Positions 1-64,000 of a stretch of 64,000 nucleotides of DNA are shown one piece after another; position 1 is the first letter of the stretch; the number at the start of each line of letters is the position of its first letter. A program made the position numbers and the translations under genes. Origin of the DNA: a phage; the sequence record PX441839.1; one strand, given 5' to 3'. The notes under the pieces are model-generated. The model searched no databases. It was not told the DNA's origin and was given only the letters and a program-made list of their open reading frames with translations.

Positions 1-1
1 T

Positions 2-178
2 GTAAACCTGGCGGCAACTGCTACCCTTCCGGCTTATCGTACCCGTGAAGAAGCTCGCGCCGTTGCCAGTAAACTCCGCGCCGCTGGAGTTACCCCAACA
101 ACGCCAGCTAAAACAGTAGAAGGGTGGCGAGTAATGGCTAAACATTCCGGCGGTACGCTCTCAATCAATCGCCATTAA
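2..178 (+). CDS. 3' end of a hypothetical protein truncated by the window start
   Basis: Open frame runs from the window edge to TAA at 176-178. Confidence 0.3.
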   Translation, partial: VNLAATATLPAYRTREEARAVASKLRAAGVTPTTPAKTVEGWRVMAKHSGGTLSINRH

Positions 179-202
179 TACACCTTAGGCCCCAGGCGGG
201 GC

Positions 203-316
203 CTGTTATGTTATCCTGTCCGGCGATCCTTACTTGCTATCCGGTTCAAGTCCGGTTGATTTTCCAGGCGGGGCGGTATGTGAGCGGGTTCAATCCCCGC
301 CAGGATAACATAACAG
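203..316 (+). ncRNA. tRNA-like structured element closed by a perfect 16-bp inverted repeat
   Basis: Arms ctgttatgttatcctg (203-218) and caggataacataacag (301-316) are exact reverse complements. Core has a canonical T-arm (gcggg-ttcaatc-cccgc, 284-300) and an anticodon-like hairpin (ccgg-ttcaagt-ccgg, 241-255). At 97 nt with no clean D-arm it is not a standard tRNA. Confidence 0.35.
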
Positions 317-337
317 AAAACAATCGAGGGTTTACCC

Positions 338-682
338 ATGACCAAACAGATCCACAGTGTACAGATCACGCCGCTTTTCCGTTGCCATATCTTTTATGAC
401 TGCAATGATCTTGCGGGACAATGGATCGGAGATACCGATGATCAATACGATTTTCCCGAATGGGACGAATTAAACAGGCGAGTAAGCAACGCCGCACATA
501 ATGCCGATCCTGATAACCTGGCAGACGTTTCACACTTTCCAGGCGGGGCCGCTTGCTTTCCCTATATCGAAATAACCGCGCCAACGTGGGCGCTATGTAA
601 ATCGATGGGGGACGCCGTGATCCGTTGCATCCTGGATAATGGCGGGATTGTTGAGCCAAAAGATAACGGAATAAATATTTAA
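338..682 (+). CDS. hypothetical early protein (114 aa)
   Basis: Six-frame ORF with a GAGGG RBS before the ATG; no recognisable motif. Confidence 0.4.
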   Translation: MTKQIHSVQITPLFRCHIFYDCNDLAGQWIGDTDDQYDFPEWDELNRRVSNAAHNADPDNLADVSHFPGGAACFPYIEITAPTWALCKSMGDAVIRCILDNGGIVEPKDNGINI

Positions 683-701
683 ATTATTTTCGTTTTAGGT
701 G

Positions 702-730
702 TTGACACCGAGACCGAATAAAAGCATAAT
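702..730 (+). promoter_or_regulatory. sigma70-type early promoter (class I, followed by leader hairpin)
   Basis: TTGACA, 17-bp spacer, CATAAT; the conserved leader cacatagggcgacacaacgtcgccc begins about 5 nt downstream. Confidence 0.6.
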
Positions 731-740
731 GCATCACATA

Positions 741-759
741 GGGCGACACAACGTCGCCC
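741..759 (+). promoter_or_regulatory. conserved 5' leader hairpin (GGGCGAC-acaac-GTCGCCC)
   Basis: 7-bp stem with 5-nt loop right after the -10; near-identical copies at 1118-1136 and 5267-5285, variants at 3515-3537, 7684-7710 and 8830-8860. Confidence 0.55.
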
Positions 760-782
760 ACTAACAAAGAGTGAGACAGTAA

Positions 783-1067
783 ATGATTACATTAAACCGC
801 GATGTTAACGAACAAGTTAAAAACTTTATCCGTCGCCCCCAGGAGTCAGGATACCCGCTAATCCTTGTAATGAAAGATGGTGGTGTGTTGTGTCATGAAT
901 GTGCCAAAAAAGAATTTAAAATGATCATTGCCGATACGCGAGAAGGTTGGAATACAGAATGGACAGCACTTGGAACAGAATTATTTTTAGAGGGTCCTGT
1001 TATTGAGTGTTCTCATTGCTACAAGGATATAGAGAGCGCATACGGCGATCCGAATTCAGAAGAATAA
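783..1067 (+). CDS. small early protein, Cys4 zinc-ribbon-like (94 aa)
   Basis: ORF with promoter, leader hairpin and RBS upstream; Cys pairs C-H-E-C and C-S-H-C. Confidence 0.55.
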   Translation: MITLNRDVNEQVKNFIRRPQESGYPLILVMKDGGVLCHECAKKEFKMIIADTREGWNTEWTALGTELFLEGPVIECSHCYKDIESAYGDPNSEE

Positions 1068-1079
1068 TAAAATAAAGTA

Positions 1080-1108
1080 TTGACAACATAAACAACTTGA
1101 ACGATAAT
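1080..1108 (+). promoter_or_regulatory. sigma70-type early promoter (class I)
   Basis: TTGACA, 17 bp, GATAAT, followed by the conserved leader hairpin at 1118-1136. Confidence 0.55.
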
Positions 1109-1162
1109 GTAACACATAGGGCGACACAACGTCGCCCACTAACAAACTAGTAAGGGTATACA

Positions 1163-1396
1163 ATGAATCTTAATGTTATTGGCGCAAATCAAACGGTTGT
1201 TACTTTTTCAGACAATACTCAATTATTCTATTCTTATAATACCCCAGTGGCTGCTTTTATCCCTGGCGAAGGATACATAGTGACCGCAACAAAGTATAGT
1301 CGTACCACGACACGACACATTAACAACTTTACAGGGGGTTTAGTTGATCGTGTTGAGTCCCAAACATTTTTTGATAATTTAGTAAAAACCGCTTGA
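1163..1396 (+). CDS. hypothetical early protein (77 aa)
   Basis: ORF with own promoter and AGGG RBS. Confidence 0.5.
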   Translation: MNLNVIGANQTVVTFSDNTQLFYSYNTPVAAFIPGEGYIVTATKYSRTTTRHINNFTGGLVDRVESQTFFDNLVKTA

Positions 1397-1430
1397 CGTT
1401 GGTTTATGCCTGGTACATAATACTAGGCAT
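1393..1430 (+). promoter_or_regulatory. sigma70-type early promoter (class II, -10 inside a covarying palindrome)
   Basis: TTGACG, 17 bp, CATAAT; inverted repeat atgcctggta / tactaggcat flanks the -10. Confidence 0.6.
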
Positions 1431-1468
1431 AGGCAAACGAAAGCAGACAACCAAACGAGGGTTACAAA

Positions 1469-1828
1469 ATGACTAACATGATCGCACTGACTGAAAAACG
1501 TAATGCACTGGAAAACATCCTGGCAAAAATCAAAGAGAAGCAAGCAGAAATCGACTCTTTTGAGTACGAGTCCAGCACGTCAGAATATGATGATTATTTG
1601 GACAGTGAAGGGGAAATCACCGTTGCGGGAATGACATTCTGGCCGTCAGATATCCTTAAGAATTGTGATCCTACTGCATACCGTTGCGGGAAAGTGGACT
1701 ATGATTCAAGTAAGGACCTGGATGACGTGGAAGAATACCAGGCGTTACAGGAAGAACTGGAAGAACTGGAAAACGAACGTGACGATCTGGAAAGTGAGAT
1801 CGAAGAACTGGAAGAAGGCGAAGAATAA
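1469..1828 (+). CDS. highly acidic small early protein (119 aa)
   Basis: ORF with class II promoter; C-terminal third is almost entirely Glu/Asp/Leu (EELEELENERDDLESEIEELEEGEE). Confidence 0.55.
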   Translation: MTNMIALTEKRNALENILAKIKEKQAEIDSFEYESSTSEYDDYLDSEGEITVAGMTFWPSDILKNCDPTAYRCGKVDYDSSKDLDDVEEYQALQEELEELENERDDLESEIEELEEGEE

Positions 1829-1833
1829 AAGTA

Positions 1834-1862
1834 TTGACAGGGGCGGTAAAACGCCCCATAAT
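1834..1862 (+). promoter_or_regulatory. sigma70-type early promoter (class III, GGGGCGG/CCGCCCC hairpin in spacer)
   Basis: TTGACA, spacer ggggcggtaaaacgccc, CATAAT; identical copy at 4097-4125. Confidence 0.6.
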
Positions 1863-1892
1863 GACAGGACCAAAACAAAGAGAGTAAAGAAG

Positions 1893-2102
1893 ATGATTAA
1901 CGAAAAACAAATCAATGATATCCGTGACGAAGCCTATCAAGTTGCGATCCGTGACGGTTCCCGCGCCGCCTTTATCTTTGTTACGGATCTTTATCCAGAA
2001 CAGGCAGAAAATATATTGATGCAAGTTTCTGTTTTACTGGAAGCAACAAAGCGCACAAAGTTAAGCAACGGGATCGATAAGTTGGCAAAAACTTTAAAAT
2101 AA
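1893..2102 (+). CDS. hypothetical early protein (69 aa)
   Basis: First ATG downstream of the class III promoter, in frame with listed ORF 1665..2102. Confidence 0.45.
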   Translation: MINEKQINDIRDEAYQVAIRDGSRAAFIFVTDLYPEQAENILMQVSVLLEATKRTKLSNGIDKLAKTLK

Positions 2103-2104
2103 TT

Positions 2105-2143
2105 GTTGACTTTGATTTATGCCGCTGTATAATGGGCGGCATA
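2105..2143 (+). promoter_or_regulatory. sigma70-type early promoter (class II)
   Basis: TTGACT, 17 bp, TATAAT; palindrome atgccgc / gcggcat flanks the -10. Confidence 0.55.
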
Positions 2144-2185
2144 GGTAAGAGAAACAAACACAAACCAAGTAAACAAGGGTGTATC

Positions 2186-2674
2186 ATGAAAATTGAAAAA
2201 TTCAAATCACTGTCTAACTATTCTTCCGACTTGATTGACGGCGTGATCCAAGCTTTTGGGAGTGAAGAATATTTCCTGGAGAGTTTTAGAGATGTTGCTC
2301 GATACGGCGGCGACAAAGGGATCGGTTTCATTTACTACACGGAAACGGACCAATTCTGGAAAGATTTAGGCCCACAAATTAAAGAGATGGTAGAAATAGA
2401 CGCCGAATCTTTCACCGGATCAAATGACTATTACACCGTGTGCGAAATGCTGGCAGGGTTCAAAATCTCAAAACAAAATGATCTTTGTGTTGACAAGTGG
2501 TTAGAGTTCCTATATGGTATCAGCCAGGACGAAGAAAATAGTTTAGATGCCCTTTGTGATGAGTGGGATCAAAATATGGCCCGTTGGGTGCTGGGGGTGT
2601 ATGCCGTTGAACGTGTATCCCAAGATCTGGAAAGTTTAATTGATAACGGGGATATTGACGAGGAAGATGTTTAA
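2186..2674 (+). CDS. hypothetical early protein (162 aa)
   Basis: ATG at 2186 downstream of promoter; the listed start at 2132 lies inside the -10 element. Confidence 0.5.
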   Translation: MKIEKFKSLSNYSSDLIDGVIQAFGSEEYFLESFRDVARYGGDKGIGFIYYTETDQFWKDLGPQIKEMVEIDAESFTGSNDYYTVCEMLAGFKISKQNDLCVDKWLEFLYGISQDEENSLDALCDEWDQNMARWVLGVYAVERVSQDLESLIDNGDIDEEDV

Positions 2675-2985
2675 TGCTAACGTGGATCGTGTTGGCTTTA
2701 TGCGGGGTGGCGGCGATCTTTTGTGTCGCCACACATAAAAAGTACCTTTACAAAAAGGCTGAAAAAGTGTTCGGATACTTTGAGTATGAATATGATGGGG
2801 AGGTTTCCACATCGCGGGACTATGGACCTATGCTTGAAATTGATATGGTGGGCGCTATGCGACACCGCCAGGAGTGTGGCGCACACATAACGTTTAGTCA
2901 TTTTGGAACAGAAGATGAGATTTTCGACATCATAGACAAACGAGAATATTTGCGCCAACAACAAAAAACACGCCGTAAGTTTTAA
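2674..2985 (+). CDS. hypothetical membrane-anchored early protein (103 aa)
   Basis: Start overlaps the upstream stop (TAATG); hydrophobic N-terminal segment. Confidence 0.45.
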   Translation: MLTWIVLALCGVAAIFCVATHKKYLYKKAEKVFGYFEYEYDGEVSTSRDYGPMLEIDMVGAMRHRQECGAHITFSHFGTEDEIFDIIDKREYLRQQQKTRRKF

Positions 2986-3007
2986 TTGAGTAGAGAGAGG
3001 GTTTAAG

Positions 3008-3148
3008 ATGATTGCAACTAATACTAACCGTGACAAAATCAGCCATAAGAACAAATTAAGCTATGGTGAAGCAAAGGAGCGGATCACAGTATCAAAGGCC
3101 AATAAGCAACAACGCCGCAAAACGCGCTATAGCTGGGACAGCTTATAA
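3008..3148 (+). CDS. small basic protein (46 aa), not in the ORF track
   Basis: ATG at 3008 after GAGAGGG RBS; Arg/Lys-rich C-terminus; terminator hairpin follows at 3188-3214. Confidence 0.3.
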   Translation: MIATNTNRDKISHKNKLSYGEAKERITVSKANKQQRRKTRYSWDSL

Positions 3149-3187
3149 AGAGGGGAGGATTGTACCCACACTGATTTAAAACCTTAC

Positions 3188-3214
3188 AGGGGCCTTTATA
3201 GGCCCCTTATTTTT
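3188..3214 (+). terminator. rho-independent terminator
   Basis: aggggcc-tttata-ggcccct followed by a T-run. Confidence 0.5.
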
Positions 3215-3230
3215 GATAAGAGGTATCAAC

Positions 3231-3458
3231 ATGCAGAACATTTTAGGTTTAACTGATTTTATCCGCGCCCTTAAGGGCCGATCGTTGGGTTTTTCTGCCG
3301 TCTATATGGTGCCGGAGGGTAAGACATACAGCCAAGCCGTTAATGGCCTTATAGCAACGGCGGCAAGGGAAAACGTGAAGATCTCCACAGGCCAGATCCT
3401 AGCAGTTGATCCCGCCACATTTGCCACCATAGCGGCGATCAAAGTTACCGTAAAATAA
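3231..3458 (+). CDS. hypothetical early protein (75 aa)
   Basis: ATG at 3231 after AAGAGG RBS. Confidence 0.45.
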   Translation: MQNILGLTDFIRALKGRSLGFSAVYMVPEGKTYSQAVNGLIATAARENVKISTGQILAVDPATFATIAAIKVTVK

Positions 3459-3481
3459 TTTAAAATATTTTGTTTTTGGGT

Positions 3482-3510
3482 GTTGACAGGGGAAAGGGAT
3501 TGCCCCATAA
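3482..3510 (+). promoter_or_regulatory. sigma70-type early promoter (class III + leader hairpin)
   Basis: TTGACA, 17 bp with gggg..cccc, CATAAT; degenerate leader hairpin at 3515-3537. Confidence 0.55.
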
Positions 3511-3574
3511 TACACCACATAGAGCGACACAACGTCGCAAATTAAAACCAACTAACTAAGAGTGAGACAGTAAA

Positions 3575-4093
3575 ATGGGAAGCCCAAACTTTAAAACTTC
3601 AAACGTAAGATTAAACCTTGCATCTTTCCCGTTCAATGATTACAATGATGATGAGGAGATTCAAGAGCAAAACTATGAAGACCACAGTTATTGGGTAGAA
3701 CAGCAATATGAAGCAATGAAAGCGGTTATCGATGAGATTCCTACCCCTGATTTTTGGGATATCCACATCGAAAGCGGCTATCATGAAGGATTCCAGGTAT
3801 ACATTGAAAGTAATTGCGGCGATGATTATCAGGATCAAGTGTTCCAAGATCTTTACCGTTACAATGAGGCTTGCTTGCCGTCAGGTTATCCTTTAAATAT
3901 GCAAGACTTACCTTACGCAAGAAAGGGATCTGTAAACATTACCCCTTTTAATTTGAAATATGCTATTGAAAACGAGTACAAGGCGATCCATAATAAGATT
4001 TTAGCAGCAGCAAAGGAGGCTGGGATCGGTGAAGTGTTCGGATCTTCCTGGTGCTCAAATGTAGGACCTATTGAAAGTAAACTGATTAAATAA
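3575..4093 (+). CDS. hypothetical early protein (172 aa)
   Basis: ORF with promoter and leader upstream; acidic N-terminal region. Confidence 0.55.
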   Translation: MGSPNFKTSNVRLNLASFPFNDYNDDEEIQEQNYEDHSYWVEQQYEAMKAVIDEIPTPDFWDIHIESGYHEGFQVYIESNCGDDYQDQVFQDLYRYNEACLPSGYPLNMQDLPYARKGSVNITPFNLKYAIENEYKAIHNKILAAAKEAGIGEVFGSSWCSNVGPIESKLIK

Positions 4094-4096
4094 ATG

Positions 4097-4125
4097 TTGA
4101 CAGGGGCGGTAAAACGCCCCATAAT
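4097..4125 (+). promoter_or_regulatory. sigma70-type early promoter (class III)
   Basis: Identical to the promoter at 1834-1862. Confidence 0.6.
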
Positions 4126-4156
4126 GACAAGACCAAAACAAAAAGAGAAAGAAACA

Positions 4157-4309
4157 ATGAAACACTATCTAGTTAATATACCTGGTGTTGCGGGACCGCT
4201 CAAAGTTTACGGGTACGACGAAAAGGACGCAAGAAAGCGCCTACGTGATCGGGAAGGGTACAGAAAACGCCTACCCAATGGCACAAAACTTTATTTAAAA
4301 ACAGCTTGA
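4157..4309 (+). CDS. small basic protein (50 aa)
   Basis: First ATG after the promoter; listed ORF 4094..4309 begins inside the promoter. Confidence 0.4.
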   Translation: MKHYLVNIPGVAGPLKVYGYDEKDARKRLRDREGYRKRLPNGTKLYLKTA

Positions 4310-4345
4310 CGTTAGGTTATGCCGCCCCTATAATGGACGGCATAG
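4306..4345 (+). promoter_or_regulatory. sigma70-type early promoter (class II)
   Basis: TTGACG, 17 bp, TATAAT; palindrome atgccgcc / ggacggcat around the -10. Confidence 0.55.
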
Positions 4346-4375
4346 GCAAACGAAAGAAAACTAAGGTGATTCATT

Positions 4376-4648
4376 ATGAAAAGTAAACTGTCAAGAGAAG
4401 AAATTAGTCAAGTGTTATCTTTCAACATGCAAGACTGGAAAGAAAACGCCGACATTTGCGAAGCTCAAGATCTTAACGAAGAATTAACAATTGACGAAAT
4501 AAGCATTGTGTGCTCACCTGATTTTTATGATGAGTTGCACGAAAAAGATGATCTTTTTAACGTCCTGGAGAATAATTTCATGGATACCGATTTATGTGTG
4601 TACAGTATCGATACTTTTATTCTTATCCATAACATATACAACAACTAA
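4376..4648 (+). CDS. hypothetical acidic early protein (90 aa)
   Basis: ORF with promoter and RBS. Confidence 0.5.
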   Translation: MKSKLSREEISQVLSFNMQDWKENADICEAQDLNEELTIDEISIVCSPDFYDELHEKDDLFNVLENNFMDTDLCVYSIDTFILIHNIYNN

Positions 4649-4664
4649 AGGAAAGGGCCGCATT

Positions 4665-4955
4665 ATGTTTGAAGTATTCGCCGGAATGTGTTTTTATGGT
4701 GCTATGGCATTGCGTCAATGTGAAGATTACACCGTTGAAGTGTATCATGATCCCTTATCTTGCGAGATCGTGGCGCAAGATTACCGACAGGATAAACGCT
4801 GGCTTAATCCTCAGTGTATCCCATCGCCGGAGGTTGAACCAATGCCAGAAGGTGAAGCCCTGGAAGGTGAGGAGATCCGCGCCGTTGTTAGCTATATGCT
4901 AGATAACTTAAACGCCGATCAGCTTGTTTCTATGTATGCAGAAACAGAAAAATAA
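4665..4955 (+). CDS. hypothetical early protein (96 aa)
   Basis: ATG at 4665 after AAAGGAAAGGG RBS, in frame with listed ORF 4506..4955. Confidence 0.45.
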   Translation: MFEVFAGMCFYGAMALRQCEDYTVEVYHDPLSCEIVAQDYRQDKRWLNPQCIPSPEVEPMPEGEALEGEEIRAVVSYMLDNLNADQLVSMYAETEK

Positions 4956-4958
4956 TTG

Positions 4959-4999
4959 TTGACGTTGGTTTATGCCGTCGCATATAATAGACGGCATAG
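4959..4999 (+). promoter_or_regulatory. sigma70-type early promoter (class II)
   Basis: TTGACG, 18 bp, TATAAT; palindrome atgccgtcg / cgacggcat around the -10. Confidence 0.55.
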
Positions 5000-5031
5000 G
5001 CAAACGAAACAAACCATAAAAGGGTTACAAA

Positions 5032-5223
5032 ATGAAATCATCTTTACTTTTTTGCACTGTAAACATCATCATTGGTAACGGTTGCGGATCTCATGAATTT
5101 ATTAAGGGCAAGCCTTACAGCCTTTCATCGCTGCAAGCTGATTTTCGTTTATTGCCAGGACAGATCCGCAAATACTTTCGCGCCCCGTATCCAAAAGGAT
5201 ATAAAACAAATTTAGCAAAATAA
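5032..5223 (+). CDS. hypothetical early protein (63 aa)
   Basis: ORF with promoter and RBS. Confidence 0.4.
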   Translation: MKSSLLFCTVNIIIGNGCGSHEFIKGKPYSLSSLQADFRLLPGQIRKYFRAPYPKGYKTNLAK

Positions 5224-5227
5224 AGTA

Positions 5228-5256
5228 TTGACAAGGGGCACAGATTACCCCATAAT
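5228..5256 (+). promoter_or_regulatory. sigma70-type early promoter (class III + leader hairpin)
   Basis: TTGACA, 17 bp with gggg..cccc, CATAAT; leader hairpin at 5267-5285. Confidence 0.55.
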
Positions 5257-5307
5257 GTAACACATAGGGCGACACAACGTCGCCCACTAACAAAAGAGAT
5301 AAACAAA

Positions 5308-5592
5308 ATGATCAAGGCAAACAACTTTTTCTTCCTGGCTAACGTAGCGGATCACATCGTGGCAGAATTTAGAAACGTGGATGCAACAGCATTTATAAAA
5401 ATGCGTCATGAAAAAGACGTTTCAACGGATCGCGTAGAAATGGAAGTTACCCGCCACGGCAAAGAGTTTAAAATCAAATATCTGATTATCGTAAATAATG
5501 CAACATTTAGCGAGGGAACCAGCGAACCGATCCCGGACAATATGATCCAGCAAGTGATCGCCGCCGTTGCTAACGGATCAATTTTACCTTAA
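5308..5592 (+). CDS. hypothetical early protein (94 aa)
   Basis: ORF with promoter and leader. Confidence 0.5.
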   Translation: MIKANNFFFLANVADHIVAEFRNVDATAFIKMRHEKDVSTDRVEMEVTRHGKEFKIKYLIIVNNATFSEGTSEPIPDNMIQQVIAAVANGSILP

Positions 5593-5599
5593 AAAGTTG

Positions 5600-5640
5600 T
5601 TGACGTTGGTTTATGTGGGGCGTATAATTCCCCACATAGA
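5600..5640 (+). promoter_or_regulatory. sigma70-type early promoter (class II)
   Basis: TTGACG, 17 bp, TATAAT; palindrome atgtggggcg / ccccacat around the -10. Confidence 0.55.
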
Positions 5641-5661
5641 CAAACGAAACGAGAGATTAAA

Positions 5662-5868
5662 ATGTACACCATGATCGCACTTGCAGTATACTTCCTTTCA
5701 TCTTGCATTTACATTATGTTGGCGCTTGCCTTCCCTGGTGAGTTGGTTTATAGTTTTATGGGCGTAGATCTTGTTTTATGGGCGGTCGCCACGCCACTGA
5801 TGATCGTTCCCGCCGTGATCATTTATTGGATTGAAGAAAAGATTACTGATTTGCTAAAAGGCTATTGA
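5662..5868 (+). CDS. small integral membrane protein (68 aa)
   Basis: ORF with two predicted hydrophobic helices. Confidence 0.45.
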   Translation: MYTMIALAVYFLSSCIYIMLALAFPGELVYSFMGVDLVLWAVATPLMIVPAVIIYWIEEKITDLLKGY

Positions 5869-5926
5869 CAAGGCAACCACAAACAAAGATAATAGCCTCA
5901 TTGAAAACAACTAGTAAGGATTTACG

Positions 5927-6079
5927 ATGTATAAGCTGTTAACCTGGGAACATGAGACAAGCCAACCGATTAGCCGTGACTTTTTCGATTTGTGCGCCGC
6001 TTACCGACTGGCAAAAGGCGGTTACTATAAAGCCCAAATCATTGATGAAAATAATGTTGTACTTTATGAGTTTAAATGA
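5927..6079 (+). CDS. small protein (50 aa), not in the ORF track
   Basis: ATG at 5927 after AAGGA RBS; followed by hairpin gcgccccgaaaggggcg at 6087-6103. Confidence 0.3.
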   Translation: MYKLLTWEHETSQPISRDFFDLCAAYRLAKGGYYKAQIIDENNVVLYEFK

Positions 6080-6133
6080 TTAACAAGCGCCCCGAAAGGG
6101 GCGATAATTACCACACAAAACAGGAGACAGTAA

Positions 6134-6376
6134 ATGAAAGTTCAAAATGTATTGATTTGTGAAGATTGCGCCTTGTACCTTAATACAGGTGAGCTTCCCG
6201 CTGATACCACACCAGAAGATGATCAGGACATCATCCACGGGGCGGAATATCTAGATATAACTTACAAATTTGGGAGTGTAGGCACTAGTTTAGGCTTTTC
6301 AATAAAACCGTGTGAATGTTGCGGATCTCGCCTGGCCGGAGATCGCTATGAATATGATAATCTTGGCTTAAAATAG
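6134..6376 (+). CDS. small zinc-ribbon protein (80 aa)
   Basis: CEDC ... CECCG Cys pairs; GGAGA RBS. Confidence 0.5.
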   Translation: MKVQNVLICEDCALYLNTGELPADTTPEDDQDIIHGAEYLDITYKFGSVGTSLGFSIKPCECCGSRLAGDRYEYDNLGLK

Positions 6377-6536
6377 TAGTTGACTACAACGAAAGAAAAG
6401 AATACTATGTATCACATGAAAGGCAAACAGCCTAAACCAACAAAGAGAGAAACAAAATGAGCGTAGTATTCTTAATTTCAGTTTTCGTAGCTATCGCCGC
6501 TTCAACCGCAATTTGTGTAAAATTAGGATGGTAAGA

Positions 6537-6932
6537 ATGGAAAGTGTAAAAGATACCCTGTTAAATGCTTTTTTGTCCGGCGCTACTGAGGCGTTATTGT
6601 TCGCAGAATCCGCAGAAGATGCAAACGGGGAGACAATCGAACATTTGAACGGTTACGAATTAAGCAATGCAAGCAAAGCACTGTTAAAACTGGAATCTGT
6701 TAAATTCTTAGATTTAGGAAACAACTTAATAGAAAAAGCTATTGACAGTAGCGGCGATTTATACGATTATACTCAAGCGGGGCGGGATTTTTGGTTTACT
6801 CGTCAAGGTCACGGCGTAGGATTCTGGGATCGGGGTCTTGGGGAAGTTGGGGACCAGCTAACAGAACTTTCAAAATGTTTCGGTGAGCGCTGGATCTCTT
6901 TGAATGAAAATAATTTTGTAGAGGTTGAATGA
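6537..6932 (+). CDS. hypothetical protein (about 131 aa; start uncertain)
   Basis: In frame with listed ORF 6513..6932; ATG at 6537 has an AGGA RBS. Confidence 0.45.
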   Translation: MESVKDTLLNAFLSGATEALLFAESAEDANGETIEHLNGYELSNASKALLKLESVKFLDLGNNLIEKAIDSSGDLYDYTQAGRDFWFTRQGHGVGFWDRGLGEVGDQLTELSKCFGERWISLNENNFVEVE

Positions 6933-7276
6933 TGGCTGAAAAATTCTCAATAACTCAAAAGACAATTTACACCATTAAAAGCAAACACGGCGTTATTGAG
7001 TGTGAAGGGATAGCAGGACTAGAAAAGCACGTAGAGGAAACATTAGGCGCTTTTGTTGACAACATGCACGGCAACCATACAGGACTAAGATCAAAAGATC
7101 GGATCAATGATTATGATTACCTGTTAGAGAATCGCCAGGACTTAGAAACAATTTTCGCCCTTATGGATGCCGTTAAGGATCTGAAAAATCCACCATCGCC
7201 GGATCACGATTGTGATGATTATTATTGTAACCGTTGCGGATCTGGATCGGCCATTGAATACGTAGGAAATAATTAA
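6929..7276 (+). CDS. hypothetical protein with C-terminal Cys cluster (115 aa)
   Basis: Start overlaps the upstream stop; CDDYYCNRCG motif. Confidence 0.5.
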   Translation: MMAEKFSITQKTIYTIKSKHGVIECEGIAGLEKHVEETLGAFVDNMHGNHTGLRSKDRINDYDYLLENRQDLETIFALMDAVKDLKNPPSPDHDCDDYYCNRCGSGSAIEYVGNN

Positions 7277-7278
7277 CA

Positions 7279-7500
7279 ATGCAAACTAAAAACCTGTTAG
7301 GAAAATCTGATTTTTTAAGAGCGCTCGCGCCTGGCGAATCGGCGGTATGGAACGTGCAAGGGAAAGATGTAGAAAAGGAAATGCGCCTGTTTACTGCTAC
7401 CGCTTGCCGCCTGGCAGTGACTATCACACAAAGGGCCGCTTTAATTGTTTTGGCTGATAACTTGCCCTTACATTGTGTAATCGTGACTAAGGTTAAGTGA
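7279..7500 (+). CDS. hypothetical protein (73 aa)
   Basis: Abuts the upstream gene. Confidence 0.45.
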   Translation: MQTKNLLGKSDFLRALAPGESAVWNVQGKDVEKEMRLFTATACRLAVTITQRAALIVLADNLPLHCVIVTKVK

Positions 7501-7511
7501 ATGACAATAAC

Positions 7512-7555
7512 AGGCCCAAATAGTGAACGTATGGCGCTATAAGGGCCTTTTTGGT
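7512..7555 (+). terminator. rho-independent terminator
   Basis: aggccc ... gggcct stem followed by ttttt. Confidence 0.45.
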
Positions 7556-7646
7556 AAGAGGTAAGGCAATCAGGCACTAAAGCCTAAAAATTCAATACAG
7601 ACCCTTACAGGGCCTCACATCAAAAATAAAAATCATCTTAAAAGTG

Positions 7647-7675
7647 TTGACTCTTAAATTACTTTTCGGTATCTT
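7647..7675 (+). promoter_or_regulatory. putative sigma70-type promoter with variant leader hairpin
   Basis: TTGACT, 17 bp, TATCTT; leader variant gggcggcaatggtgccaaggccc at 7684-7710. Confidence 0.4.
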
Positions 7676-7728
7676 TTACCACGTAGGGCGGCAATGGTGC
7701 CAAGGCCCACAACTTAGGAGCCAGTAAG

Positions 7729-7983
7729 ATGACAACTTTCAAACACGTAATTTCTGTAAATACTGCTATCCTTGGCGGCGTGGAACGTGATAAAGCTTTT
7801 TATTCAAAGTATATCGGTGATTCATGTTTTAACTACTGGGGCATGAAGATGTCAGAAGTTCGCCGGATACTGGGATTCGGTAATACTGGCCGTAAAGTTA
7901 TTTCGGGCGATATCGCCAGAACTTTAAACGTAGGCTATGACATCGCCAAGAAAATTCTTTCCGATGTAGAAAAATCACTCTAA
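7729..7983 (+). CDS. hypothetical protein (84 aa)
   Basis: ORF with RBS; hairpin ggccccgaaaggggcc follows at 7991-8006. Confidence 0.5.
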   Translation: MTTFKHVISVNTAILGGVERDKAFYSKYIGDSCFNYWGMKMSEVRRILGFGNTGRKVISGDIARTLNVGYDIAKKILSDVEKSL

Positions 7984-8184
7984 TCATTAAGGCCCCGAAA
8001 GGGGCCAACATGCAAAGGGAATAGTAGTGATTTACTTTAAAAATGTTGAAACGGGCCGATTCTACCGCTTTAAAAATAGCCGTGTTTTGTTCCACATTGC
8101 TGGATTGTGGCGCATCAGCGACACATACAGACCCGCCGATCTTACGGGTTATCCTTTCATAGCTGTAAATATGGGACCATCATT

Positions 8185-8376
8185 ATGACCACAGAAAGCG
8201 ACATCAGACAAGCCCTGGCCGCTATGCGTTATCACCATAGATTAAAGAGCAGTGATCCAGGTTACGCCGGATCAACCTTTGAGAGGGATACCATAGAGGG
8301 GATCGCCACACTTAAGAACCTTATGGACCGTATGAGGGACAGCAACAGATCCGACTTTTTAGGGGAGGAGATTTAA
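8185..8376 (+). CDS. hypothetical protein (about 63 aa; start uncertain)
   Basis: Internal ATG of listed ORF 8107..8376. Confidence 0.35.
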   Translation: MTTESDIRQALAAMRYHHRLKSSDPGYAGSTFERDTIEGIATLKNLMDRMRDSNRSDFLGEEI

Positions 8377-8404
8377 TTTATCGGACCATAACCACTGGAT
8401 GTAA

Positions 8405-8440
8405 AAACAGGTTGATTTGGTCGGCCTGTTTTGTTATCTT
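8405..8440 (+). terminator. rho-independent terminator
   Basis: aacagg ... cctgtt stem followed by ttttgtt. Confidence 0.45.
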
Positions 8441-8795
8441 ATTTAGACGGCGGGCACCTGGGGACAGGGGGAGACAAACACCGGACCTGCCTGTTATTCA
8501 GGTTGACTTACCGGACCTGGGCCACGTTCTGCAAATGAAAATGGTTATCATTCCCAATAAAATCAAATACATACTTTCAAACCGTTGTCAAATTTATTTC
8601 ATACTACTGTATAAATATACATGGCCCTAAAACGCCCTGAATCGCGTTTTAAGCCGTTTTACCCTGAATCCTTACCCTACATCATTAAAAAATAGATCTC
8701 GCGAAATCGGACTTTCGCACTTTTTGCCCTTGCAAACATGAAAATTTTATGCTAGATGAGTTGGTTGGAATTGACAAAACTTTACAATCCCCCTA

Positions 8796-8824
8796 TTGAC
8801 GGCAAGCCCAGAAAAGCCTATTAT
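8796..8824 (+). promoter_or_regulatory. sigma70-type promoter with variant leader hairpin
   Basis: TTGACG, 17 bp, TATTAT, then cacatagggcggcaatggtgcgacggccc. Confidence 0.45.
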
Positions 8825-8876
8825 TTATCACATAGGGCGGCAATGGTGCGACGGCCCACAAAGAGGAGACCGTAAA

Positions 8877-9020
8877 ATGAACCTGACTAACTTTAACCGC
8901 TACTACATCCGCGACGAACAAGCTAACGCTTTCGGTTATGACCGCACCGCTGAAGCCGCTGAAAAGCAACATAAAATTTTCATCCGTTGGATTGCAGACT
9001 ATAAAAAGGCCCGCGCTTAA
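8877..9020 (+). CDS. small protein (47 aa)
   Basis: ATG at 8877 after AAGAGGAG RBS; the listed start at 8796 lies inside the promoter. Confidence 0.4.
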   Translation: MNLTNFNRYYIRDEQANAFGYDRTAEAAEKQHKIFIRWIADYKKARA

Positions 9021-9265
9021 TGTATCGCCTTTTTAAAATCAACCTTCCATTGTGGGCCGCTTTAGCGGTCCCCATTGCCTTTTCTGGTGATGCCTTAAAC
9101 AATTGGATTCTTTCCGCTGTACTTGGACCGGATCAAATAGTCGCAACATGCTTAAATGTTTTAAGTGCTACACTGGCAACTTCCCGCCTTGCCTACCGTG
9201 GCAAATCAATAAACCGTTATGATCTGGCGCTATCATTACCCGCTCTAATAACCTGCCTTAACTAA
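9020..9265 (+). CDS. hypothetical hydrophobic protein (81 aa)
   Basis: Start overlaps the upstream stop; last gene of the plus-strand early block. Confidence 0.4.
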   Translation: MYRLFKINLPLWAALAVPIAFSGDALNNWILSAVLGPDQIVATCLNVLSATLATSRLAYRGKSINRYDLALSLPALITCLN

Positions 9266-9272
9266 AAGACAC

Positions 9273-9299
9273 CCGCCCCACCCGGCGGGCTTTTCTTTT
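9273..9299 (+). terminator. rho-independent terminator ending the plus-strand early block
   Basis: cccgcc-ccaccc-ggcggg stem followed by cttttctttt. Confidence 0.55.
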
Positions 9300-9597
9300 G
9301 TCCCAAACGTGGCAAGCCAGAACATCCCGATCCGGTATCGGTCCTACTCCCCCAGCACATCCCCTTATCACCTCACCTGTTAAAATCAACTCATAATTTT
9401 ATTCACTTTAAGATGCATAATTGAATAAACGGCCCCAGGGTATAACGGCAAGGGTAAACAATTGCGACCAGTGTGGAGCGTTACAGCGAGTTTTAGACCC
9501 TATTGACTTCTATTTGCAAACGTGTATCAAGCCATAACTAACTAAAATCACCTTTTATTTACATAACTTGACACTACCTATTCACTTATCTGCATAT

Positions 9598-9616
9598 GAG
9601 AATGATTATCATTAAC
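9598..9616. repeat. near-palindromic AT-rich box gagAATGATTATCATTaac (copy 1 of 3-5)
   Basis: Further copies at 10005-10018 and 10201-10214, degenerate copies at 8540-8552 and 9927-9939; resembles the Fur-box consensus GATAATGATAATCATTATC. Confidence 0.45.
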
Positions 9617-9675
9617 TAAATCATACACTTACCACATACAAGTAAACAAATCAATAATAAATAAAAATTGCCTTT

Positions 9676-9860
9676 CACGTTCCCACGGATCAAGGGAGGG
9701 CGCGCCGGAGGCGCGACCTATAGAAAACAGGTAACGAATCAACCCCCGTTGCTAACTCGCAACGGTTTTTGCTTACGTTCCCACGGTCAAGGGATGACCG
9801 CTTATTAGCTACGCTAACCGCTAACATCCTTTAACCGCTTTAACCTGTTTTCTATAGGTC
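9676..9860 (+). repeat. composite structured element: direct repeats, 16-bp inverted repeat and internal terminator
   Basis: Direct repeats (c/t)acgttcccacgg(a)tcaaggga at 9676-9697 and 9774-9794; inverted repeat cctatagaaaacaggt (9717-9732) / acctgttttctatagg (9843-9858); internal hairpin ccgttgc-taactc-gcaacgg + ttttt at 9745-9770. Confidence 0.45.
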
Positions 9861-10512
9861 TTTTTTATGTGTAAATTCCATAAAGTCAAGGGCTTTTATC
9901 AAGTAATTTTCATAATTTTACTGAATGAGAATGCTTATCTTTTGCATATGTAGGCGTAAATTAGCGTAAACAGGCGGACCTGTAAGGACCTGTTAGGGCC
10001 TATAGGATGATTATCATTGCGTATAAAGTAATCAATTAGGGGGTAGTAATGCCTACTTTTGCCTTATTTTGCCTGACCAGAAACGGTCTTCTCTGTCAAC
10101 CAAAAGATAAATTTTTAGCACAAAATGTAAGTGGCCCAAATGAGAACTATTCTCAAAGTAGAGTAATTCCCAAATGTTAATGAGTCTCACCTCAATTGTG
10201 GAATGATTATCATTAAGTCCAGTGTTGGCGGGACCTGGAGCAGGACGGGTAAGCCAGTGCGTATAAGGTATTTTATGTTAAATGGTCAAAAAGTGGGCGT
10301 AGGCACAGTCTCACCGATGAGTCAAGTAATAAACTGTAAATGTGGGACAAAAGCCCGTAATTGTTGGGGAAAGAATCAAACATTTTCGAAGGTAGGGGCG
10401 GCTACCGCCAGCGACAACGGGCAAGCGGGGAAAGGGTAAGTTATTGTTTTTACTGGATATTTGGGAAAGATCGGCCCCATATGTGAGGGGTAACTCAGGG
10501 GTGCCTGGCACC

Positions 10513-11030
10513 TATATCCAAACTCTGGTGAAATATATCCAAACTCTGACCAAAAATACAAGGCTCTCTTAGCCGAAGACAAAGGAAAGATAAATGGGTA
10601 TCTCCAGCTAAACAGGGGAGACTCTTTAGGCACTAACCTTGTGGGATATTTTGGGGAGAAATGCTCTGGAGACCCTACCGTACTTGACGATCTAAAATTT
10701 TGGGGGGAGGGCACTACAGGATATTTTCTGGTCTGACTCCATAAGACCCCCTACCCACTTTTGGACATCTAAAAATTTGGCAGGGAGGTATTTCTGATAT
10801 TTATGACTGAGTGATATTTGAACAGAGGGGACTCTTTAGACACCCACTTGTTTTGGGGAGAAGGTATAATATTATTTGGGAGGGGGTATAACAGAATTGA
10901 TAACAGATTTGGAAACAGGAAGGGACAGGGTTGACTCTTTAGGTATAGAAGGCAAAACTGATGGGTTGACAGATTGACCAACTGACGGGACTCTTTAGGC
11001 AAGAAAGCAGGAGAGCCTCTTTAGGCCCTC
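10513..11030. repeat. iteron-like cluster of degenerate short repeats
   Basis: tatatccaaactctg twice (10513-10527, 10534-10548); gactctttagg five times (10620, 10830, 10933, 10989, 11015 variant); ttttggggaga-type G-runs at least five times. Confidence 0.45.
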
Positions 11031-11052
11031 CTTTTTTGGGATCACTGGAACA

Positions 11053-11334
11053 TTAGAGGTAATCCTCTAATAGCTCCAGCCAGAAGCCACTTTGGTCCTT
11101 TCTGGTGTGACTCTGTGGCCCATTATCGTGGATGAGATAGATGTTTCCATCAACCCCTTCGAAGATTCTCATTTTGGCATCCACGTACAAATACCTCAGT
11201 TCTTTCTGGCTGTACCCATATGTGGGATAATTCTGGGATGTCATGCGACCTCCCACAAAAGGGTGAGGGATATGGTTATGGCTATGACAGCAAGCAGCAC
11301 AAGCCATTTGGTTATGTACTCCTTGTGGGTCCAC
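11053..11334 (-). CDS. hypothetical protein (93 aa), last gene of the minus-strand block
   Basis: Six-frame ORF; Cys/His-rich N-terminus. Confidence 0.45.
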   Translation of the reverse strand: MDPQGVHNQMACAACCHSHNHIPHPFVGGRMTSQNYPTYGYSQKELRYLYVDAKMRIFEGVDGNIYLIHDNGPQSHTRKDQSGFWLELLEDYL

Positions 11335-11434
11335 AGCAGGTATTCAAAGTCATCTTCGTGATTGTGGAACATAACTACACCCCCTGTTTATAGAAGTAAT
11401 TGTTTTCATTATCCCTACCTTCCCAACTATGGCC

Positions 11435-11650
11435 TTACAGTCCACTACCTGCCTCATTAAAGGCATCCTCAATTGCCTGTTCCAGAGAAAGTCCGTAGCC
11501 AAACACCCCGTGGGTACGGGAGTGTACCTGAACAAGGTCTTTGTCACCACAATCTAAGCGATCAAAGATAAACTCTTGATTATTAACAGTTACTTTGTAG
11601 GTTGATAGTACCTTAAACATTCTTTTCCTCCGTCTCAGACAGTATTTCAA
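11435..11650 (-). CDS. hypothetical protein (71 aa)
   Basis: Six-frame ORF. Confidence 0.4.
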   Translation of the reverse strand: MKYCLRRRKRMFKVLSTYKVTVNNQEFIFDRLDCGDKDLVQVHSRTHGVFGYGLSLEQAIEDAFNEAGSGL

Positions 11651-11837
11651 ACTTAGCTACACCCAGGACAACAACATGACCCAGTGACAATACGCCTGTC
11701 CAGTCTGTCCCGTTGCGTTTCTTACGGGTTCCTTCCAGATCGCAGAACCCGTTCTTAAATTCCGTTGCTTCAAAAATCTCCCCCTTAGGGAATACAGACT
11801 TGAAGTCGGAGATTACATTGACACATTTCAGTTTCAT
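11613..11837 (-). CDS. hypothetical protein (74 aa)
   Basis: Six-frame ORF. Confidence 0.4.
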   Translation of the reverse strand: MKLKCVNVISDFKSVFPKGEIFEATEFKNGFCDLEGTRKKRNGTDWTGVLSLGHVVVLGVAKFEILSETEEKNV

Positions 11838-11845
11838 AGGGTGCC

Positions 11846-12166
11846 TTATCGGAATGCGTTGTCTGTAAGGGTATGGAATATCTCAGGATGCCGCATACGT
11901 GGGTGATATTTAACGTTCTTCCTGCTAAATCCACCAACAACCATACTTATCCAGGACTTCTTTACCCGCTCATCTAGGCCAAGGGCCTCCCTTATTTCTT
12001 CGTATGTCCATCCAGCTTTGACGTAGAGGGCCTTGACGAGGAATACCTCCAGATCTGTTACCTTTTTCCGAGTATCGGTCCCGATCTCGTTAGAGTACCA
12101 CTCAGAAAAAGCCATTCTTCGAAGAATTCCAGTTCGTAGTGCGGGGAATTTATGTTCCGTTATCAT
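11846..12166 (-). CDS. hypothetical protein (106 aa)
   Basis: Six-frame ORF in a compact gene array. Confidence 0.5.
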   Translation of the reverse strand: MITEHKFPALRTGILRRMAFSEWYSNEIGTDTRKKVTDLEVFLVKALYVKAGWTYEEIREALGLDERVKKSWISMVVGGFSRKNVKYHPRMRHPEIFHTLTDNAFR

Positions 12167-12180
12167 AATAACTCCTTGAA

Positions 12181-12432
12181 TTATAGGAATACATTTCCAA
12201 AACTGATCATCTTGTGACCGTGGAAATCAACCCTTACTTCCACAGATGCTTCAAGTGATGTTCCATATTCACGGTAAGCGTGGACAACAATCTCGGTAGG
12301 GTTGTCCGTGTCTGCGTTTAAGAAAACTCCCCAATGGGTGCTCTTAATTCTGTTGGTAATCAGTTCAGAAATTCCGCCAACATCTGCCAGAGGCTTACGC
12401 CAAGCGGTCTTTGGTGTATCAGAATCTATCAT
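12181..12432 (-). CDS. hypothetical protein (83 aa)
   Basis: Six-frame ORF. Confidence 0.5.
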   Translation of the reverse strand: MIDSDTPKTAWRKPLADVGGISELITNRIKSTHWGVFLNADTDNPTEIVVHAYREYGTSLEASVEVRVDFHGHKMISFGNVFL

Positions 12433-12745
12433 CTGGATAGTCCTTCTTTTCTTTTTCTAGGGCGTTAAGGGCAATAGATGCCTTTTCAAGGAGCATTGTC
12501 ACCTTCTTGCTAACATAGGGGTCAATGCACAGATCTCCAGTTGCGTTTCCCTCGCTGTCAAAAGATTGTACCTGAACACGAATTCTCTCAGACAGGCTCC
12601 GAATCAATTCAAGCAGTGCCTTGCTATCCTTAGCCTTCTTTGCCAAGTCAATGTACTTATTACGTACATCAAACCATTCCCTGTTCGACTCCCCGACACC
12701 ACTTTGCTTTACACCGCAGGACATGCAACGTTTCATTTCTGCCAT
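12419..12745 (-). CDS. hypothetical protein (108 aa)
   Basis: Six-frame ORF. Confidence 0.5.
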   Translation of the reverse strand: MAEMKRCMSCGVKQSGVGESNREWFDVRNKYIDLAKKAKDSKALLELIRSLSERIRVQVQSFDSEGNATGDLCIDPYVSKKVTMLLEKASIALNALEKEKKDYPDDRF

Positions 12746-12751
12746 AGGATA

Positions 12752-13084
12752 TCACCCCTGTACCTTAACAACACCCTGGATCTTACGAATCTCTTTCGCA
12801 ATTTCTTTGGCGTTTTCTTTCTTTACAGTCACGACAATACCAACTTCCGTTTGTGTTTTCAACCACTTACGGTAAAACTTAACCAGATCGACACTTTCTC
12901 TTTTTGAATAGGCATCTTCAAAAACAGACCCGCACTCAATGGTTATGATTGAGGATTCTTTGACAGTGTCGTACTCTTCAATCTCAACACCGTCCTGTAG
13001 AATCAGTGTGTCATCGTGGTAGTAACCTGCCCAGTAACCCTCGTCATTGTAAAACTTGTTCCACATCTCGCCCGTAACTTTCAT
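12752..13084 (-). CDS. hypothetical protein (110 aa)
   Basis: Six-frame ORF. Confidence 0.5.
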   Translation of the reverse strand: MKVTGEMWNKFYNDEGYWAGYYHDDTLILQDGVEIEEYDTVKESSIITIECGSVFEDAYSKRESVDLVKFYRKWLKTQTEVGIVVTVKKENAKEIAKEIRKIQGVVKVQG

Positions 13085-13317
13085 TTCTTTCTCCTCTTTT
13101 TAAGATCTTCCTCAGAAGCCATTAGCCAACACGGGTCAAAACTACCGTATGCCCAGTAGTCTAGCACCTCTCCGCACTTCTTACAATACGTTTCGGATTC
13201 GCAGACTGTCCATTCAATGGAGGATATTACCCTCGTTCCCAAGTCGGGAGATATGCACACATAGCACCTTTTCGCCGCCCCGTCTCGGTCGAAGAACTTG
13301 TCGTGAAATTTCGCCAT
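13081..13317 (-). CDS. small zinc-ribbon protein (78 aa)
   Basis: CYVC ... CKKCG; AAGAGGA RBS. Confidence 0.5.
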   Translation of the reverse strand: MAKFHDKFFDRDGAAKRCYVCISPDLGTRVISSIEWTVCESETYCKKCGEVLDYWAYGSFDPCWLMASEEDLKKRRKK

Positions 13318-13558
13318 TTGTTAAATCCTCTTTGTAAACAACCTTTTGGATACGTTTTACTATATGAACGTCACCACGTTTGGAGACAGACACTGATTTG
13401 TCCCACTTGGGGAACTTACTCAACAGATCTCCACGGGCTTCTCTTGTTAAACCGTAGTAGGAGGTTCTTCGATAGCTTAAGAACATTGTGGTCAAAACCT
13501 TACGTGTTCGTGAGGTATGTACCCTTGTCCAGTATGTTCTTCGTGTTTTCATTGACAA
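13214..13558 (-). CDS. possible basic Arg-rich protein (114 aa), overlaps neighbour by about 100 nt
   Basis: Only long ORF covering the 13.3-13.6 kb interval; the overlap lowers confidence. Confidence 0.25.
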   Translation of the reverse strand: MSMKTRRTYWTRVHTSRTRKVLTTMFLSYRRTSYYGLTREARGDLLSKFPKWDKSVSVSKRGDVHIVKRIQKVVYKEDLTNGEISRQVLRPRRGGEKVLCVHISRLGNEGNILH

Positions 13559-13780
13559 ACTCCCGACATTTACTCGACGAAAAGGACCACAAGGTCCTTT
13601 TTCTTGAACACTACATGATCTTGATGCTGCTTGCCAAGATGAACACGGACGCGAAGTTTATGATTCCCGTGATAACTTGAAACACCTTGTCAAACTTTCG
13701 AGGTAAGTTCTTCACATTGTTGAAGCTCCATGCTGTAAAGAACATAGCTCCAATTAAAAGGACAACTTTAATGATATCAA

Positions 13781-13969
13781 TCACTTCTCAAGCTCCTTAA
13801 CATAGTCCAGAAACATTTCCCAATTACCCTGGCAGAACTGGTACTTGTACCTGTTCACCGGAGTACCCATAATCTCCTCAACATACGCTACAGAGGAATC
13901 TGGGTTGTGGGCCATATATACCTTCTCAAATATTTCCCGAAGTTTAGCCTTATCTTTCATGGTCGTCAA
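13781..13969 (-). CDS. hypothetical protein (62 aa)
   Basis: Six-frame ORF. Confidence 0.4.
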   Translation of the reverse strand: MTTMKDKAKLREIFEKVYMAHNPDSSVAYVEEIMGTPVNRYKYQFCQGNWEMFLDYVKELEK

Positions 13970-13972
13970 CCC

Positions 13973-14137
13973 TTAATCATCAAAAACAATGTCAACAACT
14001 ATTCCACTACCATCCGCAGCTTCGTTAACTGTGTATCCTTCAACATCGTGCCAGTATAAGCCTTTGTGGGAGTTCTCGTAGATGTATGTCTGAATCAGTT
14101 CTTCAAGTGTAACGCGATGGACGTAATCTTTACTCAT
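13973..14137 (-). CDS. hypothetical protein (about 54 aa)
   Basis: Internal ATG at 14137 with GGAG RBS, chosen to remove a 149-nt overlap with the upstream gene. Confidence 0.35.
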   Translation of the reverse strand: MSKDYVHRVTLEELIQTYIYENSHKGLYWHDVEGYTVNEAADGSGIVVDIVFDD

Positions 14138-14432
14138 CCTCGTAAGCTCCTTCAATGTGTGAAACGTAGCCGTAAGCATCTCGCCCCGTTTGGAGGATAG
14201 TTCCAAATCCGCATAGATCGGCGTCAAACCCAGAACAGGCCATTTCCCAGTCGTAATACTCTTCCAGCGTAGATCCATTACTCAGAGACTTCATGAACTC
14301 CTTGTAACTGTACTCAAGCTCTGCCATTTGGGACCTTGCATACTCCATCCCTTTCTCTGTAACCTTAGGTCCAGGATCTTTTACCCATTTGGCATCTAAA
14401 TCTGCGTAGAAATCAATGTTTTCTTCCCTCAT
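14130..14432 (-). CDS. hypothetical acidic protein (100 aa)
   Basis: Six-frame ORF. Confidence 0.45.
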   Translation of the reverse strand: MREENIDFYADLDAKWVKDPGPKVTEKGMEYARSQMAELEYSYKEFMKSLSNGSTLEEYYDWEMACSGFDADLCGFGTILQTGRDAYGYVSHIEGAYEDE

Positions 14433-14556
14433 GACAAACCCCTTTAAGTTTAAGCCTGTAATTGGCCCTCAGGCTTCCTGAGCGGCCCCCTGCGGCCTTT
14501 TGTTGATTAAGATGATAAATCACCTTGCCTTTGTATAAAACTCCTCTACGGGCCTC

Positions 14557-14871
14557 TTAGGAGGTTTTACAGGCAAGATACTCTTTGTACTCTTTTTCCA
14601 AGCCTTCGTAAGTGGAGTTCGCAAGGAGCGGTTCCCCTTCCACGGGGTCAATGACGAACAGTGTTCCAGTTACATTATCAACATCTTTCATCATCTTGAC
14701 CACGAGCGGGTCCTCGAAAGTGGAAAACGGTAGACCTGGGTATGTCAGTCTCAAGAGACTTCTACAATTCTCTGCCCACCCTGTGTGCCAAGCATCACCG
14801 TTATGATCAACAATCAGTAACTGAACAGTAGCAAATTTTGCATTACACATCCCAACGCTCCATAATTTCAA
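14557..14871 (-). CDS. hypothetical protein (104 aa)
   Basis: Six-frame ORF. Confidence 0.5.
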   Translation of the reverse strand: MKLWSVGMCNAKFATVQLLIVDHNGDAWHTGWAENCRSLLRLTYPGLPFSTFEDPLVVKMMKDVDNVTGTLFVIDPVEGEPLLANSTYEGLEKEYKEYLACKTS

Positions 14872-15121
14872 GGACTTGAGGGCGAGTTAGGTGGAAGTCT
14901 GCCACAAGTCGTGTTTTCAATTTTCCGCAATCCACACACTGGAGAAGAACAGAGGTGTATTTCCTAGGCAATGCTATCGATCTTGAAGTGTCGTACTCAT
15001 GACTGGTCGTTACCAGCTTCCACTTGTGGCTGCATTTAGGTGTTACTTCTTTTTTCTTTCCAGTCAGGAAATTAATGAATTTTTTCAACACGTTCAAGTT
15101 CTCCACTTTCAACAACTTCAA
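14843..15121 (-). CDS. hypothetical protein with Cys pairs (92 aa)
   Basis: Six-frame ORF; CSH ... CVDCG. Confidence 0.45.
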   Translation of the reverse strand: MKLLKVENLNVLKKFINFLTGKKKEVTPKCSHKWKLVTTSHEYDTSRSIALPRKYTSVLLQCVDCGKLKTRLVADFHLTRPQVLEIMERWDV

Positions 15122-15344
15122 GGGTCATTGGGTCCAAAATGTGATACCAACCACCATATACATTAACTCCTTTCAGGATGTCGTGTGCCATCTCGATACT
15201 CAAGGCAACCCCCTTAAAGTCCCCAAACCCTCCGCAGGGGTAGTGGTGTGGACCTGCAAATACCCAAAACATCTTTGAATCTTTATTAGGTACTACCTGG
15301 AATGTTGCCTTAACATCTTGAATATTTTCGTGATTAATGTTCAT
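15072..15344 (-). CDS. hypothetical protein (90 aa)
   Basis: Six-frame ORF. Confidence 0.45.
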   Translation of the reverse strand: MNINHENIQDVKATFQVVPNKDSKMFWVFAGPHHYPCGGFGDFKGVALSIEMAHDILKGVNVYGGWYHILDPMTLEVVESGELERVEKIH

Positions 15345-15573
15345 ACTTGATATTCCCCTCCTCTATTTGAATGTTTGCAATGTAGCACTTTTCAAAGATG
15401 AAGTCAATAAGATCCCCGACAGTGAATGATTTTGAGCTTGTGCATGAGCAACTTGGATAAAGGTCGTCATAAACAACACCATCGATCTCCACCAAGTACC
15501 CCTCTGCACTGTTCCAACAGCCCAGGTCACAATCACCACTATCCACTTCGATAAATTCATATTTTACTTTCAT
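15334..15573 (-). CDS. hypothetical protein (79 aa)
   Basis: Six-frame ORF. Confidence 0.45.
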   Translation of the reverse strand: MKVKYEFIEVDSGDCDLGCWNSAEGYLVEIDGVVYDDLYPSCSCTSSKSFTVGDLIDFIFEKCYIANIQIEEGNIKYEH

Positions 15574-15582
15574 TTCAACCCC

Positions 15583-15861
15583 TTACCATTTAATTTTTGA
15601 ACCTCTTTTGAGGACACGTAGCTGATTCTTTCTCTGCTCAGGTGCCTCGTCAATCTTCCTGTCCCACTCCAAATCAACGTAGATATCTTCCTTGATCTTC
15701 TTGTCGATGTAATTGACGATTGGAATTACCACGTCTGGGTGGATCATAAATAGCGTAAATACACCGTCCCTTTCGTAACCATCAGGGAAGAACTCTTCCC
15801 TATACTCCCTTACAAGTCTGGTATATATCAACTCCCCATAGACTGAAATTTTTTCTTCCAT
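15583..15861 (-). CDS. hypothetical protein (92 aa)
   Basis: Six-frame ORF. Confidence 0.5.
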   Translation of the reverse strand: MEEKISVYGELIYTRLVREYREEFFPDGYERDGVFTLFMIHPDVVIPIVNYIDKKIKEDIYVDLEWDRKIDEAPEQRKNQLRVLKRGSKIKW

Positions 15862-16022
15862 TTGTTCACCAATTTCGGATATGTATATATTGAGATCATC
15901 GAGGGGACTACTGCCAACAACCCAACCAATACTGCACCGTAGTAATTATCATGGTCCAGTAAGTTATGGCTACATACCCCTGCAATTGTGGCAAAGAACA
16001 AGATTATCACTGCACGATACAT
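15828..16022 (-). CDS. small membrane protein (about 64 aa)
   Basis: Two hydrophobic helices; internal ATG chosen to abut the upstream stop. Confidence 0.4.
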   Translation of the reverse strand: MYRAVIILFFATIAGVCSHNLLDHDNYYGAVLVGLLAVVPSMISIYTYPKLVNKWKKKFQSMGS

Positions 16023-16023
16023 T

Positions 16024-16302
16024 TTATTCTCCTCTCCATGAAACTTCCACCCACGATTCGTCATCGTCTTCGATCACCTTGATCTTGTACCCCATATCCA
16101 TCAACGCTTCTTTTACCGAAGGGTAGTGAACATATCCAACCCACCATTGTTGACTTTCCCCAATCGCGTCCTCAATATTCCGCATCATCTCAAGGAGTTC
16201 CATCTTCTCGTGGTGATACATCGCACATTGCACATCATCTTCCATTTGCAACCTACGTGCTTCATCTGCCGTAATTAGGCGTAACTTACCGTGAACACTC
16301 AT
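16024..16302 (-). CDS. hypothetical protein (92 aa)
   Basis: ATG at 16302 preceded by AAGGAGG RBS and a promoter. Confidence 0.5.
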   Translation of the reverse strand: MSVHGKLRLITADEARRLQMEDDVQCAMYHHEKMELLEMMRNIEDAIGESQQWWVGYVHYPSVKEALMDMGYKIKVIEDDDESWVEVSWRGE

Positions 16303-16332
16303 AAATACCTCCTTTGTGTTTTTGATGTTGTG

Positions 16333-16361
16333 AGTATAGGCTCTTGCCACACCTCTGTCAA
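16333..16361 (-). promoter_or_regulatory. sigma70-type promoter on the minus strand
   Basis: Reverse complement reads TTGACA, 17 bp, TATACT, immediately downstream of a terminator. Confidence 0.5.
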
Positions 16362-16370
16362 CAACATTAA

Positions 16371-16406
16371 TAAAATAAAAAAGGCCAACTGATTTCCCAG
16401 TTGGCC
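16371..16406 (-). terminator. rho-independent terminator (minus strand)
   Basis: ggccaactgggaaatcagttggcc followed by a T-run on the minus strand. Confidence 0.55.
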
Positions 16407-16414
16407 TGTAAGAG

Positions 16415-16867
16415 TTAACCATAAAACAACACCAGTGCGGTAGCTGTCCCATAGGCAAGTGCTGCAATTATCAAATACCTGTTTAGGTGGTCATTCCACA
16501 ACCGAATCACCTTGCAGAGTAAGGATTTTCTTCTTCTGAATGCATCCGACATGTACCTTATCGTCCTGACAAAGTTATTCACCTCTGCTTGTATGTGGTC
16601 TTCCGTGAAGGGAATATGAAGAACCTCTCGGTTTGGTATAAAAATATCCACATAGTTCTGAGATTTCCCGTACTGTATGTGAAGCCCTCTTTTTGTAGCT
16701 CGGTACACAACGTCCCGACCGGAGTCAAAGATGACAAATGACCTGTTACCAAAGTCATCTGCCTTTCCCTTGTAGATCCTACCTCCCTTACACTCAAAGG
16801 ATTCTCGGTTTGACCTAAAGAGTTCGTCATTTACCATTGGAAGCTGATTAACGTATGCATAGAACAT
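16415..16867 (-). CDS. hypothetical protein with C-terminal hydrophobic segment (150 aa)
   Basis: Six-frame ORF. Confidence 0.5.
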   Translation of the reverse strand: MFYAYVNQLPMVNDELFRSNRESFECKGGRIYKGKADDFGNRSFVIFDSGRDVVYRATKRGLHIQYGKSQNYVDIFIPNREVLHIPFTEDHIQAEVNNFVRTIRYMSDAFRRRKSLLCKVIRLWNDHLNRYLIIAALAYGTATALVLFYG

Positions 16868-17068
16868 CGTCTTCTCCCTTTTTAGTGTCGTGACTATTTT
16901 ATCATATTATGGTCCGATATAACACAAAGGGATTGACAAAAAGGTAATGTTATGAAAACTCCTAACAGATTTTTACAAAAACTGTTTAAAAGGTTAAAAT
17001 GCAGTTTATTACATAGAAAATGCCTATTAACAGGATCTGGTCAATAGGCATAACCGTTGAGTGAAATT

Positions 17069-17659
17069 TTATGCAAGTTCGAAATAGCGATCACGAGCCA
17101 TTGAGTATCTCGGTTCTGCGATCCCAGTTCCGTAGACGTACCACCTTCCAGTGGTGGAGATTCTCCCACCATACGAACCGAGTTCAAGGTCTCCATACAT
17201 CAAGTCAAAACCGATGTCAGTGTCAATAACCTTTAATCGACCATCATTCAGTCCCAGTTGGTTGTAAAACAAATCTTTAGCCATGAAAGCCCACTCACAG
17301 GCTTCCATCTCTGCACTATCCTTGTCGTTTGTTCTTGCATAGGCAAATAGCTCCAACTTCAAGAAAATACTGTAATGAGTGTTGTCGCTCTCGCTTCGGA
17401 AGCAAGGCGTCAAAGCCATCAGCATCTCACCTGGGAATACCTCTCCGTCAATGTCCATCTGTAAGAAAGATTGTTCCGCAGATGCGACAAAGTAAGTTTC
17501 GTCGTGGTGTTTGTACCTAAAGTCAACACCTTCGACGGGTGCGGTATGTGACATCGCCTTATCACTCACACACATTGGGACTCGACAAGGGTCAAATCCC
17601 TTTTTCTTCCAATACTCTGTTGCCCATAAGATTGAATTCATACTTATTGAATGTTTCAT
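17069..17659 (-). CDS. hypothetical enzyme with class-II aaRS-like motifs (196 aa)
   Basis: CFRSE...F resembles class II motif 2 (fRxE) and YGTGIAEPR resembles motif 3 (GxGxGxxR); first gene of a translationally coupled three-gene unit. Confidence 0.5.
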   Translation of the reverse strand: MKHSISMNSILWATEYWKKKGFDPCRVPMCVSDKAMSHTAPVEGVDFRYKHHDETYFVASAEQSFLQMDIDGEVFPGEMLMALTPCFRSESDNTHYSIFLKLELFAYARTNDKDSAEMEACEWAFMAKDLFYNQLGLNDGRLKVIDTDIGFDLMYGDLELGSYGGRISTTGRWYVYGTGIAEPRYSMARDRYFELA

Positions 17660-18201
17660 TATTTCCTAGCTCCGCTCTCAAATGCCCTTTTTGTTACCTT
17701 TGCCATAGCTTCGAGGTCTTCCATTGTCACTGTTGGGTGATTTTTCTCAAGGTATCCCTTTATTGCCCCAATAATGTCACTAAGTTCTTGCAGGGCCATC
17801 AGTTTGACACCTTGTTTCTCAGCATCCATGAATTCCTGCACCTCTTCCATCACTTTCCCTGAGGTCCCGTATGCATGTTTTTCTATATCTACAAGGTGGT
17901 AGCCTGGTGACTTTTTACTTGGACTTACCTTATCTCTTACTTTTACCCAAAACACCCCATTTCGAGTGTCGGTGCTAACAACTGTTCGGATGTAGATCCA
18001 TTCCCCAAGCTCCTCCTTCACTTTGAATCTGTGCCCTGGTTCAATGGTATCCATATCGATAATCTCATCGTGACTAATTTCATCAATGACCGACACAAGT
18101 ACGTTGGGAAGCAGTTTGCATTCATTTTCCATCAGCGATGCTGAAAGCATCACCTCCAGGGCACTCATTTCCATACCTATCTCCTCTTTTAATTTTTCCA
18201 A
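17659..18201 (-). CDS. MazG-like all-alpha NTP pyrophosphohydrolase domain protein (180 aa)
   Basis: C-terminal EEVQEFMDAEKQG ... LQELSDIIGAI matches the MazG acidic helical pattern; start overlaps the downstream gene. Confidence 0.45.
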   Translation of the reverse strand: MEKLKEEIGMEMSALEVMLSASLMENECKLLPNVLVSVIDEISHDEIIDMDTIEPGHRFKVKEELGEWIYIRTVVSTDTRNGVFWVKVRDKVSPSKKSPGYHLVDIEKHAYGTSGKVMEEVQEFMDAEKQGVKLMALQELSDIIGAIKGYLEKNHPTVTMEDLEAMAKVTKRAFESGARK

Positions 18202-19304
18202 GCCATATCTTGAACCTTAAGAATAACTTCTTCTGCTAACTTCTTGTCTGAATTATACGGCAACGAAGTAGACTTGTAAAGGACATTTCGAACGTACTCG
18301 TCCTTTCCCTCTGCCCACTCAAGAATCTCATCGAGAGTCTTCGATCCATTTCGGATTGCCAATAATTCATCAGCATCTTCACGGAACACATTGACTTCCC
18401 CTGTTGTGAGGATCTCTTCCGCCATTCGCATCAGGCGAACAAGGTGCATAGCGTGTTTTGTGTCGTAACCGAATTTAACCTCCAATTCATGGCGTGTGGC
18501 ATTACGGTTTTTCTTCCAATTCCAATAGTTCTTGTGCTTTTCTTTTGCCTGTTTGTGTTCTTCCCGCATGTACTTAACAAAGAACAGCGGAGGCTGGCGC
18601 TTAATACTGTCTGGGATCTCTTCATACACAACCTTCCTGATAGAACCATCTGGATTGAACATAGGTGGAACATTGTCCCGATGGTCAGGAACAACAGCAA
18701 AATGATCTGCACCAAGTGGAATCATTGAACAAACCCCAACCATGTTATTCAGTTTCCTCATGAAGTCCTCGTGCTTGAGCACAGGAACAGACAAATAACT
18801 TTGCACAAGTCTGAAAAACTCCAACTGACTTGGTGCTTTTTCTGGTTGCGGGTTGTTAATCCACTTATCGTGACCTCGGATACGCTTAAGTTGGCTCATT
18901 GCATACCCGCTAAATCTGTGCGCCACGTTGGAATTCAAAAAGGTATGAGCATTGTCCCGAAGAATATCAAATTCCGGCGTTCTGTACAGGATCTCTTGGT
19001 CCCTAGTGAATAGGGTCTCAATGATGTTTGGGTTCATATCCAGAAACAAACTCATGAACGTATTCAATTCATAAACTTTACCATCCTCTGCTCCAGGGAT
19101 GTTTAGTTCAGTTACCTTCTTGAAGGGTGTCCGCACAACACCCGGTTTTGCAACAAAGATACCTCGGATATCTGTATCACTCGTCGGAAGAGATGTACCG
19201 TAAGCCTTCGATCCTGACAAGTTTAGCATGACCACTTTTGAAACGTCTGGATGCTTTTCCAGACTTGCTACCATACTTAATACCTCTCCATTCGGAACAC
19301 ACAT
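18189..19304 (-). CDS. Pol-beta-superfamily nucleotidyltransferase (about 371 aa)
   Basis: hG[GS] ... [DE]h[DE]h signature LSGSKAYGTSLPTSDTDIRGIF; ATG at 19304 preceded by GGAGGAGG RBS. Confidence 0.6.
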   Translation of the reverse strand: MCVPNGEVLSMVASLEKHPDVSKVVMLNLSGSKAYGTSLPTSDTDIRGIFVAKPGVVRTPFKKVTELNIPGAEDGKVYELNTFMSLFLDMNPNIIETLFTRDQEILYRTPEFDILRDNAHTFLNSNVAHRFSGYAMSQLKRIRGHDKWINNPQPEKAPSQLEFFRLVQSYLSVPVLKHEDFMRKLNNMVGVCSMIPLGADHFAVVPDHRDNVPPMFNPDGSIRKVVYEEIPDSIKRQPPLFFVKYMREEHKQAKEKHKNYWNWKKNRNATRHELEVKFGYDTKHAMHLVRLMRMAEEILTTGEVNVFREDADELLAIRNGSKTLDEILEWAEGKDEYVRNVLYKSTSLPYNSDKKLAEEVILKVQDMAWKN

Positions 19305-19400
19305 GTTTACCTCCTCCAATTCGACCATCGTATAAATCACAGAGGCCACACCCTCTGCTTTTTAATTTTTTATAGTTAGAACAGTTCTCGCAACTACGTG

Positions 19401-19766
19401 TCACCATAGGAAGTTGACACCATAAGAAATCAAGAGGATCAACATTGTAAAGCTGTATGCCAGGCTGTACAGAACTGTACCTACAGTTGAGTCTGGACTA
19501 CGTTGAGTAGCCATCACCTTAATCCAATGGTACACTGCACTTGACCAGTGGAGTACAACGATTGATGTCCCCAGTACAAAAGGTGCGGCACTATACAAAC
19601 TGTAGCTTAACCACATACCAAAAGCGCAGAACAGCGTCAGGATGAAAATTGCACCCGGTTTCATGTGTTTCCCAAACCCAGGTCCTGACTTACCTCCTAA
19701 CAGACAGGTTATGACACCAAGAAAAGACAGAGAGTTTAGAACCAAGAGTACATAAAATTGCCACAT
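19401..19766 (-). CDS. integral membrane protein (121 aa)
   Basis: Three to four hydrophobic helices. Confidence 0.5.
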   Translation of the reverse strand: MWQFYVLLVLNSLSFLGVITCLLGGKSGPGFGKHMKPGAIFILTLFCAFGMWLSYSLYSAAPFVLGTSIVVLHWSSAVYHWIKVMATQRSPDSTVGTVLYSLAYSFTMLILLISYGVNFLW

Positions 19767-20164
19767 TATAATTTCTCCTCATAAATATCAGTGATGAGGT
19801 CAGAGACCTCGAAAGACTCTAACTCTTCGACGTTGATCAGGCGCTTCAAGCGCTCAATAACGAAGTCCTTCTTCACAAACACATCGGACAAGTGAGCTAT
19901 GTCCTGCTTTCCACGAAGTCCACTCACCAACTGCTTGTACCGAATGTGTTCACTATACTCTTCCCTGTTCATGGTTGTCAACCGTTTATTGTCGGAAACT
20001 TTCAAAAATACCTTTCCACTGTCCCAGTCGAACCCATTGCTAATTCCGTCAACGCCTATGGTTGGTAATGCCCCGATTGTAATGTGTCCAACCTCAACAG
20101 GGATCACCACGTCGGCATCTGGATCACATTGCCACAGTAAATCTATAAGTTCACTTACCTTCAT
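19766..20164 (-). CDS. hypothetical protein (132 aa)
   Basis: Six-frame ORF abutting neighbours. Confidence 0.5.
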   Translation of the reverse strand: MKVSELIDLLWQCDPDADVVIPVEVGHITIGALPTIGVDGISNGFDWDSGKVFLKVSDNKRLTTMNREEYSEHIRYKQLVSGLRGKQDIAHLSDVFVKKDFVIERLKRLINVEELESFEVSDLITDIYEEKL

Positions 20165-20468
20165 TCAATTTCTCCAAAACAAAACCAACCAGTAGGTCAA
20201 TGATGGCGATAAATGCTGCTACAGTTCCCACTGCAATCAGGAACGGCAGTAGTGTAAGTATGGGTCCTGACATGAACCCTGCAAATGCCCCGATAAAAGA
20301 TCCAACTATCGCCATTTCGTATTTTCGAGACTTAGCTATCCCTTTTGTTACTCGGTGCAGAACAAATATCCAAATAACGATACCCATTGTTAACCACACA
20401 GGTGGGTACATTGCGTAGCTCTCTGCCCAAACACTGGCGACTTTTAAAAATTCCATCATATCACTCAC
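20151..20468 (-). CDS. integral membrane protein (105 aa)
   Basis: Multiple hydrophobic helices. Confidence 0.5.
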   Translation of the reverse strand: MSDMMEFLKVASVWAESYAMYPPVWLTMGIVIWIFVLHRVTKGIAKSRKYEMAIVGSFIGAFAGFMSGPILTLLPFLIAVGTVAAFIAIIDLLVGFVLEKLNEGK

Positions 20469-20937
20469 CCTTTAAGCGAAGCTTTTTAATATTCACCAAA
20501 AGCTCTCGCTCACCCTCTGTAAAGTAACGGGTATCCCCATCTTCCGTGAGGTATGTAAATGGGGCATTACCCTCCTCGTCAAGTTTAGAGGAATACATAT
20601 ACTCTGGCAGTACAATACAGGCCGCAGTTAATGCACCATTCAAAGCATCCTCTGTTTCCTGGAAAAAGGAAGATGGCAGGTGCTTGTTCTTGTCGAAGAT
20701 GTCGATAAGGTCGAATATCTTCTGCTGATAACCACCATTAAGTACGATGATTGTCTTATCTGTGGATGCCCACTGTTTTGCCATCCTCACAGCAGCATGG
20801 CCTTGGTTTACCGCAGAGTTGTACTTATGCATAAGTTCAACAATGGCGTGAGCAGACTGAATACCTGCATGGATACCTGCGATATACTGATTAACAACAC
20901 AATACATACGGGTTGACATATTTCTCTCCTTAATCAT
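20461..20937 (-). CDS. putative peptidyl-tRNA hydrolase, PTH2-like (158 aa)
   Basis: MYCVVNQYIAGIHAGIQSAHAIVEL and QW...KTIIVL follow the PTH2 pattern (M.LVVR...G.AAQ.SHA / W...K.VV); sits directly before the CCA enzyme. Confidence 0.45.
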   Translation of the reverse strand: MIKERNMSTRMYCVVNQYIAGIHAGIQSAHAIVELMHKYNSAVNQGHAAVRMAKQWASTDKTIIVLNGGYQQKIFDLIDIFDKNKHLPSSFFQETEDALNGALTAACIVLPEYMYSSKLDEEGNAPFTYLTEDGDTRYFTEGERELLVNIKKLRLKGE

Positions 20938-22243
20938 TTAACCATTTTGGTGTATATGCGTATTGCAAATTACGAATATTCTTTTCTGTAATATCTGACT
21001 TAGCTTTTAGGATACCTCTTGCAACATAGCCTACTTTCAGACTCTTTACCTTTTGCTGGATAACCTCTGGTCGTCCTTTGAACTCCTCTGCGATCTCTCT
21101 GCTCTTTTTAGATATCTCTGACCTGTTTCTTACCAACTCCGCAACAGCACCGAGCAAGATATAAGGTTGATCATAGGCATCGTGAATTTTTGTAGGCCCT
21201 CGTCCACGAGCATCGCAAATACACGCCTCTACAAATTTCATTATAAACTCTTGGTCTTTCTCACCTCTCAACCGAGAAATTAAATCATATACCTTTTTCG
21301 GCCTCATGTCCAACACCCTGTGAAGTCGGGTATGATCGTCACATACCCTCCAAGCAAGGTCCATCCATTTGTTTGGAACTCCGAACCTGTCTCCCAACGA
21401 TTTTACGTAACCAAGTCCCTCAAACTCATGACCTCGTAGATGACCATGATCCCAGTACATAACCTTTCCAAGATCGTGGCACAATACTGCCCATTTCACC
21501 TCCGGTGCTGACTTAAGCCCTTGTGCGTAGTCCAAGCAAAGAAGGGTGTGTACATAGGCATCTCCTTCTGGGTGGTGAGCCTCAGGTTGCTTAACCCCTT
21601 TAAGATTATTTACCTCTGGCATTTCTCCAAGTTCGCACAAGGTGTCTATCATTATTGACGGTTTGTTCAAAGAAGATTGGTCTTCAAAACACTTACGGAT
21701 CTCCGCCATTTTTCTTTCTTTTGGGAGAGCCGCAAGGTTTTCCTTTGCTCGGTGTGCCAAAAGAACAGTGCTTGCTGCAACTTGGAAAGTTCCACCGTAC
21801 CTGGCGAACAATCTTGCCAGTCGGTAAATTCGCAAAGGGTCATCTCGTAATGTGTCACGGGAGACATGTCTAAGGACTTTCCTTTCTATGTCCTTTGCCC
21901 CATTAAAAGGATCAACATATTCTCCGGTTTCCAAATCTTTTGCAATCGCATTTATAGTAAGATCTCGTCTCTTTAAGTCTTCTTCGATTGTTACATCTGG
22001 GCTGAAAACTACCTCAAAATCATGGTATCCTGCTCCAGTTGATCGTTCGGTACGTGCCAAGGCGTACTCTTCCTTGGTTTCTGGGTGAAGATAAACAGGG
22101 AATGCAGCACCAACTTGCTCAAACCCCATTTCAATCATGTCCTCGTGGGTATATCCAACACAAACATAATCCTTATCTTTTGGCTCCAGACCCATCAGTT
22201 CGTCACGGACGGCACCTCCAACCAAGTAGATCTTCTTATTCAC
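20930..22243 (-). CDS. cca: tRNA nucleotidyltransferase (CCA-adding enzyme) with HD domain
   Basis: N-terminal LVGGAVRDELMG ... DKDYV head-domain motifs and a C-terminal HD-type region; 437 aa. Confidence 0.8.
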   Translation of the reverse strand: MNKKIYLVGGAVRDELMGLEPKDKDYVCVGYTHEDMIEMGFEQVGAAFPVYLHPETKEEYALARTERSTGAGYHDFEVVFSPDVTIEEDLKRRDLTINAIAKDLETGEYVDPFNGAKDIERKVLRHVSRDTLRDDPLRIYRLARLFARYGGTFQVAASTVLLAHRAKENLAALPKERKMAEIRKCFEDQSSLNKPSIMIDTLCELGEMPEVNNLKGVKQPEAHHPEGDAYVHTLLCLDYAQGLKSAPEVKWAVLCHDLGKVMYWDHGHLRGHEFEGLGYVKSLGDRFGVPNKWMDLAWRVCDDHTRLHRVLDMRPKKVYDLISRLRGEKDQEFIMKFVEACICDARGRGPTKIHDAYDQPYILLGAVAELVRNRSEISKKSREIAEEFKGRPEVIQQKVKSLKVGYVARGILKAKSDITEKNIRNLQYAYTPKWLND

Positions 22244-22451
22244 TTTTGCCCCCTAACTCTATCTTGATAATTTCATTTCCGAAACGATTCTGAATCTCCC
22301 TGTCAGACCTAAACTCAAGGTGGTCTGGTTTGAACCTGACCTTTTTTGGACTGAACCCAACAATAGTGGCTTTCTTAAACTCTTTGTATCCTGCTTGCAT
22401 GTAGACTATCCGATCACCAACCTCTAATTCCTTCCCAAGGAAATCTTTCAT
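22236..22451 (-). CDS. hypothetical protein (71 aa)
   Basis: Six-frame ORF. Confidence 0.45.
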   Translation of the reverse strand: MKDFLGKELEVGDRIVYMQAGYKEFKKATIVGFSPKKVRFKPDHLEFRSDREIQNRFGNEIIKIELGGKSE

Positions 22452-22452
22452 A

Positions 22453-22674
22453 CTACTTCACCTCTCTCCAATTGGTCCATTCACCAAGGGACCAGTCCAA
22501 TGTCTCGCTGCTGTCAGCAGATACCCGAACAGCGATAGATTCTCCGTAATCTGCTTGGTCTGTCCCTTGGAATCGCATATTTCTCGCATCCCATGATGGA
22601 CTGTAAACTGCATTCATGAATTTCTGTGGGATCTGGCATCCTTCAAATAAGTAATCTCTAACCACATGACTCAT
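22453..22674 (-). CDS. hypothetical protein (73 aa)
   Basis: Six-frame ORF. Confidence 0.45.
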   Translation of the reverse strand: MSHVVRDYLFEGCQIPQKFMNAVYSPSWDARNMRFQGTDQADYGESIAVRVSADSSETLDWSLGEWTNWREVK

Positions 22675-23009
22675 ACTCTTTCTCCTCGTAAATTTACTGA
22701 CCAGCGGTCAATATCCTTTTCCCACTCCATTGTCAGCAGCGGCATCACCTTTTTCTTGTTACGGATGTAGTTTAGTATGTCTACCGGATGCTTGTCAACA
22801 AAAGAAACTTCATCTTCTTTGTCATAAGTGTAGGAAAGCATATTGGAGATCCTTGCATGTTCTTCACTACCTTTGTCACTGTCTATGGTAAGTATTTCAA
22901 AGCCGTCCCACTTACCTGGTAACACATGTGTCCTGACAGCCATCTCGTAACCCTGTAACTCTTTTGATCTTTTGCTAAAGACAGCCTTATAAATGATATA
23001 GTATTTCAT
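22671..23009 (-). CDS. hypothetical protein (112 aa)
   Basis: ATG at 23009 preceded by AGGAGG RBS and an extended -10 promoter. Confidence 0.5.
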   Translation of the reverse strand: MKYYIIYKAVFSKRSKELQGYEMAVRTHVLPGKWDGFEILTIDSDKGSEEHARISNMLSYTYDKEDEVSFVDKHPVDILNYIRNKKKVMPLLTMEWEKDIDRWSVNLRGERV

Positions 23010-23031
23010 GGAACCTCCTAGATGTGTTTCC

Positions 23032-23059
23032 ATTATACACAGTATCATTTTGTTTGCAA
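23032..23059 (-). promoter_or_regulatory. sigma70-type promoter with extended -10 (minus strand)
   Basis: Reverse complement reads TTGCAA, 16 bp, TG-TATAAT. Confidence 0.5.
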
Positions 23060-23065
23060 CAACAA

Positions 23066-23088
23066 AAAGGCCACCCGAAGGTGGCCTA
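23066..23088 (-). terminator. rho-independent terminator after the methyltransferase gene
   Basis: ggccaccttcgggtggcc followed by a T-run on the minus strand. Confidence 0.55.
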
Positions 23089-23091
23089 ATG

Positions 23092-23607
23092 TTAACTTTT
23101 TGGTTTTGCCCAGTAAAACGGCGATTCAAGCTCCAGTCTTCCTTTTGGGTCCCAGATAAAGTAGCAATACTCAGCACCATCTGTTTTTCCATCATCTGTA
23201 AAAGATGGACGCTTAGAGAGGGTGATTAAGTGGTCAACTGGGTATTCTCCCCAGAAGTCGAACCGCTTCATGCTTCCAAGAAACCCTGCTCGAAGGAGCA
23301 TTATAACAACATCTGCATCTTTGTGGGCCTTCTCTACAAACTCCTGAGCCAAAGAATACGGAGGGTTTGTTATGATACAATCCACACGATTATACTCTGT
23401 GGTGAGATAATCCACACCTTCCCTGATCTCTCCCCACGCAGATCCTATCGGCATGTGGTTATAAAAACGCCCAGAGGCACGACACGGTTCCATGTATGTC
23501 CAATCTTTTCTGATAGGTACGATACTCAAGAGTGCATCAACTGCCCACTCAGGGGTCTCATACAAATCAAAAGCTTTTCGTTCCCCTTTTGGCTTCAATG
23601 CGGCCAT
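23092..23607 (-). CDS. DNA methyltransferase, probably N6-adenine (NPPY motif)
   Basis: DCIITNPPYS motif IV; 171 aa. Confidence 0.7.
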   Translation of the reverse strand: MAALKPKGERKAFDLYETPEWAVDALLSIVPIRKDWTYMEPCRASGRFYNHMPIGSAWGEIREGVDYLTTEYNRVDCIITNPPYSLAQEFVEKAHKDADVVIMLLRAGFLGSMKRFDFWGEYPVDHLITLSKRPSFTDDGKTDGAEYCYFIWDPKGRLELESPFYWAKPKS

Positions 23608-24467
23608 TACACCTTCTCCTTCAAACGCCGCACAATTTCTTGACGGATATACTCAGGACTATCATGGATAGACAGATAATTTATATCAAAAGCTTTTGCA
23701 ATCTCAATAAGCTCACTGGGCGTATACTCATCAAAATCTTTTGTGCTTAGTTTACCAAGAGAAAAGGTCTTCTTCTTTCCGTTATCCAAAGTTATGTCGA
23801 ACTCATCTCCTTTGTCAATCTCTTGAGTTGGGAATGGGAAAATTATGCTATCCGAAGCTTTAACTTCCTTTTTGCCATCCCCTAGTCGCGATCTGGCATC
23901 CTCTGCATTGAGATATACCTCACCCGCATGATCAAACAGTCGGCTCAACTCCTCGTCTGTCAGAATTTCAGAGTACAAATCATGAAATTGATTCTTGAAC
24001 TCCCGTGCATAAAAATCAACACGGGTTTTGATATTCGCAGAATCACCGCCCAGAGATAGTTGTGCATTGTGGAACATCAGATAGCAACCATCCTCAATCA
24101 CCCGCTCATGACCACTAAGGAAAATATTCACCGCTGCACTGGCAACCTCACCCACAGCAACAGTTTTCACCTTGGCCTTGCTTGCCTTGATCGCAGAGGT
24201 GTACATACTTGCGATAGAAAGGTATCCACCAGGGGAGGTGATATAAATTGTAATTGTGTCATGCTCACCTGCGTTACGGATCAGGTCCACAGGTTCAATA
24301 TGATTGGCTGGGTGGTCCCCAAGCTCTGTTAAGTGAATGCGCCAATCGTGGCGCTCCTTGGAACGAGACCAAATCATCTTTACATTTTCCGGCAGTAACT
24401 GATCACCCATTATCAAACCCCCTTCTCTAAGTCTTCCCGAATCCGCTGTGCGTTTTGAAGAATCCAC
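23607..24467 (-). CDS. ClpP-like serine protease (S14 family) with N- and C-terminal extensions
   Basis: ITSPGG ... GEVASAA ... MFHNAQ resembles the ClpP INSPGG / GxAAS / MIHQP core; 286 aa. Confidence 0.5.
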   Translation of the reverse strand: MDSSKRTADSGRLREGGLIMGDQLLPENVKMIWSRSKERHDWRIHLTELGDHPANHIEPVDLIRNAGEHDTITIYITSPGGYLSIASMYTSAIKASKAKVKTVAVGEVASAAVNIFLSGHERVIEDGCYLMFHNAQLSLGGDSANIKTRVDFYAREFKNQFHDLYSEILTDEELSRLFDHAGEVYLNAEDARSRLGDGKKEVKASDSIIFPFPTQEIDKGDEFDITLDNGKKKTFSLGKLSTKDFDEYTPSELIEIAKAFDINYLSIHDSPEYIRQEIVRRLKEKV

Positions 24468-24997
24468 TCAATAACCATTGAACGATCAGAATCCACAATC
24501 ACTTCATGATGTCTTTTAAACATATCTAATACTCGACGGGCCTCAGCAGCGTAACGTGCGGCGCGGTCGAAGAACAAGAATTCCTCTTTGTCCGTATCTG
24601 TAATAGGGCAAAGGTCACTGGGTACATCAATAGCCACCAAGTGATCAACAAGTTCTTGCCGAGTAGTAAACATAAGATCAACCTCTTGGTCAATCGGCAG
24701 AGAAAGATCCATCAATTTGAAAAACCAACCCTTGTCTTCCTTTTGTTGTCTGCGGATACTTTTAATTTCAGACTTAATATGGCAGAACTTTATGTTTGCA
24801 AGGAGTTCAAGCTGGTCAGAATCAACTACCCCAGAGTTCTTCAATTCCATTAGCTTACGATGCTCAACTGTTGCATAAATACCTTGATCCACAAACTCCC
24901 CCTTAGAATCCGACAACGTAGTGAAACTTTCCATCAATCTCTTTGCTTTCATAGATAACGTAGTACCACCCATCTTTTCCCCCTGATACCCGATCAC
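24413..24997 (-). CDS. hypothetical protein (194 aa; start uncertain)
   Basis: Six-frame ORF. Confidence 0.45.
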   Translation of the reverse strand: MIGYQGEKMGGTTLSMKAKRLMESFTTLSDSKGEFVDQGIYATVEHRKLMELKNSGVVDSDQLELLANIKFCHIKSEIKSIRRQQKEDKGWFFKLMDLSLPIDQEVDLMFTTRQELVDHLVAIDVPSDLCPITDTDKEEFLFFDRAARYAAEARRVLDMFKRHHEVIVDSDRSMVIEWILQNAQRIREDLEKGV

Positions 24998-25202
24998 CCT
25001 GTTTCAATTCAACATCCGAAACATACTCAGTGGCTTCTCTGAAATATCGCCACTTAGTCATATCTTTGAACGATGCCAGTCTTTTGTTTGACCCATCCAC
25101 CGCAAATAGGCTCTGATTGGCCCACATGCCTACTTGAAACTTCCCATCCTTCCCTTTTGCCAAGGCATACACCGAGTTTAGTTGTTTACTGTCTACTGAC
25201 AT
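24903..25202 (-). CDS. hypothetical protein (99 aa)
   Basis: Six-frame ORF. Confidence 0.45.
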   Translation of the reverse strand: MSVDSKQLNSVYALAKGKDGKFQVGMWANQSLFAVDGSNKRLASFKDMTKWRYFREATEYVSDVELKQGDRVSGGKDGWYYVIYESKEIDGKFHYVVGF

Positions 25203-25809
25203 TTCTTCTTTCCTCCATACTTACCAAAAACTTTTCCAAGATAACCCTATTCTCTTTATGAAGGAGATTCAAAGTCCTAATTCCCTGCTTCTTTGCCAGA
25301 TTAACAGCAGTTGCAGTTCCACCTTTCGGATTTCCACCTTTTGTTTCTGGGGTGCAATATAACACAAATTTGCTCTGATTCAAGTAGGCGTTTCCCAAAT
25401 CCTTTCCGAACAGTTGGTGTACATTCCTCTCATGTAGTTTCCTAGCGCCTTGAGATAATCGCTCCCAACCACCATGCACCTCTTTCACCCAGTCCCATCT
25501 CATATCTGCATGACCTGGGTAAGCTCTGTCTAAGGTTTCTAAGGTTATGTCATAGATGTCTCGAAGTCCTTCCCCACCTTTGAACCCTTTCCAAGGGATG
25601 TATATTTCCGCCATAGTGCAACTCTGTTGCTTAAGGTGGCACTCTACATGATATTTCTGCATACCCCTTTGGAATGCCGCATCTGCACCTGCTGCTTTTC
25701 CTGATCGTAGAATAAAACCCATTCTTGCCAATCGATAACCAGCGTCCTCCATGACGCTGATAACCTCTGGCGGCGTTTCTCGACTTCCTATCCCGGTATA
25801 CGCAACCAT
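25186..25809 (-). CDS. DprA/Smf-like Rossmann-fold (SLOG-type) protein
   Basis: YTGIGSRETP ... RLARMGFILRSGKAAGADAAFQRG ... GGTATAV resembles the DprA/LOG-family pattern; 207 aa. Confidence 0.4.
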   Translation of the reverse strand: MVAYTGIGSRETPPEVISVMEDAGYRLARMGFILRSGKAAGADAAFQRGMQKYHVECHLKQQSCTMAEIYIPWKGFKGGEGLRDIYDITLETLDRAYPGHADMRWDWVKEVHGGWERLSQGARKLHERNVHQLFGKDLGNAYLNQSKFVLYCTPETKGGNPKGGTATAVNLAKKQGIRTLNLLHKENRVILEKFLVSMEERRNVSRQ

Positions 25810-25819
25810 TTAAACCCCC

Positions 25820-26230
25820 TTAAGGATATTCTTTTCTTCGAAGCTCGAAGTGGGGACCGTCATAGAACCGTTCATCTTTCCAGTCCCCGTTTTCATTCCA
25901 GTCTCCACCCCACCGAATCGCCACACCAAGCTCATCTGCACACTTGAACATTGTCTCAGATAATTCGTTGAACTTTCCCTTATCATCCCAAGGAATTTTT
26001 CCACCAATCAGAGGTGCAATGTCCACAGCATGACCTGTCAGGTGGCGACTGTTCATGGTCTTGCTTACACCCTTCCGAACGTTCTCTGCCTGTTTCTCTC
26101 GTGAACGGACACCTTCAATGACCGTGAAGTCAAACTTGGTTTTGGTAATAGCAAGTTTTACCACCTTCACAAGATCAGGGTGTACGCCATTCAAACGGTC
26201 AAGACTTCGTTTTCCTAATACAAATGCCAT
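25820..26230 (-). CDS. endolysin, L-alanyl-D-glutamate peptidase (peptidase M15 family)
   Basis: 136 aa; SRHLTGHAVDIAP ... WGGDWNENGDW matches the T5-type endolysin fold. Confidence 0.7.
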   Translation of the reverse strand: MAFVLGKRSLDRLNGVHPDLVKVVKLAITKTKFDFTVIEGVRSREKQAENVRKGVSKTMNSRHLTGHAVDIAPLIGGKIPWDDKGKFNELSETMFKCADELGVAIRWGGDWNENGDWKDERFYDGPHFELRRKEYP

Positions 26231-26232
26231 TT

Positions 26233-26691
26233 TTACTCCTTTGGTCCAAAGAAAGACTCATTTAATTGAGTCAGTGCCGGAGACAAGGTCAAAGATGCTT
26301 CTGCAATCCGAGCCTCGTACTCCAAATCTTTTAAATAACGATCAAGATCGTCAGCACTTAACTTACCGTAGTGTTCCTTAAAGGTGTTCTTGATCGCATC
26401 CTTGAACTCTTCCCCCGCCAGGACTTGAAGACCATCTTCCAGTTTTTCCAAGTCCTTCTTGTTCTGTTTTGTAGGTCGATGAATTCCCTTCAAGAAGTCA
26501 ATTGTTTCAATTGCCGCCCGAATCTGTGCATCGATATTAATTTTAGCCAGCAGATCCCCAATACGGTCAAGAGTTTCTTCTTTCAGGTTGGTAGTATTAC
26601 AGTTCGAAGTCATCAATCTCAATCTCCTCTGGTTTATTAAAAGTATCACAAAGCTCAGTATACCCGCCAATATATTCCCTGTCACCATCAA
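26233..26691 (-). CDS. possible holin-like membrane protein (152 aa)
   Basis: N-terminal transmembrane segment then charged coiled region; adjacent to endolysin. Start overlaps the upstream gene, so uncertain. Confidence 0.35.
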   Translation of the reverse strand: MMVTGNILAGILSFVILLINQRRLRLMTSNCNTTNLKEETLDRIGDLLAKINIDAQIRAAIETIDFLKGIHRPTKQNKKDLEKLEDGLQVLAGEEFKDAIKNTFKEHYGKLSADDLDRYLKDLEYEARIAEASLTLSPALTQLNESFFGPKE

Positions 26692-26875
26692 ATTTGAAGA
26701 TTTGAGGAACTGTACGAGGGAATTTGCCAGTGTCGTTCTCTACCCAGTTGTTCATTTCATTGAAATCATCACCGCTTGATACATCACGATACTGATACCC
26801 TAAGCCCTTTGATTCGAGAAGGTCTTTAGCACGTACACAATACGGACAATTCTCTTTTCCAAAAATAACGTACAT
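26597..26875 (-). CDS. glutaredoxin (Grx1/NrdC-like)
   Basis: CPYC active site and TVPQIF ... GGY motif. Confidence 0.8.
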   Translation of the reverse strand: MYVIFGKENCPYCVRAKDLLESKGLGYQYRDVSSGDDFNEMNNWVENDTGKFPRTVPQIFKFDGDREYIGGYTELCDTFNKPEEIEIDDFEL

Positions 26876-26887
26876 AGTAACCTCCCG

Positions 26888-27274
26888 TCAATACACATCT
26901 GTACAAAGGATAATCTTTGTCTTGATTCCGAAATTTTCCATCATCTTGTCGTAGGCTTCCTCTGATCGCCCTTTTAACTCTTCGATGTCGATATCTGTCC
27001 CATAATCACCCTTGAAGAGGATCTTACCGAAGATCTTATACTCAACATCACAATCGTAATCTGGGGATGAACTGTCCAAACCCATACCATAAAGAAGATC
27101 CTGTAACTCCCCGTCATCATCAAGGTCCACATCAGAATATTCCTCACCGACCTCCTTGAGGGCTTTCCGCCAGGTGTCGATATCTTCACCCTGCATGAGG
27201 TGGCTGTAAATACTAATCCCCATTTTTATACTCCACAAAGGTTGCATACACCAGCGAATCTTCATCACTGGCAC
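26888..27274 (-). CDS. hypothetical acidic protein (128 aa)
   Basis: Six-frame ORF. Confidence 0.5.
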   Translation of the reverse strand: MPVMKIRWCMQPLWSIKMGISIYSHLMQGEDIDTWRKALKEVGEEYSDVDLDDDGELQDLLYGMGLDSSSPDYDCDVEYKIFGKILFKGDYGTDIDIEELKGRSEEAYDKMMENFGIKTKIILCTDVY

Positions 27275-27419
27275 TCTCTTTTACGACGCCTTCTTTTGAA
27301 ATTAACCAATAGGCACCATTCCAATCTACAACATGCGAATCAAAGTCTCCGTTGTAGACCCGTCCTTCGGAGAACGGATTAAAAGGCGTCTTCGAAGAAT
27401 AAACACACAGAAGACGCAT
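27213..27419 (-). CDS. hypothetical protein (68 aa)
   Basis: Six-frame ORF immediately after nrdB. Confidence 0.4.
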   Translation of the reverse strand: MRLLCVYSSKTPFNPFSEGRVYNGDFDSHVVDWNGAYWLISKEGVVKESASDEDSLVYATFVEYKNGD

Positions 27420-27429
27420 ATTACCTCAC

Positions 27430-28527
27430 TTACAGATCAAAATCCAGAGAATCATTATCAATGCTGGAATCAATCTGCCCAGACAGGTATTGGGTGTTCT
27501 CAACTTCTTGAGGTGTGGCTTGAACACCCGCCGTATTTAGGTGAGAACTGATCCAAGGGATCGGGTTTTTTGTCGGTGAGGGCAGGATGCTCCCCAGGCC
27601 AACTGCTCGCATACGCTGGTCAGTAATGTGATCGATATACTCACAAACAATGTTTTTGTTCAGTCCAATCATTGCACCGTCTTTAAACAAGTAATCAGCC
27701 CACTCTTTTTCCTGTGCTGCTGCATCAGCAAACAGTTGGAAAGCCTCTTCTTGGCAATCCTCAGCAACTCGTGCCATCAGATCACCTTCCCCTCCATTCT
27801 GCATCTCTTTCAGGATGTACTGTGTTCCAGAAAGGTGCAGTGCCTCATCTCGTGCAATAAGCTCAATAATGGAAGTATTGCCAATCATTAACCCACGCTC
27901 ACCAAAAGCAAAGGAACATGCGAAACTTACATAGAACCGAATAGCTTCCAGAGCATTGATGCTGTGCATACACAGGTACAGTAAACGACTGTGTTCATAA
28001 GGGTCCACTTTTAGGCCCATGTCTCGACGAATGTTCATCTGATACAGTTCATCATAGAGCTTAGTGACAGACTCCGCTCGCTTCATGATCTCTGGTGTCG
28101 TCATAATCTGGTCCAGGATCTCAGAGGGATTTGCAAACACGTTCCGCATAATATGGGTATACGAGCGTGAGTGAATGGTCTCACTAAACGCCCAAGTTTC
28201 AATCCAAGTCTCCAGTGCAGGATCAGAGCAAATTGGAAGTAAAACTGCGTTTGGACTACGTCCTTGAACAGAGTCCAGCAATGTTTGGTATTTCAGGTTA
28301 CTGATGAAAATATGTTTTTCGTGCTCAGGTAACTCTCGGAAATCTCGTGCATCACGAGTAACATCAATTTCCTCTGGACGCCAGAAGAATGCCAACTGTT
28401 TTTCAATCAGCTTTTCAAACTTTGGGTGTTTTTGTTGGTCGTATCGTGAAACGTTAACAGATTCTCCGAAAAACATCGGCTGTTCCATGAAATTGAACTG
28501 GTTCTTGTTGAAAGTTGTAAATGCCAT
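27430..28527 (-). CDS. nrdB: ribonucleotide reductase class Ia small subunit
   Basis: PMFFG ... RYDQQK ... [16 protein letters not shown] ... [24 protein letters not shown], closely resembling enterobacterial NrdB. Confidence 0.9.
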
Positions 28528-28617
28528 TACTTTACTTCTCCTCTTCTCTCGTCAACTGGAATTAATTGTACTCAAAGGTCTGATTACTGTCAACACAATA
28601 TTCATACATTTGAGAAT

Positions 28618-28641
28618 TAAAAACCGCCCCGAAGGGCGGCT
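28618..28641 (-). terminator. hairpin / terminator between nrdA and nrdB
   Basis: accgcccttcggggcggt followed by a T-run on the minus strand. Confidence 0.5.
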
Positions 28642-28648
28642 TGTTACA

Positions 28649-30913
28649 TTAGAGCTTACAAGCCCCACTTTCACAAGATGCGTCACCAGACTCATCTTGG
28701 TTGTTACCATCATAAGTCTCTTGGTAGTACAGAGTCTTAACCCCACGCTTGTATGCGTACATGATGTCTTTCAGAACCTGGGCCAGCGGTAACTTTCCGC
28801 CAGGAAAATCCCAAGGTTTGTAGAACGTGTTTGCCGAGATAGATTGGTCAATGAACTTCTGGATAATTGCAACCAGATCCATATAACCCTTCATTCCCTC
28901 AATGTCCCACTTATACTCATACTTAACATCTGGGTTTCCAACCTCAGGGACCAGCACGGGCAGAAGCCCAACAGGTGCCTTTTTGTAAGACAGTGCCTTA
29001 CGTGGAGGTTCAATACCGTTTGTAGAGTTGGTAATCTGACTGGAGGTCTCACAAGGCATCATTGTGGAAAGCGTAGAGTTACGCAGACCATGCTTGCGAA
29101 TTTCCTCCCGCAGACCTTCCCAATCTTGCAGTAAGGTGGCGGTGTGAAGCTCATCAACTTCTTTCTTGTATCGGTCAATCGGCAGAATACCTTTAGAATA
29201 GGTCGTCTGATCGAAATACTCACAAGAACCACGCTCTTTTGCCAACTCAACAGATGCTTTCAGCAAATAATACTGGAATGCCTCTGCTAAACGGTGGACT
29301 TCGTTGTTTGCAGACCCATCGGAATACTTTAACCCACGCTTCGCAAGGTAGTACGCCAAGTTGGTCCAACCAACACCCAATGTACGTCGCTTAAGTGTTT
29401 TCAATGCCGCCAGAACAGGGTAATTCTGGTAATCAAGCAAGTTGTCCAGTGTACGGACAGCGCTTCGGCAAGGAATCTCCAAATCTTCCAGCTTTTCAAT
29501 CTTGCCCAAGTTAACAGCGGAAAGTGTACACAATGCAACCTCTCCGTCATCATTCGGATCAAGATCGTCATTGATCGGCGCTGTAGGTAATGCAATCTCC
29601 ATGCACAGGTTTGACTGCTTAACTGGAGCAACCTCCGAAATAAACGGACTGTTGGTGTTGCAATGATCAACGTTCTGGATGTAAATTCGTCCAGTTTGAC
29701 TACGCTCGCTACCAAGCAGTGTAAACACAGCATTTGCGGTCATCGTCTTCTTCTCTACAGAAGGATCATTCTCCAGTTGCTCATACAGCTTCTCAAATGC
29801 ATTGATGTCCTTGAAGAACAGTTCATACAGTTTACCACCTGCAACGTTGGGATGGAAGAATGTAATATTACCTTTCTTCTGTAAACGTGCATAAAACATC
29901 TTAGACAATTGAACACCGTAGTCAACATGACGGGCACGAGTGCTCTCAGTACCACGATTGTTCTTCATGACGATCAGTTGTTCAAAGTCCCAGTGCCAGA
30001 TCGGGTAGAAGTAGTTGGCAGATGCCTTACGTACACCACCTTGTGATGTCCACCCCAGAGATTCTTGATACATACGGACAATAGGTACAGTGCCAGCATG
30101 TTTAACCTCCCCACCTCGAATCTCTGACCCTTGTCCACGAATCATTCCAAAGTTCAGTCCGATACCTGCACGTTGAGCCGCATACTTACCTTGTGCAGTG
30201 TTGGCATTAAAGATTTGGTTAATCTCATCGCCAGCTTCAATCAGAACACAAGAACTGAACTGACGTGTCGGGGTTCGAACACCTGCCATAATCGGGGTAG
30301 GCAGAGAAAGAACCATTGTTGACACACTCTCATACAGTTCAACAATCTTTTCCAGTCGGACTTCACGATCCTCTTTGGCATTCAGGCACATTGCAATAAG
30401 CATCAGTGCCATTTGAGGGGATTCGTAAATCTCTCCTGTTTTTCTGTTCTGGACCAAATATTTGTCTTCGTATTGAACCATCGCTGCATAGGTGTAATCA
30501 AAGTCACGATCATGTTTAATTCGTGCATTGAGGTAGTCCATTTCATCTGCATTGAAATCTTCAATGAGGTGCTTGTCATACTTACCCATCTCAACCAACT
30601 TCTGAACATGCACCGCCAAGTGAGGTGGTGTAAATGTTCCGTAAGCCATCTTCCGCAGTTTAAAAAGTAGCAGTCGAGACGCAGCATACTGATAATCAGG
30701 GTTTTCAACAGAGATCAGGTCTGCGGCAGACTTGACCAGAGTATCGTGGATATCTGATGTTGAAATACCATCAAACACCTGCAACTGTGCCTTCATAAGG
30801 ATCTCCGAAGGACTCACATCAAGACCTTCGCTCGCCCAAACTGCAACACGGTTTGCCTTCTCTGCGTCAAATGCTTCACGAGTACCATTTGCTTTAACTA
30901 CTGAAATGCTCAA
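28649..30913 (-). CDS. nrdA: ribonucleotide reductase class Ia large subunit
   Basis: 754 aa; N-terminal ATP-cone, PTPIMAGVRTPTRQFSSCVLIE, NLCMEIALPT, C-terminal CESGACKL. Confidence 0.9.
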   Translation of the reverse strand: MSISVVKANGTREAFDAEKANRVAVWASEGLDVSPSEILMKAQLQVFDGISTSDIHDTLVKSAADLISVENPDYQYAASRLLLFKLRKMAYGTFTPPHLAVHVQKLVEMGKYDKHLIEDFNADEMDYLNARIKHDRDFDYTYAAMVQYEDKYLVQNRKTGEIYESPQMALMLIAMCLNAKEDREVRLEKIVELYESVSTMVLSLPTPIMAGVRTPTRQFSSCVLIEAGDEINQIFNANTAQGKYAAQRAGIGLNFGMIRGQGSEIRGGEVKHAGTVPIVRMYQESLGWTSQGGVRKASANYFYPIWHWDFEQLIVMKNNRGTESTRARHVDYGVQLSKMFYARLQKKGNITFFHPNVAGGKLYELFFKDINAFEKLYEQLENDPSVEKKTMTANAVFTLLGSERSQTGRIYIQNVDHCNTNSPFISEVAPVKQSNLCMEIALPTAPINDDLDPNDDGEVALCTLSAVNLGKIEKLEDLEIPCRSAVRTLDNLLDYQNYPVLAALKTLKRRTLGVGWTNLAYYLAKRGLKYSDGSANNEVHRLAEAFQYYLLKASVELAKERGSCEYFDQTTYSKGILPIDRYKKEVDELHTATLLQDWEGLREEIRKHGLRNSTLSTMMPCETSSQITNSTNGIEPPRKALSYKKAPVGLLPVLVPEVGNPDVKYEYKWDIEGMKGYMDLVAIIQKFIDQSISANTFYKPWDFPGGKLPLAQVLKDIMYAYKRGVKTLYYQETYDGNNQDESGDASCESGACKL

Positions 30914-30939
30914 ATTGATCTCCTTAACTGAACTATTAA

Positions 30940-31161
30940 TTACTTATCTTTAACTTCTGTGTACTTTTCGACATTTTCCTGCTCGGAAGCTCCAATGCGA
31001 ATTGTACGGCCTGAATACGGATCGTGATATGTATCATCATAACCCACAGACTCATCAACTAGATCGTTAAACTGTAACCATCCAATATACTCGTTCTTGC
31101 TTGCAAAGCCTCGTTGGAACCATTTGGTGTGCTCAACAGGTACAGTTGCTGATTTTGCCAT
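30940..31161 (-). CDS. hypothetical protein (73 aa)
   Basis: Six-frame ORF. Confidence 0.5.
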   Translation of the reverse strand: MAKSATVPVEHTKWFQRGFASKNEYIGWLQFNDLVDESVGYDDTYHDPYSGRTIRIGASEQENVEKYTEVKDK

Positions 31162-31175
31162 TTATAAAACTCCTC

Positions 31176-31667
31176 TTATTTCAGGTTAGGGTTAAGGAAA
31201 TGTTCCAGGCTCTCTACCTGAGGTAGATCCATTACCAGCACTTCGTTTCGGTCTTCTTTTTTGGTGTATTTGCGAGTATTAACCTTGTCGTTTGTTGGCT
31301 GTTCGAATGCCAGGGAGTTAACAAAGTCTGTTGCCGCTGCTCCAGATACATCCAAAATATCCACCTTGTCATAAATACCCACGTAGGGGAATTCACGTTT
31401 GTTTCGTAGACGACCAGAAAACACAGTTGTTTGTCGGAACATATATGGTTTGTCAATACAACGCACATTGACATTATTCATCTGGTCAATACGGCAAGGG
31501 ATATATTTCTGTTCTTCCTCATTCCACGTAGAAACCTCAAAGCCAATAAGGTGCAAAACTTGGCGCAGTGTTTCTTTTTTCTTGGGGTCCTTGTTGAGGA
31601 TTTTGGCACATTCAAGGATGAAATCCAAGGTTACAGAGCCGTACTTAACTTCTTCTTTAAACGCCAT
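31176..31667 (-). CDS. hypothetical protein (163 aa)
   Basis: Six-frame ORF. Confidence 0.5.
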   Translation of the reverse strand: MAFKEEVKYGSVTLDFILECAKILNKDPKKKETLRQVLHLIGFEVSTWNEEEQKYIPCRIDQMNNVNVRCIDKPYMFRQTTVFSGRLRNKREFPYVGIYDKVDILDVSGAAATDFVNSLAFEQPTNDKVNTRKYTKKEDRNEVLVMDLPQVESLEHFLNPNLK

Positions 31668-31751
31668 TAAAATTCTCCTTCGTACCTTAATTAACTGGGG
31701 CTTTTGCCCCAGATGTGTATAGTATCAAACCTTGAGTTTGTTTGTCAAACT

Positions 31752-32768
31752 TTATTTTGCAACATGACCAGGAATAAGTTGTCGGTGCTGAATCCAACCT
31801 TTAAAGTTACCACTCCAGAAGTTTCCTTCACGGTCAACGTGCGTGATTCCCTCCTCCCAAGTATCTGCCGCCCAGAATACGTTCTGGAACAGCAAACCGT
31901 CCTCAACATCTTCGATTGTTTCTTCAATCTCTTTTGCCTGATGCTCGAAAGGAGATGCATGTACCTTTTTACCAGCAACCAATCGAGTATAGATGTCCAG
32001 CGCTTTGTCCTTTGTGCTGTTCAAACGTCGATAGCTCACCTGACCGCAACAAGAGGCAGAGATCCGCAGAGCTTCTTCCTCCGTCAGCATCACAGGGGTG
32101 TCATTCTCATCAAGTACACAGTACCCTTCAAAGATGTGTTCATCCTCTCCCTCTCCGTCACCAAATCCGTAAACGTGGTCAACGTAAGGTGTGTGCCAAG
32201 TACCCGTTTGTAGTAATTCAGGTTCGGAATTTTCCAGAGCCTCTTTCATGAGGCTAGCTAGGACCTCAATAGTTGGATCTGCATCTGCATCCACACGCAG
32301 CCACAGGAAGTTATCCATTTCTGTTGTGGTCATCACAGTCTTCATCATCTGGAATGGCTCAATCAGTCGATTAGCGATCTGCTTGTGATACCCAGCATCA
32401 TCAAAAGCTTGAGCAAAGTCACATGCTCGATATGCCGCCGCCGCCCATGCCTCTCGACCAGTTACCTTATTGCATCGATCGATTGTTACAAGAGAGTCGT
32501 GCTCAACACCCTTGTCCTGCATACCTGGCTGGTTAGAACCAAAACGGACAGGCATTGCCATATTTTCTTTGATTAGCTTAATCATCGTTTTGATCGGCAC
32601 AGCGCGGGATGACATAGCGTTACGACTGAATAAACGGTGCGTCATAAACTCACTGTGGATAATTCGAGGGTACGTTAACTCAAAAGTTGTAATTCGACCA
32701 CCACGCTCTCCAATTGAATCAGCAATGATCTGAACTTTAATGTTTTCACGACTAAATACCTGACCCAT
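31752..32768 (-). CDS. thyX: flavin-dependent thymidylate synthase (ThyX-like)
   Basis: HRLFSRNAMSSR fits the ThyX signature RHR-x2-S-x4-S-x-R; 338 aa, longer than typical ThyX. Confidence 0.55.
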   Translation of the reverse strand: MGQVFSRENIKVQIIADSIGERGGRITTFELTYPRIIHSEFMTHRLFSRNAMSSRAVPIKTMIKLIKENMAMPVRFGSNQPGMQDKGVEHDSLVTIDRCNKVTGREAWAAAAYRACDFAQAFDDAGYHKQIANRLIEPFQMMKTVMTTTEMDNFLWLRVDADADPTIEVLASLMKEALENSEPELLQTGTWHTPYVDHVYGFGDGEGEDEHIFEGYCVLDENDTPVMLTEEEALRISASCCGQVSYRRLNSTKDKALDIYTRLVAGKKVHASPFEHQAKEIEETIEDVEDGLLFQNVFWAADTWEEGITHVDREGNFWSGNFKGWIQHRQLIPGHVAK

Positions 32769-33004
32769 TATAACCCCTCTTCATTATATTTTAACATTTC
32801 TGCCACAGTCGTTGGCAAACCACCGAGTTCAACTAACCAGTTTCCTCGTTCACCTACGCTTTTAACACTTTCAATACCTGTGTTACCTTGATCCTTAATT
32901 TCCATAAGGACAGATAACACATCGAGTGAGTCACCTTCCATCCGTAACCAGCCATCGATGTATAAACCTTCCCACTCATCACCTTGGAAATATACGATCT
33001 TCAT
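32768..33004 (-). CDS. hypothetical protein (78 aa)
   Basis: Six-frame ORF. Confidence 0.45.
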   Translation of the reverse strand: MKIVYFQGDEWEGLYIDGWLRMEGDSLDVLSVLMEIKDQGNTGIESVKSVGERGNWLVELGGLPTTVAEMLKYNEEGL

Positions 33005-33186
33005 CTCATCTTCCTCATTCTGTAAGGAACCGCAACATTATGCCTTACTGCTAGGTATGTGTCAAACATTTCCTTACACATATCCCTTGTTACCTTAAAA
33101 GAGGCGAGGAGATCGCCACTCTCCTCACTATAAACCTCTACGTGTTCACCATACCTTACAACCCACCTTCCCTTTCCACACCTCAC
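33001..33186 (-). CDS. hypothetical protein (61 aa)
   Basis: Six-frame ORF. Confidence 0.4.
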   Translation of the reverse strand: MRCGKGRWVVRYGEHVEVYSEESGDLLASFKVTRDMCKEMFDTYLAVRHNVAVPYRMRKMR

Positions 33187-33791
33187 AGTGTTTCCTCAAG
33201 GAATTTTCCAATGTCTTCCCACTTGTAGCTTTCAAAATCGTACTTTACACGAGGGGCCACTTCCTGACTATACGGGGTCAAGAATTTAACTTTAATAACA
33301 TCATCACTAAACTGATTGAGGAAGTTATTACGGTCATCAATAATTACCCCTCCAGCAACACCAGCCTTAACCTTTGTGGCATAAAAACCAGACCCATCTG
33401 ATCCTTTGTCCAAGTCAAGGAACGGGAAGTGATATTTCAAGAATCTCACTTTACTGCTGAAATGGCCCTTTTTGCAGTAAGATACAAAACGGATCGGGTG
33501 CCCAGCGTCATGAAGGCGTTTTATTACCTCAACACAATTAGTGTACGGCTTTAACTTATCGTACAGGTACGGGTCTTCCCAAAACTCGTATGGCCCAATC
33601 TGCTTTTTACATGCCGATGGGAAGTATCGGGAAAGATTATAATCAAAGAACCCTTTTGTATCTCGGTCCTCTATCATCAATCCATAATCCGCCGGAGTCT
33701 TATACACATCTTCCATCCAATCCAGCCATGCATTACCAGAGTCAACTACCGTCAGATCCACGTCAACAAGAATGGCTACTTTATTTTGCAT
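33183..33791 (-). CDS. HAD-superfamily hydrolase, probable 5'(3')-deoxyribonucleotidase
   Basis: N-terminal ILVDVDLTVVDS (DxDxT motif I). Confidence 0.5.
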   Translation of the reverse strand: MQNKVAILVDVDLTVVDSGNAWLDWMEDVYKTPADYGLMIEDRDTKGFFDYNLSRYFPSACKKQIGPYEFWEDPYLYDKLKPYTNCVEVIKRLHDAGHPIRFVSYCKKGHFSSKVRFLKYHFPFLDLDKGSDGSGFYATKVKAGVAGGVIIDDRNNFLNQFSDDVIKVKFLTPYSQEVAPRVKYDFESYKWEDIGKFLEETL

Positions 33792-34428
33792 TTAGGGTGT
33801 CCTCCATGAAATTGATAATTTCTTGTGCCGTCTCTGACACTTGGCCTTCACAGTTAGTAATGTCTGTTTCGTAAGGCTGACATTTCCGAGGAAACTCGCT
33901 GGAATAGATATATCTCCGAGAGTCTCCAGAAAAATCATACTCAGTCCCATCCTCTTTGAAACGGTGGATTCGTACCAGGAGATAGTTATCGGCACCTACC
34001 TGATTTACAACTGGAACAGATTCTTCCACGAACCCACCATCAGATACTACAACTACAATCTTCCTCGTTTCTCCGTATAACTCTTTTGCTAAGTTTTCAA
34101 GTTTTTTGGCAAAAGCTTTACCAAAAACATCGTTTCCGAACATAGGCTTCATTACGTTCTCTGAACAGTGGATCATCCATTGCCGTGGGGAAACATTCTT
34201 TCCATTTATCTGCAAGAATGGAACAGGCGTCTCTTTGTATTCTCTCTCATATAAAGCATCCCACAGTTTTCGGGTGATACCAGAAATTCTAACAGCCGCC
34301 TCAAACAGAAGCTCTTTAAACTCCATGTGTACAACATGGTACTCATTTGGATCAAGAAGTTTTTCAATTTCCTGACAAATGGTGTCTTTACCTGCCTTAG
34401 GTGGTGCATTCAGGTTTACGATAATCAT
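33781..34428 (-). CDS. deoxynucleoside monophosphate kinase
   Basis: P-loop NAPPKAGKDT resembles T4 gp1 (SGVKRSGKDT). Confidence 0.6.
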   Translation of the reverse strand: MIIVNLNAPPKAGKDTICQEIEKLLDPNEYHVVHMEFKELLFEAAVRISGITRKLWDALYEREYKETPVPFLQINGKNVSPRQWMIHCSENVMKPMFGNDVFGKAFAKKLENLAKELYGETRKIVVVVSDGGFVEESVPVVNQVGADNYLLVRIHRFKEDGTEYDFSGDSRRYIYSSEFPRKCQPYETDITNCEGQVSETAQEIINFMEDTLNAK

Positions 34429-34487
34429 CTCTTTCTCCTCTCCAGAATGTGTTGACTATTATACGCAACTGTTGACATATGTCAATA

Positions 34488-34511
34488 AAAAACCGCCCCG
34501 AAGGGCGGTTA
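34488..34511 (-). terminator. rho-independent terminator
   Basis: accgcccttcggggcggt followed by a T-run on the minus strand. Confidence 0.55.
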
Positions 34512-34514
34512 AAA

Positions 34515-35561
34515 TTAGAGAATGTTCGCCAGCGTCTTTTTCATCGCTGCCTTCTCGCGAACGTTCTTACGATCACGGGCACAAGAACCGCAACCTTGAC
34601 AACGGTAAACCTTAAACTTAGACAGATAGGTCGTTGCAAATTTACCCTTCTCCTCAACCATCTGATCCGACCCACAACGAACACACCGCATTACTGACTG
34701 GTCAGGATGGAACAGAGAGATGTTCGGGTGCTTTTTCATCCAAGGACGAACAGTTAAATACAGTTCTTCCAGCGTTGGGATGTCACCAATGTTATATGTT
34801 TCCATCTCTTCAAATGCAGAAGGATCTCCCTCTACGCAACGTCGCCACAGGTTGAAACCCTCATGGGACAGTTTACGGCTATCCAGTTCAAAATAGTTAC
34901 AGGCGGCTTCCAGCGCATTAGAGGGTAATGAAAATGCCTCTTTAAGTGCTTTCAAAGTGTCAATAACAACATAAGGACTCGGTGGCTTCATGCCGTAAAA
35001 TGCGAAACGTTGGTTTGCCCAGCCTTGGTCAAATCGTGCATTATGGGCAATAAAGATATCACATTCGTCGAGAATCTTCCACAGGTCTTCAACAAGCTTA
35101 CGATCTGATCGATGATCTCGGCTAAACTCTTCTGGGTAATCTGTCAGCTTCCGGCTGAAAATTGAAGGGTTGTGCAACCATTTCCCCGCAAAGGTGAGCA
35201 TGTACGGTTCCATAATTACCTGCTTCGGCGCAATAAATTGCTTAAATCGTCCAAACGAGTAAGCGATAGATGGTGATGTTTCAACATCTCCCAAGAACAC
35301 TTTTGCACCTGCTGCCTTCTGCTTTACACTCTCGATAAACTCAAGATCCTCCGGCGCAAAAGAACTCTCCGCCGATCCCTCACTTACCTTTAAGAGATCT
35401 ACTACGTTGTCAACTTCATAACGGGCCATTTCCCGACGAAGCATGTTACGAACAGTTGATTCTTGGGATTCTTTACCCAAGGTACGGGCAACCTCACGCT
35501 GGGACAGGCCAGCCTTCATAAGTTCCAGGACCTGCTCAATAGTGAATGTTACATTTGCCAT
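34515..35561 (-). CDS. DEDDh 3'-5' exonuclease with N-terminal HTH and C-terminal zinc ribbon
   Basis: FLGDVETSP (Exo I) and IAHNARFDQGW (Exo II-like); CVRCG ... CQGCG at the C-terminus. Confidence 0.55.
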   Translation of the reverse strand: MANVTFTIEQVLELMKAGLSQREVARTLGKESQESTVRNMLRREMARYEVDNVVDLLKVSEGSAESSFAPEDLEFIESVKQKAAGAKVFLGDVETSPSIAYSFGRFKQFIAPKQVIMEPYMLTFAGKWLHNPSIFSRKLTDYPEEFSRDHRSDRKLVEDLWKILDECDIFIAHNARFDQGWANQRFAFYGMKPPSPYVVIDTLKALKEAFSLPSNALEAACNYFELDSRKLSHEGFNLWRRCVEGDPSAFEEMETYNIGDIPTLEELYLTVRPWMKKHPNISLFHPDQSVMRCVRCGSDQMVEEKGKFATTYLSKFKVYRCQGCGSCARDRKNVREKAAMKKTLANIL

Positions 35562-35580
35562 GCTTTAAATCTCCTCGGTG

Positions 35581-35850
35581 TTATACAAACTCAATAATGT
35601 CCTTTACAGCATAATCACGCAGGTCTTGCTTATCTACGTCAAAAGCTTTTATGAACCACTGACTGCCTTTATGATACGGACTCTCTCCGTACCAAAACAT
35701 AGGAACTCCCTCAATTGTGCGGTATCCGCACTCCCCTTTCCAATTCCGATAAAAGAACCGAATGTTTGGGCTGTCCATACCTGAGTACAAACTTCGATCA
35801 ATGTTGCTCATATAGATAGTTGTCCTCCAATTGTCTGATGAACTCAGCAA
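35581..35850 (-). CDS. hypothetical protein (89 aa)
   Basis: Six-frame ORF. Confidence 0.45.
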   Translation of the reverse strand: MLSSSDNWRTTIYMSNIDRSLYSGMDSPNIRFFYRNWKGECGYRTIEGVPMFWYGESPYHKGSQWFIKAFDVDKQDLRDYAVKDIIEFV

Positions 35851-36370
35851 GGTATTGCTGGATCATTTCCACCTTTTCAAGATCTTCACTTATGCTAATC
35901 CCGAGATTATTCATGGCGTTTCTGGATATTGTTTCCTTGGTTCTTGACCGAAGGGCCTTTTTCAAATCCTTGAGTATATCGTCATGGAAAGGTTTGTCGG
36001 AATTGTCCTGCTCAAGATAGTCTGCCAGTCTACGAAGGGCTTCACTCATCGTGATTTCCGTTTTCCCCTCTAGATGTTTAGACCACAGCTTTTGAACACT
36101 TCCTTCAAACATGTTTAATTCGGAACCAATAACTCCTCTACACTTGCCATCGAAGTGGTCATGGTCCAAACAAGGCTTATCCATTGGCTCTTTTAGTATA
36201 GCACAAACACCGCCTTGTTCGTCAAGAAGTTTTTTACGGTATGCCGTAAGTTTTGCACCAGCAACCCAATTACTTCTGTCGTAATCAACCTTGATCGGCT
36301 TAGTTACCTTTTCCTTCGATGTAAACCTTCGCGTCGTTGATCGCCCTGATTTCCTCATTCGTCTTGCCAC
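35798..36370 (-). CDS. recombination endonuclease VII-like (HNH-type junction resolvase)
   Basis: CAIL ... PCLDHDHFDGKCRGVIGSELNMFEG matches the T4 EndoVII zinc/His motif. Confidence 0.6.
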   Translation of the reverse strand: MARRMRKSGRSTTRRFTSKEKVTKPIKVDYDRSNWVAGAKLTAYRKKLLDEQGGVCAILKEPMDKPCLDHDHFDGKCRGVIGSELNMFEGSVQKLWSKHLEGKTEITMSEALRRLADYLEQDNSDKPFHDDILKDLKKALRSRTKETISRNAMNNLGISISEDLEKVEMIQQYLAEFIRQLEDNYLYEQH

Positions 36371-36953
36371 CGATACCCTCCATCATGACAGCAAAAAGAA
36401 ATTCTTCCCTTGTTGGATTAAAGGGATCTTCAAAATACTCAACCATCCCCCTTCTGAAAAGGCTTATGGGGAAATTGAAAGAGTCTGTCAATGATCTGCT
36501 GTCGGGACTCACTTCCTCCAGAAAACGTGACCTGCCTCGTAGTGTAAAACTCAGGAGGTTCTTCTCAAAAACATCACAACCTTCTGCCCTGATCCTTCCA
36601 CGAAGTATATCTATCTCCTCGGTATCATTAAGATCCTTTAAAGATCTTGTTGTTGCCAACACCTCCGAGATTTCCAATCCTCTTAAACGAGAATACCAAC
36701 AATGAGATATTGTGCTTATTGTTTGTATTTCATACGCCTTGTTGAACAGTGTATCATGTACCCTAACAGAGTAGCTCGGTCCATTCATCCTGAACTTTAT
36801 TCCAATCTCCTTGTCAAATACACTGCTCAACTCCCAGAGAATACTTTTCCTCTCTGTTGAGTCACGACAGACGATGTACTTTAGGGATGCTTGATCTTTA
36901 ATGCTTTCCCAATTCAGTTCTGAATCCCATTCGCTCAATGAAACACCTCCCAA
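36300..36953 (-). CDS. hypothetical protein (217 aa)
   Basis: Six-frame ORF. Confidence 0.45.
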   Translation of the reverse strand: MGGVSLSEWDSELNWESIKDQASLKYIVCRDSTERKSILWELSSVFDKEIGIKFRMNGPSYSVRVHDTLFNKAYEIQTISTISHCWYSRLRGLEISEVLATTRSLKDLNDTEEIDILRGRIRAEGCDVFEKNLLSFTLRGRSRFLEEVSPDSRSLTDSFNFPISLFRRGMVEYFEDPFNPTREEFLFAVMMEGIGGKTNEEIRAINDAKVYIEGKGN

Positions 36954-37494
36954 TCAAATAGGCATCTGCCAGATCTGTTGAACCACCGTTTTTACCGCTC
37001 TTGGTGTATCCGTCCAAAAAGCCAGGATTCAACATCTCGCAAACCTTCATCATCTCATCCTTACCCATTTTAATCTTTACCATCTTACCTTTTTCATTGA
37101 GGTATTCTTGGTCTTGACCGGGCAATTGGTTACGTGCCCAAGACTTAACAGATGTCGGGGCAACCGTGTGGATCTTGTCCATAGTAAAGCCACTGTTCAG
37201 CAATGTCAACTGAATAATGAAAAACAAACCTGCCAGATCGCGGGTAGCATTACCTGCTGAACCAAAGCTGAGAGATTCAAGGACGACATACTCAGCATTG
37301 AATGATTTAGCCACTCCTGCAATTTTATCTGCGATATACTGCATTTGTTGAACTGGGTGGTCAAACTTAATCTGCCACGGCTTCGGTGTTCCTGAACCTG
37401 TTGTGTGGAGAACCTCCTTGAAGATTGGGACACCGTCTTCAAGAATTGTATATGCACAGGATGCCATACTCTGATCTATTGATAATACTCTCAT
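36898..37494 (-). CDS. RuvC-like Holliday junction resolvase
   Basis: MRVLSIDQS ... SCAYTIL and TDLADAYLIGRC follow the RuvC pattern; ATG at 37494 with AGGAGA RBS. Confidence 0.5.
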   Translation of the reverse strand: MRVLSIDQSMASCAYTILEDGVPIFKEVLHTTGSGTPKPWQIKFDHPVQQMQYIADKIAGVAKSFNAEYVVLESLSFGSAGNATRDLAGLFFIIQLTLLNSGFTMDKIHTVAPTSVKSWARNQLPGQDQEYLNEKGKMVKIKMGKDEMMKVCEMLNPGFLDGYTKSGKNGGSTDLADAYLIGRCFIERMGFRTELGKH

Positions 37495-37495
37495 T

Positions 37496-37795
37496 TTATT
37501 CTCCTGTGGAGTGATATTTTTCCAAAATAAACACGTACTGTACGTACCGTTTATCGATCTCGTCATAAATACCAAACATAGCATACTTATCCCCCTTTAC
37601 AGGGGGTTCCATCAAGTATATGGCGCACTCATTACCTTGTTCATTATTCCACACAACAACCCAAGGATCTTCTTTCATTGTCCAAGGCTTATCAATAATG
37701 TAGATCATCTTACGTTCCCCTGGAACAAGACTTGCTCGTACATCATCTGCACGAAGCATACTCTCAACTTGCTCGTCAAAACTCGGTAAGGCCAT
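37496..37795 (-). CDS. hypothetical protein (99 aa)
   Basis: Six-frame ORF. Confidence 0.45.
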   Translation of the reverse strand: MALPSFDEQVESMLRADDVRASLVPGERKMIYIIDKPWTMKEDPWVVVWNNEQGNECAIYLMEPPVKGDKYAMFGIYDEIDKRYVQYVFILEKYHSTGE

Positions 37796-38904
37796 TATAT
37801 TGCTCCCACTCTCTTAAGTACACTTGAAAGGGTTGTTGGGTCATTATATTCCCTCTTCATGTATACCGATTGAAAAATAACAGATGCCCACTGACCTGCT
37901 GTAAACTTCCGATCAATACCCATGTGGTCTGTGAAATGAACACCATCAGGGAACCACATCTTATACTGATTGATTATTGTTGTCCACATTTCTTTTTCCG
38001 TTTTACACCCAGCAAGGAGCTTAAATGCGGACACTTCCCCAAATTTAATATCGAAGTTCTGATACGGCTTGACGTTATCTGCACTATCCCCAAACAACAT
38101 CTGATAGCCAAAGAACAGTTGGCCCCATCCTTTAACCTTGTTGTTGTCCATCCAAATCTCACCCATAGATTCATCGATCAACCAACACTCAGGGTGTTTC
38201 CAGGTTCTCTCGTTTGAGTCTCGCATGGAGTTGAACAGAAGAGACGGAACTTGAACTTGGTCTTTATCGAAGGATGCTACAATGTGACTGAACTTTCCAG
38301 TCTTTTTGTAATTCATATACCCCTTGTACCCAAGTATGGACAGGTAATCGTCTGCCTCGATACCGTCAATAACTACCGCCCCGTACTTACGAACAACATA
38401 ATCCCGAGTCTCTTGCAGTAGGAGTGGTCGAATAGAATCTTCTCGGTTCCCCTTATAGATCTCAGGTGTAGGCAATGCCAATCTGAAATTACCACTTCCG
38501 CCCAAAACCCCGTGACCATTTGGACATTCAAGATGTTCAAGAATTGCGTTAATCTTTATCTTCAAAAGGTGTAGGCAGTTTTCAACTGGTTCTGGTGTTT
38601 GCTTATCAAGGATTTCGAAATCATCCCTTGTCCAAGGTACAAATTTACGACCGGAAGCTAAACACTGAGCCTCTCGGTTAATATTCTGATCCTTTAACCA
38701 CCCACCAACAACATTCTTCTGACGACCCCAGAACTCGGTTTTATTTTTAAATTCCTTCTCAGCACCAGACTTCTTGTGTCGGGCAATGATAGTTCTTTTT
38801 TCTGCACCTGCCGCCGCAACATAACATGTTTGGTCAAGATCAAGTGCAACAACCACATCGTCTGTTACAATACTTTTAAGATCCTTCACTACGGGATAAC
38901 CCAT
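37795..38904 (-). CDS. 5'-3' exonuclease / flap endonuclease (T4 RNase H / T5 D15 family)
   Basis: VIDGIEADDYLS and FGDSADNVKPY match the FEN EADD and GDxSDN motifs. Confidence 0.6.
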   Translation of the reverse strand: MGYPVVKDLKSIVTDDVVVALDLDQTCYVAAAGAEKRTIIARHKKSGAEKEFKNKTEFWGRQKNVVGGWLKDQNINREAQCLASGRKFVPWTRDDFEILDKQTPEPVENCLHLLKIKINAILEHLECPNGHGVLGGSGNFRLALPTPEIYKGNREDSIRPLLLQETRDYVVRKYGAVVIDGIEADDYLSILGYKGYMNYKKTGKFSHIVASFDKDQVQVPSLLFNSMRDSNERTWKHPECWLIDESMGEIWMDNNKVKGWGQLFFGYQMLFGDSADNVKPYQNFDIKFGEVSAFKLLAGCKTEKEMWTTIINQYKMWFPDGVHFTDHMGIDRKFTAGQWASVIFQSVYMKREYNDPTTLSSVLKRVGAI

Positions 38905-39074
38905 TACTGACTCCCCCTCTGTTTCTTGATAAAATGTTCCAGCACAGAAATAACCTTGTTGGCGTCCTCTATGCTTTTTATGTATACAACGTCAACCTGA
39001 TCCTCATCTCTCTCCACAATCGAAACGTAATCCTTTCCTACCCCATTCTTCCGTATTTCTGCCTTAATGATCAC
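38904..39074 (-). CDS. small protein (about 56 aa, GTG start), not in the ORF track
   Basis: GTG at 39074 preceded by AGGGGG RBS; stop overlaps the FEN start (TAATG). Confidence 0.3.
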   Translation of the reverse strand: MIIKAEIRKNGVGKDYVSIVERDEDQVDVVYIKSIEDANKVISVLEHFIKKQRGSQ

Positions 39075-39255
39075 TTCTCAACCCCCTTGCAACCTCTATA
39101 AACTCACTCGCTTTTCGGATGATCTCCTCAGCTTCCACAATGCAACTTATAAACACCGTGTCAGGGTTATCACCATAGTCTTGGGATATGCAAAGATAAA
39201 CATCATCCTTTCCGCAAACCTTTGTCTTAACCAACTCTACCTCTGTATAACTCAA
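39064..39255 (-). CDS. hypothetical protein (63 aa)
   Basis: Six-frame ORF. Confidence 0.4.
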   Translation of the reverse strand: MSYTEVELVKTKVCGKDDVYLCISQDYGDNPDTVFISCIVEAEEIIRKASEFIEVARGLRSDH

Positions 39256-39755
39256 AATGCATCCCCCATCTCATCTTCTGGTGCGGTAGGACGCTTGAAC
39301 TTAAAGTCAGGCCCCATGTACTCTGATAGATAGTCGATGTTCAGTGACCACTCCTGCTGGCTACGCCTACGCCACAATTCAAACTCACCTTTCATGTAGG
39401 AGATGGCCTGATCTCTAGTGATCCCGTTAACCTTCATGAACTGGCGCAGCATACGTTCAACTTTCCCGTTTCTTTCTGCCAAACCTGGGTGGTGAAATTC
39501 ATGACATGGTGGACAAAGACTCATTATCCCAACAAGTCTTACTTCACCATTTGCAAACTCCCAATCCTCGTGTGCTTCCACTGGGTGTTTTCTGCCGTTA
39601 CCGCCTTGTCCACCACAAATCTGACATTTGTAATTATTTTCTTGATAGCACTTTCTTCTGACCTTGTCCCACTGGGATGACGTAAGATAAGACCTAAGGT
39701 TGTTTCCCCACGCAGTCCGTGGGATAAGGCAAATTTTATGCTTTATGTTCACCAC
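39252..39755 (-). CDS. putative HNH endonuclease / zinc-binding protein
   Basis: CQICGG ... HPVEAHEDWEF ... LCPPCHEFHH is HNH-like. Confidence 0.45.
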   Translation of the reverse strand: MVNIKHKICLIPRTAWGNNLRSYLTSSQWDKVRRKCYQENNYKCQICGGQGGNGRKHPVEAHEDWEFANGEVRLVGIMSLCPPCHEFHHPGLAERNGKVERMLRQFMKVNGITRDQAISYMKGEFELWRRRSQQEWSLNIDYLSEYMGPDFKFKRPTAPEDEMGDAF

Positions 39756-40023
39756 TTCCCCCTTTTACTTTATCAACTTCATCCAACAATTCAAGCATTC
39801 TCTTTTTCAAGGCTGCTTGTCCGTGCTTGTAGCAATTGGCGTCTATCTGGATCAGCTTGTTTTCTTTCTCCAAATGATCTATGTAATCTGCGGCAATAGC
39901 CAAACACTGCCTGTACACCAGATTTGCCCCTATCCCAGATGACAAGTCCCTAAGTACATCCTGTAATTTGTGAAACCCTTCTTTCATGGGGTGTCTGCAT
40001 ACGCAATTTGAACGAATATCCAT
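39736..40023 (-). CDS. hypothetical protein (95 aa)
   Basis: Six-frame ORF. Confidence 0.45.
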   Translation of the reverse strand: MDIRSNCVCRHPMKEGFHKLQDVLRDLSSGIGANLVYRQCLAIAADYIDHLEKENKLIQIDANCYKHGQAALKKRMLELLDEVDKVKGGSGEHKA

Positions 40024-40424
40024 CAGATCTTCCTAATAAGGTGGAAAGGAATATTAACTCGGCAATCTTTTGCCACCTTAAAGTCCAGAAAATGATCCAC
40101 CAAATAAATCAAGGACAGCCCGCTAAATTTATCGTCAAACACGGTAACATAATCGAACTCCGGCCCGAGAATATCTACCTTTTCGAAAATCTTATCCAGT
40201 GTGTCAATATTGTTGACTAATTCGCAAGACTCTGTTGGTAGATTTAGAGTCCATCGATTATTGATCGGCCCCTTCTCAAACTGAAAGAAGCCAGTTGCTT
40301 TTGCCATATCCACTGCACGAACCTCAAGAACATTTTTCATTAGTTTCTCCAATAGATGTTTTGTCGTTTTATTTTTCTCTTCACCTCTTCGAGAGGCATT
40401 GCATAGAGTGTCCAAGATAACCAT
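40023..40424 (-). CDS. hypothetical protein (133 aa)
   Basis: Six-frame ORF. Confidence 0.45.
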   Translation of the reverse strand: MVILDTLCNASRRGEEKNKTTKHLLEKLMKNVLEVRAVDMAKATGFFQFEKGPINNRWTLNLPTESCELVNNIDTLDKIFEKVDILGPEFDYVTVFDDKFSGLSLIYLVDHFLDFKVAKDCRVNIPFHLIRKI

Positions 40425-40552
40425 CTGTACTCTCCGCAGTTTACGTATGCGATAGTACCATCCTTACGCGGTTGAGAGTAGTATATGTTACCCTTTCTTA
40501 TCTCTTGTTGCAACCACTTATCATCTGCATTTCTAAGTTTGTAATATGCCAC
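40340..40552 (-). CDS. hypothetical protein (70 aa)
   Basis: Six-frame ORF; overlaps neighbour. Confidence 0.35.
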   Translation of the reverse strand: MAYYKLRNADDKWLQQEIRKGNIYYSQPRKDGTIAYVNCGEYRWLSWTLYAMPLEEVKRKIKRQNIYWRN

Positions 40553-40926
40553 TAGTAGAGATCCTCACTATAAAGCTCATCCTTTGGACCACCCTTCTTA
40601 CGCCAGTGGTTCAACTGCCCAGAGTGCTCGGCGATGATAACAGCCTCTTCCCGAGTAAAGTAATTCCCCCATTGGTCGATGAAACCTTGGTCTTCTCCGT
40701 GAACATGATCCTTCACCAACTTGTCTCTGACTTGGTCAATAACCGCAGCCATATCCCTAGAGTAGTGACGAGCACCTGGGATGACTAGAGTACCACCCTC
40801 TTTAAGTTCAAACCTGTTTGCTGCACAAACGATCCGGCGCTGGAGTTTACGTCCGTCCCACCAGTGGGCTACCTGATAACAAATCTCTGGTAAGTCATCT
40901 CTAAGTTTTTCTTCGATAAAACTCAT
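40552..40926 (-). CDS. hypothetical protein (124 aa)
   Basis: Six-frame ORF. Confidence 0.5.
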
Positions 40927-40935
40927 ATCCTCACC

Positions 40936-41154
40936 TCACTCAAAGTATTTTTTAGATGGGCAAGAACCACCATATGATTTTTCAACAAATTCGGTATGGC
41001 GTCCGTTACTGTACACACAGACTTTGTGGTTTCCATCACGGTATTCGTCTTCCAGTGGAAGAGTGTTACCAGCATGAGCATCAGAAGATACAAACAGGAT
41101 GCACATAACGACGATTCCCGTAGCAACACCAAACAAGTAATTACGAATTTTCAT
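40936..41154 (-). CDS. small secreted protein with signal peptide (72 aa)
   Basis: N-terminal hydrophobic signal ending in AHA. Confidence 0.45.
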   Translation of the reverse strand: MKIRNYLFGVATGIVVMCILFVSSDAHAGNTLPLEDEYRDGNHKVCVYSNGRHTEFVEKSYGGSCPSKKYFE

Positions 41155-41227
41155 TTTTTATTTCCCCTTTGTTATCTTGTTGTAGATATTATACATATTT
41201 GTTGGAAGGAGTCAACTATTTTCACAA

Positions 41228-41255
41228 AAAGAAAACCGCCCCGAAGGGCGGTATA
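41228..41255 (-). terminator. rho-independent terminator
   Basis: accgcccttcggggcggt followed by ttttcttttt on the minus strand. Confidence 0.55.
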
Positions 41256-41259
41256 AGAT

Positions 41260-41556
41260 TTAATATTTCTCAGAGTATGCTTTACTTAGAGTTTCAATCA
41301 TCACTTCTTGGCGAGTCCGAGGGATAATCTCAACACCTTCTGGAACAGTGTTCATAGTAAATGACACGTTTACCATCTGGCCTGTGTATTCATCCATCAG
41401 TTGTGCAACATATGCCGCAACAGATTTGCCTTCACTGGTAGCGAGGAATTTCAGTTTTTCGTAAGTAACTTCATTGAAATTAATGTTCATATTATCTCCA
41501 TTTATTAGGCAAATTATTTTTCCAGATAGCCGCCCTTCTGGGCGGCAAAACAACAT
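41260..41556 (-). CDS. hypothetical protein (98 aa)
   Basis: Six-frame ORF. Confidence 0.5.
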   Translation of the reverse strand: MLFCRPEGRLSGKIICLINGDNMNINFNEVTYEKLKFLATSEGKSVAAYVAQLMDEYTGQMVNVSFTMNTVPEGVEIIPRTRQEVMIETLSKAYSEKY

Positions 41557-41574
41557 TACTCAGCAGATAAGGGA

Positions 41575-41928
41575 TTACCAATCCACGTTACGGCCCATCA
41601 GGATATCCAGTTCGTTCAGTTGCTCAATCTGGTCTTCCAGAGCGGCGCGTTTCTTTTCTGCGGCATCTTGCTTATCGTATTCACCATTGATCAGTGTACG
41701 CAGGAATTTAGGGTCAATGTTAAGGTCTTCTTTGGTGATTGCCAAGATATCTTTCAGATCCCGTGCTGCATCTTTCTGGCGACGAATCGCATCAACACCC
41801 TCCTGAACAATGTTAGCCAGGCGCTTGCGAGTTTCGATGTCGGAAGGCAGGGTGTTGAGTAATTCCACTTTTAATTTAGCCATTGTAGTATCTCCTTTCT
41901 CAGTTAATGTGCGAGTATTATTACTCAA
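41575..41928 (-). CDS. hypothetical coiled-coil protein (117 aa)
   Basis: Six-frame ORF. Confidence 0.5.
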   Translation of the reverse strand: MSNNTRTLTEKGDTTMAKLKVELLNTLPSDIETRKRLANIVQEGVDAIRRQKDAARDLKDILAITKEDLNIDPKFLRTLINGEYDKQDAAEKKRAALEDQIEQLNELDILMGRNVDW

Positions 41929-41959
41929 TATGGAACTTCTGTCAACTACTTTTTAAAAC

Positions 41960-42136
41960 TTATCGGACAAACATTCTACCTTGCTCATAGTATCCGTTAC
42001 GAATACCCCTCGGAGCAGAAATAGACTTTACAGCAGTAGCACCGCAATTGCAAGGTGCATTTTCTCTCTCAGAGATCTTTCGGTTCTTATCAAACTCTGC
42101 CCCACATTTTGGACATTTGTAAGAGTATGTTGGCAC
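41960..42136 (-). CDS. FmdB-family zinc-ribbon protein (58 aa, GTG start), not in the ORF track
   Basis: Translation (V/M)PTYSYKCPKCGAEFDKNRKISERENAPCNCGAT matches the FmdB pattern MPxYEYxCxxCG...E...CxxCG. Confidence 0.45.
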   Translation of the reverse strand: MPTYSYKCPKCGAEFDKNRKISERENAPCNCGATAVKSISAPRGIRNGYYEQGRMFVR

Positions 42137-42952
42137 TTAATATTTCTCCAGATTCGGTTCAAAGAAGGTGCAAGGCTTCATGATCTTACCTTTATCATCC
42201 TTAAACACAACACGGTTTCCGAACACCTCTCCACGGATACCTTTGTATCTACCTGCATGGTGCTTATTAAGAGATTCTGCCTCGATACTGATCATGTCAT
42301 CAACAGAAAGACCTCCCTTAACAACCCCATATCGAGAAGAAATGAATCCCTCTTTGAATTGTTCAATAGTTGGAATCTTTGACTCATTGGATGACAGAAC
42401 TTCCTCCAATACCGCCTCAATATCCAAATCCATATTGTGGAGAATTGTGCATATCGCACGGAAAGCGAAATGACTCTCCCCGAAACTAATGATCGATGAG
42501 GACAAAATACGAACAAGATCAACCAGAGAGTCGTGTGCCCACGTACCTGGGTCAAGGGCGATCTCTGAGTAATCAACGGCAGCATCAATTGCATCTTCAA
42601 TATTATCAAGAATCTCTGCGTCAACCTTAAGCTTCTTAAGGAAATCCCAGTAAGATACCACAACAAAAAGATCTGCGAGCGCGTCGATGGTTTCTTTCCG
42701 ATCTTTATTCAAAAGAGCATCTTTAAGCTCGTTAAGTTCCTCAACACAGAACGATTTTTGACGATCGATCATCTCTTCACTGTAGTCGTGGTTTTTTCGA
42801 GCGGTTAAGTTAAACTCGCGGACTCGTGAAAAAGCACTTTTTAAAATGTCTCGTTTTTCTTTTTTGGCAAAAGATTCAATAAAAGAATATTCTTGTGTCA
42901 CTTGATTCTCCTCTTCTTTGAAAGTAGGGCCATTATACATGACCAATTCCAT
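42137..42952 (-). CDS. hypothetical protein, possible MazG-like helical domain (271 aa)
   Basis: ELNELKDAL ... ETIDALADLFVVV resembles the MazG EExxE / ELGD pattern, weakly. Confidence 0.4.
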   Translation of the reverse strand: MELVMYNGPTFKEEENQVTQEYSFIESFAKKEKRDILKSAFSRVREFNLTARKNHDYSEEMIDRQKSFCVEELNELKDALLNKDRKETIDALADLFVVVSYWDFLKKLKVDAEILDNIEDAIDAAVDYSEIALDPGTWAHDSLVDLVRILSSSIISFGESHFAFRAICTILHNMDLDIEAVLEEVLSSNESKIPTIEQFKEGFISSRYGVVKGGLSVDDMISIEAESLNKHHAGRYKGIRGEVFGNRVVFKDDKGKIMKPCTFFEPNLEKY

Positions 42953-42955
42953 ATG

Positions 42956-43429
42956 TCAACGATCTTCGTAAACTTTCTTAGCTTCATCTCTCCGCAAGCT
43001 GTTACGGGAATCCCTCAATGCCTCCTTTTTCTTCTGCTCATCCTTCATACGGGCACTCACTATACTTCGAACGGTGTAACCGACAAGCTTTTCCTCTGTC
43101 CCATTCATCCAGTCGAGATCACCAACAAATATGAAGCTATCATCCCACCAATGTTGAATCCAAGTGTATTTCCCAGTTACAGGGTCGTACAAGGTGAAGT
43201 CGGTATAGCAACGACTATCTTCTTCAATCTTAACCTGGTCTTCATCACCCTGTTTGCAGTAAAAACCATCATGGATCTCGATACTACCACTCTTCACCAA
43301 TTTCACAATCTTTTTTGTAGGCTCCTTTATCTGTAACCAATCGTGGAACCATGCCATCCCACAAAACAAGCTGAACAATACAAAAACGAAAACCAGAAAC
43401 GGATCAGACATTATCATTCTCCTCTGCAA
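42956..43429 (-). CDS. membrane-anchored protein (157 aa)
   Basis: N-terminal transmembrane helix. Confidence 0.5.
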   Translation of the reverse strand: MQRRMIMSDPFLVFVFVLFSLFCGMAWFHDWLQIKEPTKKIVKLVKSGSIEIHDGFYCKQGDEDQVKIEEDSRCYTDFTLYDPVTGKYTWIQHWWDDSFIFVGDLDWMNGTEEKLVGYTVRSIVSARMKDEQKKKEALRDSRNSLRRDEAKKVYEDR

Positions 43430-44822
43430 TAGTCATTAACAGGTCGAGTAAAGAGTCAGAGGCTGCGATAATCTCAGGAAGAGAGTTTGCCTGGCTCTTG
43501 TCTCTACGGATCTCTACAAACTTATAGTTCAGTCGAGGAAGGAACAGTGATGCAAGCTCCTTGGTCTCAGACTTCGTAATGTCGTTAGCCTTTCCTGTTA
43601 CAATCTGCCCAATAAAATATTCCCGAGGTTTCTTACGCAGCGCGTCTGTCAAACCGGAGCCAATACCAACCTCTAAAAGTCCATCACGGGATCGGCAAAT
43701 AAGAGCACCGACCAAGTTGGGGTTCTTCTTGTGTGGAATAACATCAACAACTTCGACCTCAAAATCAAACTCATTCTTAAGTTTGATCCCTTTCTTTGTC
43801 TTATTGTCTCCCCAAGGCATAGCTGCCTCTTTGATAACAGTACCTTCTTTCTTCTGCTTACGCATCTCCACAAAGTGTTCGATGGCTTCCCGCATATTGC
43901 TAATGCGACGTCCAGTGATCATCCTGAAATTATCAGGATTGCCAACACTGTTCACAACAATATGGGCAACCAGTCGGCGGTCTTCATAACGAGCTTTGCT
44001 CTTTCTGGCGACATACTCGTCCATGTCTACGCAATCCCAAACCACCAGGCGAACAAGTGCAGGATCGATACTCTCAGGATCTTGGTTAAGGTATCCATTT
44101 CCGATCTCCCGTGGTTGTACTCCGTTAGGATATGAATTGTCGATAACCAAGGCTTCTCCATGAAGAACATAAGGTCCATTCTCACGGGCCTTAAACTTAA
44201 GGCCATTCTCCACGTCAGGTACGCACCGGAAATTTAATTCCTTGCCAGATCGTGATCGATAAATCACCTGTTCAGGCCACACCATAATGTCCGCATACAA
44301 CCCATCCATTTTCTCATCTGAAAATGCACCATCGTAGTTAAACTTACGAAGCAGATCTGGTTTGAATAGCGTGTAGCTTTGATAAGGTGGCTCAGTAATA
44401 AGGTCCTTCCAAACCTTGTTTGTAAGCGTTGTCTGGATACCACACTCAAGATCACGGTTAATAACCTTTACCAGGGTCTCAGGTTCTTCGCATAAACCAA
44501 CCAACTGATCCATGTATGCCTTAGCATCATCTCCGGTATACCGACGACACGCAATGTTGTCAATTAAGTCCTTAATCGAGTCGATCAATGGTCGATTACC
44601 ACAAACCCCGTTTGATGAACAGACACTCTTGAAATTCCGAACAAAAAAGTTCAACTCTTTCGAGTAGGCTACACGAAAAACTTCACGAAGTACATCGTTG
44701 TCTTCATTCTCACGAAGAATGGCCTCTTTCTCTTTTGTAGATCGGGTGTTGGACAGCTTGTTTAAAATTTCAGTTACAGTCATTCGTATCTCCTTTTGGT
44801 GGAATATTGCCGCTGTTGTCAA
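43404..44822 (-). CDS. ATP-dependent DNA ligase (an RNA ligase is not excluded)
   Basis: 472 aa; KMDGLY (motif I KxDG), EGTVIK (motif IV) and a lysine-rich motif V region. Confidence 0.55.
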   Translation of the reverse strand: MTTAAIFHQKEIRMTVTEILNKLSNTRSTKEKEAILRENEDNDVLREVFRVAYSKELNFFVRNFKSVCSSNGVCGNRPLIDSIKDLIDNIACRRYTGDDAKAYMDQLVGLCEEPETLVKVINRDLECGIQTTLTNKVWKDLITEPPYQSYTLFKPDLLRKFNYDGAFSDEKMDGLYADIMVWPEQVIYRSRSGKELNFRCVPDVENGLKFKARENGPYVLHGEALVIDNSYPNGVQPREIGNGYLNQDPESIDPALVRLVVWDCVDMDEYVARKSKARYEDRRLVAHIVVNSVGNPDNFRMITGRRISNMREAIEHFVEMRKQKKEGTVIKEAAMPWGDNKTKKGIKLKNEFDFEVEVVDVIPHKKNPNLVGALICRSRDGLLEVGIGSGLTDALRKKPREYFIGQIVTGKANDITKSETKELASLFLPRLNYKFVEIRRDKSQANSLPEIIAASDSLLDLLMTIAEENDNV

Positions 44823-44961
44823 TTGTTACAAAATCTCCCCTTGTTGTCCAGCAAATTTCACAAACCTCCGCACACAAGGTTATACTCCCATACATGCCCA
44901 CACTCTGCTTCGTATAAGTAAAACTCTCTGTATCTTCCTCACAGATATAACAATATGTCAT
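44770..44961 (-). CDS. small Cys-rich protein (63 aa)
   Basis: CYICEE ... CAEVCEIC. Confidence 0.35.
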   Translation of the reverse strand: MTYCYICEEDTESFTYTKQSVGMYGSITLCAEVCEICWTTRGDFVTIDNSGNIPPKGDTNDCN

Positions 44962-45062
44962 TAACCTCTCCTCAGTGCAGTAACTGTAAGTATAGCAACT
45001 ATCGCACCACCTAATGTAAGAAACATTGCCAAAAACTTGACAGCATCAACAACTATTTCCAT
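44961..45062 (-). CDS. small hydrophobic peptide (33 aa), not in the ORF track
   Basis: MEIVVDAVKFLAMFLTLGGAIVAILTVTALRRG; stop overlaps the next start (TAATG). Confidence 0.3.
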   Translation of the reverse strand: MEIVVDAVKFLAMFLTLGGAIVAILTVTALRRG

Positions 45063-45529
45063 TTCTCTTTCAGAACCTCTCTGATCCTTTCAAATTCCTC
45101 AACGATCCAGTCAAACTGAGGAAGTTCTATAACTTTTGCATTGTCAGGTGAGCCATAGTAGTAATAATGGGTAAATGGAAGTTCAGATTTCCACAACTCC
45201 TCCACTATGTCTCTGTTCTGCCGAAGCTTACATCGTATAGCCTCAAGTATGACTTCCTTGTCTGAATCTGTCAACCCCTCTTTGTCGATTCTTTCGTGTT
45301 TAAGGCGATTGCCATACTTCTTGGCCTCAAAACCTTTCATTGTCCTAAGCTCATAGTGCTTACAACCTGTCAGGTAAAAATACCAAAATCCCTCCATACA
45401 CTTAAATGATCCGTACCCAGGGACGGTAAAATCCCTGTCGTACAAGTTTGTCAGCATCCTTCCAAGTTTTGTTGCTCCCTTGGTGTAGATGTTGATGTGG
45501 TTGTTTCCGTCATCTTCTGGCGAGAACAC
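45053..45529 (-). CDS. possible NADAR (DUF1768, YbiA-like) domain protein
   Basis: INIYTKG ... LTNL ... GYGSF.CMEGFWYF and LEAIRCKLRQNRDIVEEL resemble the NADAR pattern (INFY ... FSNF ... EHYFQ ... RKALRAKF); judged from memory. Confidence 0.35.
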   Translation of the reverse strand: MFSPEDDGNNHINIYTKGATKLGRMLTNLYDRDFTVPGYGSFKCMEGFWYFYLTGCKHYELRTMKGFEAKKYGNRLKHERIDKEGLTDSDKEVILEAIRCKLRQNRDIVEELWKSELPFTHYYYYGSPDNAKVIELPQFDWIVEEFERIREVLKEKWK

Positions 45530-45544
45530 TCATTAACCTCCTCT

Positions 45545-45964
45545 TTAAGATTTTTTCTTTTTGGTGGTTGAAGCAGATTTTTGAACTTTGGGTGATTTAA
45601 CCATTGGTCGATGAACTTGTTTCCCACGTCTTACCCCTTTCTTCGGTTTATAAGGCTCCTCCGGCTTTTCATACAACCCGAGGATTGCATTTTCAACGGC
45701 ACTTGTCGGAACAGTCGCCATTCCCCTTCGCTTGGCATCGGGAAGCTGTACCTCCCACACAGACAGCCAATATTTCAAGTCTTCTATACGGTCCTGTGCC
45801 CAAGGATCAGGTTCCTTGATCCCAATGAGTCGTTCAAGCTCATCATATCTCTCATTGAGGCACTTTTCAAGTTTTTCAATTGGCGTTGAAAATACAAACG
45901 CCTCCTTGTCGAAAGGTTGCGTCTTCTTTTGCATACCTACTCCTCCTCTTTGATCCTTACCCAT
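45545..45964 (-). CDS. hypothetical protein with basic C-terminal tail (139 aa)
   Basis: Six-frame ORF. Confidence 0.5.
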   Translation of the reverse strand: MGKDQRGGVGMQKKTQPFDKEAFVFSTPIEKLEKCLNERYDELERLIGIKEPDPWAQDRIEDLKYWLSVWEVQLPDAKRRGMATVPTSAVENAILGLYEKPEEPYKPKKGVRRGKQVHRPMVKSPKVQKSASTTKKKKS

Positions 45965-46173
45965 CCCATCTTAAGCATGTGCTGTTCAGAGGTGGGCCAT
46001 TTATTATCAACCACAGCTTGTAGCCACTCATGGTCTATACCATCGTGAACATATTCACTGTACAAGGTGTCTAATGTTTCCACATGAGCAACAGATGCCG
46101 CCCCTGTCCTTACCAAATACTCCCTCAGTTCAGTGACACGTCTGCTTAGTTTACAGCTATCACAATTGCACAT
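45937..46173 (-). CDS. hypothetical protein (about 78 aa; start uncertain)
   Basis: Internal ATG at 46173 chosen to limit overlap with the upstream gene. Confidence 0.35.
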   Translation of the reverse strand: MCNCDSCKLSRRVTELREYLVRTGAASVAHVETLDTLYSEYVHDGIDHEWLQAVVDNKWPTSEQHMLKMGWVRIKEEE

Positions 46174-46492
46174 TATCCCACTCCAACACAATGAAATGAC
46201 TAAAACGAGAAGTGTGTGACCAACGCATGATGGTAGCATCTGCCCAAGCGATCTTGTCAGGATCTCCGCTGACTTTGATGTGTATGTTGTCACAGTTTTG
46301 TCTTACATCTACAACTTTGAATGTGTAATCCATCCAATTCAGGCGTTTACAGAGATATATTAATTGCTCATTCATCTCGTAAGAGAATTTGTAGAACCTA
46401 GGCTTCTCTTGGGCCTTGTAGATCTCCTCTAGCTTCTCTATCTGCTCATCTGTCATCTCCAGACGGTGCAGATGGTACAAAGTGTCTTCCAT
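46160..46492 (-). CDS. hypothetical protein (110 aa)
   Basis: Six-frame ORF. Confidence 0.45.
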   Translation of the reverse strand: MEDTLYHLHRLEMTDEQIEKLEEIYKAQEKPRFYKFSYEMNEQLIYLCKRLNWMDYTFKVVDVRQNCDNIHIKVSGDPDKIAWADATIMRWSHTSRFSHFIVLEWDNVQL

Positions 46493-46579
46493 ATTACCTC
46501 CAAATCGTTAGCAGAAAGCCCCACAATCGATTTTATGGGGTTCAGGTATGCGATGGTATTCCAAACACCACAGAAGTCC

Positions 46580-46789
46580 TTACAGAGCTTCCTGTGCAGT
46601 CGTCCCTTCCTTACATTCAGGACAATACCATACCCCAAGACCGGGGTGTTCTGGATCTTCCACAAAATTGTCAGGTTTCTCATGTAAGACGATTGATTGT
46701 CCAATCGCCGCACCTGGTATTTTGTAGAAGCAGATATGAGGACCAACACCGTAATGTGGGTACTCCCCATCTTTGCATGTCTCACACAT
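46580..46789 (-). CDS. small zinc-ribbon protein (69 aa)
   Basis: CETC ... CPEC; ATG at 46789 with GGAGATGA RBS. Confidence 0.45.
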   Translation of the reverse strand: MCETCKDGEYPHYGVGPHICFYKIPGAAIGQSIVLHEKPDNFVEDPEHPGLGVWYCPECKEGTTAQEAL

Positions 46790-47070
46790 CAAATCATCTC
46801 CATCGTTATAAGTACGTTATCCAGATCGTCGGTATTTAACTGTAGATCAGGATTAATACTATCCTCCACACGATGATAAATCAACCCCTTTTCCACATAC
46901 TGATAAACCACATCATGATATTTTCCCAACATGGTTAACCAGTCACATTCGTAAACAGTGACCACACATACCTTTAGTCCCATCTTTGCTGATCTCCAAG
47001 CTTCCCTCACAGCCATGAGGTGAGCTAATTCCAGATCATCCATCTTATTTTTATTCTTATTCAATAACAT
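46789..47070 (-). CDS. hypothetical protein (93 aa), first gene of the minus-strand block
   Basis: Six-frame ORF next to the AT-rich divergent region. Confidence 0.45.
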   Translation of the reverse strand: MLLNKNKNKMDDLELAHLMAVREAWRSAKMGLKVCVVTVYECDWLTMLGKYHDVVYQYVEKGLIYHRVEDSINPDLQLNTDDLDNVLITMEMI

Positions 47071-47099
47071 TATATAAACCTCTTATGATATCTTCGTCT

Positions 47100-47380
47100 A
47101 GTGCTGTGCAGTATACACCCTGTAGATCAGATGTCAAGACTACCAATTCAAAAAATTTTCAGATAATCTATGTATAAGATCTAAAGATCTATTATAAAAA
47201 GTTATAAGATCTTATTGTTTTTATAATTATTATGAATATAATGAATAATAATTATGGTTTTTATAATTTATGAGTGAAACGAATAAATTATAAGATCAAA
47301 TGGGGTTCTTATGAGCGTAGCGAATGGGTATAATCTTAATATAAGTATTGTGTGCCTTTTGAGGCAACGACGTAGGTTGT
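47100..47380. other. AT-rich divergent control region with TATAAGATC repeats (candidate origin / promoter hub)
   Basis: tataagatc at 47174, 47203 and 47288; agatct three times; long A/T runs; lies between divergently transcribed blocks. Confidence 0.4.
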
Positions 47381-47392
47381 GTGGAGGTGAGG

Positions 47393-47809
47393 ATGATTTT
47401 TCAGTTTGGTAACAGTTCAGTGGAGATTTCAGAAGATAGCTTCATGCAGATTCCTACCCACTGGGTAATGAACTTAAGCGGAGATGACTTAAAGAGGGCT
47501 TGCCTTCTTCGGTGGAGGTTCACATTCTTTGCTGATACGGGACTTTTCCCAGATGCATCCCTATGCTTCTATGAGTCTCAGCAGTCATTGTGTGACCTGT
47601 TTGGGATGTCAAAGTCTAGCCGGACAAAGGTGAGTGCTTGTCTAAAGAGGTTGGAGGCTGCTGGGGTAATATTTATACGCAGGGGCAAGTCAAGGGAGAG
47701 TGGGGAGTTGAAGCCACGGCATTACATTGTCCCCAATGACTCACTGCTTATTGAGAAGTACGGTATACGACCAGACTTGTGGGATGATAAGGAAATAATT
47801 GAAAAGTAA
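47393..47809 (+). CDS. putative HTH DNA-binding protein (138 aa)
   Basis: ATG at 47393 after GGAGGTGAGG RBS; helix-turn-helix-like segment GMSKSSRTKVSACLKRLEAAGVI. Confidence 0.45.
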   Translation: MIFQFGNSSVEISEDSFMQIPTHWVMNLSGDDLKRACLLRWRFTFFADTGLFPDASLCFYESQQSLCDLFGMSKSSRTKVSACLKRLEAAGVIFIRRGKSRESGELKPRHYIVPNDSLLIEKYGIRPDLWDDKEIIEK

Positions 47810-47867
47810 GTTGACATCCGGTGTGGTGTTTAGTACAGTTTCGACATTGAAAATGAGAGGAGAGAAG

Positions 47868-48158
47868 ATGAATATTCAAGAACAGGTTAAAATAACTTTC
47901 GAAGACCTTGTGGAACTACATAAGAAACGAAAATATCAAAAGGGCCGAGAAAAGAAGGCAATGGAGGATGTGGTATTCTTTTCTAAAGATGGTCATGGAC
48001 TTTCCAAGAAAGAGGCAAACAGGAAGGTTGATGCAGCGTGGGCTACACAACGGGACGCTGTGAACATTGTGTCAGGTATTGATAAGCAGATTGAATATGA
48101 ACTGAATGCCATAGGGCAGATTATCAACTTTGTTGCGGAAAAGGAGAGTGATAAATGA
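47868..48158 (+). CDS. hypothetical protein (96 aa)
   Basis: ATG at 47868 after GAGAGGAGAGAAG RBS. Confidence 0.5.
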   Translation: MNIQEQVKITFEDLVELHKKRKYQKGREKKAMEDVVFFSKDGHGLSKKEANRKVDAAWATQRDAVNIVSGIDKQIEYELNAIGQIINFVAEKESDK

Positions 48159-49069
48159 TTTCTTTACATCTCGATAACTTTAAAAGGGTTAAGCTTGAGT
48201 TTATGACGTTCAGCGGTGGAGAGCGTAACGTCCGTATAGGTGGACTGGATGTCGAAAAAGATGGTGTTCTTGAGTTTGCTGGATATGGGGAGGTTGACCA
48301 TCTCTCTCAACGTAAGTGGGAAAATTATCGTGTAACAGCACATATTCAAAGCTCAGATGATATCATGGATCTGTTACTTCTAAAGGATGCCATTGATCGT
48401 GTGGGCAATGGATGTTTGCGACGTGTATACTCAATCCTGCATCTTCCGTATCTCCCATATGCTCGACAAGACCGTGCAATGGTAAACGGGGAGGCGATCT
48501 CTGTTGTCGTTATGGCAAACCTGATTAACTCTCTTGAGTTTGATGCCGTGTGGATTGATGACCCGCATTCTGATGTTGGTCCGTCGCATATAAAAAACGC
48601 CGTAATTACCCCTCAGCATGAGCTTTTGCTGGACATGTGTAACAAAGATGATGTTCTTTCCGATGGAACAATCATTGTTGCACCTGATGCAGGTGCCATG
48701 AAAAAGGCAAGCAAGTTGGCTGAACTCGCTGATTTACCTCTCGGGACTGGTGGTAAACACAGGGATGTCAAGACAGGTAAGATTACAGGAACAACTTACA
48801 CAGGGCCAGATGTAAACGGTAAACGATGCCTGTTGGTAGACGATATTGCGGATGGCGCTGCCACATTTGTGTGTCTTGCAGAGAAACTAAAATCCCTGGG
48901 TGCAAAACAGGTTGATCTGTATGTAACGCACGGCATTTTCTCAAAAGGGATTGATGACCTTGAGCATATCGATAAGATTTATTCGGCATACCCCTGGAGA
49001 AAGAACGTTAAGTGGAAAAATGGAAAAGGTAAGCTAAATACGGTTGACATCGTAAGCTGGTTCGAGTAA
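48155..49069 (+). CDS. ribose-phosphate pyrophosphokinase (Prs)-like; candidate ADP-ribose pyrophosphate synthetase (NARP1 Adps)
   Basis: LPYLPYARQDR and LLVDDIADGAATF match the Prs motifs; immediately upstream of the NAMPT-like gene. Confidence 0.8.
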   Translation: MISLHLDNFKRVKLEFMTFSGGERNVRIGGLDVEKDGVLEFAGYGEVDHLSQRKWENYRVTAHIQSSDDIMDLLLLKDAIDRVGNGCLRRVYSILHLPYLPYARQDRAMVNGEAISVVVMANLINSLEFDAVWIDDPHSDVGPSHIKNAVITPQHELLLDMCNKDDVLSDGTIIVAPDAGAMKKASKLAELADLPLGTGGKHRDVKTGKITGTTYTGPDVNGKRCLLVDDIADGAATFVCLAEKLKSLGAKQVDLYVTHGIFSKGIDDLEHIDKIYSAYPWRKNVKWKNGKGKLNTVDIVSWFE

Positions 49070-49125
49070 AGTACATTTTATCGGGAGGCGTGTTGCCTCC
49101 CACATACAACGAAGGAGAGTTACAT

Positions 49126-50916
49126 ATGCTGAGTCAAAATAGCCCTATTCTTTTTGCTGATTGGTACAAGCCATCCCACATCTCCATGTATCATGGTAAA
49201 TCAGAGATCGTCCAAGATAACATGACACCACGTAATCACAAACATTACACTCACTTTTCTGACAATGATAAGCGTGTAATGATGGCTGGCCTTCAAGGAT
49301 TCATCAAATGGTTCCTTATCGAAAAGTTCAACAAGGATTTCTTCTCCCTGTCCAAAGAGGAGGCTCTGGCAGAGTTTAAAGAGATCTGTGACTTATCTAT
49401 TGGACCTGGTAAAGTTGAAACATGGGGATTCGAAAAGCTTCACGACCTTGGCTACCTGCCAATTGAAATTCGTGCTTTACCAGAAGGTACTTTGTGCCCG
49501 GTACAGGTTCCACTGTTCACTATTCAGAACACGCACCCTGACTTCTACTGGTTGCCTAACTATTTGGAATCTGTGGTATCTTCTGAAACATGGAAGACTA
49601 TCACCACGGCAACTACGTTCTGGCAGTATCGTAAACTGTCCGAGAAGTTCGCTGCACTGACCTGTGACGACAACAGTCACGTACCGTTCCAAAACCACTG
49701 CTTCGCCTATCGCGGACAGGCTGGTACGCACGATGCAGCGCAATCTGAGTTTGGTCAACTGATCAACTCTATGGGTACAGACACCATTCCGGCAATCCTG
49801 TATGCAAATAATTATTACTGGATGAAGGGTAAGTTTGTTGCAGGGTCAATTCCAGCATCTGAACATTCTGTTGCCACCACCAACATTGGGTTCATCGTTG
49901 GTCGTTTACGCTCAGAAAATCCAGAAATGTCTCTGGACGATCTCCGTTTCCATGCAGAGGTTGAGTTCCTTAAGCGTTACATTACGGAAATTTTCCCAAC
50001 TGGGCTTGTTTCTTATGTTGGTGACAGCTACGATTGGTATCGTCTAATTCGACATGGGGCCGAGGCTCTGAAAGAGGAAATCTTAGCTCGTGATGGAAAA
50101 CTTGTTTGGCGACCTGACTCTGGTGTTCCAGAGGACATTATTTGTGGGACTGTTGACTGGAGCAAGATTCAGGATTTAACTGATGCAGGTTCCCTTGAAT
50201 ATGCGGGTGAGTGGGCACTAGAAACTGCTGTTGAATCCGTTCAAGAAGATACACCTCACGGTGAGCAGGGTGACTGGGACGTATCGAGCCTGTTCTTGTA
50301 CGAAGGTGCTCTGTACCGTATGCGTGGAGAAATTGAATGGAATCGTTATGACAAGCAGTATTACTATGTCGATGGTTCACGAGTAATCTCTGTGGAGCCA
50401 GTGGAACTGGATGATGTGCAGAAAGGTGCCATTGAAGTGCAATGGGAAATTTTCGGTGGAACTGTGAACAGTAAAGGGTACAAGGTTCTTGACCCACACG
50501 TAGGTCTGATTTACGGTGACTCAATTTCTGTTGAACGTGCTAACACTATCTACAAGCGACTTGAGGCCAAAGGATTTGCATCAAGTAACATTGTTCTCGG
50601 TGTTGGTTCCTACACTGCACAGTTCGTTACACGAGACAGTCTCGGAATGGCAGTCAAGGCAACTGGAGCAATTATTGATGGTGAGCAGATCATGGTTGTT
50701 AAGGAGCCAAAGACAGATATTGGTAAGAAGTCAGCCAAAGGGTTCCTGAAAGTTGTTCGTAATAGTGAAGGTGAGTTAGAGCTTGTCGATAACCTTCAAC
50801 TTGACCAGGTGGATGATGCAGACAATGAATTACGAACTGTATTCAAGGATGGTGTCTTGGTTGTTGACGAGACTCTTGAAGAAATTCGTAACCGCGCCGC
50901 TTCAAACCTTAAGTAA
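49126..50916 (+). CDS. nicotinamide phosphoribosyltransferase (NAMPT/NadV)-like; candidate nicotinamide-ADPR transferase (NARP1 Namat)
   Basis: N-terminal SPILFADWYKPSH matches the NAMPT start (N.IL.TDSYK.TH); about 596 aa; ATG at 49126 after GAAGGAGAG RBS. Confidence 0.8.
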   Translation: MLSQNSPILFADWYKPSHISMYHGKSEIVQDNMTPRNHKHYTHFSDNDKRVMMAGLQGFIKWFLIEKFNKDFFSLSKEEALAEFKEICDLSIGPGKVETWGFEKLHDLGYLPIEIRALPEGTLCPVQVPLFTIQNTHPDFYWLPNYLESVVSSETWKTITTATTFWQYRKLSEKFAALTCDDNSHVPFQNHCFAYRGQAGTHDAAQSEFGQLINSMGTDTIPAILYANNYYWMKGKFVAGSIPASEHSVATTNIGFIVGRLRSENPEMSLDDLRFHAEVEFLKRYITEIFPTGLVSYVGDSYDWYRLIRHGAEALKEEILARDGKLVWRPDSGVPEDIICGTVDWSKIQDLTDAGSLEYAGEWALETAVESVQEDTPHGEQGDWDVSSLFLYEGALYRMRGEIEWNRYDKQYYYVDGSRVISVEPVELDDVQKGAIEVQWEIFGGTVNSKGYKVLDPHVGLIYGDSISVERANTIYKRLEAKGFASSNIVLGVGSYTAQFVTRDSLGMAVKATGAIIDGEQIMVVKEPKTDIGKKSAKGFLKVVRNSEGELELVDNLQLDQVDDADNELRTVFKDGVLVVDETLEEIRNRAASNLK

Positions 50917-50924
50917 ATAAACAT

Positions 50925-50947
50925 ACCGCCCTTTTGGGCGGTTTTTC
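50925..50947 (+). terminator. rho-independent terminator after the NAMPT-like gene
   Basis: accgccc-tttt-gggcggt followed by ttttt. Confidence 0.6.
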
Positions 50948-50963
50948 CACAAATGGAGTAAAT

Positions 50964-51155
50964 ATGAGAAACCTTGTCGCAAAACATAATCATAACCGTT
51001 CAGCAATCCACCTAGATCGCTCCAAGGAGCCTCAAAACACAATAGAGGAGGGTTTGCTAGACTACTTTGCAGAAAACGCTCAGGATGTCGCACAGGAGGA
51101 ATACAAGATGGCATCTGGATTACCAACGTTCTCCTTTGAACCTCACTGGCGTTGA
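50964..51155 (+). CDS. hypothetical protein (63 aa)
   Basis: Internal ATG of listed ORF 50934..51155. Confidence 0.4.
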   Translation: MRNLVAKHNHNRSAIHLDRSKEPQNTIEEGLLDYFAENAQDVAQEEYKMASGLPTFSFEPHWR

Positions 51156-51219
51156 CTATCGAAGAGTCCTACAGTAAAATTAAGTCATGGATTAACTAAC
51201 TGACATCAATGTAGGACTT

Positions 51220-51477
51220 ATGAACAATGAAAATTTCAAGCTATCCCTTAGCTTCGTAACCCCAGATATCAATTCACTCGAACACATCGAATATTTCCAC
51301 TCCTTTGAAGATGCCATTGAAGAAGCAAACGACATTGCATTTACTACGGTAGGATACCCTCTCGAAGATTGGAAAGTCCTTGACTTCGGATTTGAAAGTG
51401 TACTATACTCATTTTGTCCCAACGAAGCGGATTGCAGTTCCCGCTATAAACTTACGATAGTTAAGGAGGAGTTATGA
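51220..51477 (+). CDS. hypothetical protein (85 aa)
   Basis: Six-frame ORF. Confidence 0.5.
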   Translation: MNNENFKLSLSFVTPDINSLEHIEYFHSFEDAIEEANDIAFTTVGYPLEDWKVLDFGFESVLYSFCPNEADCSSRYKLTIVKEEL

Positions 51478-51692
51478 GGAAGTTTCAGTATATTTTGACC
51501 ATTGATCTGGATGATGAGGCTTTGAATGCGCTCGAGGAGTGGAAGCTGTTCCGAACGGCACATGGATTATCAGGCGATGGTATTGAAGAGTTTGCCAAGA
51601 AATTTATTCCCAGTGGAATTGAAGAACGTATTAAGGAAGACCTTCTTGGAAATACAACCCACCGAGTAACTTACGCAGGAGAACTGAAATGA
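51474..51692 (+). CDS. hypothetical protein (72 aa)
   Basis: Start overlaps the upstream stop. Confidence 0.5.
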   Translation: MRKFQYILTIDLDDEALNALEEWKLFRTAHGLSGDGIEEFAKKFIPSGIEERIKEDLLGNTTHRVTYAGELK

Positions 51693-51910
51693 TCCGTAAG
51701 CATAAAGTTTTAGTCACATTGAGTGTTGACTATGGGGACCCTACTATTAAGGCACTTGTGGATGAACGCATCTCTCAAGAGGGGATAACTGTTGAAGACA
51801 TTCACAATGATGCCAAGGAAGTCCTTATTGAAGCTGTTGAAGAAATGATTAAGGACGGTGTTGACGAAAACTGCGACGGACTTAAGTTTGAGTACGAGGT
51901 TGTGGAATGA
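51689..51910 (+). CDS. hypothetical protein (73 aa)
   Basis: Start overlaps the upstream stop. Confidence 0.5.
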   Translation: MIRKHKVLVTLSVDYGDPTIKALVDERISQEGITVEDIHNDAKEVLIEAVEEMIKDGVDENCDGLKFEYEVVE

Positions 51911-51937
51911 AAGACGAATTTGATGGTTTTGTAGGTT

Positions 51938-52138
51938 TTGGTGAAGGAATCAGTTATGCGGAGGATGTGGATATTTTTGATGAGCACCCTGATTTCTGAA
52001 AGAGATCATCCAAATGCGGATGAGGATAGAACTTGCTATTTCTGCGGTCATAGTTTCAAAGGTCCTTTCAGAAGCGTTATGTGCTGGAAGTGCCTAAATA
52101 AAAAGAAACCTATTGACAATGGAAACATAAGCGAGTAA
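51938..52138 (+). CDS. small Cys-containing protein (66 aa)
   Basis: CYFCGH ... CWKC. Confidence 0.4.
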   Translation: MVKESVMRRMWIFLMSTLISERDHPNADEDRTCYFCGHSFKGPFRSVMCWKCLNKKKPIDNGNISE

Positions 52139-52173
52139 TCTTAATACATAGCCCGTAAGGAATTGCGGGATTG

Positions 52174-52249
52174 CCGATTTAGCTCAGTTGGTAGAGCGCT
52201 TCACTTGTAATGATGATGTCGCAGGTTCGAGTCCTGCAATCGGCACCAG
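52174..52249 (+). tRNA. tRNA-Thr (anticodon UGU)
   Basis: Manual cloverleaf: acceptor gccgatt/aatcggc, D-arm gctc-agttggta-gagc, T-arm gcagg-ttcgagt-cctgc, CCA encoded; one U-U mismatch in the anticodon stem. Confidence 0.7.
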
Positions 52250-52254
52250 ATAAG

Positions 52255-52328
52255 GCCCAATAGCTCACTGGTGAGAGCCAACCCCTCATAAGGGTTAGGG
52301 CGGGGATCGTAACCCCGGTGGGCCACCA
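52255..52328 (+). tRNA. tRNA-Met (anticodon CAU; initiator, elongator or Ile-lysidine not distinguished)
   Basis: Acceptor ggcccaa/gtgggcc, anticodon arm aaccc-ctcataa-gggtt, CCA encoded. Confidence 0.75.
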
Positions 52329-52347
52329 ACCAAAGAGAGAATTTAGC

Positions 52348-52426
52348 GCGGGTGTATCTCATCCGTCTTCTAAACGGACGTTAACCGAGTAATTGGAGTA
52401 TGGGGGTTCGAATCCCTCCACCCGCG
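52348..52426 (+). tRNA. atypical tRNA-like gene with anticodon-type hairpin UCU (Arg?)
   Basis: Canonical T-arm ggggg-ttcgaat-ccctc and acceptor gcgggtg/cacccgc, but no D-arm, a 23-nt extra segment, no CCA, and the acceptor extends to a perfect 16-bp stem (52339-52354 / 52419-52434). Confidence 0.4.
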
Positions 52427-52450
52427 CTAAATTCTTTTGAGGTGTAAAAA

Positions 52451-52966
52451 TTGCTAAACTTGAAAAATCAAAATATAGATAAAGGCACGGGATATTTATA
52501 CGTGTACGATCCAAGTCACCCAATGGCAAATAAGTCTGGAAAGGTTTATGTTCACAGGTATGTTGCAGAGACGGGGTTTGGTATAAAACTAACACCTGAC
52601 CTGATAGTTCACCACAAGGATGAGAATAAGCTAAACAACGAGCTAACAAATCTCGAAGTTATGACTTATTCTGAACATGCCCGTCACCACCACGGGGCGG
52701 ATTTTGTAGAATGTGTATGCAAGACCTGTGGCAATGTAACTTTGAGGAGGCCCTCGGAAGTTGTATCATTTTGTTCACACAAGTGCTCAACAACATTCAG
52801 AAGGAAATTTGAAATCTCTCCTCAAGAGTTGCAGGATTTGGTTTGTAACTACCCAGTTAGTGTTATTGCAAAGATGTTTGGGGTTAGTGATACAGCAATA
52901 CACAAGAAATGTAAAACCCTAGGGATTAAAAAGATGCCGAAAGGATTCTTTTTAAGACTCCCTTGA
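52451..52966 (+). CDS. HNH homing endonuclease
   Basis: YVHRYVAE ... IVHHKDENKLNNELTNLEVMTYSEHARHH is a classic HNH motif; C-terminal Cys cluster and HTH-like region. Confidence 0.7.
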   Translation: MLNLKNQNIDKGTGYLYVYDPSHPMANKSGKVYVHRYVAETGFGIKLTPDLIVHHKDENKLNNELTNLEVMTYSEHARHHHGADFVECVCKTCGNVTLRRPSEVVSFCSHKCSTTFRRKFEISPQELQDLVCNYPVSVIAKMFGVSDTAIHKKCKTLGIKKMPKGFFLRLP

Positions 52967-52998
52967 CATAGGTAATTGATCCTGATAAGATAATTACA

Positions 52999-53397
52999 TT
53001 GTTTCATTTCGGGATCGACAATATGGCAAAAGCTGAGATCGTAACCCGTAAGCGTGGACGGCCTTCGAAAGAAGAAAGCACAGCCATTGCTACTGAAAAG
53101 GCAATTCTTGAATATCGCCTTAAAGTGGCGATGTTATTACCTACCGCTGTTGATACCCTTAAAGGTCTGTTAACGTCAGGCTCTGAAAAAGTTAAAGAGG
53201 GTACTGCAAAATTCCTGATCAATGAGGCTAAAGAGGTGTTTAACATCTACGTCGCAGAAGATAATCAGGACAGTGAAGCAGGTGGTACAGTATCTGCAAA
53301 CTCACAGACCCACGCTGGATCGTCTGATGAGATTAAAAACATTATGCCTCTTACTACGGAAATCCGTGAGTACAAGATGGCAGAAGGTGAAGATTAA
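52999..53397 (+). CDS. hypothetical protein with AT-hook-like RKRGRPSK (about 125-132 aa)
   Basis: Six-frame ORF; terminator follows. Confidence 0.45.
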   Translation: MFHFGIDNMAKAEIVTRKRGRPSKEESTAIATEKAILEYRLKVAMLLPTAVDTLKGLLTSGSEKVKEGTAKFLINEAKEVFNIYVAEDNQDSEAGGTVSANSQTHAGSSDEIKNIMPLTTEIREYKMAEGED

Positions 53398-53428
53398 GAC
53401 CCTTCGGGGTCTTTGAGTTTTCTTTTGA
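53398..53428 (+). terminator. rho-independent terminator
   Basis: gaccc-ttcg-gggtc followed by tttgagttttctttt. Confidence 0.5.
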
Positions 53429-53457
53429 CGATTATTTTCGTACAAAAGAGAATTTAA

Positions 53458-53544
53458 GCCAGGTTATACCGTAGGGGTAGCGGAGGAGACTGTAAATCTC
53501 TGGTCATTGCGACTCGGGTGGTTCGACGCCATCACCTGGCACCA
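53458..53544 (+). tRNA. tRNA-Tyr (anticodon GUA), type II
   Basis: Acceptor gccaggt/acctggc, anticodon arm ggaga-ctgtaaa-tctct, long variable arm, CCA encoded. Confidence 0.7.
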
Positions 53545-53549
53545 AATAT

Positions 53550-53639
53550 GGAGAGTTGGCAGAGCGGCTGAATGCACCTGACTTGAAATCAGGCGACCGT
53601 TAACTCGGTCCGTGGGTTCAAATCCTACGCTCTCCGCCA
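53550..53639 (+). tRNA. tRNA-Ser (anticodon UGA), type II
   Basis: Tracks E. coli tRNA-Ser: ggagagt-tg-gcagagcggctgaatgc ... cctga-cttgaaa-tcagg ... gtggg-ttcaaat-cctac ... gctctcc-g-cca. Confidence 0.85.
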
Positions 53640-53720
53640 AATATCGCCCCTTATATAAAAGAACACCTGCGCGGCTGGAAAAACCCACTCAACAGTTCTT
53701 GAAAAGGGGCAACAATTTAC

Positions 53721-53798
53721 GGATCATTAGCTACAATTGGTTAGAGCGGCTCACTGTTAATGAGACGGTTCGTGGTTCAAGTCCACGATGATCCGCCA
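53721..53798 (+). tRNA. tRNA-Asn (anticodon GUU)
   Basis: Acceptor ggatcat/atgatcc, anticodon loop ctgttaa, T-arm cgtgg-ttcaagt-ccacg, CCA encoded. Confidence 0.8.
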
Positions 53799-53805
53799 AA
53801 CAATA

Positions 53806-53950
53806 GAAGGGTAACTTAAAGGCGGGTGTCCTGCCACTGGCCTCCAAAACCAGTCGTAAGGGGTTAGATTCCTCACTCTTCTGCCAAGTCGGGGTGTGCG
53901 CCAAATAAGAGCGGGTTAGCAACTGTGTTGTAGATTAGTCTACCACCCCA
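53806..53950 (+). ncRNA. degenerate tRNA-like sequences / possible small stable RNAs within the tRNA cluster
   Basis: Hairpins actgg-cctccaaaa-ccagt and gtaga-ttag-tctac plus tRNA-like termini (agaaggg ... ctcttct-g-cca), but no canonical cloverleaf. Confidence 0.3.
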
Positions 53951-53960
53951 CACAATAAGA

Positions 53961-54036
53961 AGTCCTATAGTTTCAGCGGTTAAAATACTCGCCTGTCACG
54001 CGAGAGTCACGGGTTCGAATCCCGTTAGGACTGCCA
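53961..54036 (+). tRNA. tRNA-Asp (anticodon GUC)
   Basis: Acceptor agtccta/taggact, anticodon arm ctcgc-ctgtcac-gcgag, T-arm acggg-ttcgaat-cccgt, CCA encoded. Confidence 0.8.
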
Positions 54037-54043
54037 TTTCTGA

Positions 54044-54119
54044 TGGAGATTAGCTCAGTAGGTAGAGCAAGCGACCGATAATCGCTGGGTCACTGGTTCA
54101 AGTCCAGTATCTCCAACCA
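54044..54119 (+). tRNA. tRNA-Ile (anticodon GAU), with unusual C at position 33
   Basis: Acceptor tggagat/atctcca, D-arm gctc-agtaggta-gagc, anticodon arm agcga-ccgataa-tcgct, T-arm actgg-ttcaagt-ccagt, CCA encoded. Confidence 0.65.
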
Positions 54120-54124
54120 AATAC

Positions 54125-54201
54125 CTCCGTGTAGCTCAGTCTGGTAGAGCGATTGCTTTGGGAGCAATAGGTCCAACGTTCGAGTCGTTGTACGGAGACC
54201 A
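54125..54201 (+). tRNA. tRNA-Pro (anticodon UGG)
   Basis: Acceptor ctccgtg/tacggag, anticodon arm attgc-tttggga-gcaat, T-arm caacg-ttcgagt-cgttg, CCA encoded. Confidence 0.85.
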
Positions 54202-54204
54202 AAT

Positions 54205-54279
54205 TGGGGATTAGCCAAGCGGTAAGGCACGAGGCTTTGATCCTTGTATGCGGAGGTTCGAATCCTCCATCCCCAGCCA
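54205..54279 (+). tRNA. tRNA-Gln (anticodon UUG)
   Basis: Acceptor tggggat/atcccca, anticodon loop ctttgat, T-arm ggagg-ttcgaat-cctcc, CCA encoded. Confidence 0.8.
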
Positions 54280-54284
54280 AATAA

Positions 54285-54361
54285 GCGTCCTTAGTGTCAG
54301 TGGTCTAACACTCCATCCTTCCAAGTTGGAACCACGGGTTCGAATCCCGTAGGACGCTCCA
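54285..54361 (+). tRNA. tRNA-Gly (anticodon UCC)
   Basis: Acceptor gcgtcct/aggacgc, anticodon loop cttccaa, T-arm acggg-ttcgaat-cccgt, CCA encoded. Confidence 0.8.
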
Positions 54362-54489
54362 AAATTACACCTCCGGTGGTCAGGGAACTGGCAATCAGGA
54401 GGTTTTTCTTTATGTGTCCGTGGTGGTTCGGACTTTATCCCACCAGAATTCTTATAATAATAAAAAATATCTCCTCTCCTTCGCCTTAG

Positions 54490-54516
54490 GCCCTCCATTA
54501 CGGAGGGCTTTTTTAT
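54490..54516 (+). terminator. rho-independent terminator after the tRNA cluster
   Basis: gccctcc-attac-ggagggc followed by ttttttatt. Confidence 0.55.
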
Positions 54517-54560
54517 TGGCAGCTATAGTGGTAAAATATAGAATATTAACAGGAGGTAAT

Positions 54561-55208
54561 ATGCTTGAAATTTTAACATCCTCTGGAACAAGGCCACCAG
54601 AGGACGAGGTTCTTTTCCTTTTTGATGCAGAGATGCAAAATGAAGGAGATACCGTGATGATTGACCAAGTATCCAAGAACACCCTAGCCCAGCGCCTGGC
54701 GACTTACGCTGGACATCCGTCATATCCCAACAGGATAGTAAACCATGCGGATTACGGAATGGTATTCTCACTTGGTGGGAACTTTTACCATTGGACTTCA
54801 AACTGGTTCAAGCCCCCTGAGAATATACCACCAGGAAAGAAACTGGTGTATCAGATTGAGTTTGCCTCCCCTGTCACAGGGTATTGTTTTGGAACAGGTG
54901 GTCACTTAACAGGGAGCACATGGTGGTTAGGCTTAGAAATTAGCAAGTCAACAACATACGGTATGACCCTAATATCCAGCAGAACATCATCTTCTGGAGC
55001 TTCTACAACCATCCCAGGAGATAACCTGATGCAGGATATCCGTGTTGAGTACATAACAAACACAACTATTCTTGCAAGAAGGGAAGGTTTTTCTGGAACG
55101 GGTGGTCCTTACACTCATGATCATAACTTTTTCACGAATATCTATATTTTTGGTGGACCACGGGATGCATCCGGTATGGGACAGCCAGAACTTTATACGG
55201 AAACCTGA
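54561..55208 (+). CDS. hypothetical protein (215 aa)
   Basis: ATG at 54561 after AGGAGG RBS; Gly/Ser/Thr-rich, no recognisable motif. Confidence 0.5.
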   Translation: MLEILTSSGTRPPEDEVLFLFDAEMQNEGDTVMIDQVSKNTLAQRLATYAGHPSYPNRIVNHADYGMVFSLGGNFYHWTSNWFKPPENIPPGKKLVYQIEFASPVTGYCFGTGGHLTGSTWWLGLEISKSTTYGMTLISSRTSSSGASTTIPGDNLMQDIRVEYITNTTILARREGFSGTGGPYTHDHNFFTNIYIFGGPRDASGMGQPELYTET

Positions 55209-55239
55209 AAAGAGTTAAAGTTTCTTTGGAGAAAAGATA

Positions 55240-55608
55240 ATGAATTACCTTTTAAAGTACAAGAAGTATATTTTCGGGGCAACATTGGCTATTTTGATAA
55301 TTCTGTCTGCGAATATGTACATCAGTTCGGTAGATAAGAAGGCCCACGCTAGAGGTTTTGAAGAGGCAAACTCTGCATGGATGGTCAAAGGAAGGCAATA
55401 CGTTGATCTCTTGGACCAGTCGTACAAAGAAAATAGAGAACTGAATTACGAATTGAACAAGGCAACCAGGCAGGATGCTAAGAAGGACCAAGATAGAAGG
55501 TCTAAGACTGCCGCCGCTCAAGTTGACCTTGCAAGAGATCCTTCTGCTAATTCCAAAACCGTCAGTGACAAGTTTGTAGATCTCTATAACGTATCTTTGG
55601 GGGAATAA
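55240..55608 (+). CDS. putative i-spanin (Rz-like inner-membrane spanin)
   Basis: N-terminal transmembrane helix then charged periplasmic domain; immediately upstream of a lipoprotein gene with overlapping start. Confidence 0.5.
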   Translation: MNYLLKYKKYIFGATLAILIILSANMYISSVDKKAHARGFEEANSAWMVKGRQYVDLLDQSYKENRELNYELNKATRQDAKKDQDRRSKTAAAQVDLARDPSANSKTVSDKFVDLYNVSLGE

Positions 55609-55928
55609 TGAAGAAGAGATTCTTAGGGGTTATCCTTGCCTCGGTAATCATAATGGGTTGCTCAAATAATAAAGAGATTCCAGATGTTCAGTTGGCAGAA
55701 ATTACAACCGAGAAATTGATAGACAAGCCCAATCCAGAGTTAATGGAGGATTTACCTCAGAAGACAAAACTGGAAAGAGGTATGAGTGAAGGAGAGGTTG
55801 GGGAAATTATCAGCAACAATAACCTTCGTGCAGGGACCATAGAATGGAAATATGAAGCACTCCAGCAGTATGTCTGCAACATATTTAAAGAACCTGTCGG
55901 AGAGGTTTGTACAAAAGGAGATAATTAA
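55608..55928 (+). CDS. putative o-spanin (Rz1-like outer-membrane lipoprotein)
   Basis: Signal peptide with lipobox IMGC. Confidence 0.5.
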   Translation: MKKRFLGVILASVIIMGCSNNKEIPDVQLAEITTEKLIDKPNPELMEDLPQKTKLERGMSEGEVGEIISNNNLRAGTIEWKYEALQQYVCNIFKEPVGEVCTKGDN

Positions 55929-56452
55929 TGCTTGAGATGATGATTGCAAAAGGGGGTGAAAAATCATCAGGTTCTCCTATGGACTATGCTCAGTTTTTAA
56001 ATTGGTTGCAGAATAACAATATAAGGGCTGTTACAGCAAGAAGATCCTCAGAGGAGAGAGTTCTCCCTATACAGGAAGCCCTTGAATTCACATACTCAGC
56101 AGGTACATTCATAGAGAGCGGAACCATGTGGGGAAGCCCCTACTCCACTAGGGTGACGTATGACTCAATGTGGCAGTATGTGGCGCGACACTGTTTTCCA
56201 AACTTATCTTTATATGAAAGAGAGCGGCAGGTAAACAGGCTGGTTCTTCTTAAGAAAACAGCCACGGTCAATTATCCAGACTATATATCGGTAAACCGGA
56301 ACGGTTTTCAGAGTGCCAGTTATGGCAATTACCTTGGATTTTTCGTTACACATTTTGTTTATTATGATGAATCGTCTAAACTGATGAGGGTAGTAAAACC
56401 ATCTCAAGGTTATATTGGGAGTGGTGCCCTTTTTACAGGCGAGTTCGACTAA
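55928..56452 (+). CDS. hypothetical protein (174 aa)
   Basis: Six-frame ORF; a terminase small subunit by position is possible but unsupported by motifs. Confidence 0.45.
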   Translation: MLEMMIAKGGEKSSGSPMDYAQFLNWLQNNNIRAVTARRSSEERVLPIQEALEFTYSAGTFIESGTMWGSPYSTRVTYDSMWQYVARHCFPNLSLYERERQVNRLVLLKKTATVNYPDYISVNRNGFQSASYGNYLGFFVTHFVYYDESSKLMRVVKPSQGYIGSGALFTGEFD

Positions 56453-56559
56453 CCATGTTCAAAGCCCCTTGCAGAGATGCTTGGGGCTTTATTTTTGTAC
56501 CCGATTGTGGTAATATACCTATTATTAACATCAAGTCAAGTAATTTTTAGGGGAACCCT

Positions 56560-58044
56560 ATGTCAGCTACTTTCGCACCTGCGAGCCGTAAGCAGCAAAT
56601 GGTTCTCGAATCTCAGGCACAGATCATGGTCATTGGTGGCGCAGCAGGTTCAGGTAAATCATACCTGCTCCAGCTTATGCCTCTCTTGATCGTAGACGAC
56701 CCCAGAACAGCATGTATCATGTTCCGTCGAACTGTCCCGCAGATTCGAGGACAAGGTGGTCTATTTGATAAGGCGAAGGATATTTACAATCAACTTCCTC
56801 CGCAAATCAAGCCAAAATTTAAAGAGAATGAGATGACTGCCACATTCCCTAACGGAGCTACCGTTAAGTGGCAATCCATGCAGCACGTTTCCGACAAATT
56901 CAACATTCAGGGTCTTGAATTTACATTTATAGGTGTAGATGAAGGAACCCAATTCGAATGGGAACAGTTGGAATACATGATGTCTCGTTTACGTTCCAAC
57001 TCGAAATACCCTTCTCGTATGGTTATTTCTTGTAACCCCGATCCTGACCACCATCTTCGTCAGATGGTTGATTGGTATCTTGATGAAGATGGCTATCCTA
57101 TTCCAGAACGAGATGGTGTTCTACGGTATTTTGTCCGTGTAGAAGATAACTACATGTGGGGTGATTCGGTCGAAGAACTGAAAGCCAGATTTGGAAGAAG
57201 ATGTAGACCTGTATCATTTACATTTATATCTTCCACGATCAAAGACAACCCACCGATGATGATCAACAACCCTGAGTATTTGGCACAGTTGGAAGGTCTT
57301 AATGACGTTGACCGTGCTAGACTTCTTCACGGCAACTGGGATGCTCGTCCAGAAGGTGCAAACTACTTTAAGAGATCTTATCTGACAGAGGTTGATGTTC
57401 TACCTATAGGATGTACAAAGGTTAGGTCTTACGATAAGGCGGGTACTGAAAGATCTACGGGTAATAAAACACCTGACTTTACAGCAGGTATTGGTGTAGC
57501 TCGTGATCAGGATGGTTTTTACTACCTTTACGGTAACTACCATGATGAGTTTATAGATGATGGTGAGTGGTCAACGATGACTATGGGCCGATTCTGTAAA
57601 AAGGTTGGAAAAAGAGACACTATCATTAAGAAACAGGCTCATATGGATGGAGATGACACGATCATTATCTTCTCCGTTGACCCTGGACAAGCAGGTTTGT
57701 CAGAATTCATGACTTCTTCAAGAGATCTTATCTCTGAGGGATTCATTGTAGAGAAAGACCCTACACCGGGCAACAAGTCAAAATTGACTCGTTTCTCACC
57801 ATTCGCCCAGCTTGCAGAGAACGGATTTGTAAGGATCGTCAAGAAGTCTTTTCCTATTGACACTTACAATGCCCTAATGAAAGAGTTGGAGCAATTTGAC
57901 GGACAGCGTTCATCCGGTACAAAAAAGGATGACTGGGCAGATGCCGTAGCCTCTGGGATAAACTACCTAGAAAAGCACGACATTGTCAGAGCCGTTGCAA
58001 TCCCCCGTCCTAATGCACCAACCATGTATTCGAGACGAAGATAA
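56560..58044 (+). CDS. terminase large subunit
   Basis: 494 aa; Walker A VIGGAAGSGKS near the N-terminus; position ahead of portal and capsid genes. Confidence 0.75.
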   Translation: MSATFAPASRKQQMVLESQAQIMVIGGAAGSGKSYLLQLMPLLIVDDPRTACIMFRRTVPQIRGQGGLFDKAKDIYNQLPPQIKPKFKENEMTATFPNGATVKWQSMQHVSDKFNIQGLEFTFIGVDEGTQFEWEQLEYMMSRLRSNSKYPSRMVISCNPDPDHHLRQMVDWYLDEDGYPIPERDGVLRYFVRVEDNYMWGDSVEELKARFGRRCRPVSFTFISSTIKDNPPMMINNPEYLAQLEGLNDVDRARLLHGNWDARPEGANYFKRSYLTEVDVLPIGCTKVRSYDKAGTERSTGNKTPDFTAGIGVARDQDGFYYLYGNYHDEFIDDGEWSTMTMGRFCKKVGKRDTIIKKQAHMDGDDTIIIFSVDPGQAGLSEFMTSSRDLISEGFIVEKDPTPGNKSKLTRFSPFAQLAENGFVRIVKKSFPIDTYNALMKELEQFDGQRSSGTKKDDWADAVASGINYLEKHDIVRAVAIPRPNAPTMYSRRR

Positions 58045-58059
58045 CACTTAGGAGAGGCT

Positions 58060-59571
58060 GTGTCAAGACGCAACAAAGCAAATGTAGTTAAGGCTACAAG
58101 TGAGCAAATGGCAGTTTCACGCATGAGAATGAGTGAAATGGGTACAATTGCCATGTCAAAAATTCAGATTGACTCTGAACGAATGAAAGCCGAAGAGGTG
58201 CGTTGGCCCCAGCTTATCGGTACTGTAGAATCTATGAAACAAGATGCTACTGTGGCGACGGGTCTTGACGCCCTCTACATGTTCGTAGAAAAAGCTTTTA
58301 AGGAACACAAGGTAATTCCTGGCGAGTCCGAAGAAGCAAAAGAGGCCGCGAAGTTTATTGATTACCTCCTTAAAAACATGGACGGTCAAACACTTCGTCA
58401 GTTTGCAAGGGATGCAGCCACATTCAGCGAATATGGGTTCTCTGTTTTTGAAAAGGTGTATACCCCAGTAAAAACTGGAAAGTATGCAGGAAGATTTAAA
58501 ATCAAGAAACTCGCTTTCCGACCACAAGCTTCTCTTAACAAGAGCAACCCGTTTGTTTATGGGGAGGATGGTCAGGAAGTTATTGGGGTTAAACAATCCC
58601 TAAGTGCATTCCAAAACTATACCAAAGCAGATTTCGGTATTGCCACTGAAATTAGTCGTGCAGGTGACGTAACCATTCCAGCAAACAAGCTAATGATTAT
58701 GACCACCGGAGGTACGGCCTCAGCAGCTATGGGTGTTTCACCACTGGTAGGCTGTTATCGAGCATGGCGAGAGAAGATTCTTATTGAGAACCTTGAAGTT
58801 GTAGGGGCCACTAAGGACATGGGTGGGGTAATAGAGTTAAAGATTCCTTCCCAAATCCTCAACAAGGCAGCTATAGACCCAACATCAGCAGAAGCTGAAA
58901 TGGTTAAGGGTTTGATGGAAGACGCAGCCAATGCCCACTCTGGGGAGCAATCTTTCTTCATGTTACCATCAGACATGAAGGACAACGCCCCTCAGTATAG
59001 CATGACCCTAAAGGGGATTGATGGTGTTGGTAAGCAGTATAGCACCCAAGACCTGATCAATGCACGTAAGAAATCCATACTGGATAGATTGGGTGCAGGG
59101 TTCCTTAACGTAGGTAATGATGAACAAGGTTCTTATAACCTGTCTGAATCAAAGCAGACTATTCATACTCAATATGTTCAACGAGTAAATGACATCATCC
59201 TTGAATGTATCAATGAAAACCTTATCCCTCAGGTACTGGCACTTAACGGAATAAGACTTTCCGAAGAAGATATGCCTAAAGTCAAGGCTGGCCTAATTGT
59301 AGATATCGATATGGAAGGCTTTTCAAAAGCTATCCAACGTATTGGCGCTGTAGGTTATTTGCCTAAGACACCTGAGGTAATTAACAAGGTTCTTGAGGTT
59401 CTGGGGATCGATATGGAAATTGACCAAAACATCTCGCAGGAAGAATTGATGAGTATGTTGGGTCAAGATATTAGCAGATCTGGTGACGGAATGACTCCAG
59501 GTTCTTCTGGTAACGGGACATCAAAAGTTTCGGGAGTGAGAGACAATTCTACAGCTAACTTGGATAATTAA
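58060..59571 (+). CDS. putative portal protein
   Basis: 503 aa ORF directly after the terminase; called by size and position only. Confidence 0.5.
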   Translation: MSRRNKANVVKATSEQMAVSRMRMSEMGTIAMSKIQIDSERMKAEEVRWPQLIGTVESMKQDATVATGLDALYMFVEKAFKEHKVIPGESEEAKEAAKFIDYLLKNMDGQTLRQFARDAATFSEYGFSVFEKVYTPVKTGKYAGRFKIKKLAFRPQASLNKSNPFVYGEDGQEVIGVKQSLSAFQNYTKADFGIATEISRAGDVTIPANKLMIMTTGGTASAAMGVSPLVGCYRAWREKILIENLEVVGATKDMGGVIELKIPSQILNKAAIDPTSAEAEMVKGLMEDAANAHSGEQSFFMLPSDMKDNAPQYSMTLKGIDGVGKQYSTQDLINARKKSILDRLGAGFLNVGNDEQGSYNLSESKQTIHTQYVQRVNDIILECINENLIPQVLALNGIRLSEEDMPKVKAGLIVDIDMEGFSKAIQRIGAVGYLPKTPEVINKVLEVLGIDMEIDQNISQEELMSMLGQDISRSGDGMTPGSSGNGTSKVSGVRDNSTANLDN

Positions 59572-59593
59572 TCCATAAGCTGAAATTGACTAC

Positions 59594-60217
59594 TTGCAAA
59601 ACGAAATGAAGGGTGTTAAAATAAATATCACGGAGCAATTGATGGAAACCATTTATTTTTCTGACCTGCCTAAACAGTCATCTCTGACTCTTATTCAAAA
59701 GAGTCGGGCTGTTAAGAAGGCCAACGAGCTTTTAGCAAAAGGATCTTCTAAAGAGGATGCAATTGCTGGAGCCGTTGGCTCCATCCAAATTCATAAATCT
59801 GCTGAACCAGTAGAGCAAATGATTTCTTACGATATCATTTATGAACCGGATGTAAGGGATGCCCACAATCAGTGGATGTCCAAAGAAACGCTTGTTAAAG
59901 CACAAGCTGATTTTAAAAAGGCACAGGAGATAGGGGCAGTTACCGAAAACCTGTATCACCTTTTTGACACAGATTCTTTCAAGATCGTTGATCACTGGAT
60001 TCAACCAGAGTTCGATGTCACAGTTTCCGAGACAGGCGAAGTAATTAAGGCTGGCTCTTGGGTAGCGAAGGTCCAGTATTCTCCAGAAGTATGGGAATTG
60101 AAGAAAGCCGGAATCGTAGGCGGTCTGTCGTTACAGTGCGGCGGTATGTTGAACGAAGAAACTGGTGAACTTTACGACCTTGATTTCAGCATTTCACTGG
60201 AGGATGAAGAGGAATGA
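59594..60217 (+). CDS. putative head morphogenesis protein (207 aa)
   Basis: Position between portal and scaffold-like genes; acidic C-terminus. Confidence 0.4.
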   Translation: MQNEMKGVKINITEQLMETIYFSDLPKQSSLTLIQKSRAVKKANELLAKGSSKEDAIAGAVGSIQIHKSAEPVEQMISYDIIYEPDVRDAHNQWMSKETLVKAQADFKKAQEIGAVTENLYHLFDTDSFKIVDHWIQPEFDVTVSETGEVIKAGSWVAKVQYSPEVWELKKAGIVGGLSLQCGGMLNEETGELYDLDFSISLEDEEE

Positions 60218-61281
60218 TCGAAGTCCAAAAAGGCCGCACAGTAAAGAGTCGCGGTATTGCACTTACTCATAAAGATCAGGGCTACAGCGCCAACCAGCGA
60301 CCAGTTAGCCTCCTGATGAAGTCAGATATTGATCCTGAAAATCTGACAGTGGATATTATTAAGAACCTAGAGCAGGTTCAGTTGAAGATCAGTATGCAGG
60401 AATTTCTGCGTAAATTCTTCGATATGTGGTCAAGTGACGCAGAGATGCTCACTAAGCTGCTAGGATTCCAGACAGAACTGGAATATGAGGCGGAAACCAA
60501 CCCCACCGACGAGTGGTTGCAGCAATGGAACGAGGAACGTCAGGAGTACCTCGAAAGCAAGCTTACCTCCATGACCATTATCAAGAAAGCTCGGGATGGT
60601 GAAGAATTAACTCTCCAAGAGCAATTTGAACTGATCAAAACTCGCAAAGCATTTGAAGATGGTTGTATTGAGCACGGTATTCAACTGAGTGAAGAAAAAC
60701 CATCCGTACAGAAAGCCGTAGAGAAATCTTCTGAGAAGCCAGCAACTACAGTAGCTACTCCTCCAGTAGAAGTTTCTACACCTGCCGAAAGCTCCGTTGG
60801 AGCACAACCCACACCAAGCGAGGAACCTCCCGTGGAGAAAGAAGTAGACGTAACCAAGTCTGCTGCGTTTATTGAAATGCAGAAGCAACTTGAAGCAATG
60901 AAAGCCGATGTAGCTGCCGCACAAGAGATCATTAAAGCTAAGAAAGCTGCTGATCGTCAGGTTGCTGTAACAAAAGCTGCTGGAATGACCTTCGTTGCTG
61001 ATGAACAACGTGAAGCTGTTGCTGACGTTATCTTGAATCCTGAAATGGCTACCCTGGTTGCTGTTCTGGAAAAAGCTGCCGAAGTAATTAAAGCTAAAGA
61101 TGAAGCTCTGGCTGCTAAAGATGCCGAAGTTGAAGAAATTAAAAAGTCTTTCGCTGATGGCAAAGAAGTTGGTGCTCAGGGCGACCTGACCCCAGAAGCA
61201 AAAGGTGAAGAAGATGCTCAGGCCGCTCTGGACCGCATCATCAAAGCTCGCGCTGCTGCACTCGCAAACCCTACTGCCTAA
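60214..61281 (+). CDS. putative scaffolding protein
   Basis: 355 aa, Ala/Glu/Lys-rich helical C-terminal half; sits before the capsid genes. Confidence 0.45.
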   Translation: MIEVQKGRTVKSRGIALTHKDQGYSANQRPVSLLMKSDIDPENLTVDIIKNLEQVQLKISMQEFLRKFFDMWSSDAEMLTKLLGFQTELEYEAETNPTDEWLQQWNEERQEYLESKLTSMTIIKKARDGEELTLQEQFELIKTRKAFEDGCIEHGIQLSEEKPSVQKAVEKSSEKPATTVATPPVEVSTPAESSVGAQPTPSEEPPVEKEVDVTKSAAFIEMQKQLEAMKADVAAAQEIIKAKKAADRQVAVTKAAGMTFVADEQREAVADVILNPEMATLVAVLEKAAEVIKAKDEALAAKDAEVEEIKKSFADGKEVGAQGDLTPEAKGEEDAQAALDRIIKARAAALANPTA

Positions 61282-61297
61282 TTGAGGACTAAACAAA

Positions 61298-61732
61298 ATG
61301 GCTAAAGCATACGTTGCCACCCTTGAGGGTGATTACTCTGATATCGTTCTGGGCCGTGTTGTTGCCTTTGGTGACACTGGTTGGAACTTCAAAGAAGTTG
61401 AGATGGCTTGGAGCGACACCCTGGTAGCAGGTCTGGTTGTTAAAGCTGATGGTACACCTCTGGCTACTGCCGCTGACGCTGCTGACGCTTACGGCGTTCT
61501 GGTTGACCGTAAAGTTCTGCCTGGTGTTGAGCAGTTCAGCAACGGCGCACTGGCTGATGGTGAGAAAGTTCCTATGGTACTGGCTGTACGTGGCCTGACC
61601 CTGAACTTCCACAAGCTGGTAACAGCAGATGGTGTTGCTATTAATGATGCAGTTGCAGCGCAACTGGAAAAGAATGGCAACCAAGTAACCAAATATGTAG
61701 TCGGCACTGACTTCCTGCCGTCAATTCTGTAA
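61298..61732 (+). CDS. putative head decoration / capsid accessory protein (144 aa)
   Basis: Strong AGGA RBS, host-optimal codon usage, directly upstream of the major capsid gene. Confidence 0.4.
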   Translation: MAKAYVATLEGDYSDIVLGRVVAFGDTGWNFKEVEMAWSDTLVAGLVVKADGTPLATAADAADAYGVLVDRKVLPGVEQFSNGALADGEKVPMVLAVRGLTLNFHKLVTADGVAINDAVAAQLEKNGNQVTKYVVGTDFLPSIL

Positions 61733-61755
61733 TTTTTAGTAGGAGATATTTTAAC

Positions 61756-62748
61756 ATGCGTAACGGCGATTTTCAGATCCTTGACTACTCTGGCCTGATC
61801 ACCACGATTCCTCGTCAGGACCGTCTGATCACTAACATGAACCTGTTTACCGAGAAATTCGGTCGTACCACCATTGCTCAGATTGAGCGTGTTGATGATG
61901 GTGCAGGTCGCATCGAAGCCCGTCAGCGTGGCGGTCAGCGTAACCACCTGGCAAGCGAACGTGCTAAACTGATCAACCTGAACATTCCATTCTTCCCTCT
62001 GGACCGTTCAATTGATCGTGCAGATATCCAGAACTTCCGTGAGTACGGTAGCGAAAATGCACCGAAATCTGTACAGGAAGAAGTTAACCGTCACATGCTG
62101 CGTATCCGCAGATCTCACGCCAACCTGAAAGAGAAGGCGATGTTTGAAGCGGTCAAGGGTCAGTCCTGGGCACCGGGTGATGCAACATCTCAGTATGACT
62201 ACTACGATGTTTGGGGTGTTACCCAGCAGCGAGCAGATATTGACTTTACCGCACTGGCAATCGACCCGATTGAAGTTCTGGAAGCAGAAGCTCGTGCCCA
62301 CATCATCGATTGGGCTGGAGATGACGGTGATAACTACGAGATCGTTGTTCTGGCTTCTCGTCAGTGGTTCTCTGCTCTGACCTCTCACCCGCAGGTAACT
62401 GGTGCATACTCTCAGTATCCATCAACTCAGGAAATGCTGCGTCGTCGTCTGGGTGGTAACTCAAACAACCGTATCTTTGAACACAAAAACATCCTGTTCA
62501 TCGAAGACATTTCTGGTAACATTCCAGCAGGTGAAGCATATATCTTCCCTCGTGGTATTACCCGTATGTTCGAACTGTACTACGCTCCGTCAGATACTCT
62601 GGCAGGTGCTAACCAGGTAGCTCAGGAAATCTACGTGTGGTTCAAAGAATCTGCTTACCTGCGTGAAGCTAAGATTGAATCTGAAACTTCCTTCCTGGCA
62701 GTTAACAACCGTCCAGAACTGGTAGTTAAGTCAGTCGGAACTTTCTAA
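61756..62748 (+). CDS. putative major capsid protein
   Basis: 330 aa, strong AGGAG RBS, highly biased codon usage, followed by a strong terminator. Confidence 0.55.
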   Translation: MRNGDFQILDYSGLITTIPRQDRLITNMNLFTEKFGRTTIAQIERVDDGAGRIEARQRGGQRNHLASERAKLINLNIPFFPLDRSIDRADIQNFREYGSENAPKSVQEEVNRHMLRIRRSHANLKEKAMFEAVKGQSWAPGDATSQYDYYDVWGVTQQRADIDFTALAIDPIEVLEAEARAHIIDWAGDDGDNYEIVVLASRQWFSALTSHPQVTGAYSQYPSTQEMLRRRLGGNSNNRIFEHKNILFIEDISGNIPAGEAYIFPRGITRMFELYYAPSDTLAGANQVAQEIYVWFKESAYLREAKIESETSFLAVNNRPELVVKSVGTF

Positions 62749-62754
62749 TAAACA

Positions 62755-62778
62755 GGCCACCTTCGGGTGGCCTTTTTT
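62755..62778 (+). terminator. strong rho-independent terminator after the capsid gene
   Basis: ggccaccttcgggtggcc followed by tttttt. Confidence 0.65.
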
Positions 62779-62868
62779 ATGCCTTAAATACAATACTGTA
62801 CAATCAAAGCGAAATAGTGTACCATTATAAGATAACCTTTCTAAAAACCCCCGAAGGAGTATTCTATA

Positions 62869-63441
62869 ATGGCTAAACCACACTTGGAAGTATTTGCAAG
62901 TGAATTCCACATGCTACAGTTCTTCGGCAAGTACCTGCCAAAGCTAGATGTTCATACCTCTGGCAGACTGGCACCGTTCTTGTACGTATATGACAACAAA
63001 CAGGTCCTTGCTCGAAACTTCTTTGAATTTTTAACTCATATGGAAGAATTAACTGCTCTGAATATTGACACACGAGCATCAGTACAGAAAAATAGAGCAT
63101 TTATGGTTTTCTTCAATGAACAGTTAAAAGACCCTGCTAAATTTGTAGCTAACGTTTCTGCAAAAGTTCGTGCAGCAGAGGTAACTGGTGAAGAAGTTCA
63201 GAAACATGAACCTATCGTTTCCTCTGAGGTTGTTGAAACTGTAACTGAAACCAAGGAAGAAGTCAAGGAGTCGTCTAAAGATAAAGAGGAAATCTTAGCC
63301 AAGGCTGAATCTTTACGTGATGACTCCAAGAAGGCCGCTGCCAAGGCTGCACTGGAAGCGTTTGCAATGGAGCACGGCGTGTCTCTGAGCAAGGCTAAGA
63401 CTTTCGACGCAATGTTGGAAGATCTGAAAGCTGCACTGTAA
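62869..63441 (+). CDS. hypothetical structural-module protein (190 aa)
   Basis: Six-frame ORF with GGAG RBS; terminator hairpin at 63448-63471. Confidence 0.5.
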   Translation: MAKPHLEVFASEFHMLQFFGKYLPKLDVHTSGRLAPFLYVYDNKQVLARNFFEFLTHMEELTALNIDTRASVQKNRAFMVFFNEQLKDPAKFVANVSAKVRAAEVTGEEVQKHEPIVSSEVVETVTETKEEVKESSKDKEEILAKAESLRDDSKKAAAKAALEAFAMEHGVSLSKAKTFDAMLEDLKAAL

Positions 63442-63481
63442 TCCATTAGCCCCGAAAGGGGCTTATTATTTGGAGATCTAA

Positions 63482-64000
63482 ATGGAATATCAAGATAAGG
63501 TCGTTGAGGTTCTGGTAACGGCTCCTGTAGCTGACGCAGGTCAGACTGCTGGTTCCGGTGGCGGAAACTTCACTGGCATTGAAACCCTCAACACGCCTTC
63601 CACATCCCTTGTTGGTAAAGGCACCCCTTCTTCACCCCTTCAATCAAACGTCAATATCTCTCGTCGTACAGGTAACAGATTAACTGTAGTTAACGATCAG
63701 AATGAGACGGGTCTTTTCGTAGGCTCTGCTGAAACAAAGATTTCAAGCAAAGCTGGAAATACGATCAAGGAAATCACCCGTACAGAAGCAGAAAACGCAG
63801 GGGACCCTTCCTTAGAGGGAATTTACTCTGCCCCGGTTAGTGAGTCTGTATCTTCCCCTAACAAGACTGTCAAGATTGCACAAGTTGCATCTGACAATTC
63901 AAAGTCTACCATTGAAGTTGCTGTTTCTGCAGCAGATAACAATGCCCTCGTTGTTGGTGAAGACGGTCTGAGTGTACCAGTGTCTAAGTCTCTTGACAAC
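63482..64000 (+). CDS. 5' part of a putative structural protein (tail/fibre-like), truncated by the window end
   Basis: ORF begins at ATG 63482 after GGAGA RBS and runs off the window; Ser/Thr/Gly/Val-rich. Confidence 0.4.
   Translation, partial: MEYQDKVVEVLVTAPVADAGQTAGSGGGNFTGIETLNTPSTSLVGKGTPSSPLQSNVNISRRTGNRLTVVNDQNETGLFVGSAETKISSKAGNTIKEITRTEAENAGDPSLEGIYSAPVSESVSSPNKTVKIAQVASDNSKSTIEVAVSAADNNALVVGEDGLSVPVSKSLDN

What the first reader, a model, noticed from the sequence alone, without database searches (positions are those of the whole stretch)
52339..52434. Atypical tRNA-like gene (UCU anticodon loop) with 16-bp extended closing stem and no D-arm
Between tRNA-Met and the HNH endonuclease gene there is an element with a canonical T-arm and 7-bp acceptor but only 7 nt between acceptor and an anticodon-type hairpin (loop cttctaa, anticodon UCU), and a 23-nt extra segment before the T-arm. 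The 5' leader and 3' trailer extend the acceptor pairing to a perfect 16 bp (gaatttagcgcgggtg / cacccgcgctaaattc). It shares this 16-bp-clamp design with the element at 203-316. It may be a structurally unusual tRNA-Arg (rare AGA/AGG codon supply), a permuted or pseudo-tRNA, or a tRNA mimic. It lacks an encoded CCA, unlike the other tRNAs here.
Basis: seen in the sequence. Interest (0 to 1): 0.55.

Follow-up and report, generated by a model that had tools for sequence, protein, structure and literature searches.

The report
Rewired arginine tRNA in phages
This phage gene most likely encodes an arginine tRNA whose core is wired unlike the textbook cloverleaf (the "D-stem" encloses the anticodon arm and the D-loop sits just before the T-arm), and the same design recurs in hundreds of unrelated phages, so a non-cloverleaf tRNA is probably used by bacterial translation in nature.

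Summary
Window 52348-52426 has a 7-bp acceptor stem, a 5-bp/7-nt anticodon arm (UCU), a canonical T-arm and no D hairpin. It sits inside a 16-bp perfect closing stem (20 bp with G-U pairs) and has no encoded CCA. ARAGORN misses it; Rfam's tRNA model scores 38.4 bits (threshold 29).

It is not a one-off. Homologues occur in 254 sequenced phage genomes from unrelated groups and in over 100 metagenome contigs, but in no isolate bacterial genome. In 125 distinct sequences, three nucleotides of the 7-nt "linker" pair with three nucleotides of the 23-nt "extra segment": 100% paired, and all three pairs covary. This helix encloses the anticodon arm. A conserved D-loop-like UAAYUGGAGUAU follows it.

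With one exception (ACU in L131), members carry arginine anticodons (UCU, CCU, ACG, UCG), and some contigs hold two or three isoacceptors. About 70% encode CCA. The bacterial ArgRS identity elements are present. Phages with 15-28 tRNAs lack a canonical tRNA-Arg(UCU).

Best reading: a functional tRNA-Arg family with a block-swapped core. The leader-trailer clamp marks a CCA-less subset; this phage encodes its own CCA-adding enzyme. I found no description in the literature searched. Function and 3D fold are inferred, not shown.

The parts
52335..52347 (+). 5' leader arm of the clamp (GAGAGAATTTAGC). It pairs with 52426-52438 and extends the acceptor stem by 13 bp.
   Evidence: Twenty of 143 distinct relatives have a 13-17 bp extension of this kind; the chance of 8 bp or more is 0.0075.
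52348..52354 (+). Acceptor stem, 5' strand (GCGGGTG).
   Evidence: columns 1-7 with 72-78 are 98.5% paired, and all 7 pairs covary.
52355..52357 (+). U8-A9-U connector (TAT). U8 and A9 are invariant in 125 sequences.
   Evidence: invariant columns T8, A9.
52358..52360 (+). Strand x (CTC) of the rewired 'D-stem'. It pairs with 52387-52389 and runs straight into the anticodon stem after one nucleotide (A52361, the position-26 analogue).
   Evidence: 100% paired in 125 sequences, all 3 pairs show changes on both sides, 0/500 shuffles reach this.
52362..52378 (+). Anticodon arm TCCGT/CTTCTAA/ACGGA. The anticodon UCU is at 52369-52371, with U33 and A37 present.
   Evidence: The loop is identical to that of the canonical tRNA-Arg(UCU) of phage Kashira.
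52379..52386 (+). Bulge CGTTAACC between the anticodon stem and strand y. Family consensus is C-R-U-U-A-A-N-N; some divergent members have only 3 nt.
52387..52389 (+). Strand y (GAG) of the rewired 'D-stem'.
52390..52401 (+). D-loop-like connector TAATTGGAGTAT. G52395 and G52396 are candidates for G18 and G19; A52397 is a candidate for A20, the ArgRS determinant. It joins the T-stem directly.
   Evidence: The motif is conserved even when the search did not constrain it: 54 of 62 true members have it, and the variants keep GG. The assignment to canonical positions is inference.
52402..52418 (+). T-arm GGGGG/TTCGAAT/CCCTC.
   Evidence: 99% paired.
52419..52426 (+). Acceptor stem 3' strand (CACCCGC) plus discriminator G52426.
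   Evidence: the discriminator is G or A in 140 of 143 relatives.
52427..52438 (+). 3' trailer arm of the clamp (CTAAATTCTTTT). It occupies the place of CCA. Together with G52426 it pairs with the leader.
   Evidence: Clamp and encoded CCA never co-occur: 0 of 99 CCA-encoding relatives have a clamp.
52451..52966 (+). HNH_3 endonuclease gene that starts just after the clamp (GAGGTG at 52439-52444, TTG start). Probably a homing endonuclease travelling with the tRNA gene.
   Evidence: Pfam HNH_3, E = 4e-10; homologues at 36-56% identity lie directly downstream of the element in unrelated phage contigs.
20930..22243 (-). Phage-encoded homologue of the CCA-adding/repair enzyme. It may complete this CCA-less tRNA.
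   Evidence: PolyA_pol head plus HD domains; NF008137 E = 8e-109, 364 bits, below the equivalog cut-off of 451. The link to this tRNA is inference.

Best explanation
The element is this phage's only tRNA-Arg gene (anticodon UCU, reading AGA and probably AGG). It belongs to a widespread, phage-restricted family of arginine tRNAs with a rewired core.

Shown:
- The acceptor stem, anticodon arm and T-arm are canonical.
- The three nucleotides after U8-A9-Y pair with three nucleotides 3' of the anticodon arm, so this short helix encloses the anticodon arm with a 3-8 nt bulge on the 3' side.
- A conserved D-loop-like 12-mer (UAAYUGGAGUAU) runs from that helix straight into the T-stem.

Inferred:
- The short helix stacks on the anticodon stem, as the D-stem does in a normal tRNA.
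- The GG of the 12-mer docks on the T-loop to form the elbow, and the following A plays the role of A20.
- The molecule therefore keeps the L-shape with three changed strand connections: 9 to 22, 44 to 10, and 21 to 48. This amounts to a swap of blocks 10-21 and 22-44.
- Host ArgRS charges it through C35, U36, G73 and the A20 analogue.

In this window's copy the leader and trailer extend the acceptor stem to 20 bp and no CCA is encoded. I infer that the precursor is cut out by an endonuclease (RNase III is the obvious candidate for a 20-24 bp helix), then by RNase P and 3' trimming, and that CCA is added by the host enzyme or by the phage's own CCA-adding enzyme. The adjacent HNH endonuclease gene probably spreads the cassette between phages.
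For: 1. Conservation. blastn finds the element in 254 phage records from Vequintavirinae, phi92-like phages, Felixounavirus, Asteriusvirus, N4-like phages, Sugarlandvirus and a Vibrio phage. Pattern scans find 55-65 IMG/VR contigs and at least 120 metagenome contigs. Among 185,579 species genomes there are only 7 MAG contigs, at least two of them chance matches, and no isolate genome.

2. Structure. In 125 distinct gapless sequences the acceptor stem is 98.5% paired, the anticodon stem 95%, the T-stem 99%, and the new helix 100%. The new helix shows UA, AU, GC and CG at its middle pair and no unpaired cell.

3. Identity. Anticodons are UCU, CCU, ACG and UCG, apart from a single ACU. A sequence-agnostic structural descriptor over the loci gave 85 hits, all with Arg anticodons. 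One contig carries CCU, UCU and ACG copies; another carries ACG and UCU; others carry pairs. The discriminator is G or A in 140 of 143 members, C35 is invariant, position 36 is U or G, and a GG-A motif is present. This matches the bacterial Arg identity set A/G73, A20, C35, U/G36 (PMC9976931).

4. tRNA-gene context. 99 of 143 members encode CCA, and they sit within tRNA arrays at normal spacing.

5. Slot filling. None of 20 loci with 15 or more ARAGORN tRNAs has a canonical tRNA-Arg(UCU), although many have Arg(ACG). The close relative SSBI34 has 10 tRNAs genome-wide and no Arg. The related phage Kashira has a canonical Arg(UCU) in the same gene block, no rewired copy, and a similar acceptor stem and T-arm.

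6. Demand. AGA plus AGG make up 31% of Arg codons in window ORFs.

7. Feasibility. E. coli HisRS, EF-Tu and the ribosome accept an engineered D-armless tRNA (PMC11551756).

8. The window encodes a CCA-adding enzyme homologue.
Against: - There is no expression, processing, aminoacylation or decoding data.
- The 3-bp helix is not predicted by MFE folding or by RNAalifold; it rests on covariation alone.
- The mapping of the 12-mer onto D-loop positions and the L-shaped fold are reasoning from known tRNA tertiary pairs, not a model or a measurement.
- The window copy lacks CCA and has its 3' end locked in a 20-bp helix, which would block RNase P or ArgRS unless it is processed first.
- One contig (L034) has a clamp-type copy directly beside a canonical-looking tRNA-Arg(UCU).
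- Two members have GG-C instead of GG-A.
- In E. coli an engineered D-armless tRNA was limited by PNPase-dependent decay.
- Most homologues were collected with sequence patterns that fix parts of the molecule, so invariance of those parts is partly by construction. The metagenome scan fixed only the 12-mer and the T-arm.
Confidence: 0.7

Rival explanations
1. It is a tRNA-Arg mimic or decoy that is not used in translation. It would present an arginine-type anticodon loop and elbow to soak up or inhibit a host factor, such as a tRNA-Arg-specific anticodon nuclease of a defence system or ArgRS itself. The clamp-type copies would never be aminoacylated.
For: - The window copy has no CCA and its ends are locked in a 20-bp helix.
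- L034 carries a clamp-type copy next to a canonical-looking tRNA-Arg(UCU).
- The phage carries RNA-repair-type genes: a CCA-adding enzyme and RlaP in the window, and RNA ligase plus phosphatase in SSBI34.
- Antiphage systems are reported to cut host tRNAs, including tRNA-Arg (PMC12916289).
- The family covers several Arg isoacceptors, which a decoy for an Arg-wide nuclease would also need to do.
Against: - 70% of members encode a normal discriminator plus CCA end.
- The ArgRS identity nucleotides outside the anticodon are kept.
- Carriers lack a canonical tRNA-Arg(UCU) where large tRNA sets would be expected to have one.
- Clamp-type copies are as conserved as the others: the window scores 101.6 bits, the second best hit.
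- The phage uses AGA and AGG heavily.
Confidence: 0.13
2. The secondary structure is what the first reader and MFE folding suggest: a truly D-armless tRNA with an unpaired 7-nt connector and a variable-arm hairpin (CCGA/GUAA/UUGG) within the 23-nt segment.
For: MFE folding of the window sequence draws this hairpin. ARAGORN calls two relatives as 94-98 nt tRNA-Arg genes (L009 and the divergent second copy in L066).
Against: Across 125 sequences the hairpin is only 69% paired. Its closing pair fails in 75 of 125 sequences and there is no convincing compensation. The competing helix, which uses the same GAG, is 100% paired with all pairs covarying.
Confidence: 0.04
3. It is mainly a cis-acting RNA or DNA element of a mobile HNH endonuclease cassette. 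It would act as a structured 5' processing or stability element for the downstream mRNA, or as the homing site or cargo, and its tRNA shape would be incidental or vestigial.
For: Homologues of the window's HNH_3 protein lie directly downstream of the element in unrelated phages. 12 of 60 distinct downstream ORFs are HNH-type. In the clamp lineage the 3' arm ends just before the Shine-Dalgarno sequence of the next gene.
Against: About 80% of distinct downstream genes are not endonucleases, and many copies lie between ordinary tRNA genes. Constraint on the anticodon (Arg only), the discriminator and CCA is not explained by an mRNA leader role. Hitch-hiking with a homing endonuclease is compatible with the main explanation and does not replace it.
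Confidence: 0.06
4. It is a decaying pseudo-tRNA or tRNA gene fragment left by a deletion or rearrangement in the D-arm, with no function.
For: ARAGORN fails to call it. Some GenBank records label it tRNA-OTHER. One truncated copy exists (L199).
Against: The same 79-nt architecture is kept without indels in 125 distinct sequences from unrelated phages and many environments. All four helices show compensatory changes and the loop motifs are invariant.
Confidence: 0.02

Closest known systems
Canonical bacterial and phage tRNA-Arg(UCU), e.g. the gene in Serratia phage Kashira (L214 1257-1333); E. coli argU and T4 tRNA-Arg are cited from my own knowledge
   Same: Same anticodon loop (CUUCUAA). Very similar acceptor stem and T-arm: Kashira CGGGGTG...GCAGGTTCGAATCCTGC against Felix O1 CGGGGCG...GCGGGTTCGAGTCCTGC. 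G/A73 is present, CCA is present in most members, and the D-loop motif UUGGA is shared. It sits in the same gene block of a related phage.
   Different: The order of the core segments differs. Canonical: 5' D-strand, D-loop, 3' D-strand, position 26, anticodon arm, variable loop. Here: one strand, position 26, anticodon arm, bulge, other strand, D-loop-like segment, T-stem. There is no D hairpin and no ordinary variable loop.
D-armless mitochondrial tRNA-Ser(AGY/N) of animals
   Same: No D hairpin, an effectively lengthened anticodon arm, and short connectors to the acceptor/T domain. By coincidence it also reads AGN codons (PMC4013460 abstract; the rest is my own knowledge).
   Different: The phage RNA keeps a canonical GTTCGAATC T-loop and a conserved GG-containing D-loop-like segment. 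It has arginine, not serine, anticodons and identity elements. It works, if it works, with bacterial rather than co-evolved mitochondrial machinery. It is not related by descent.
Engineered D-armless 'mini HisT' accepted by E. coli translation (Edelmann et al. 2024, PMC11551756)
   Same: A tRNA without a D hairpin that HisRS, EF-Tu and the E. coli ribosome accept. This is a proof of principle that such an RNA can decode in bacteria.
   Different: It is artificial, lacks a D-loop substitute and is unstable (PNPase). The phage family is natural, conserved and retains a D-loop analogue. That paper states that all known bacterial tRNAs are canonical cloverleaves.
Allo-tRNAs and (8/4) tRNA-Ser / tRNA-His of bacteria and their phages (Mukai et al. 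2017, PMC5389517)
   Same: Precedent that phage tRNA clusters carry non-standard cloverleaf variants.
   Different: Those change the acceptor/T-stem lengths (8/4, 9/3) but keep all four arms in the normal order. Here the 7/5 branch is normal and the core is rewired.
Circularly permuted tRNA genes of Cyanidioschyzon merolae (my own knowledge)
   Same: The gene order of tRNA segments differs from the canonical one.
   Different: There the whole gene is permuted at the termini and processing restores a normal tRNA. Here the 5' and 3' ends are normal and the permutation is internal and, presumably, permanent in the mature RNA.
CCA-less phage T4 tRNA precursors that need RNase BN and the CCA-adding enzyme (my own knowledge)
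   Same: A coliphage tRNA gene without encoded CCA whose maturation depends on 3' trimming and CCA addition.
   Different: No 13-bp leader-trailer extension of the acceptor stem is known to me for the T4 precursors. Here the phage itself encodes a CCA-adding enzyme homologue.

Membership tests
tRNA (Rfam RF00005, canonical cloverleaf) | Score at or above the curated gathering threshold of the family model | tested here: met
   38.4 bits against a threshold of 29, E = 4e-7, model positions 1-71.
tRNA (Rfam RF00005, canonical cloverleaf) | 7-bp acceptor stem formed by the 5' and 3' ends | tested here: met
   98.5% paired, all 7 pairs covary.
tRNA (Rfam RF00005, canonical cloverleaf) | 5-bp T-stem with a 7-nt TTCRANY loop | tested here: met
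   GGGGG/TTCGAAT/CCCTC; 99% paired in the family.
tRNA (Rfam RF00005, canonical cloverleaf) | 5-bp anticodon stem with a 7-nt loop, U33 and purine 37 | tested here: met
   TCCGT/CTTCTAA/ACGGA; 95% paired.
tRNA (Rfam RF00005, canonical cloverleaf) | D-arm hairpin between position 9 and the anticodon arm | tested here: not met
   15 model positions are replaced by 4 nt. The only pairing partner of these nucleotides lies 3' of the anticodon arm.
tRNA (Rfam RF00005, canonical cloverleaf) | Mature 3' CCA end, aminoacylation and decoding on the ribosome | not testable with these tools
   The window copy encodes CTA in place of CCA. 99 of 143 relatives encode CCA. No RNA or biochemical data are available.
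Bacterial tRNA-Arg identity set (A/G73, A20, C35, U/G36; PMC9976931) | C35 and U36 or G36 | tested here: met
   The window has UCU. All family loops have C35 and U/G36.
Bacterial tRNA-Arg identity set (A/G73, A20, C35, U/G36; PMC9976931) | Discriminator A73 or G73 | tested here: met
   G52426 in the window. Family counts: G 87, A 53, U 2, C 1.
Bacterial tRNA-Arg identity set (A/G73, A20, C35, U/G36; PMC9976931) | A20 in the D-loop | tested here: inconclusive
   An A directly follows the conserved GG (UUGGAG) in nearly all members; two have GGC. Its equivalence to position 20 is inferred, not shown.
D-armless mitochondrial tRNA-Ser(AGY/N) | Absence of a D hairpin | tested here: met
D-armless mitochondrial tRNA-Ser(AGY/N) | Mitochondrial origin, serine anticodon and identity | tested here: not met
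   Found in phage genomes with arginine anticodons (all but one ACU, L131).
tRNA mimics (mascRNA, YrlA/Y RNA-like, tmRNA tRNA-like domain) | Match to the curated family models | tested here: not met
   mascRNA scores 18 bits against a threshold of 42.5. No YrlA match covers the element (16.9 bits at 52217-52278; 23 bits at 53986-54094), ARAGORN called no tmRNA and no tmRNA family appears among the Rfam matches.
Terminally permuted tRNA genes | The 3' half is encoded upstream of the 5' half, so the acceptor ends lie inside the gene | tested here: not met
   The acceptor strands are at the two ends of the gene, in normal order.
tRNA pseudogene or gene fragment | Relaxed constraint: indels, broken stems, no conservation across lineages | tested here: not met
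   125 distinct gapless sequences with 94% of cells paired and covariation in every helix.

The most novel reading that the evidence does not exclude
A natural, translationally active elongator tRNA that is not a cloverleaf. Its core is a topological isomer of the standard one (blocks 10-21 and 22-44 swapped). It would still form the L-shape, is charged by bacterial ArgRS and decodes AGA, AGG and CGN. Phages would have spread it, together with a homing endonuclease, as a replacement arginine tRNA that host tRNA-targeting nucleases or the endonuclease itself cannot recognise. That would be the first non-cloverleaf tRNA known to work with bacterial translation machinery, and a new kind of phage counter-defence.
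Probability: 0.4. Interest if true: 0.92.

Novelty: new variant of a known kind. Interest (0 to 1): 0.8.

Why it matters
[quoted passage not shown] Natural D-armless tRNAs are known to me only from mitochondria.

If this family is charged and decodes, several things follow:
- Bacterial ArgRS, EF-Tu, RNase P and the ribosome tolerate a tRNA whose core strands are connected differently.
- It would be a natural experiment on which parts of tRNA architecture are topology and which are geometry.
- It would be a ready-made scaffold for orthogonal tRNA engineering.

It also matters practically. ARAGORN misses it, and several GenBank records label it 'tRNA-OTHER' or leave it unannotated. Phage tRNA repertoires and codon-supply analyses for well-studied phages (Felix O1, phi92, rV5-like phages, BASEL phages) therefore lack their tRNA-Arg.

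The restriction to arginine, the CCA-less clamp subset, the linked homing endonuclease and the phage RNA-repair genes make testable links to the tRNA-centred arms race between phages and hosts.

Tried and rejected
- ARAGORN on the window gave no call at the locus. On the loci it called two family members as 94-98 nt tRNA-Arg genes.
- MFE folding and RNAalifold do not predict the covarying 3-bp helix. The MFE 'variable-arm' hairpin was tested and rejected: 69% paired, no compensation.
- A possible fourth pair (columns 14-39) is not conserved: 16.8% paired.
- One IMG/VR scan was wasted on a pattern with one N too many; its single hit was spurious.
- The metagenome, genome-contig and IMG/VR pattern scans returned a few chance matches, which were set aside: L074/L188, L133, L157, L180, L182, L193, L197, L198, L202, L205.
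- A structure-only descriptor looking for rewired tRNAs with non-Arg anticodons in the held loci found none.
- The family model does not hit the 203-316 element. Rfam gives that element nothing significant and blastn finds it only in SSBI34.
- Promoter/terminator and tandem-repeat scans around the locus found nothing relevant to the element.
- Ten literature searches for a D-armless or non-canonical phage tRNA-Arg found no description. The library lacks most subscription journals, so prior description cannot be excluded.
- I considered an intron, a tRNA-Sec or allo-tRNA fold, tmRNA-like and Y-RNA-like mimics, and a terminally permuted gene. Each fails on the features listed in the membership table.
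Full report
**The observation.** There is a 7-bp acceptor stem (GCGGGTG 52348-52354 with CACCCGC 52419-52425), then seven nucleotides (TATCTCA). An anticodon-type hairpin follows (TCCGT/CTTCTAA/ACGGA, anticodon TCT at 52369-52371), then 23 nucleotides (CGTTAACCGAGTAATTGGAGTAT). After these come a canonical T-arm (GGGGG/TTCGAAT/CCCTC) and discriminator G52426, which is followed by CTA instead of CCA. Leader and trailer extend the acceptor stem. The fold has -46.8 kcal/mol, z = -6.1. ARAGORN finds ten ordinary tRNAs in the window (none of them tRNA-Arg) and does not call this element. Rfam's tRNA model hits exactly 52348-52426 at 38.4 bits (threshold 29), with the D-arm deleted and a 20-nt insertion before the T-arm.

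**Where the window comes from.** The region is 93% identical to Salmonella phage SSBI34 (Vequintavirinae, 141 kb). Across its whole genome SSBI34 has the same ten kinds of ordinary tRNA genes and no tRNA-Arg.

**The element is a member of a large family.** A sensitive blastn of 116 nt finds it in 254 phage records. These span groups that share no general DNA similarity:
- Vequintavirinae
- phi92-like Justusliebigvirus
- Felix O1-like Ounavirinae
- Asteriusvirus jumbo phages
- N4-like phages of the BASEL collection
- Sugarlandvirus
- a Vibrio phage

Most records leave it unannotated or run a CDS over it; a few call it 'tRNA-OTHER'. One genome for each of 185,579 bacterial and archaeal species yields only seven hits. 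All are on MAG contigs, at least two are chance matches, and none is in an isolate genome. The family is therefore phage-borne.

**Secondary structure.** I aligned 125 distinct 79-nt members; the alignment has no gaps.
- The acceptor stem, anticodon stem and T-stem are 98.5%, 95% and 99% paired, with compensatory changes in nearly every pair.
- The new finding is a fourth helix. Alignment columns 11-13 (CTC, 52358-52360, directly after the invariant U8-A9-Y) pair with columns 40-42 (GAG, 52387-52389, directly before the invariant UAAYUGGAGUAU).
- All 375 cells of this helix are standard pairs. The middle pair is UA in 77 sequences, AU in 22, GC in 22 and CG in 4. The inner pair is CG 108, UA 9, GC 8. 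Every change is two-sided.
- No shuffle out of 500 reaches this, and sliding the partner by 1-3 columns drops pairing to 11-43%.
- The hairpin that MFE folding draws inside the 23-nt segment (CCGA/GUAA/UUGG) is only 69% paired and is not compensated. I reject it.
- As a caveat, neither MFE folding nor RNAalifold predicts the 3-bp helix. The evidence for it is comparative only.

The RNA is therefore: acceptor stem; U8-A9-Y; strand x; one nucleotide; anticodon arm; a bulge (consensus C-R-U-U-A-A-N-N, but only 3 nt in some divergent members); strand y; a 12-nt GG-containing connector; T-arm; acceptor 3' strand.

**What the architecture means (inference).** Strand x runs into the 5' strand of the anticodon stem after one nucleotide, so the x:y helix must stack on the anticodon stem. 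This gives about nine layers, close to the ten layers of D-stem, 26-44 pair and anticodon stem in a normal tRNA. In that stack x takes the place of positions 23-25 and y the place of 10-12. The connector after y reads like a D-loop:
- A-A at the places of A14 and R15
- GG at G18 and G19, followed by A (A20)
- later an A (A21) and a U directly before the T-stem (Y48)

On this reading U8-A14, 15-48, G18-psi55 and G19-C56 could all form. Only three backbone connections would differ from a standard tRNA: 9 to 22, 44 to 10 (closing what is a nick in the normal coaxial stack) and 21 to 48. That is equivalent to swapping blocks 10-21 and 22-44, or equally to exchanging the D-loop and the anticodon arm around one D-stem. 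This rests on textbook tRNA tertiary pairs and was not modelled.

The D-loop-like motif is conserved even when the search does not constrain it. 54 of 62 true members have UAANUGGAGUAU, and the variants are UAAGCGGAGUAU, UAAUGGAGUAU and UAAUGGCGUAU.

**It behaves like an arginine tRNA.**
- Anticodon loops among 143 distinct members are CUUCUAA (113) and close variants. Anticodons are UCU, CCU, ACG and UCG, apart from one ACU. All four are arginine anticodons; ACU is not.
- A covariance model built from the alignment separates members (85-102 bits) and divergent members (53-70 bits) from ordinary tRNAs (33 bits or less).
- The model also revealed contigs with several copies. L138 has CCU, UCU and ACG versions. 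L104 and L187, from one contig, have ACG and UCU. L066 has CCU plus a divergent UCU copy alongside canonical Arg(ACG) and Arg(CCG). L062 has UCU and ACG.
- A sequence-agnostic structural descriptor run over all held loci found 85 instances, every one with an Arg anticodon.
- The discriminator is G or A in 140 of 143. C35 is invariant, position 36 is U or G, and GG is followed by A. The bacterial arginine identity set is A/G73, A20, C35, U/G36 (PMC9976931).
- 99 of 143 members encode CCA, and the genes lie within tRNA arrays at ordinary spacing.

**It fills the tRNA-Arg(UCU) slot.**
- In 20 loci where ARAGORN finds 15-28 tRNAs, none has a canonical tRNA-Arg(UCU), while many have Arg(ACG).
- In the related Vequintavirinae phage Kashira, the same gene block carries a canonical tRNA-Arg(UCU) and no rewired copy. 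Its acceptor stem, anticodon loop and T-arm closely resemble those of the family.
- CR9 and phiTE have neither in this region.
- One exception is L034, where a clamp-type copy is followed directly by a canonical-looking tRNA-Arg(UCU) with a poorly paired anticodon stem.
- In window ORFs of at least 120 codons, AGA and AGG are 9.4 and 6.9 per thousand codons, 31% of arginine codons.

**The clamp.**
- Among 143 distinct members with flanks, the 99 that encode CCA never have leader-trailer pairing.
- Of the 44 without CCA, 20 have 13-17 bp of pairing (at most one mismatch) beyond the acceptor stem. The closing helix is then 20-24 bp. The chance of 8 bp or more with random leader-trailer combinations is 0.0075.
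- Within one lineage (the window, UPEC06, Bas93 and relatives, a Felix-like group and several metagenome contigs) the inner TTAGC/GCTAA is kept. The middle of the arms differs between members and stays complementary (AATT/AATT, CTTC/GAAG, CACT/AGTG, GACA/TGTC). Other members have unrelated clamp sequences.
- The pairing is therefore selected, and it is an alternative to an encoded CCA end. Its role is not shown.
- My best guess is a processing entry site, since a 20-24 bp helix is RNase III-sized. It may also shield the precursor's 3' end from exonucleases; an engineered D-armless tRNA in E. coli was limited by PNPase (PMC11551756). RNase P cleavage, 3' trimming and CCA addition would follow.
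- The window encodes a CCA-adding/repair enzyme homologue at 20930-22243 on the minus strand (PolyA_pol head plus HD; NF008137 E = 8e-109, below the equivalog cut-off). It also encodes an RlaP RNA-repair nucleotidyltransferase at 18189-19349. SSBI34 additionally annotates an RNA ligase and a phosphatase.

**The neighbour.**
- The ORF at 52451-52966 is an HNH_3 endonuclease.
- Proteins 36-56% identical to it lie immediately downstream of the element, on the same strand, in unrelated contigs: N4-like, Felix-like, Asteriusvirus and others.
- Of 60 distinct downstream ORFs, 12 are HNH-type.
- Free-standing homing endonucleases co-convert flanking DNA, so this linkage is a plausible reason for the element's spread at 80-90% identity across phage families.
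- Whether the endonuclease targets canonical tRNA-Arg genes is an open and testable idea.

**Comparison with what is known.**
- By Rfam's criterion the element is a tRNA, but it fails one defining cloverleaf feature, the D hairpin.
- It works like a tRNA-Arg and is clearly derived from one.
- Architecturally the nearest things are the D-armless mitochondrial tRNA-Ser(AGY/N) and the engineered mini-HisT. Both lack what this family keeps: a canonical T-loop and a D-loop analogue.
- Phage tRNAs with 8/4 acceptor/T branches are a precedent for non-standard phage tRNAs (PMC5389517), but their arms are in the normal order.
- Ten full-text searches found no description of this family. A 2024 paper states that all known bacterial tRNAs are canonical cloverleaves. 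The library searched lacks most subscription journals.

**Verdict.** The structure, including the new helix, is well supported (about 0.9). The assignment as a functional tRNA-Arg is likely (about 0.7). The L-shaped block-swap fold is plausible (about 0.5). The roles of the clamp and the HNH gene are hypotheses. I rate it a new variant of a known kind, with high interest.

Noticed in passing
window 203-316: A second element has a perfect 16-bp closing stem (CTGTTATGTTATCCTG / CAGGATAACATAACAG), a T-arm-like hairpin GCGGG/TTCAATC/CCCGC and a second T-loop-like hairpin CCGG/TTCAAGT/CCGG. There is no significant Rfam hit (tRNA-Sec at 15.8 bits) and no hit with the family model. Its only homologue is in SSBI34 (97.9% identity). 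Its nature is unknown.
   Followed up: partly
window 53806-53884: Between tRNA-Asn and tRNA-Asp lies another uncalled tRNA-like sequence that ends in GCCA. It has acceptor AGAAGGG/CTCTTCT, a GC-rich hairpin GGCGG/GTGTC/CTGCC in the D position, a stem ACTGG/CCAGT closing a 9-nt loop CCTCCAAAA, and an odd T-loop TTAGATT. ARAGORN does not call it. Rfam gives only a weak tRNA-Sec match (22.5 bits, E = 0.4).
   Followed up: no
window 20930-22243 (-) and 18189-19349 (-): The phage encodes a CCA-adding/repair enzyme homologue (PolyA_pol head plus HD domains) and an RlaP-family RNA-repair nucleotidyltransferase. SSBI34 also annotates an RNA ligase 2 and a phosphatase elsewhere in its genome. Together these look like an RNA or tRNA repair toolkit.
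   Followed up: partly
window 52451-52966; L091 940-1440, L079 12154-12654, L036 1814-2314, L044 6630-7142, L195 5192-5722: One HNH_3 endonuclease family (48-56% identity in the loci listed here) sits directly downstream of the rewired tRNA-Arg in otherwise unrelated phages. This suggests a mobile tRNA-plus-endonuclease cassette.
   Followed up: partly
L034 1522-1598 (-): A canonical-looking tRNA-Arg(UCU) lies immediately after a clamp-type rewired copy. Its anticodon stem has two mismatches (C-A and A-C) flanking three G-C pairs. It is the only co-occurrence seen.
   Followed up: no
L131 124-202 (-): One family member has the loop CTACTAA (anticodon ACU, a serine AGU reader on paper) in an otherwise typical sequence. 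It may be a sequencing error, a recent mutation or a recoding variant.
   Followed up: no
L025 1075-2091 and L132 1603-2619: In two clamp-type members the gene directly downstream encodes an RNA ligase (Pfam RNA_ligase, best E = 9.5e-34). Phage RNA ligases are known to repair cleaved tRNAs.
   Followed up: no
L212 (phiTE) 3441-3499: In the syntenic tRNA region of the related phage phiTE, the record annotates the 'pseudo-ToxI' ncRNA (antitoxin mimic against ToxIN). No tandem repeat of that kind was found in window 51000-56000.
   Followed up: partly
L010 928-997 and 2598-2672; L048 5383-5457; L012 262-337: ARAGORN reports 'tRNA-???' genes with 2-nt anticodons in the tRNA clusters of Klebsiella-type Vequintavirinae-like contigs. 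These are further oddly structured tRNA-like genes in the same clusters.
   Followed up: no
L199 (- strand, family copy near oriented position 2176): A copy of the family is truncated right after the start of the D-loop-like motif (…AAGCGTAAT then unrelated sequence). It is an apparent pseudogene and shows what decay of this gene looks like.
   Followed up: no

What the first reader, a model, noticed from the sequence alone, without database searches (positions are those of the whole stretch)
52451..52966. HNH homing endonuclease splitting the tRNA array
A free-standing HNH endonuclease gene lies between the two tRNA clusters. Homing endonucleases inserted in tRNA regions are mobile and often mark recent rearrangement. 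The nearby atypical tRNA-like element and the degenerate tRNA-like stretch at 53806-53950 may be scars of such events.
Basis: partly seen in the sequence, partly recalled or inferred. Interest (0 to 1): 0.4.

Follow-up and report, generated by a model that had tools for sequence, protein, structure and literature searches.

The report
Homing endonuclease beside odd arginine tRNA
The gene is a real, apparently intact mobile HNH homing endonuclease, an ordinary kind of selfish phage gene, but it did not break any tRNA: the "damaged" tRNA-like sequences near it are conserved, unusually shaped tRNA-like genes, and this nuclease family travels with one of them, an arginine (UCU) tRNA that lacks a D arm.

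Summary
ORF 52451-52966 (+, TTG start, 171 aa) is an HNH_3 endonuclease with a zinc ribbon and a C-terminal HTH. It lies between tRNA cluster 1 and cluster 2 of a Vequintavirinae-like phage.

- **Mobility is supported.** Among 108 phage records that carry the syntenic neighbour gene, only SSBI34 has this HNH, and there it has a 2-bp frameshift. A W70/UPEC06-like contig (L066) carries it where W70 and UPEC06 do not.
- **It does not create the split.** Relatives without any HNH have the same two clusters, separated by a conserved 124-aa gene and its promoter.
- **The "scars" are not scars.**
  - 52348-52426 is a phage-specific non-canonical tRNA-Arg(UCU)-like gene. I found 46 distinct sequences with strong covariation. 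It has no D hairpin; a 3-bp helix closes the anticodon arm.
  - 53805-53876 is a conserved tRNA-Trp(CCA)-like gene.
  - Both are essentially identical in SSBI34, where neighbouring genes differ by about 7%.

All HNH relatives of at least 49% identity sit next to a tRNA-Arg(UCU)-type gene. 28 of 29 full-length relatives lie within 250 nt of a tRNA. Several other nuclease families occupy the same flank of the element.

Most likely this is a tRNA-cluster-specialised free-standing homing endonuclease, working like T4 SegB. Its cleavage site and homing have not been tested.

The parts
52173..52328 (+). tRNA cluster 1, canonical members: tRNA-Thr(TGT) 52173-52248 and tRNA-Met(CAT) 52254-52328, both with encoded CCA
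   Evidence: ARAGORN; Rfam tRNA 73.9 and 44.6 bits; 153/156 identical to SSBI34
52335..52438 (+). Non-canonical tRNA-Arg(UCU)-like gene. The core is 52348-52426. It has a 7-bp acceptor stem, U8-A9, a 3-bp helix (52358-52360 with 52387-52389) that encloses the anticodon arm (UCCGU/CUUCUAA/ACGGA), an invariant 12-nt linker UAAUUGGAGUAU, and a canonical T arm. There is no D hairpin and no encoded CCA. In this copy the acceptor stem is extended by 13 bp (52335-52347 with 52426-52438).
   Evidence: Rfam tRNA 38.4 bits with the D arm deleted; fold z = -4.6; model R1 105 bits. Covariation on 46 distinct sequences: 98.8% of cells paired, 16 of 20 pairs with changes on both sides. Extension measured. 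103/103 identical to SSBI34.
52439..52444 (+). Ribosome-binding site GAGGTG of the HNH gene, 6 nt before the TTG start and directly abutting the 3' strand of the long stem
   Evidence: Sequence; conserved in SSBI34; equivalent AGG/GGAG motifs lie before homologues in 7t3, L038, L066 and L032
52451..52966 (+). Free-standing HNH homing endonuclease gene (171 aa): HNH_3 catalytic domain (about residues 30-80), CxxC...CxxxC zinc ribbon (90-112), C-terminal helix-turn-helix (about 124-160)
52963..52991 (+). Sigma-70-type promoter (TTGACA, 17 nt, TAAGAT, with TG) of the downstream conserved gene. The HNH stop codon TGA lies inside the -35 hexamer, which marks the right edge of the insertion.
   Evidence: Promoter scan, 10 of 12 matches. 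The same promoter aligns in SSBI34, CR9, PBES02, phiTE, UPEC06, Kashira and SSE121.
53023..53397 (+). Conserved 124-aa gene (CR9_279 / phrog_3330 homologue, function unknown), followed by a terminator-like hairpin at 53396-53413. This gene, not the HNH, is the ancestral separator of the two tRNA clusters.
   Evidence: phrog_3330 E 1e-25; tblastn hits in 108 phage records; synteny; terminator
53458..54361 (+). tRNA cluster 2: Tyr, Ser, Asn, [Trp-like], Asp, Ile, Pro, Gln, Gly
   Evidence: ARAGORN; Rfam
53805..53876 (+).
   Evidence: Homologous sequence is annotated tRNA-Trp in PVP-SE1 and as a 'possible pseudogene' tRNA-Trp in Bacillus phage Bc431v3. No mismatches to SSBI34. Only 22.5 bits on Rfam tRNA-Sec and not called by ARAGORN.

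Best explanation
ORF 52451-52966 is a free-standing HNH homing endonuclease gene. Its architecture is I-HmuI-like: an HNH_3 catalytic core, a zinc ribbon and a C-terminal HTH for DNA binding.

It belongs to a family (phrog_15471) that lives almost exclusively inside phage tRNA gene clusters. Its closer members are always next to a gene for tRNA-Arg(UCU). Here that neighbour is a phage-specific, D-arm-less, three-armed tRNA-Arg(UCU)-like gene.

The gene is inserted, co-oriented with the tRNAs, in the short spacer between that element and the promoter of the next transcription unit. It has its own ribosome-binding site. The simple sigma-70 scan found no promoter directly upstream.

Inferred mechanism:
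- The gene is transcribed by read-through of the tRNA operon, and processing at the tRNA-like element frees the mRNA.
- In a co-infection with a related phage that lacks it, the enzyme nicks or cuts DNA in or close to the highly conserved tRNA-Arg(UCU)(-like) gene.
- Recombinational repair from the HNH-carrying genome then copies the HNH gene and adjacent markers into the recipient.

Shown here: domain make-up and intact catalytic residues, free-standing position, presence/absence polymorphism, exact insertion borders, and family-wide linkage to tRNA genes, especially tRNA-Arg(UCU). Inferred only: enzymatic activity, the cleavage site, homing itself and the mode of expression.

For: 2. Sporadic distribution. 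tblastn finds it in only one other Vequintavirinae record, SSBI34. The syntenic neighbour gene is in 108 records. The other phage-record homologues (54% identity or less) are in unrelated phages: jumbo Salmonella phages, Vibrio, Stenotrophomonas, Erwinia, Bacillus and phiKZ-like phages.

3. Occupied versus empty site. L066/L067/L068 have element, then HNH (73% identity), then tRNA-Met. W70 and UPEC06 have the element followed 7 nt later by tRNA-Met, although their neighbour gene is 92.7% and UPEC06's terminase 93% identical in protein to L066.

4. Tight insertion. Homology to HNH-less relatives stops at ...TTCTTTTGA on the left and resumes at the -35 box on the right.

5. Decay typical of such genes. 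The SSBI34 copy has a 2-bp deletion that truncates it to 119 aa.

6. Linkage to tRNA-Arg(UCU). The element lies 16-25 nt upstream in the window, SSBI34, L066, 7t3, L038, L032 and L078. A D-arm-bearing tRNA-Arg(tct) lies 12 nt upstream in L079/L080. A canonical tRNA-Arg(tct) lies 11 nt downstream in L069. A divergent element lies 4 nt downstream in SOVA965 (60 bits). A tRNA-Arg(tct) overlaps the 3' end in pW2.

7. Family survey. 28 of 29 full-length IMG/VR relatives have a same-strand tRNA(-like) gene within 250 nt. In 10 of them (11 of the 34 loci scanned) the nearest one is Arg(YCU).

8. Hot spot. Several other nuclease families lie right beside the same element in other phages: phrog_3118, phrog_2255, phrog_15137, phrog_59, phrog_559 (weak), phrog_16726 and phrog_1271.

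9. Foreign composition. GC is 0.398 against 0.434 for the window. Six of seven Arg codons are AGR, against 21% in 20 long ORFs.

10. Precedent. T4 SegB sits in the tRNA cluster and recognises the tRNA T-loop motif GGTTCRANTCC. T5 F-TflI/II/IV also lie in a tRNA cluster (PMC2330249). SegB homologues are enriched next to tRNAs (PMC13096335).
Against: No cleavage, nicking or homing was tested and no target site is known.

HNH identity between the window and L066 (71-73% aa) is similar to the genome-wide divergence of the two lineages (neighbour gene 61%, terminase 83%). Vertical descent with loss in W70/UPEC06 therefore explains the Vequintavirinae pattern as well as recent invasion does.

The evidence for co-conversion is weak. 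L066's element matches the window's in its 5' two-thirds and W70's at its 3' end, but L066 and W70 are only about 76-83% identical in flanking DNA.

Not every relative is next to tRNA-Arg. A clade of eight lies 157-242 nt after tRNA-Cys, others lie next to Gly, His, Met, Thr, Leu or Glu, and two have no tRNA at all (L109, Vibrio phage 11895-B1).

The SSBI34 frameshift could be a sequencing error.
Confidence: 0.75

Rival explanations
1. One reading: the HNH invaded the tRNA array recently, split it in two, and damaged neighbouring tRNA genes. On this view the atypical tRNA-like element (52348-52426) and the degenerate stretch (53806-53950) are scars.
For: The HNH is sporadic among relatives. 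ARAGORN calls neither element. The tRNA complement of this region differs between relatives, and one tRNA slot differs even between the window and SSBI34.
Against: HNH-less relatives already have the two clusters, separated by the conserved neighbour gene and its promoter.

Both 'scars' are as conserved as bona fide tRNAs between the window and SSBI34: 103/103 for the element, and no mismatches and one gap in 163 aligned columns for the Trp-like stretch plus spacer, against about 93% for the adjacent protein genes.

The Arg-like element occurs in 60 IMG/VR loci and 251 GenBank phage records, most without this HNH. It has compensatory changes in all four helices.

The Trp-like element is annotated tRNA-Trp in PVP-SE1 and has homologues in Bacillus and Gordonia phages.

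W70 and UPEC06 carry the element without the HNH.
Confidence: 0.04
2. The nuclease is a domesticated or beneficial passenger rather than a purely selfish homing element. The HNH would be kept because cutting near tRNA genes helps the phage. It could exclude or out-recombine competing phages, or drive local amplification or exchange of tRNA genes that counter tRNA-targeting host defences, as shown for SegB and tRNA-Tyr against Septu.
For: SegB promotes segmental amplification of tRNA-Tyr and other anti-defence loci (PMC13096335). The family is intact and conserved in catalytic residues across very different phages. The tRNA content of this region is highly fluid, with slot swaps and different complements. 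Phage tRNAs are known counter-defence tools (PMC10264068, PMC11464382, PMC11555353; listed).
Against: There is no evidence of amplification or repeats around the gene in the window. The gene is absent from almost all relatives and is frameshifted in the closest one. That fits a dispensable selfish gene better than a selected function. This rival is not exclusive of the main explanation.
Confidence: 0.15
3. Functional coupling through codon supply or expression rather than DNA targeting. The AGR-rich, AT-rich HNH gene would stay beside tRNA-Arg(UCU) because it needs that tRNA for translation, or because the tRNA-like structure supplies transcription, processing or stability signals for its mRNA.
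For: Six of seven Arg codons in the window gene are AGA/AGG, and 57 of 73 across nine homologues. The RBS abuts the 3' strand of the 20-bp stem. The simple scan found no promoter-like site directly upstream of the HNH gene. Control of SegB and T5 F-Tfl expression through processing of the tRNA transcript has been proposed (PMC2330249).
Against: AGR richness follows from low GC, which is typical of homing endonuclease genes. Many family members lie next to other tRNAs. Several unrelated nuclease families occupy the same flank of the element, which points to a DNA-level landing site. A trans-acting tRNA does not need to be adjacent.
Confidence: 0.1
4. The HNH is a packaging accessory nuclease, of the terminase-associated kind seen in HK97-like phages, because it lies about 3.6 kb upstream of the large terminase gene.
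For: The large terminase homologue lies at 56560-58041. HNH proteins assist terminases in some phages (own knowledge).
Against: Among the 108 phage records with the neighbour gene, only SSBI34 carries this HNH. It is truncated in SSBI34, separated from the terminase by tRNAs and several genes, and its family is tied to tRNA clusters instead.
Confidence: 0.01

Closest known systems
T4 SegB (GIY-YIG free-standing homing endonuclease in the T4 tRNA gene cluster)
   Same: It is a free-standing nuclease gene embedded in a phage tRNA cluster, co-oriented with the tRNAs and absent from close relatives. SegB recognises a tRNA-gene sequence (the T-loop motif GGTTCRANTCC), and SegB homologues are statistically enriched next to tRNAs (PMC2330249, PMC13096335). 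The family studied here shows the same enrichment: 28 of 29 within 250 nt of a tRNA.
   Different: The catalytic family is different: HNH_3 with a zinc ribbon and HTH, not GIY-YIG. SegB showed no preference for particular tRNA isotypes. The closer members of this family are always next to tRNA-Arg(UCU)-type genes. Cleavage and homing have been shown for SegB but not here.
Phage T5 F-TflI / F-TflII / F-TflIV
   Same: These are site-specific endonucleases whose ORFs lie in the T5 tRNA gene cluster (cited in PMC2330249). A T5-like contig (L025) carries an HNH_3 gene 12 nt after the same Arg-like element.
   Different: I did not compare sequences with the T5 enzymes. The L025 nuclease belongs to another PHROG (phrog_59) than the window gene (phrog_15471).
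I-HmuI (Bacillus phage SPO1 HNH homing endonuclease, PDB 1U3E)
   Different: I-HmuI is encoded in a group I intron and nicks one strand (own knowledge). This gene is free-standing, and it has a CxxC...CxxxC zinc ribbon between the core and the HTH. Identity is only about 22%.
T4 MobE and other free-standing HNH 'mob' genes
   Same: [quoted passage not shown]
   Different: mobE is not reported there as tRNA-linked. No sequence relationship was tested here.
D-arm-lacking mitochondrial tRNAs such as metazoan mt-tRNA-Ser(AGY) (for the neighbouring element)
   Same: The layout is three-armed: acceptor, anticodon and T arms with no D hairpin, and an anticodon helix lengthened to make up for it (own knowledge; the general class is described in PMC2797822 and PMC2553581, listed).
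   Different: The phage element keeps a canonical T arm and a long, invariant 12-nt linker (UAAnUGGAGUAU) that resembles the D loop of canonical phage tRNA-Arg(UCU) (AAUUGGAUA in L079). It is found in phages of bacteria, not organelles. Its charging and decoding are untested.

Membership tests
HNH (beta-beta-alpha-metal) endonucleases, Pfam HNH_3 (PF13392) | Profile match above the curated threshold | tested here: met
   39.6 bits against a cut-off of 24.8, E 4e-10, covering the whole 46-position profile. phrog_15471 E 8e-36.
HNH (beta-beta-alpha-metal) endonucleases, Pfam HNH_3 (PF13392) | Catalytic His (general base), Asn and the distal His/Asn metal ligand are present | tested here: met
   The motif is VHH55KDENKLN62N63ELTN67LEVMTYSEH76. 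H54, H55, D57, N62, N63, N67, E75 and H76 are invariant in 9 homologues, and the motif aligns with the I-HmuI core.
HNH (beta-beta-alpha-metal) endonucleases, Pfam HNH_3 (PF13392) | Beta-beta-alpha-metal fold | tested here: inconclusive
Free-standing homing endonuclease genes | Not inside an intron or intein; lies in an intergenic spacer | tested here: met
   It lies between the tRNA-like element (ending at 52438) and the promoter at 52963.
Free-standing homing endonuclease genes | Presence/absence polymorphism at the same locus among related genomes | tested here: met
   Present in the window, SSBI34 and L066-68. Absent in W70, UPEC06, CR9, PBES02, phiTE and Kashira.
Free-standing homing endonuclease genes | Site-specific cleavage of the nuclease-less allele near the insertion point | not testable with these tools
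   This needs an in vitro cleavage assay on W70/UPEC06-type DNA.
Free-standing homing endonuclease genes | Super-Mendelian inheritance with co-conversion of flanking markers | tested here: inconclusive
   L066's element is a mosaic, window-like in its 5' two-thirds and W70-like at its 3' end. However, flanking DNA divergence between L066 and W70 is high, so ordinary divergence is not excluded. Crosses are not testable here.
SegB-type (GIY-YIG) tRNA-region homing endonucleases | GIY-YIG catalytic domain | tested here: not met
   The Pfam and PHROG hits are HNH only. It works like SegB but is not a member of that family.
Terminase-associated HNH packaging factors | Conserved next to the terminase genes in relatives | tested here: not met
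   Of 108 phage records with the neighbour gene, only SSBI34 carries it. It lies 3.6 kb from the terminase, with tRNAs and other genes in between.
Canonical tRNA (for element 52348-52426) | Four-arm cloverleaf including a D stem-loop | tested here: not met
   The Rfam alignment deletes the D arm, leaving 4 nt in place of 15. ARAGORN does not call it. Covariation instead supports a 3-bp helix (alignment columns 11-13 with 40-42) that encloses the anticodon arm. The rival pairing fails in 5 sequences.
Canonical tRNA (for element 52348-52426) | Acceptor stem, anticodon arm with U33 and a 7-nt loop, and a T arm with the GUUCRA loop | tested here: met
   All are present and covary: 98.4-98.7% of cells are paired in these helices. 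The anticodon is UCU in 45 of 46 sequences and CCU in one, so it is always an Arg AGR anticodon.
Canonical tRNA (for element 52348-52426) | 3' CCA end, aminoacylation and decoding | not testable with these tools
   36 of 55 contexts encode NCCA. The window copy does not, and instead has a 13-bp extension of the acceptor stem. Charging and ribosomal use need experiments.
YrlA / bacterial Y RNA (for element 52348-52426) | Match to Rfam RF02553 | tested here: not met
   RF02553 did not hit the element at E <= 1. The only weak YrlA hit in the region overlaps canonical tRNAs at 53986-54094.

The most novel reading that the evidence does not exclude
The neighbour of the HNH would be a previously uncharacterised, phage-specific structural class of tRNA. 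It is a three-armed tRNA-Arg(YCU) in which a 3-bp D-stem equivalent closes the anticodon helix and an invariant D-loop-like linker follows it. It exists in two forms: a CCA-ended form and a CCA-less form with a 20-24-bp stem.

On this reading the phrog_15471 HNH family, along with several unrelated nuclease families, uses this ultra-conserved gene as a dedicated homing site. That would make the tRNA and the nuclease a travelling pair. The long-stem form, as in this window, might not be a translating tRNA at all. It could be a processing signal, a decoy for anticodon nucleases, or a Y-RNA-like RNA. One copy is followed by a Ro60/TROVE-like gene and another by an RNA ligase.
Probability: 0.3. 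Interest if true: 0.75.

Novelty: new variant of a known kind. Interest (0 to 1): 0.5.

Why it matters
The HNH gene by itself is an ordinary selfish phage gene, and homing endonucleases in phage tRNA clusters are known from T4 SegB and T5 F-Tfl.

What is less ordinary:
1. This is an HNH-type counterpart of SegB, and its closer members are tied to one tRNA species, tRNA-Arg(UCU).
2. The tRNA-like sequences that gene finders skip or label 'tRNA-OTHER' or 'pseudogene' are conserved genes with non-canonical architecture. They occur in at least 251 sequenced phage records and are mostly unannotated.
3. The flank of one such gene is a landing pad for several different nuclease families.

This matters for phage annotation, because missed tRNA-like genes lead to a wrong 'scar' reading. 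It bears on how tRNA repertoires are shuffled between phages, which is relevant to escape from tRNA-targeting defence systems. If the element is charged and decodes, it also bears on tRNA structural biology.

Tried and rejected
**Protein structure and sequence searches**
- PDB sequence search found only I-HmuI at E 0.3.
- The large protein database returned just 5 homologues through word-seeded search. The representative-library search was not used.

**RNA searches**
- Rfam has no specific family for the Arg-like element. It gives only the generic tRNA model, and YrlA does not match.
- Pairing of CUC with the second GAG (alignment columns 49-51) was rejected, because it is broken in 5 sequences.
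- Aligning the element with canonical tRNA-Arg(UCU) or tRNA-Leu(CAA) of relatives showed only T-arm similarity.
- I looked for a hidden tRNA-like element in the 157-242-nt gap of the tRNA-Cys clade and around the Vibrio 11895-B1 and L109 homologues. Rfam and R1 found nothing.
It has homologues only in SSBI34 and remains unexplained.

**Literature**
- Five searches found no description of a D-arm-less phage tRNA-Arg or of this nuclease-tRNA pairing. The library is incomplete, so prior description cannot be excluded.
- The Schlafen and Sf14 papers were read and turned out not to be relevant.

**Other ideas**
- Co-conversion between L066 and W70 was considered but downgraded, because flanking DNA identity is only 76-83%.
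- The packaging-HNH idea was rejected on distribution.
- PADLOC gave no defence-system assignment beyond 'homing endonuclease'.
Full report
**1. What is at 52451-52966**

The ORF list gives an ORF at exactly these coordinates on the + strand, with a TTG start and 171 aa. A GAGGTG ribosome-binding site lies at 52439-52444.

The protein matches:
- Pfam HNH_3 over the whole profile (39.6 bits, cut-off 24.8);
- PHROG phrog_15471 'HNH endonuclease' (E 8e-36);
- PADLOC 'homing endonuclease' models (E 4e-13).

A nine-member family alignment (42-73% identity to the window protein) has these invariant positions:
- H54, H55, D57, N62, N63, N67, E75, H76 and H80;
- a four-cysteine zinc ribbon (C90, C93, C108, C112);
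- a C-terminal helix-turn-helix.

The window copy keeps all of them.

ARAGORN finds tRNA-Thr and tRNA-Met upstream (52173-52328) and eight tRNAs downstream (53458-54361).

**2. Which phage, and what relatives look like**

The only close relative in the phage collection is Salmonella phage SSBI34 (Vequintavirinae), 94% identical over 51900-54500.

More distant relatives share the synteny NAMPT, small ORFs, tRNA cluster 1, a conserved 124-aa gene (CR9_279, phrog_3330), tRNA cluster 2, two small genes, terminase. These are Certrevirus CR9, PBES02 and phiTE, Serratia phage Kashira, and E. coli phages W70 and UPEC06.

None of these has the HNH. All have the two tRNA clusters separated by the 124-aa gene.

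All carry the same sigma-70-like promoter in front of that gene (TTGACA, 17 nt, TAAGAT in the window at 52963-52991).

So the split of the array is ancestral and is made by that gene. In the window the HNH fills the short spacer between the last gene of cluster 1 and the -35 box. Its TGA stop codon lies inside TTGACA.

**3. Is it mobile?**

- tblastn finds the protein in 41 phage records. SSBI34 is the only Vequintavirinae record among them. The neighbour gene is found in 108 records.
- The next best phage-record matches (54%) are in unrelated 350-kb Salmonella phages. Weaker ones are in Vibrio, Stenotrophomonas, Erwinia, Bacillus and phiKZ-like phages.
- In SSBI34 the gene carries a 2-bp deletion just after the catalytic core. 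It is annotated as a 119-aa protein.
- A 73%-identical copy lies on 141-kb metagenomic contigs (L066-L068). Their neighbour gene is 92.7% identical in protein to W70/UPEC06, and their terminase 93% identical to UPEC06's.
- Those contigs read element, HNH, tRNA-Met. W70 and UPEC06 read element then tRNA-Met, 7 nt apart. This is an occupied versus empty site pair.

The HNH divergence between the window and L066 (71-73%) lies within the range of other genes (61-83%). Long residence with loss is therefore as compatible as recent invasion. 'Recent rearrangement' is not shown.

**4. The 'atypical tRNA-like element' is not a scar**

*Basic features.* Rfam's tRNA model hits 52348-52426 at 38.4 bits, but only by deleting the D arm. 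The RNA fold is much better than shuffles (z -4.6).

*First clue.* In jumbo phage 7t3 the 54%-identical HNH is preceded, 16 nt upstream, by a homologous element annotated 'tRNA-TERM'. The unpaired motifs are identical and the stems are fully compensated.

*Distribution.*
- Exact-pattern scans of IMG/VR, with the stems left free, returned 46, 53 and 53 loci, which is 60 loci in all.
- blastn finds the element in 251 GenBank phage records. These include Felixounavirus, many Vequintavirinae including phi92, KB57-like Klebsiella phages, T5-like phages and jumbo phages. It is mostly unannotated or labelled 'tRNA-OTHER'.
- A scan of 185,579 bacterial and archaeal genomes found it on two MAG contigs only. 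It is essentially phage-specific.

*Covariation.* The 46 distinct sequences align without gaps.
- For the structure acceptor stem, 3-bp helix, anticodon arm, T arm, 98.8% of cells pair.
- 16 of 20 pairs show changes on both sides.
- The covariation score is 0.748, against 0.187 for shuffles and 0.15 or less for slid controls.

*The new helix.* The 3-bp helix (CUC at alignment columns 11-13 with GAG at 40-42; window 52358-52360 with 52387-52389) is paired in all 46 sequences. It has six compensated variants.
- The rival pairing with the second GAG breaks in five sequences.
- The positions of this helix were free (N) in the pattern that recovered the variants.
- A divergent copy in Stenotrophomonas phage SOVA965 has CGG/CCG there.

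*Anticodon.* The anticodon loop always carries UCU, or CCU once. Both are arginine AGR anticodons.

*Resulting architecture.* The RNA is a three-armed tRNA-like molecule with no D hairpin. The anticodon helix is lengthened to 5 bp, a 1 x 8 internal loop, and 3 bp. The invariant linker UAAnUGGAGUAU resembles the D loop (AAUUGGAUA) of a D-arm-bearing phage tRNA-Arg(UCU) in L079.

*Two forms*.
- 36 of 55 contexts encode NCCA and have no extra pairing.
- 12 of the 19 without CCA extend the acceptor stem by 13-17 bp.
- The window copy is of the second kind (13 bp; 52335-52347 with 52426-52438).

*Conservation and prior description.* Between the window and SSBI34 the element is 103/103 identical, while the flanking protein genes are about 93% identical. 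I found no description of this RNA in the searchable literature and no dedicated Rfam family. That does not prove it is unreported.

**5. The 'degenerate stretch' is not a scar either**

- 53805-53876 has an acceptor stem, a G discriminator plus CCA, an anticodon loop with CCA (Trp), and an aberrant D region and T loop.
- Homologous sequence is annotated tRNA-Trp in PVP-SE1. It is flagged as a low-scoring 'possible pseudogene' tRNA-Trp in Bacillus phage Bc431v3. Matches occur in 58 records.
- The D-position hairpin shows compensated differences between the window and PVP-SE1.
- The whole 53799-53960 stretch has no mismatch to SSBI34.
- The last 80 nt or so (53877-53960) are equally conserved. 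They have no homologue elsewhere and no significant fold. They remain unexplained.

**6. The nuclease family and tRNA genes**

Every relative of at least 49% identity that I could place lies next to a tRNA-Arg(UCU)-type gene on the same strand:
- The element lies 16-25 nt upstream in the window, SSBI34, L066-68, 7t3, L038, L032 and L078.
- A D-arm-bearing tRNA-Arg(tct) lies 12 nt upstream in L079/L080.
- A canonical tRNA-Arg(tct) lies 11 nt downstream in L069.

More distant members:
- SOVA965 (42%) has the divergent element 4 nt downstream.
- Bacillus phage pW2 (36%) has a tRNA-Arg(tct) overlapping the 3' end of the gene.
- Erwinia phage Hallingskeid has an odd 86-nt 'tRNA-Gly' upstream.
- Vibrio phage 11895-B1 has none.

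A profile-seeded scan of IMG/VR gave 29 full-length relatives.
- 28 have a same-strand tRNA or tRNA-like gene within 250 nt.
- For 10 of them the nearest is Arg(YCU) (11 counting L128, a more distant relative outside that set).
- A clade of eight follows tRNA-Cys.

Conversely, the flanks of the Arg-like element hold other nuclease families in other phages. These are phrog_3118, phrog_2255 (FelixO1-like, polymorphic), phrog_15137, phrog_59 (T5-like), phrog_559 (weak), phrog_16726 and phrog_1271. The locus is a hot spot for such genes.

**7. Mechanism**

The best-supported reading is a free-standing homing endonuclease specialised on tRNA clusters. It is an HNH analogue of T4 SegB.
- SegB lies in the T4 tRNA cluster and recognises the conserved T-loop motif of tRNA genes.
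- SegB drives preferential inheritance of the region in mixed infections (PMC2330249).
- T5 F-TflI/II/IV are further precedents.

An ultra-conserved 48-nt core shared by hundreds of phages would be an ideal homing target.

The tight linkage, in either orientation, to tRNA-Arg(UCU) genes both canonical and non-canonical suggests that this gene contains or adjoins the recognition site.

Expression is probably by read-through from the tRNA operon. The simple sigma-70 scan found no promoter directly upstream. The RBS abuts the 3' strand of the 20-bp stem.

Activity, target and homing are inferences.

Alternatives and additions:
- a selected role in tRNA-region exchange or amplification, as recently shown for SegB (PMC13096335);
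- codon or expression coupling. The gene uses AGR for 6 of 7 arginines, against 21% in the phage's long ORFs, and the family uses AGR for 57 of 73.

A packaging role is rejected on distribution.

**8. Verdict**

The gene itself is an ordinary mobile HNH endonuclease of a known kind.

The added value is twofold. The 'scars' are conserved non-canonical tRNA-like genes. This HNH family and several other nuclease families are tied to one of them.

I rate the whole as a new variant of a known kind, of moderate interest. There is a more novel reading, a new structural class of phage tRNA serving as a dedicated homing site, which the evidence allows but does not establish.

Noticed in passing
window 54205-54279 vs L001 (SSBI34) 6300-6374: The tRNA slot between tRNA-Pro and tRNA-Gly holds tRNA-Gln(TTG) in the window but an unrelated tRNA-Met(CAT) in SSBI34. 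Identity is 57% in the slot and 98-99% in the flanking tRNAs. This looks like a cassette-like replacement of a single tRNA gene between two 94%-identical phages.
   Followed up: partly
window 53877-53960: About 80 nt between the Trp-like gene and tRNA-Asp are conserved without a single mismatch in SSBI34. They have no homologue elsewhere and no significant fold (z -0.09), only a weak cloverleaf-like shape with tiny loops. Function unknown.
   Followed up: partly
L012 2634-2713 and the downstream ORF; L021 954-1033 and the downstream ORF: Two long-stem, CCA-less copies of the Arg-like element are followed by RNA-biology genes. One is a Ro60/TROVE-like 'RNA-binding protein' (phrog_850, E 6e-84). 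The other is an RNA ligase (PF09414, E 1e-33). This hints that the long-stem form could act as a Y-RNA-like or RNA-repair-linked RNA.
   Followed up: partly
L007 (Salmonella phage SSE121) 516-1010: A different, distantly related HNH gene (28% identity; HNH plus zinc ribbon, no HTH) sits inside tRNA cluster 1 of this Seunavirus, between tRNA-Ile and tRNA-Leu. Its 3' end overlaps tRNA-Leu, and a canonical tRNA-Arg(TCT) follows.
   Followed up: partly
L004 (Pectobacterium phage phiTE): In phiTE most of tRNA cluster 2 is replaced. The record annotates a pseudo-ToxI antitoxin RNA there, and also HNH endonuclease genes interrupting the NAMPT and large-terminase genes. Both of those genes are uninterrupted in the window.
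   Followed up: no
window 54563-56452 vs SSBI34: Downstream of the tRNAs the two phages diverge sharply. The phiTE_203-like virion protein gene aligns at only about 37%. The next two genes are 65-76% identical. ORF 55928-56452 (174 aa) has no counterpart in the aligned SSBI34 stretch. Upstream, ORF 51689-51910 is only 71% identical.
   Followed up: no
L001 (SSBI34) about 4805: The SSBI34 HNH copy has a 2-bp deletion (GTAGAATGTGT to GTGGA--GTGT) that separates the catalytic core from the zinc ribbon and HTH. The downstream frame still encodes 94%-identical sequence, so the event is recent or a sequencing error.
   Followed up: partly
L066 4517-4545 vs window 52963-52991: After the HNH stop codon L066 carries TTGAAA...ATAGGTAATT...TATAAA. 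This promoter-like sequence resembles the window's TTGACATAGGTAATT...TAAGAT promoter and lies ahead of tRNA-Met. The HNH cassette may carry a copy of that promoter with it.
   Followed up: no
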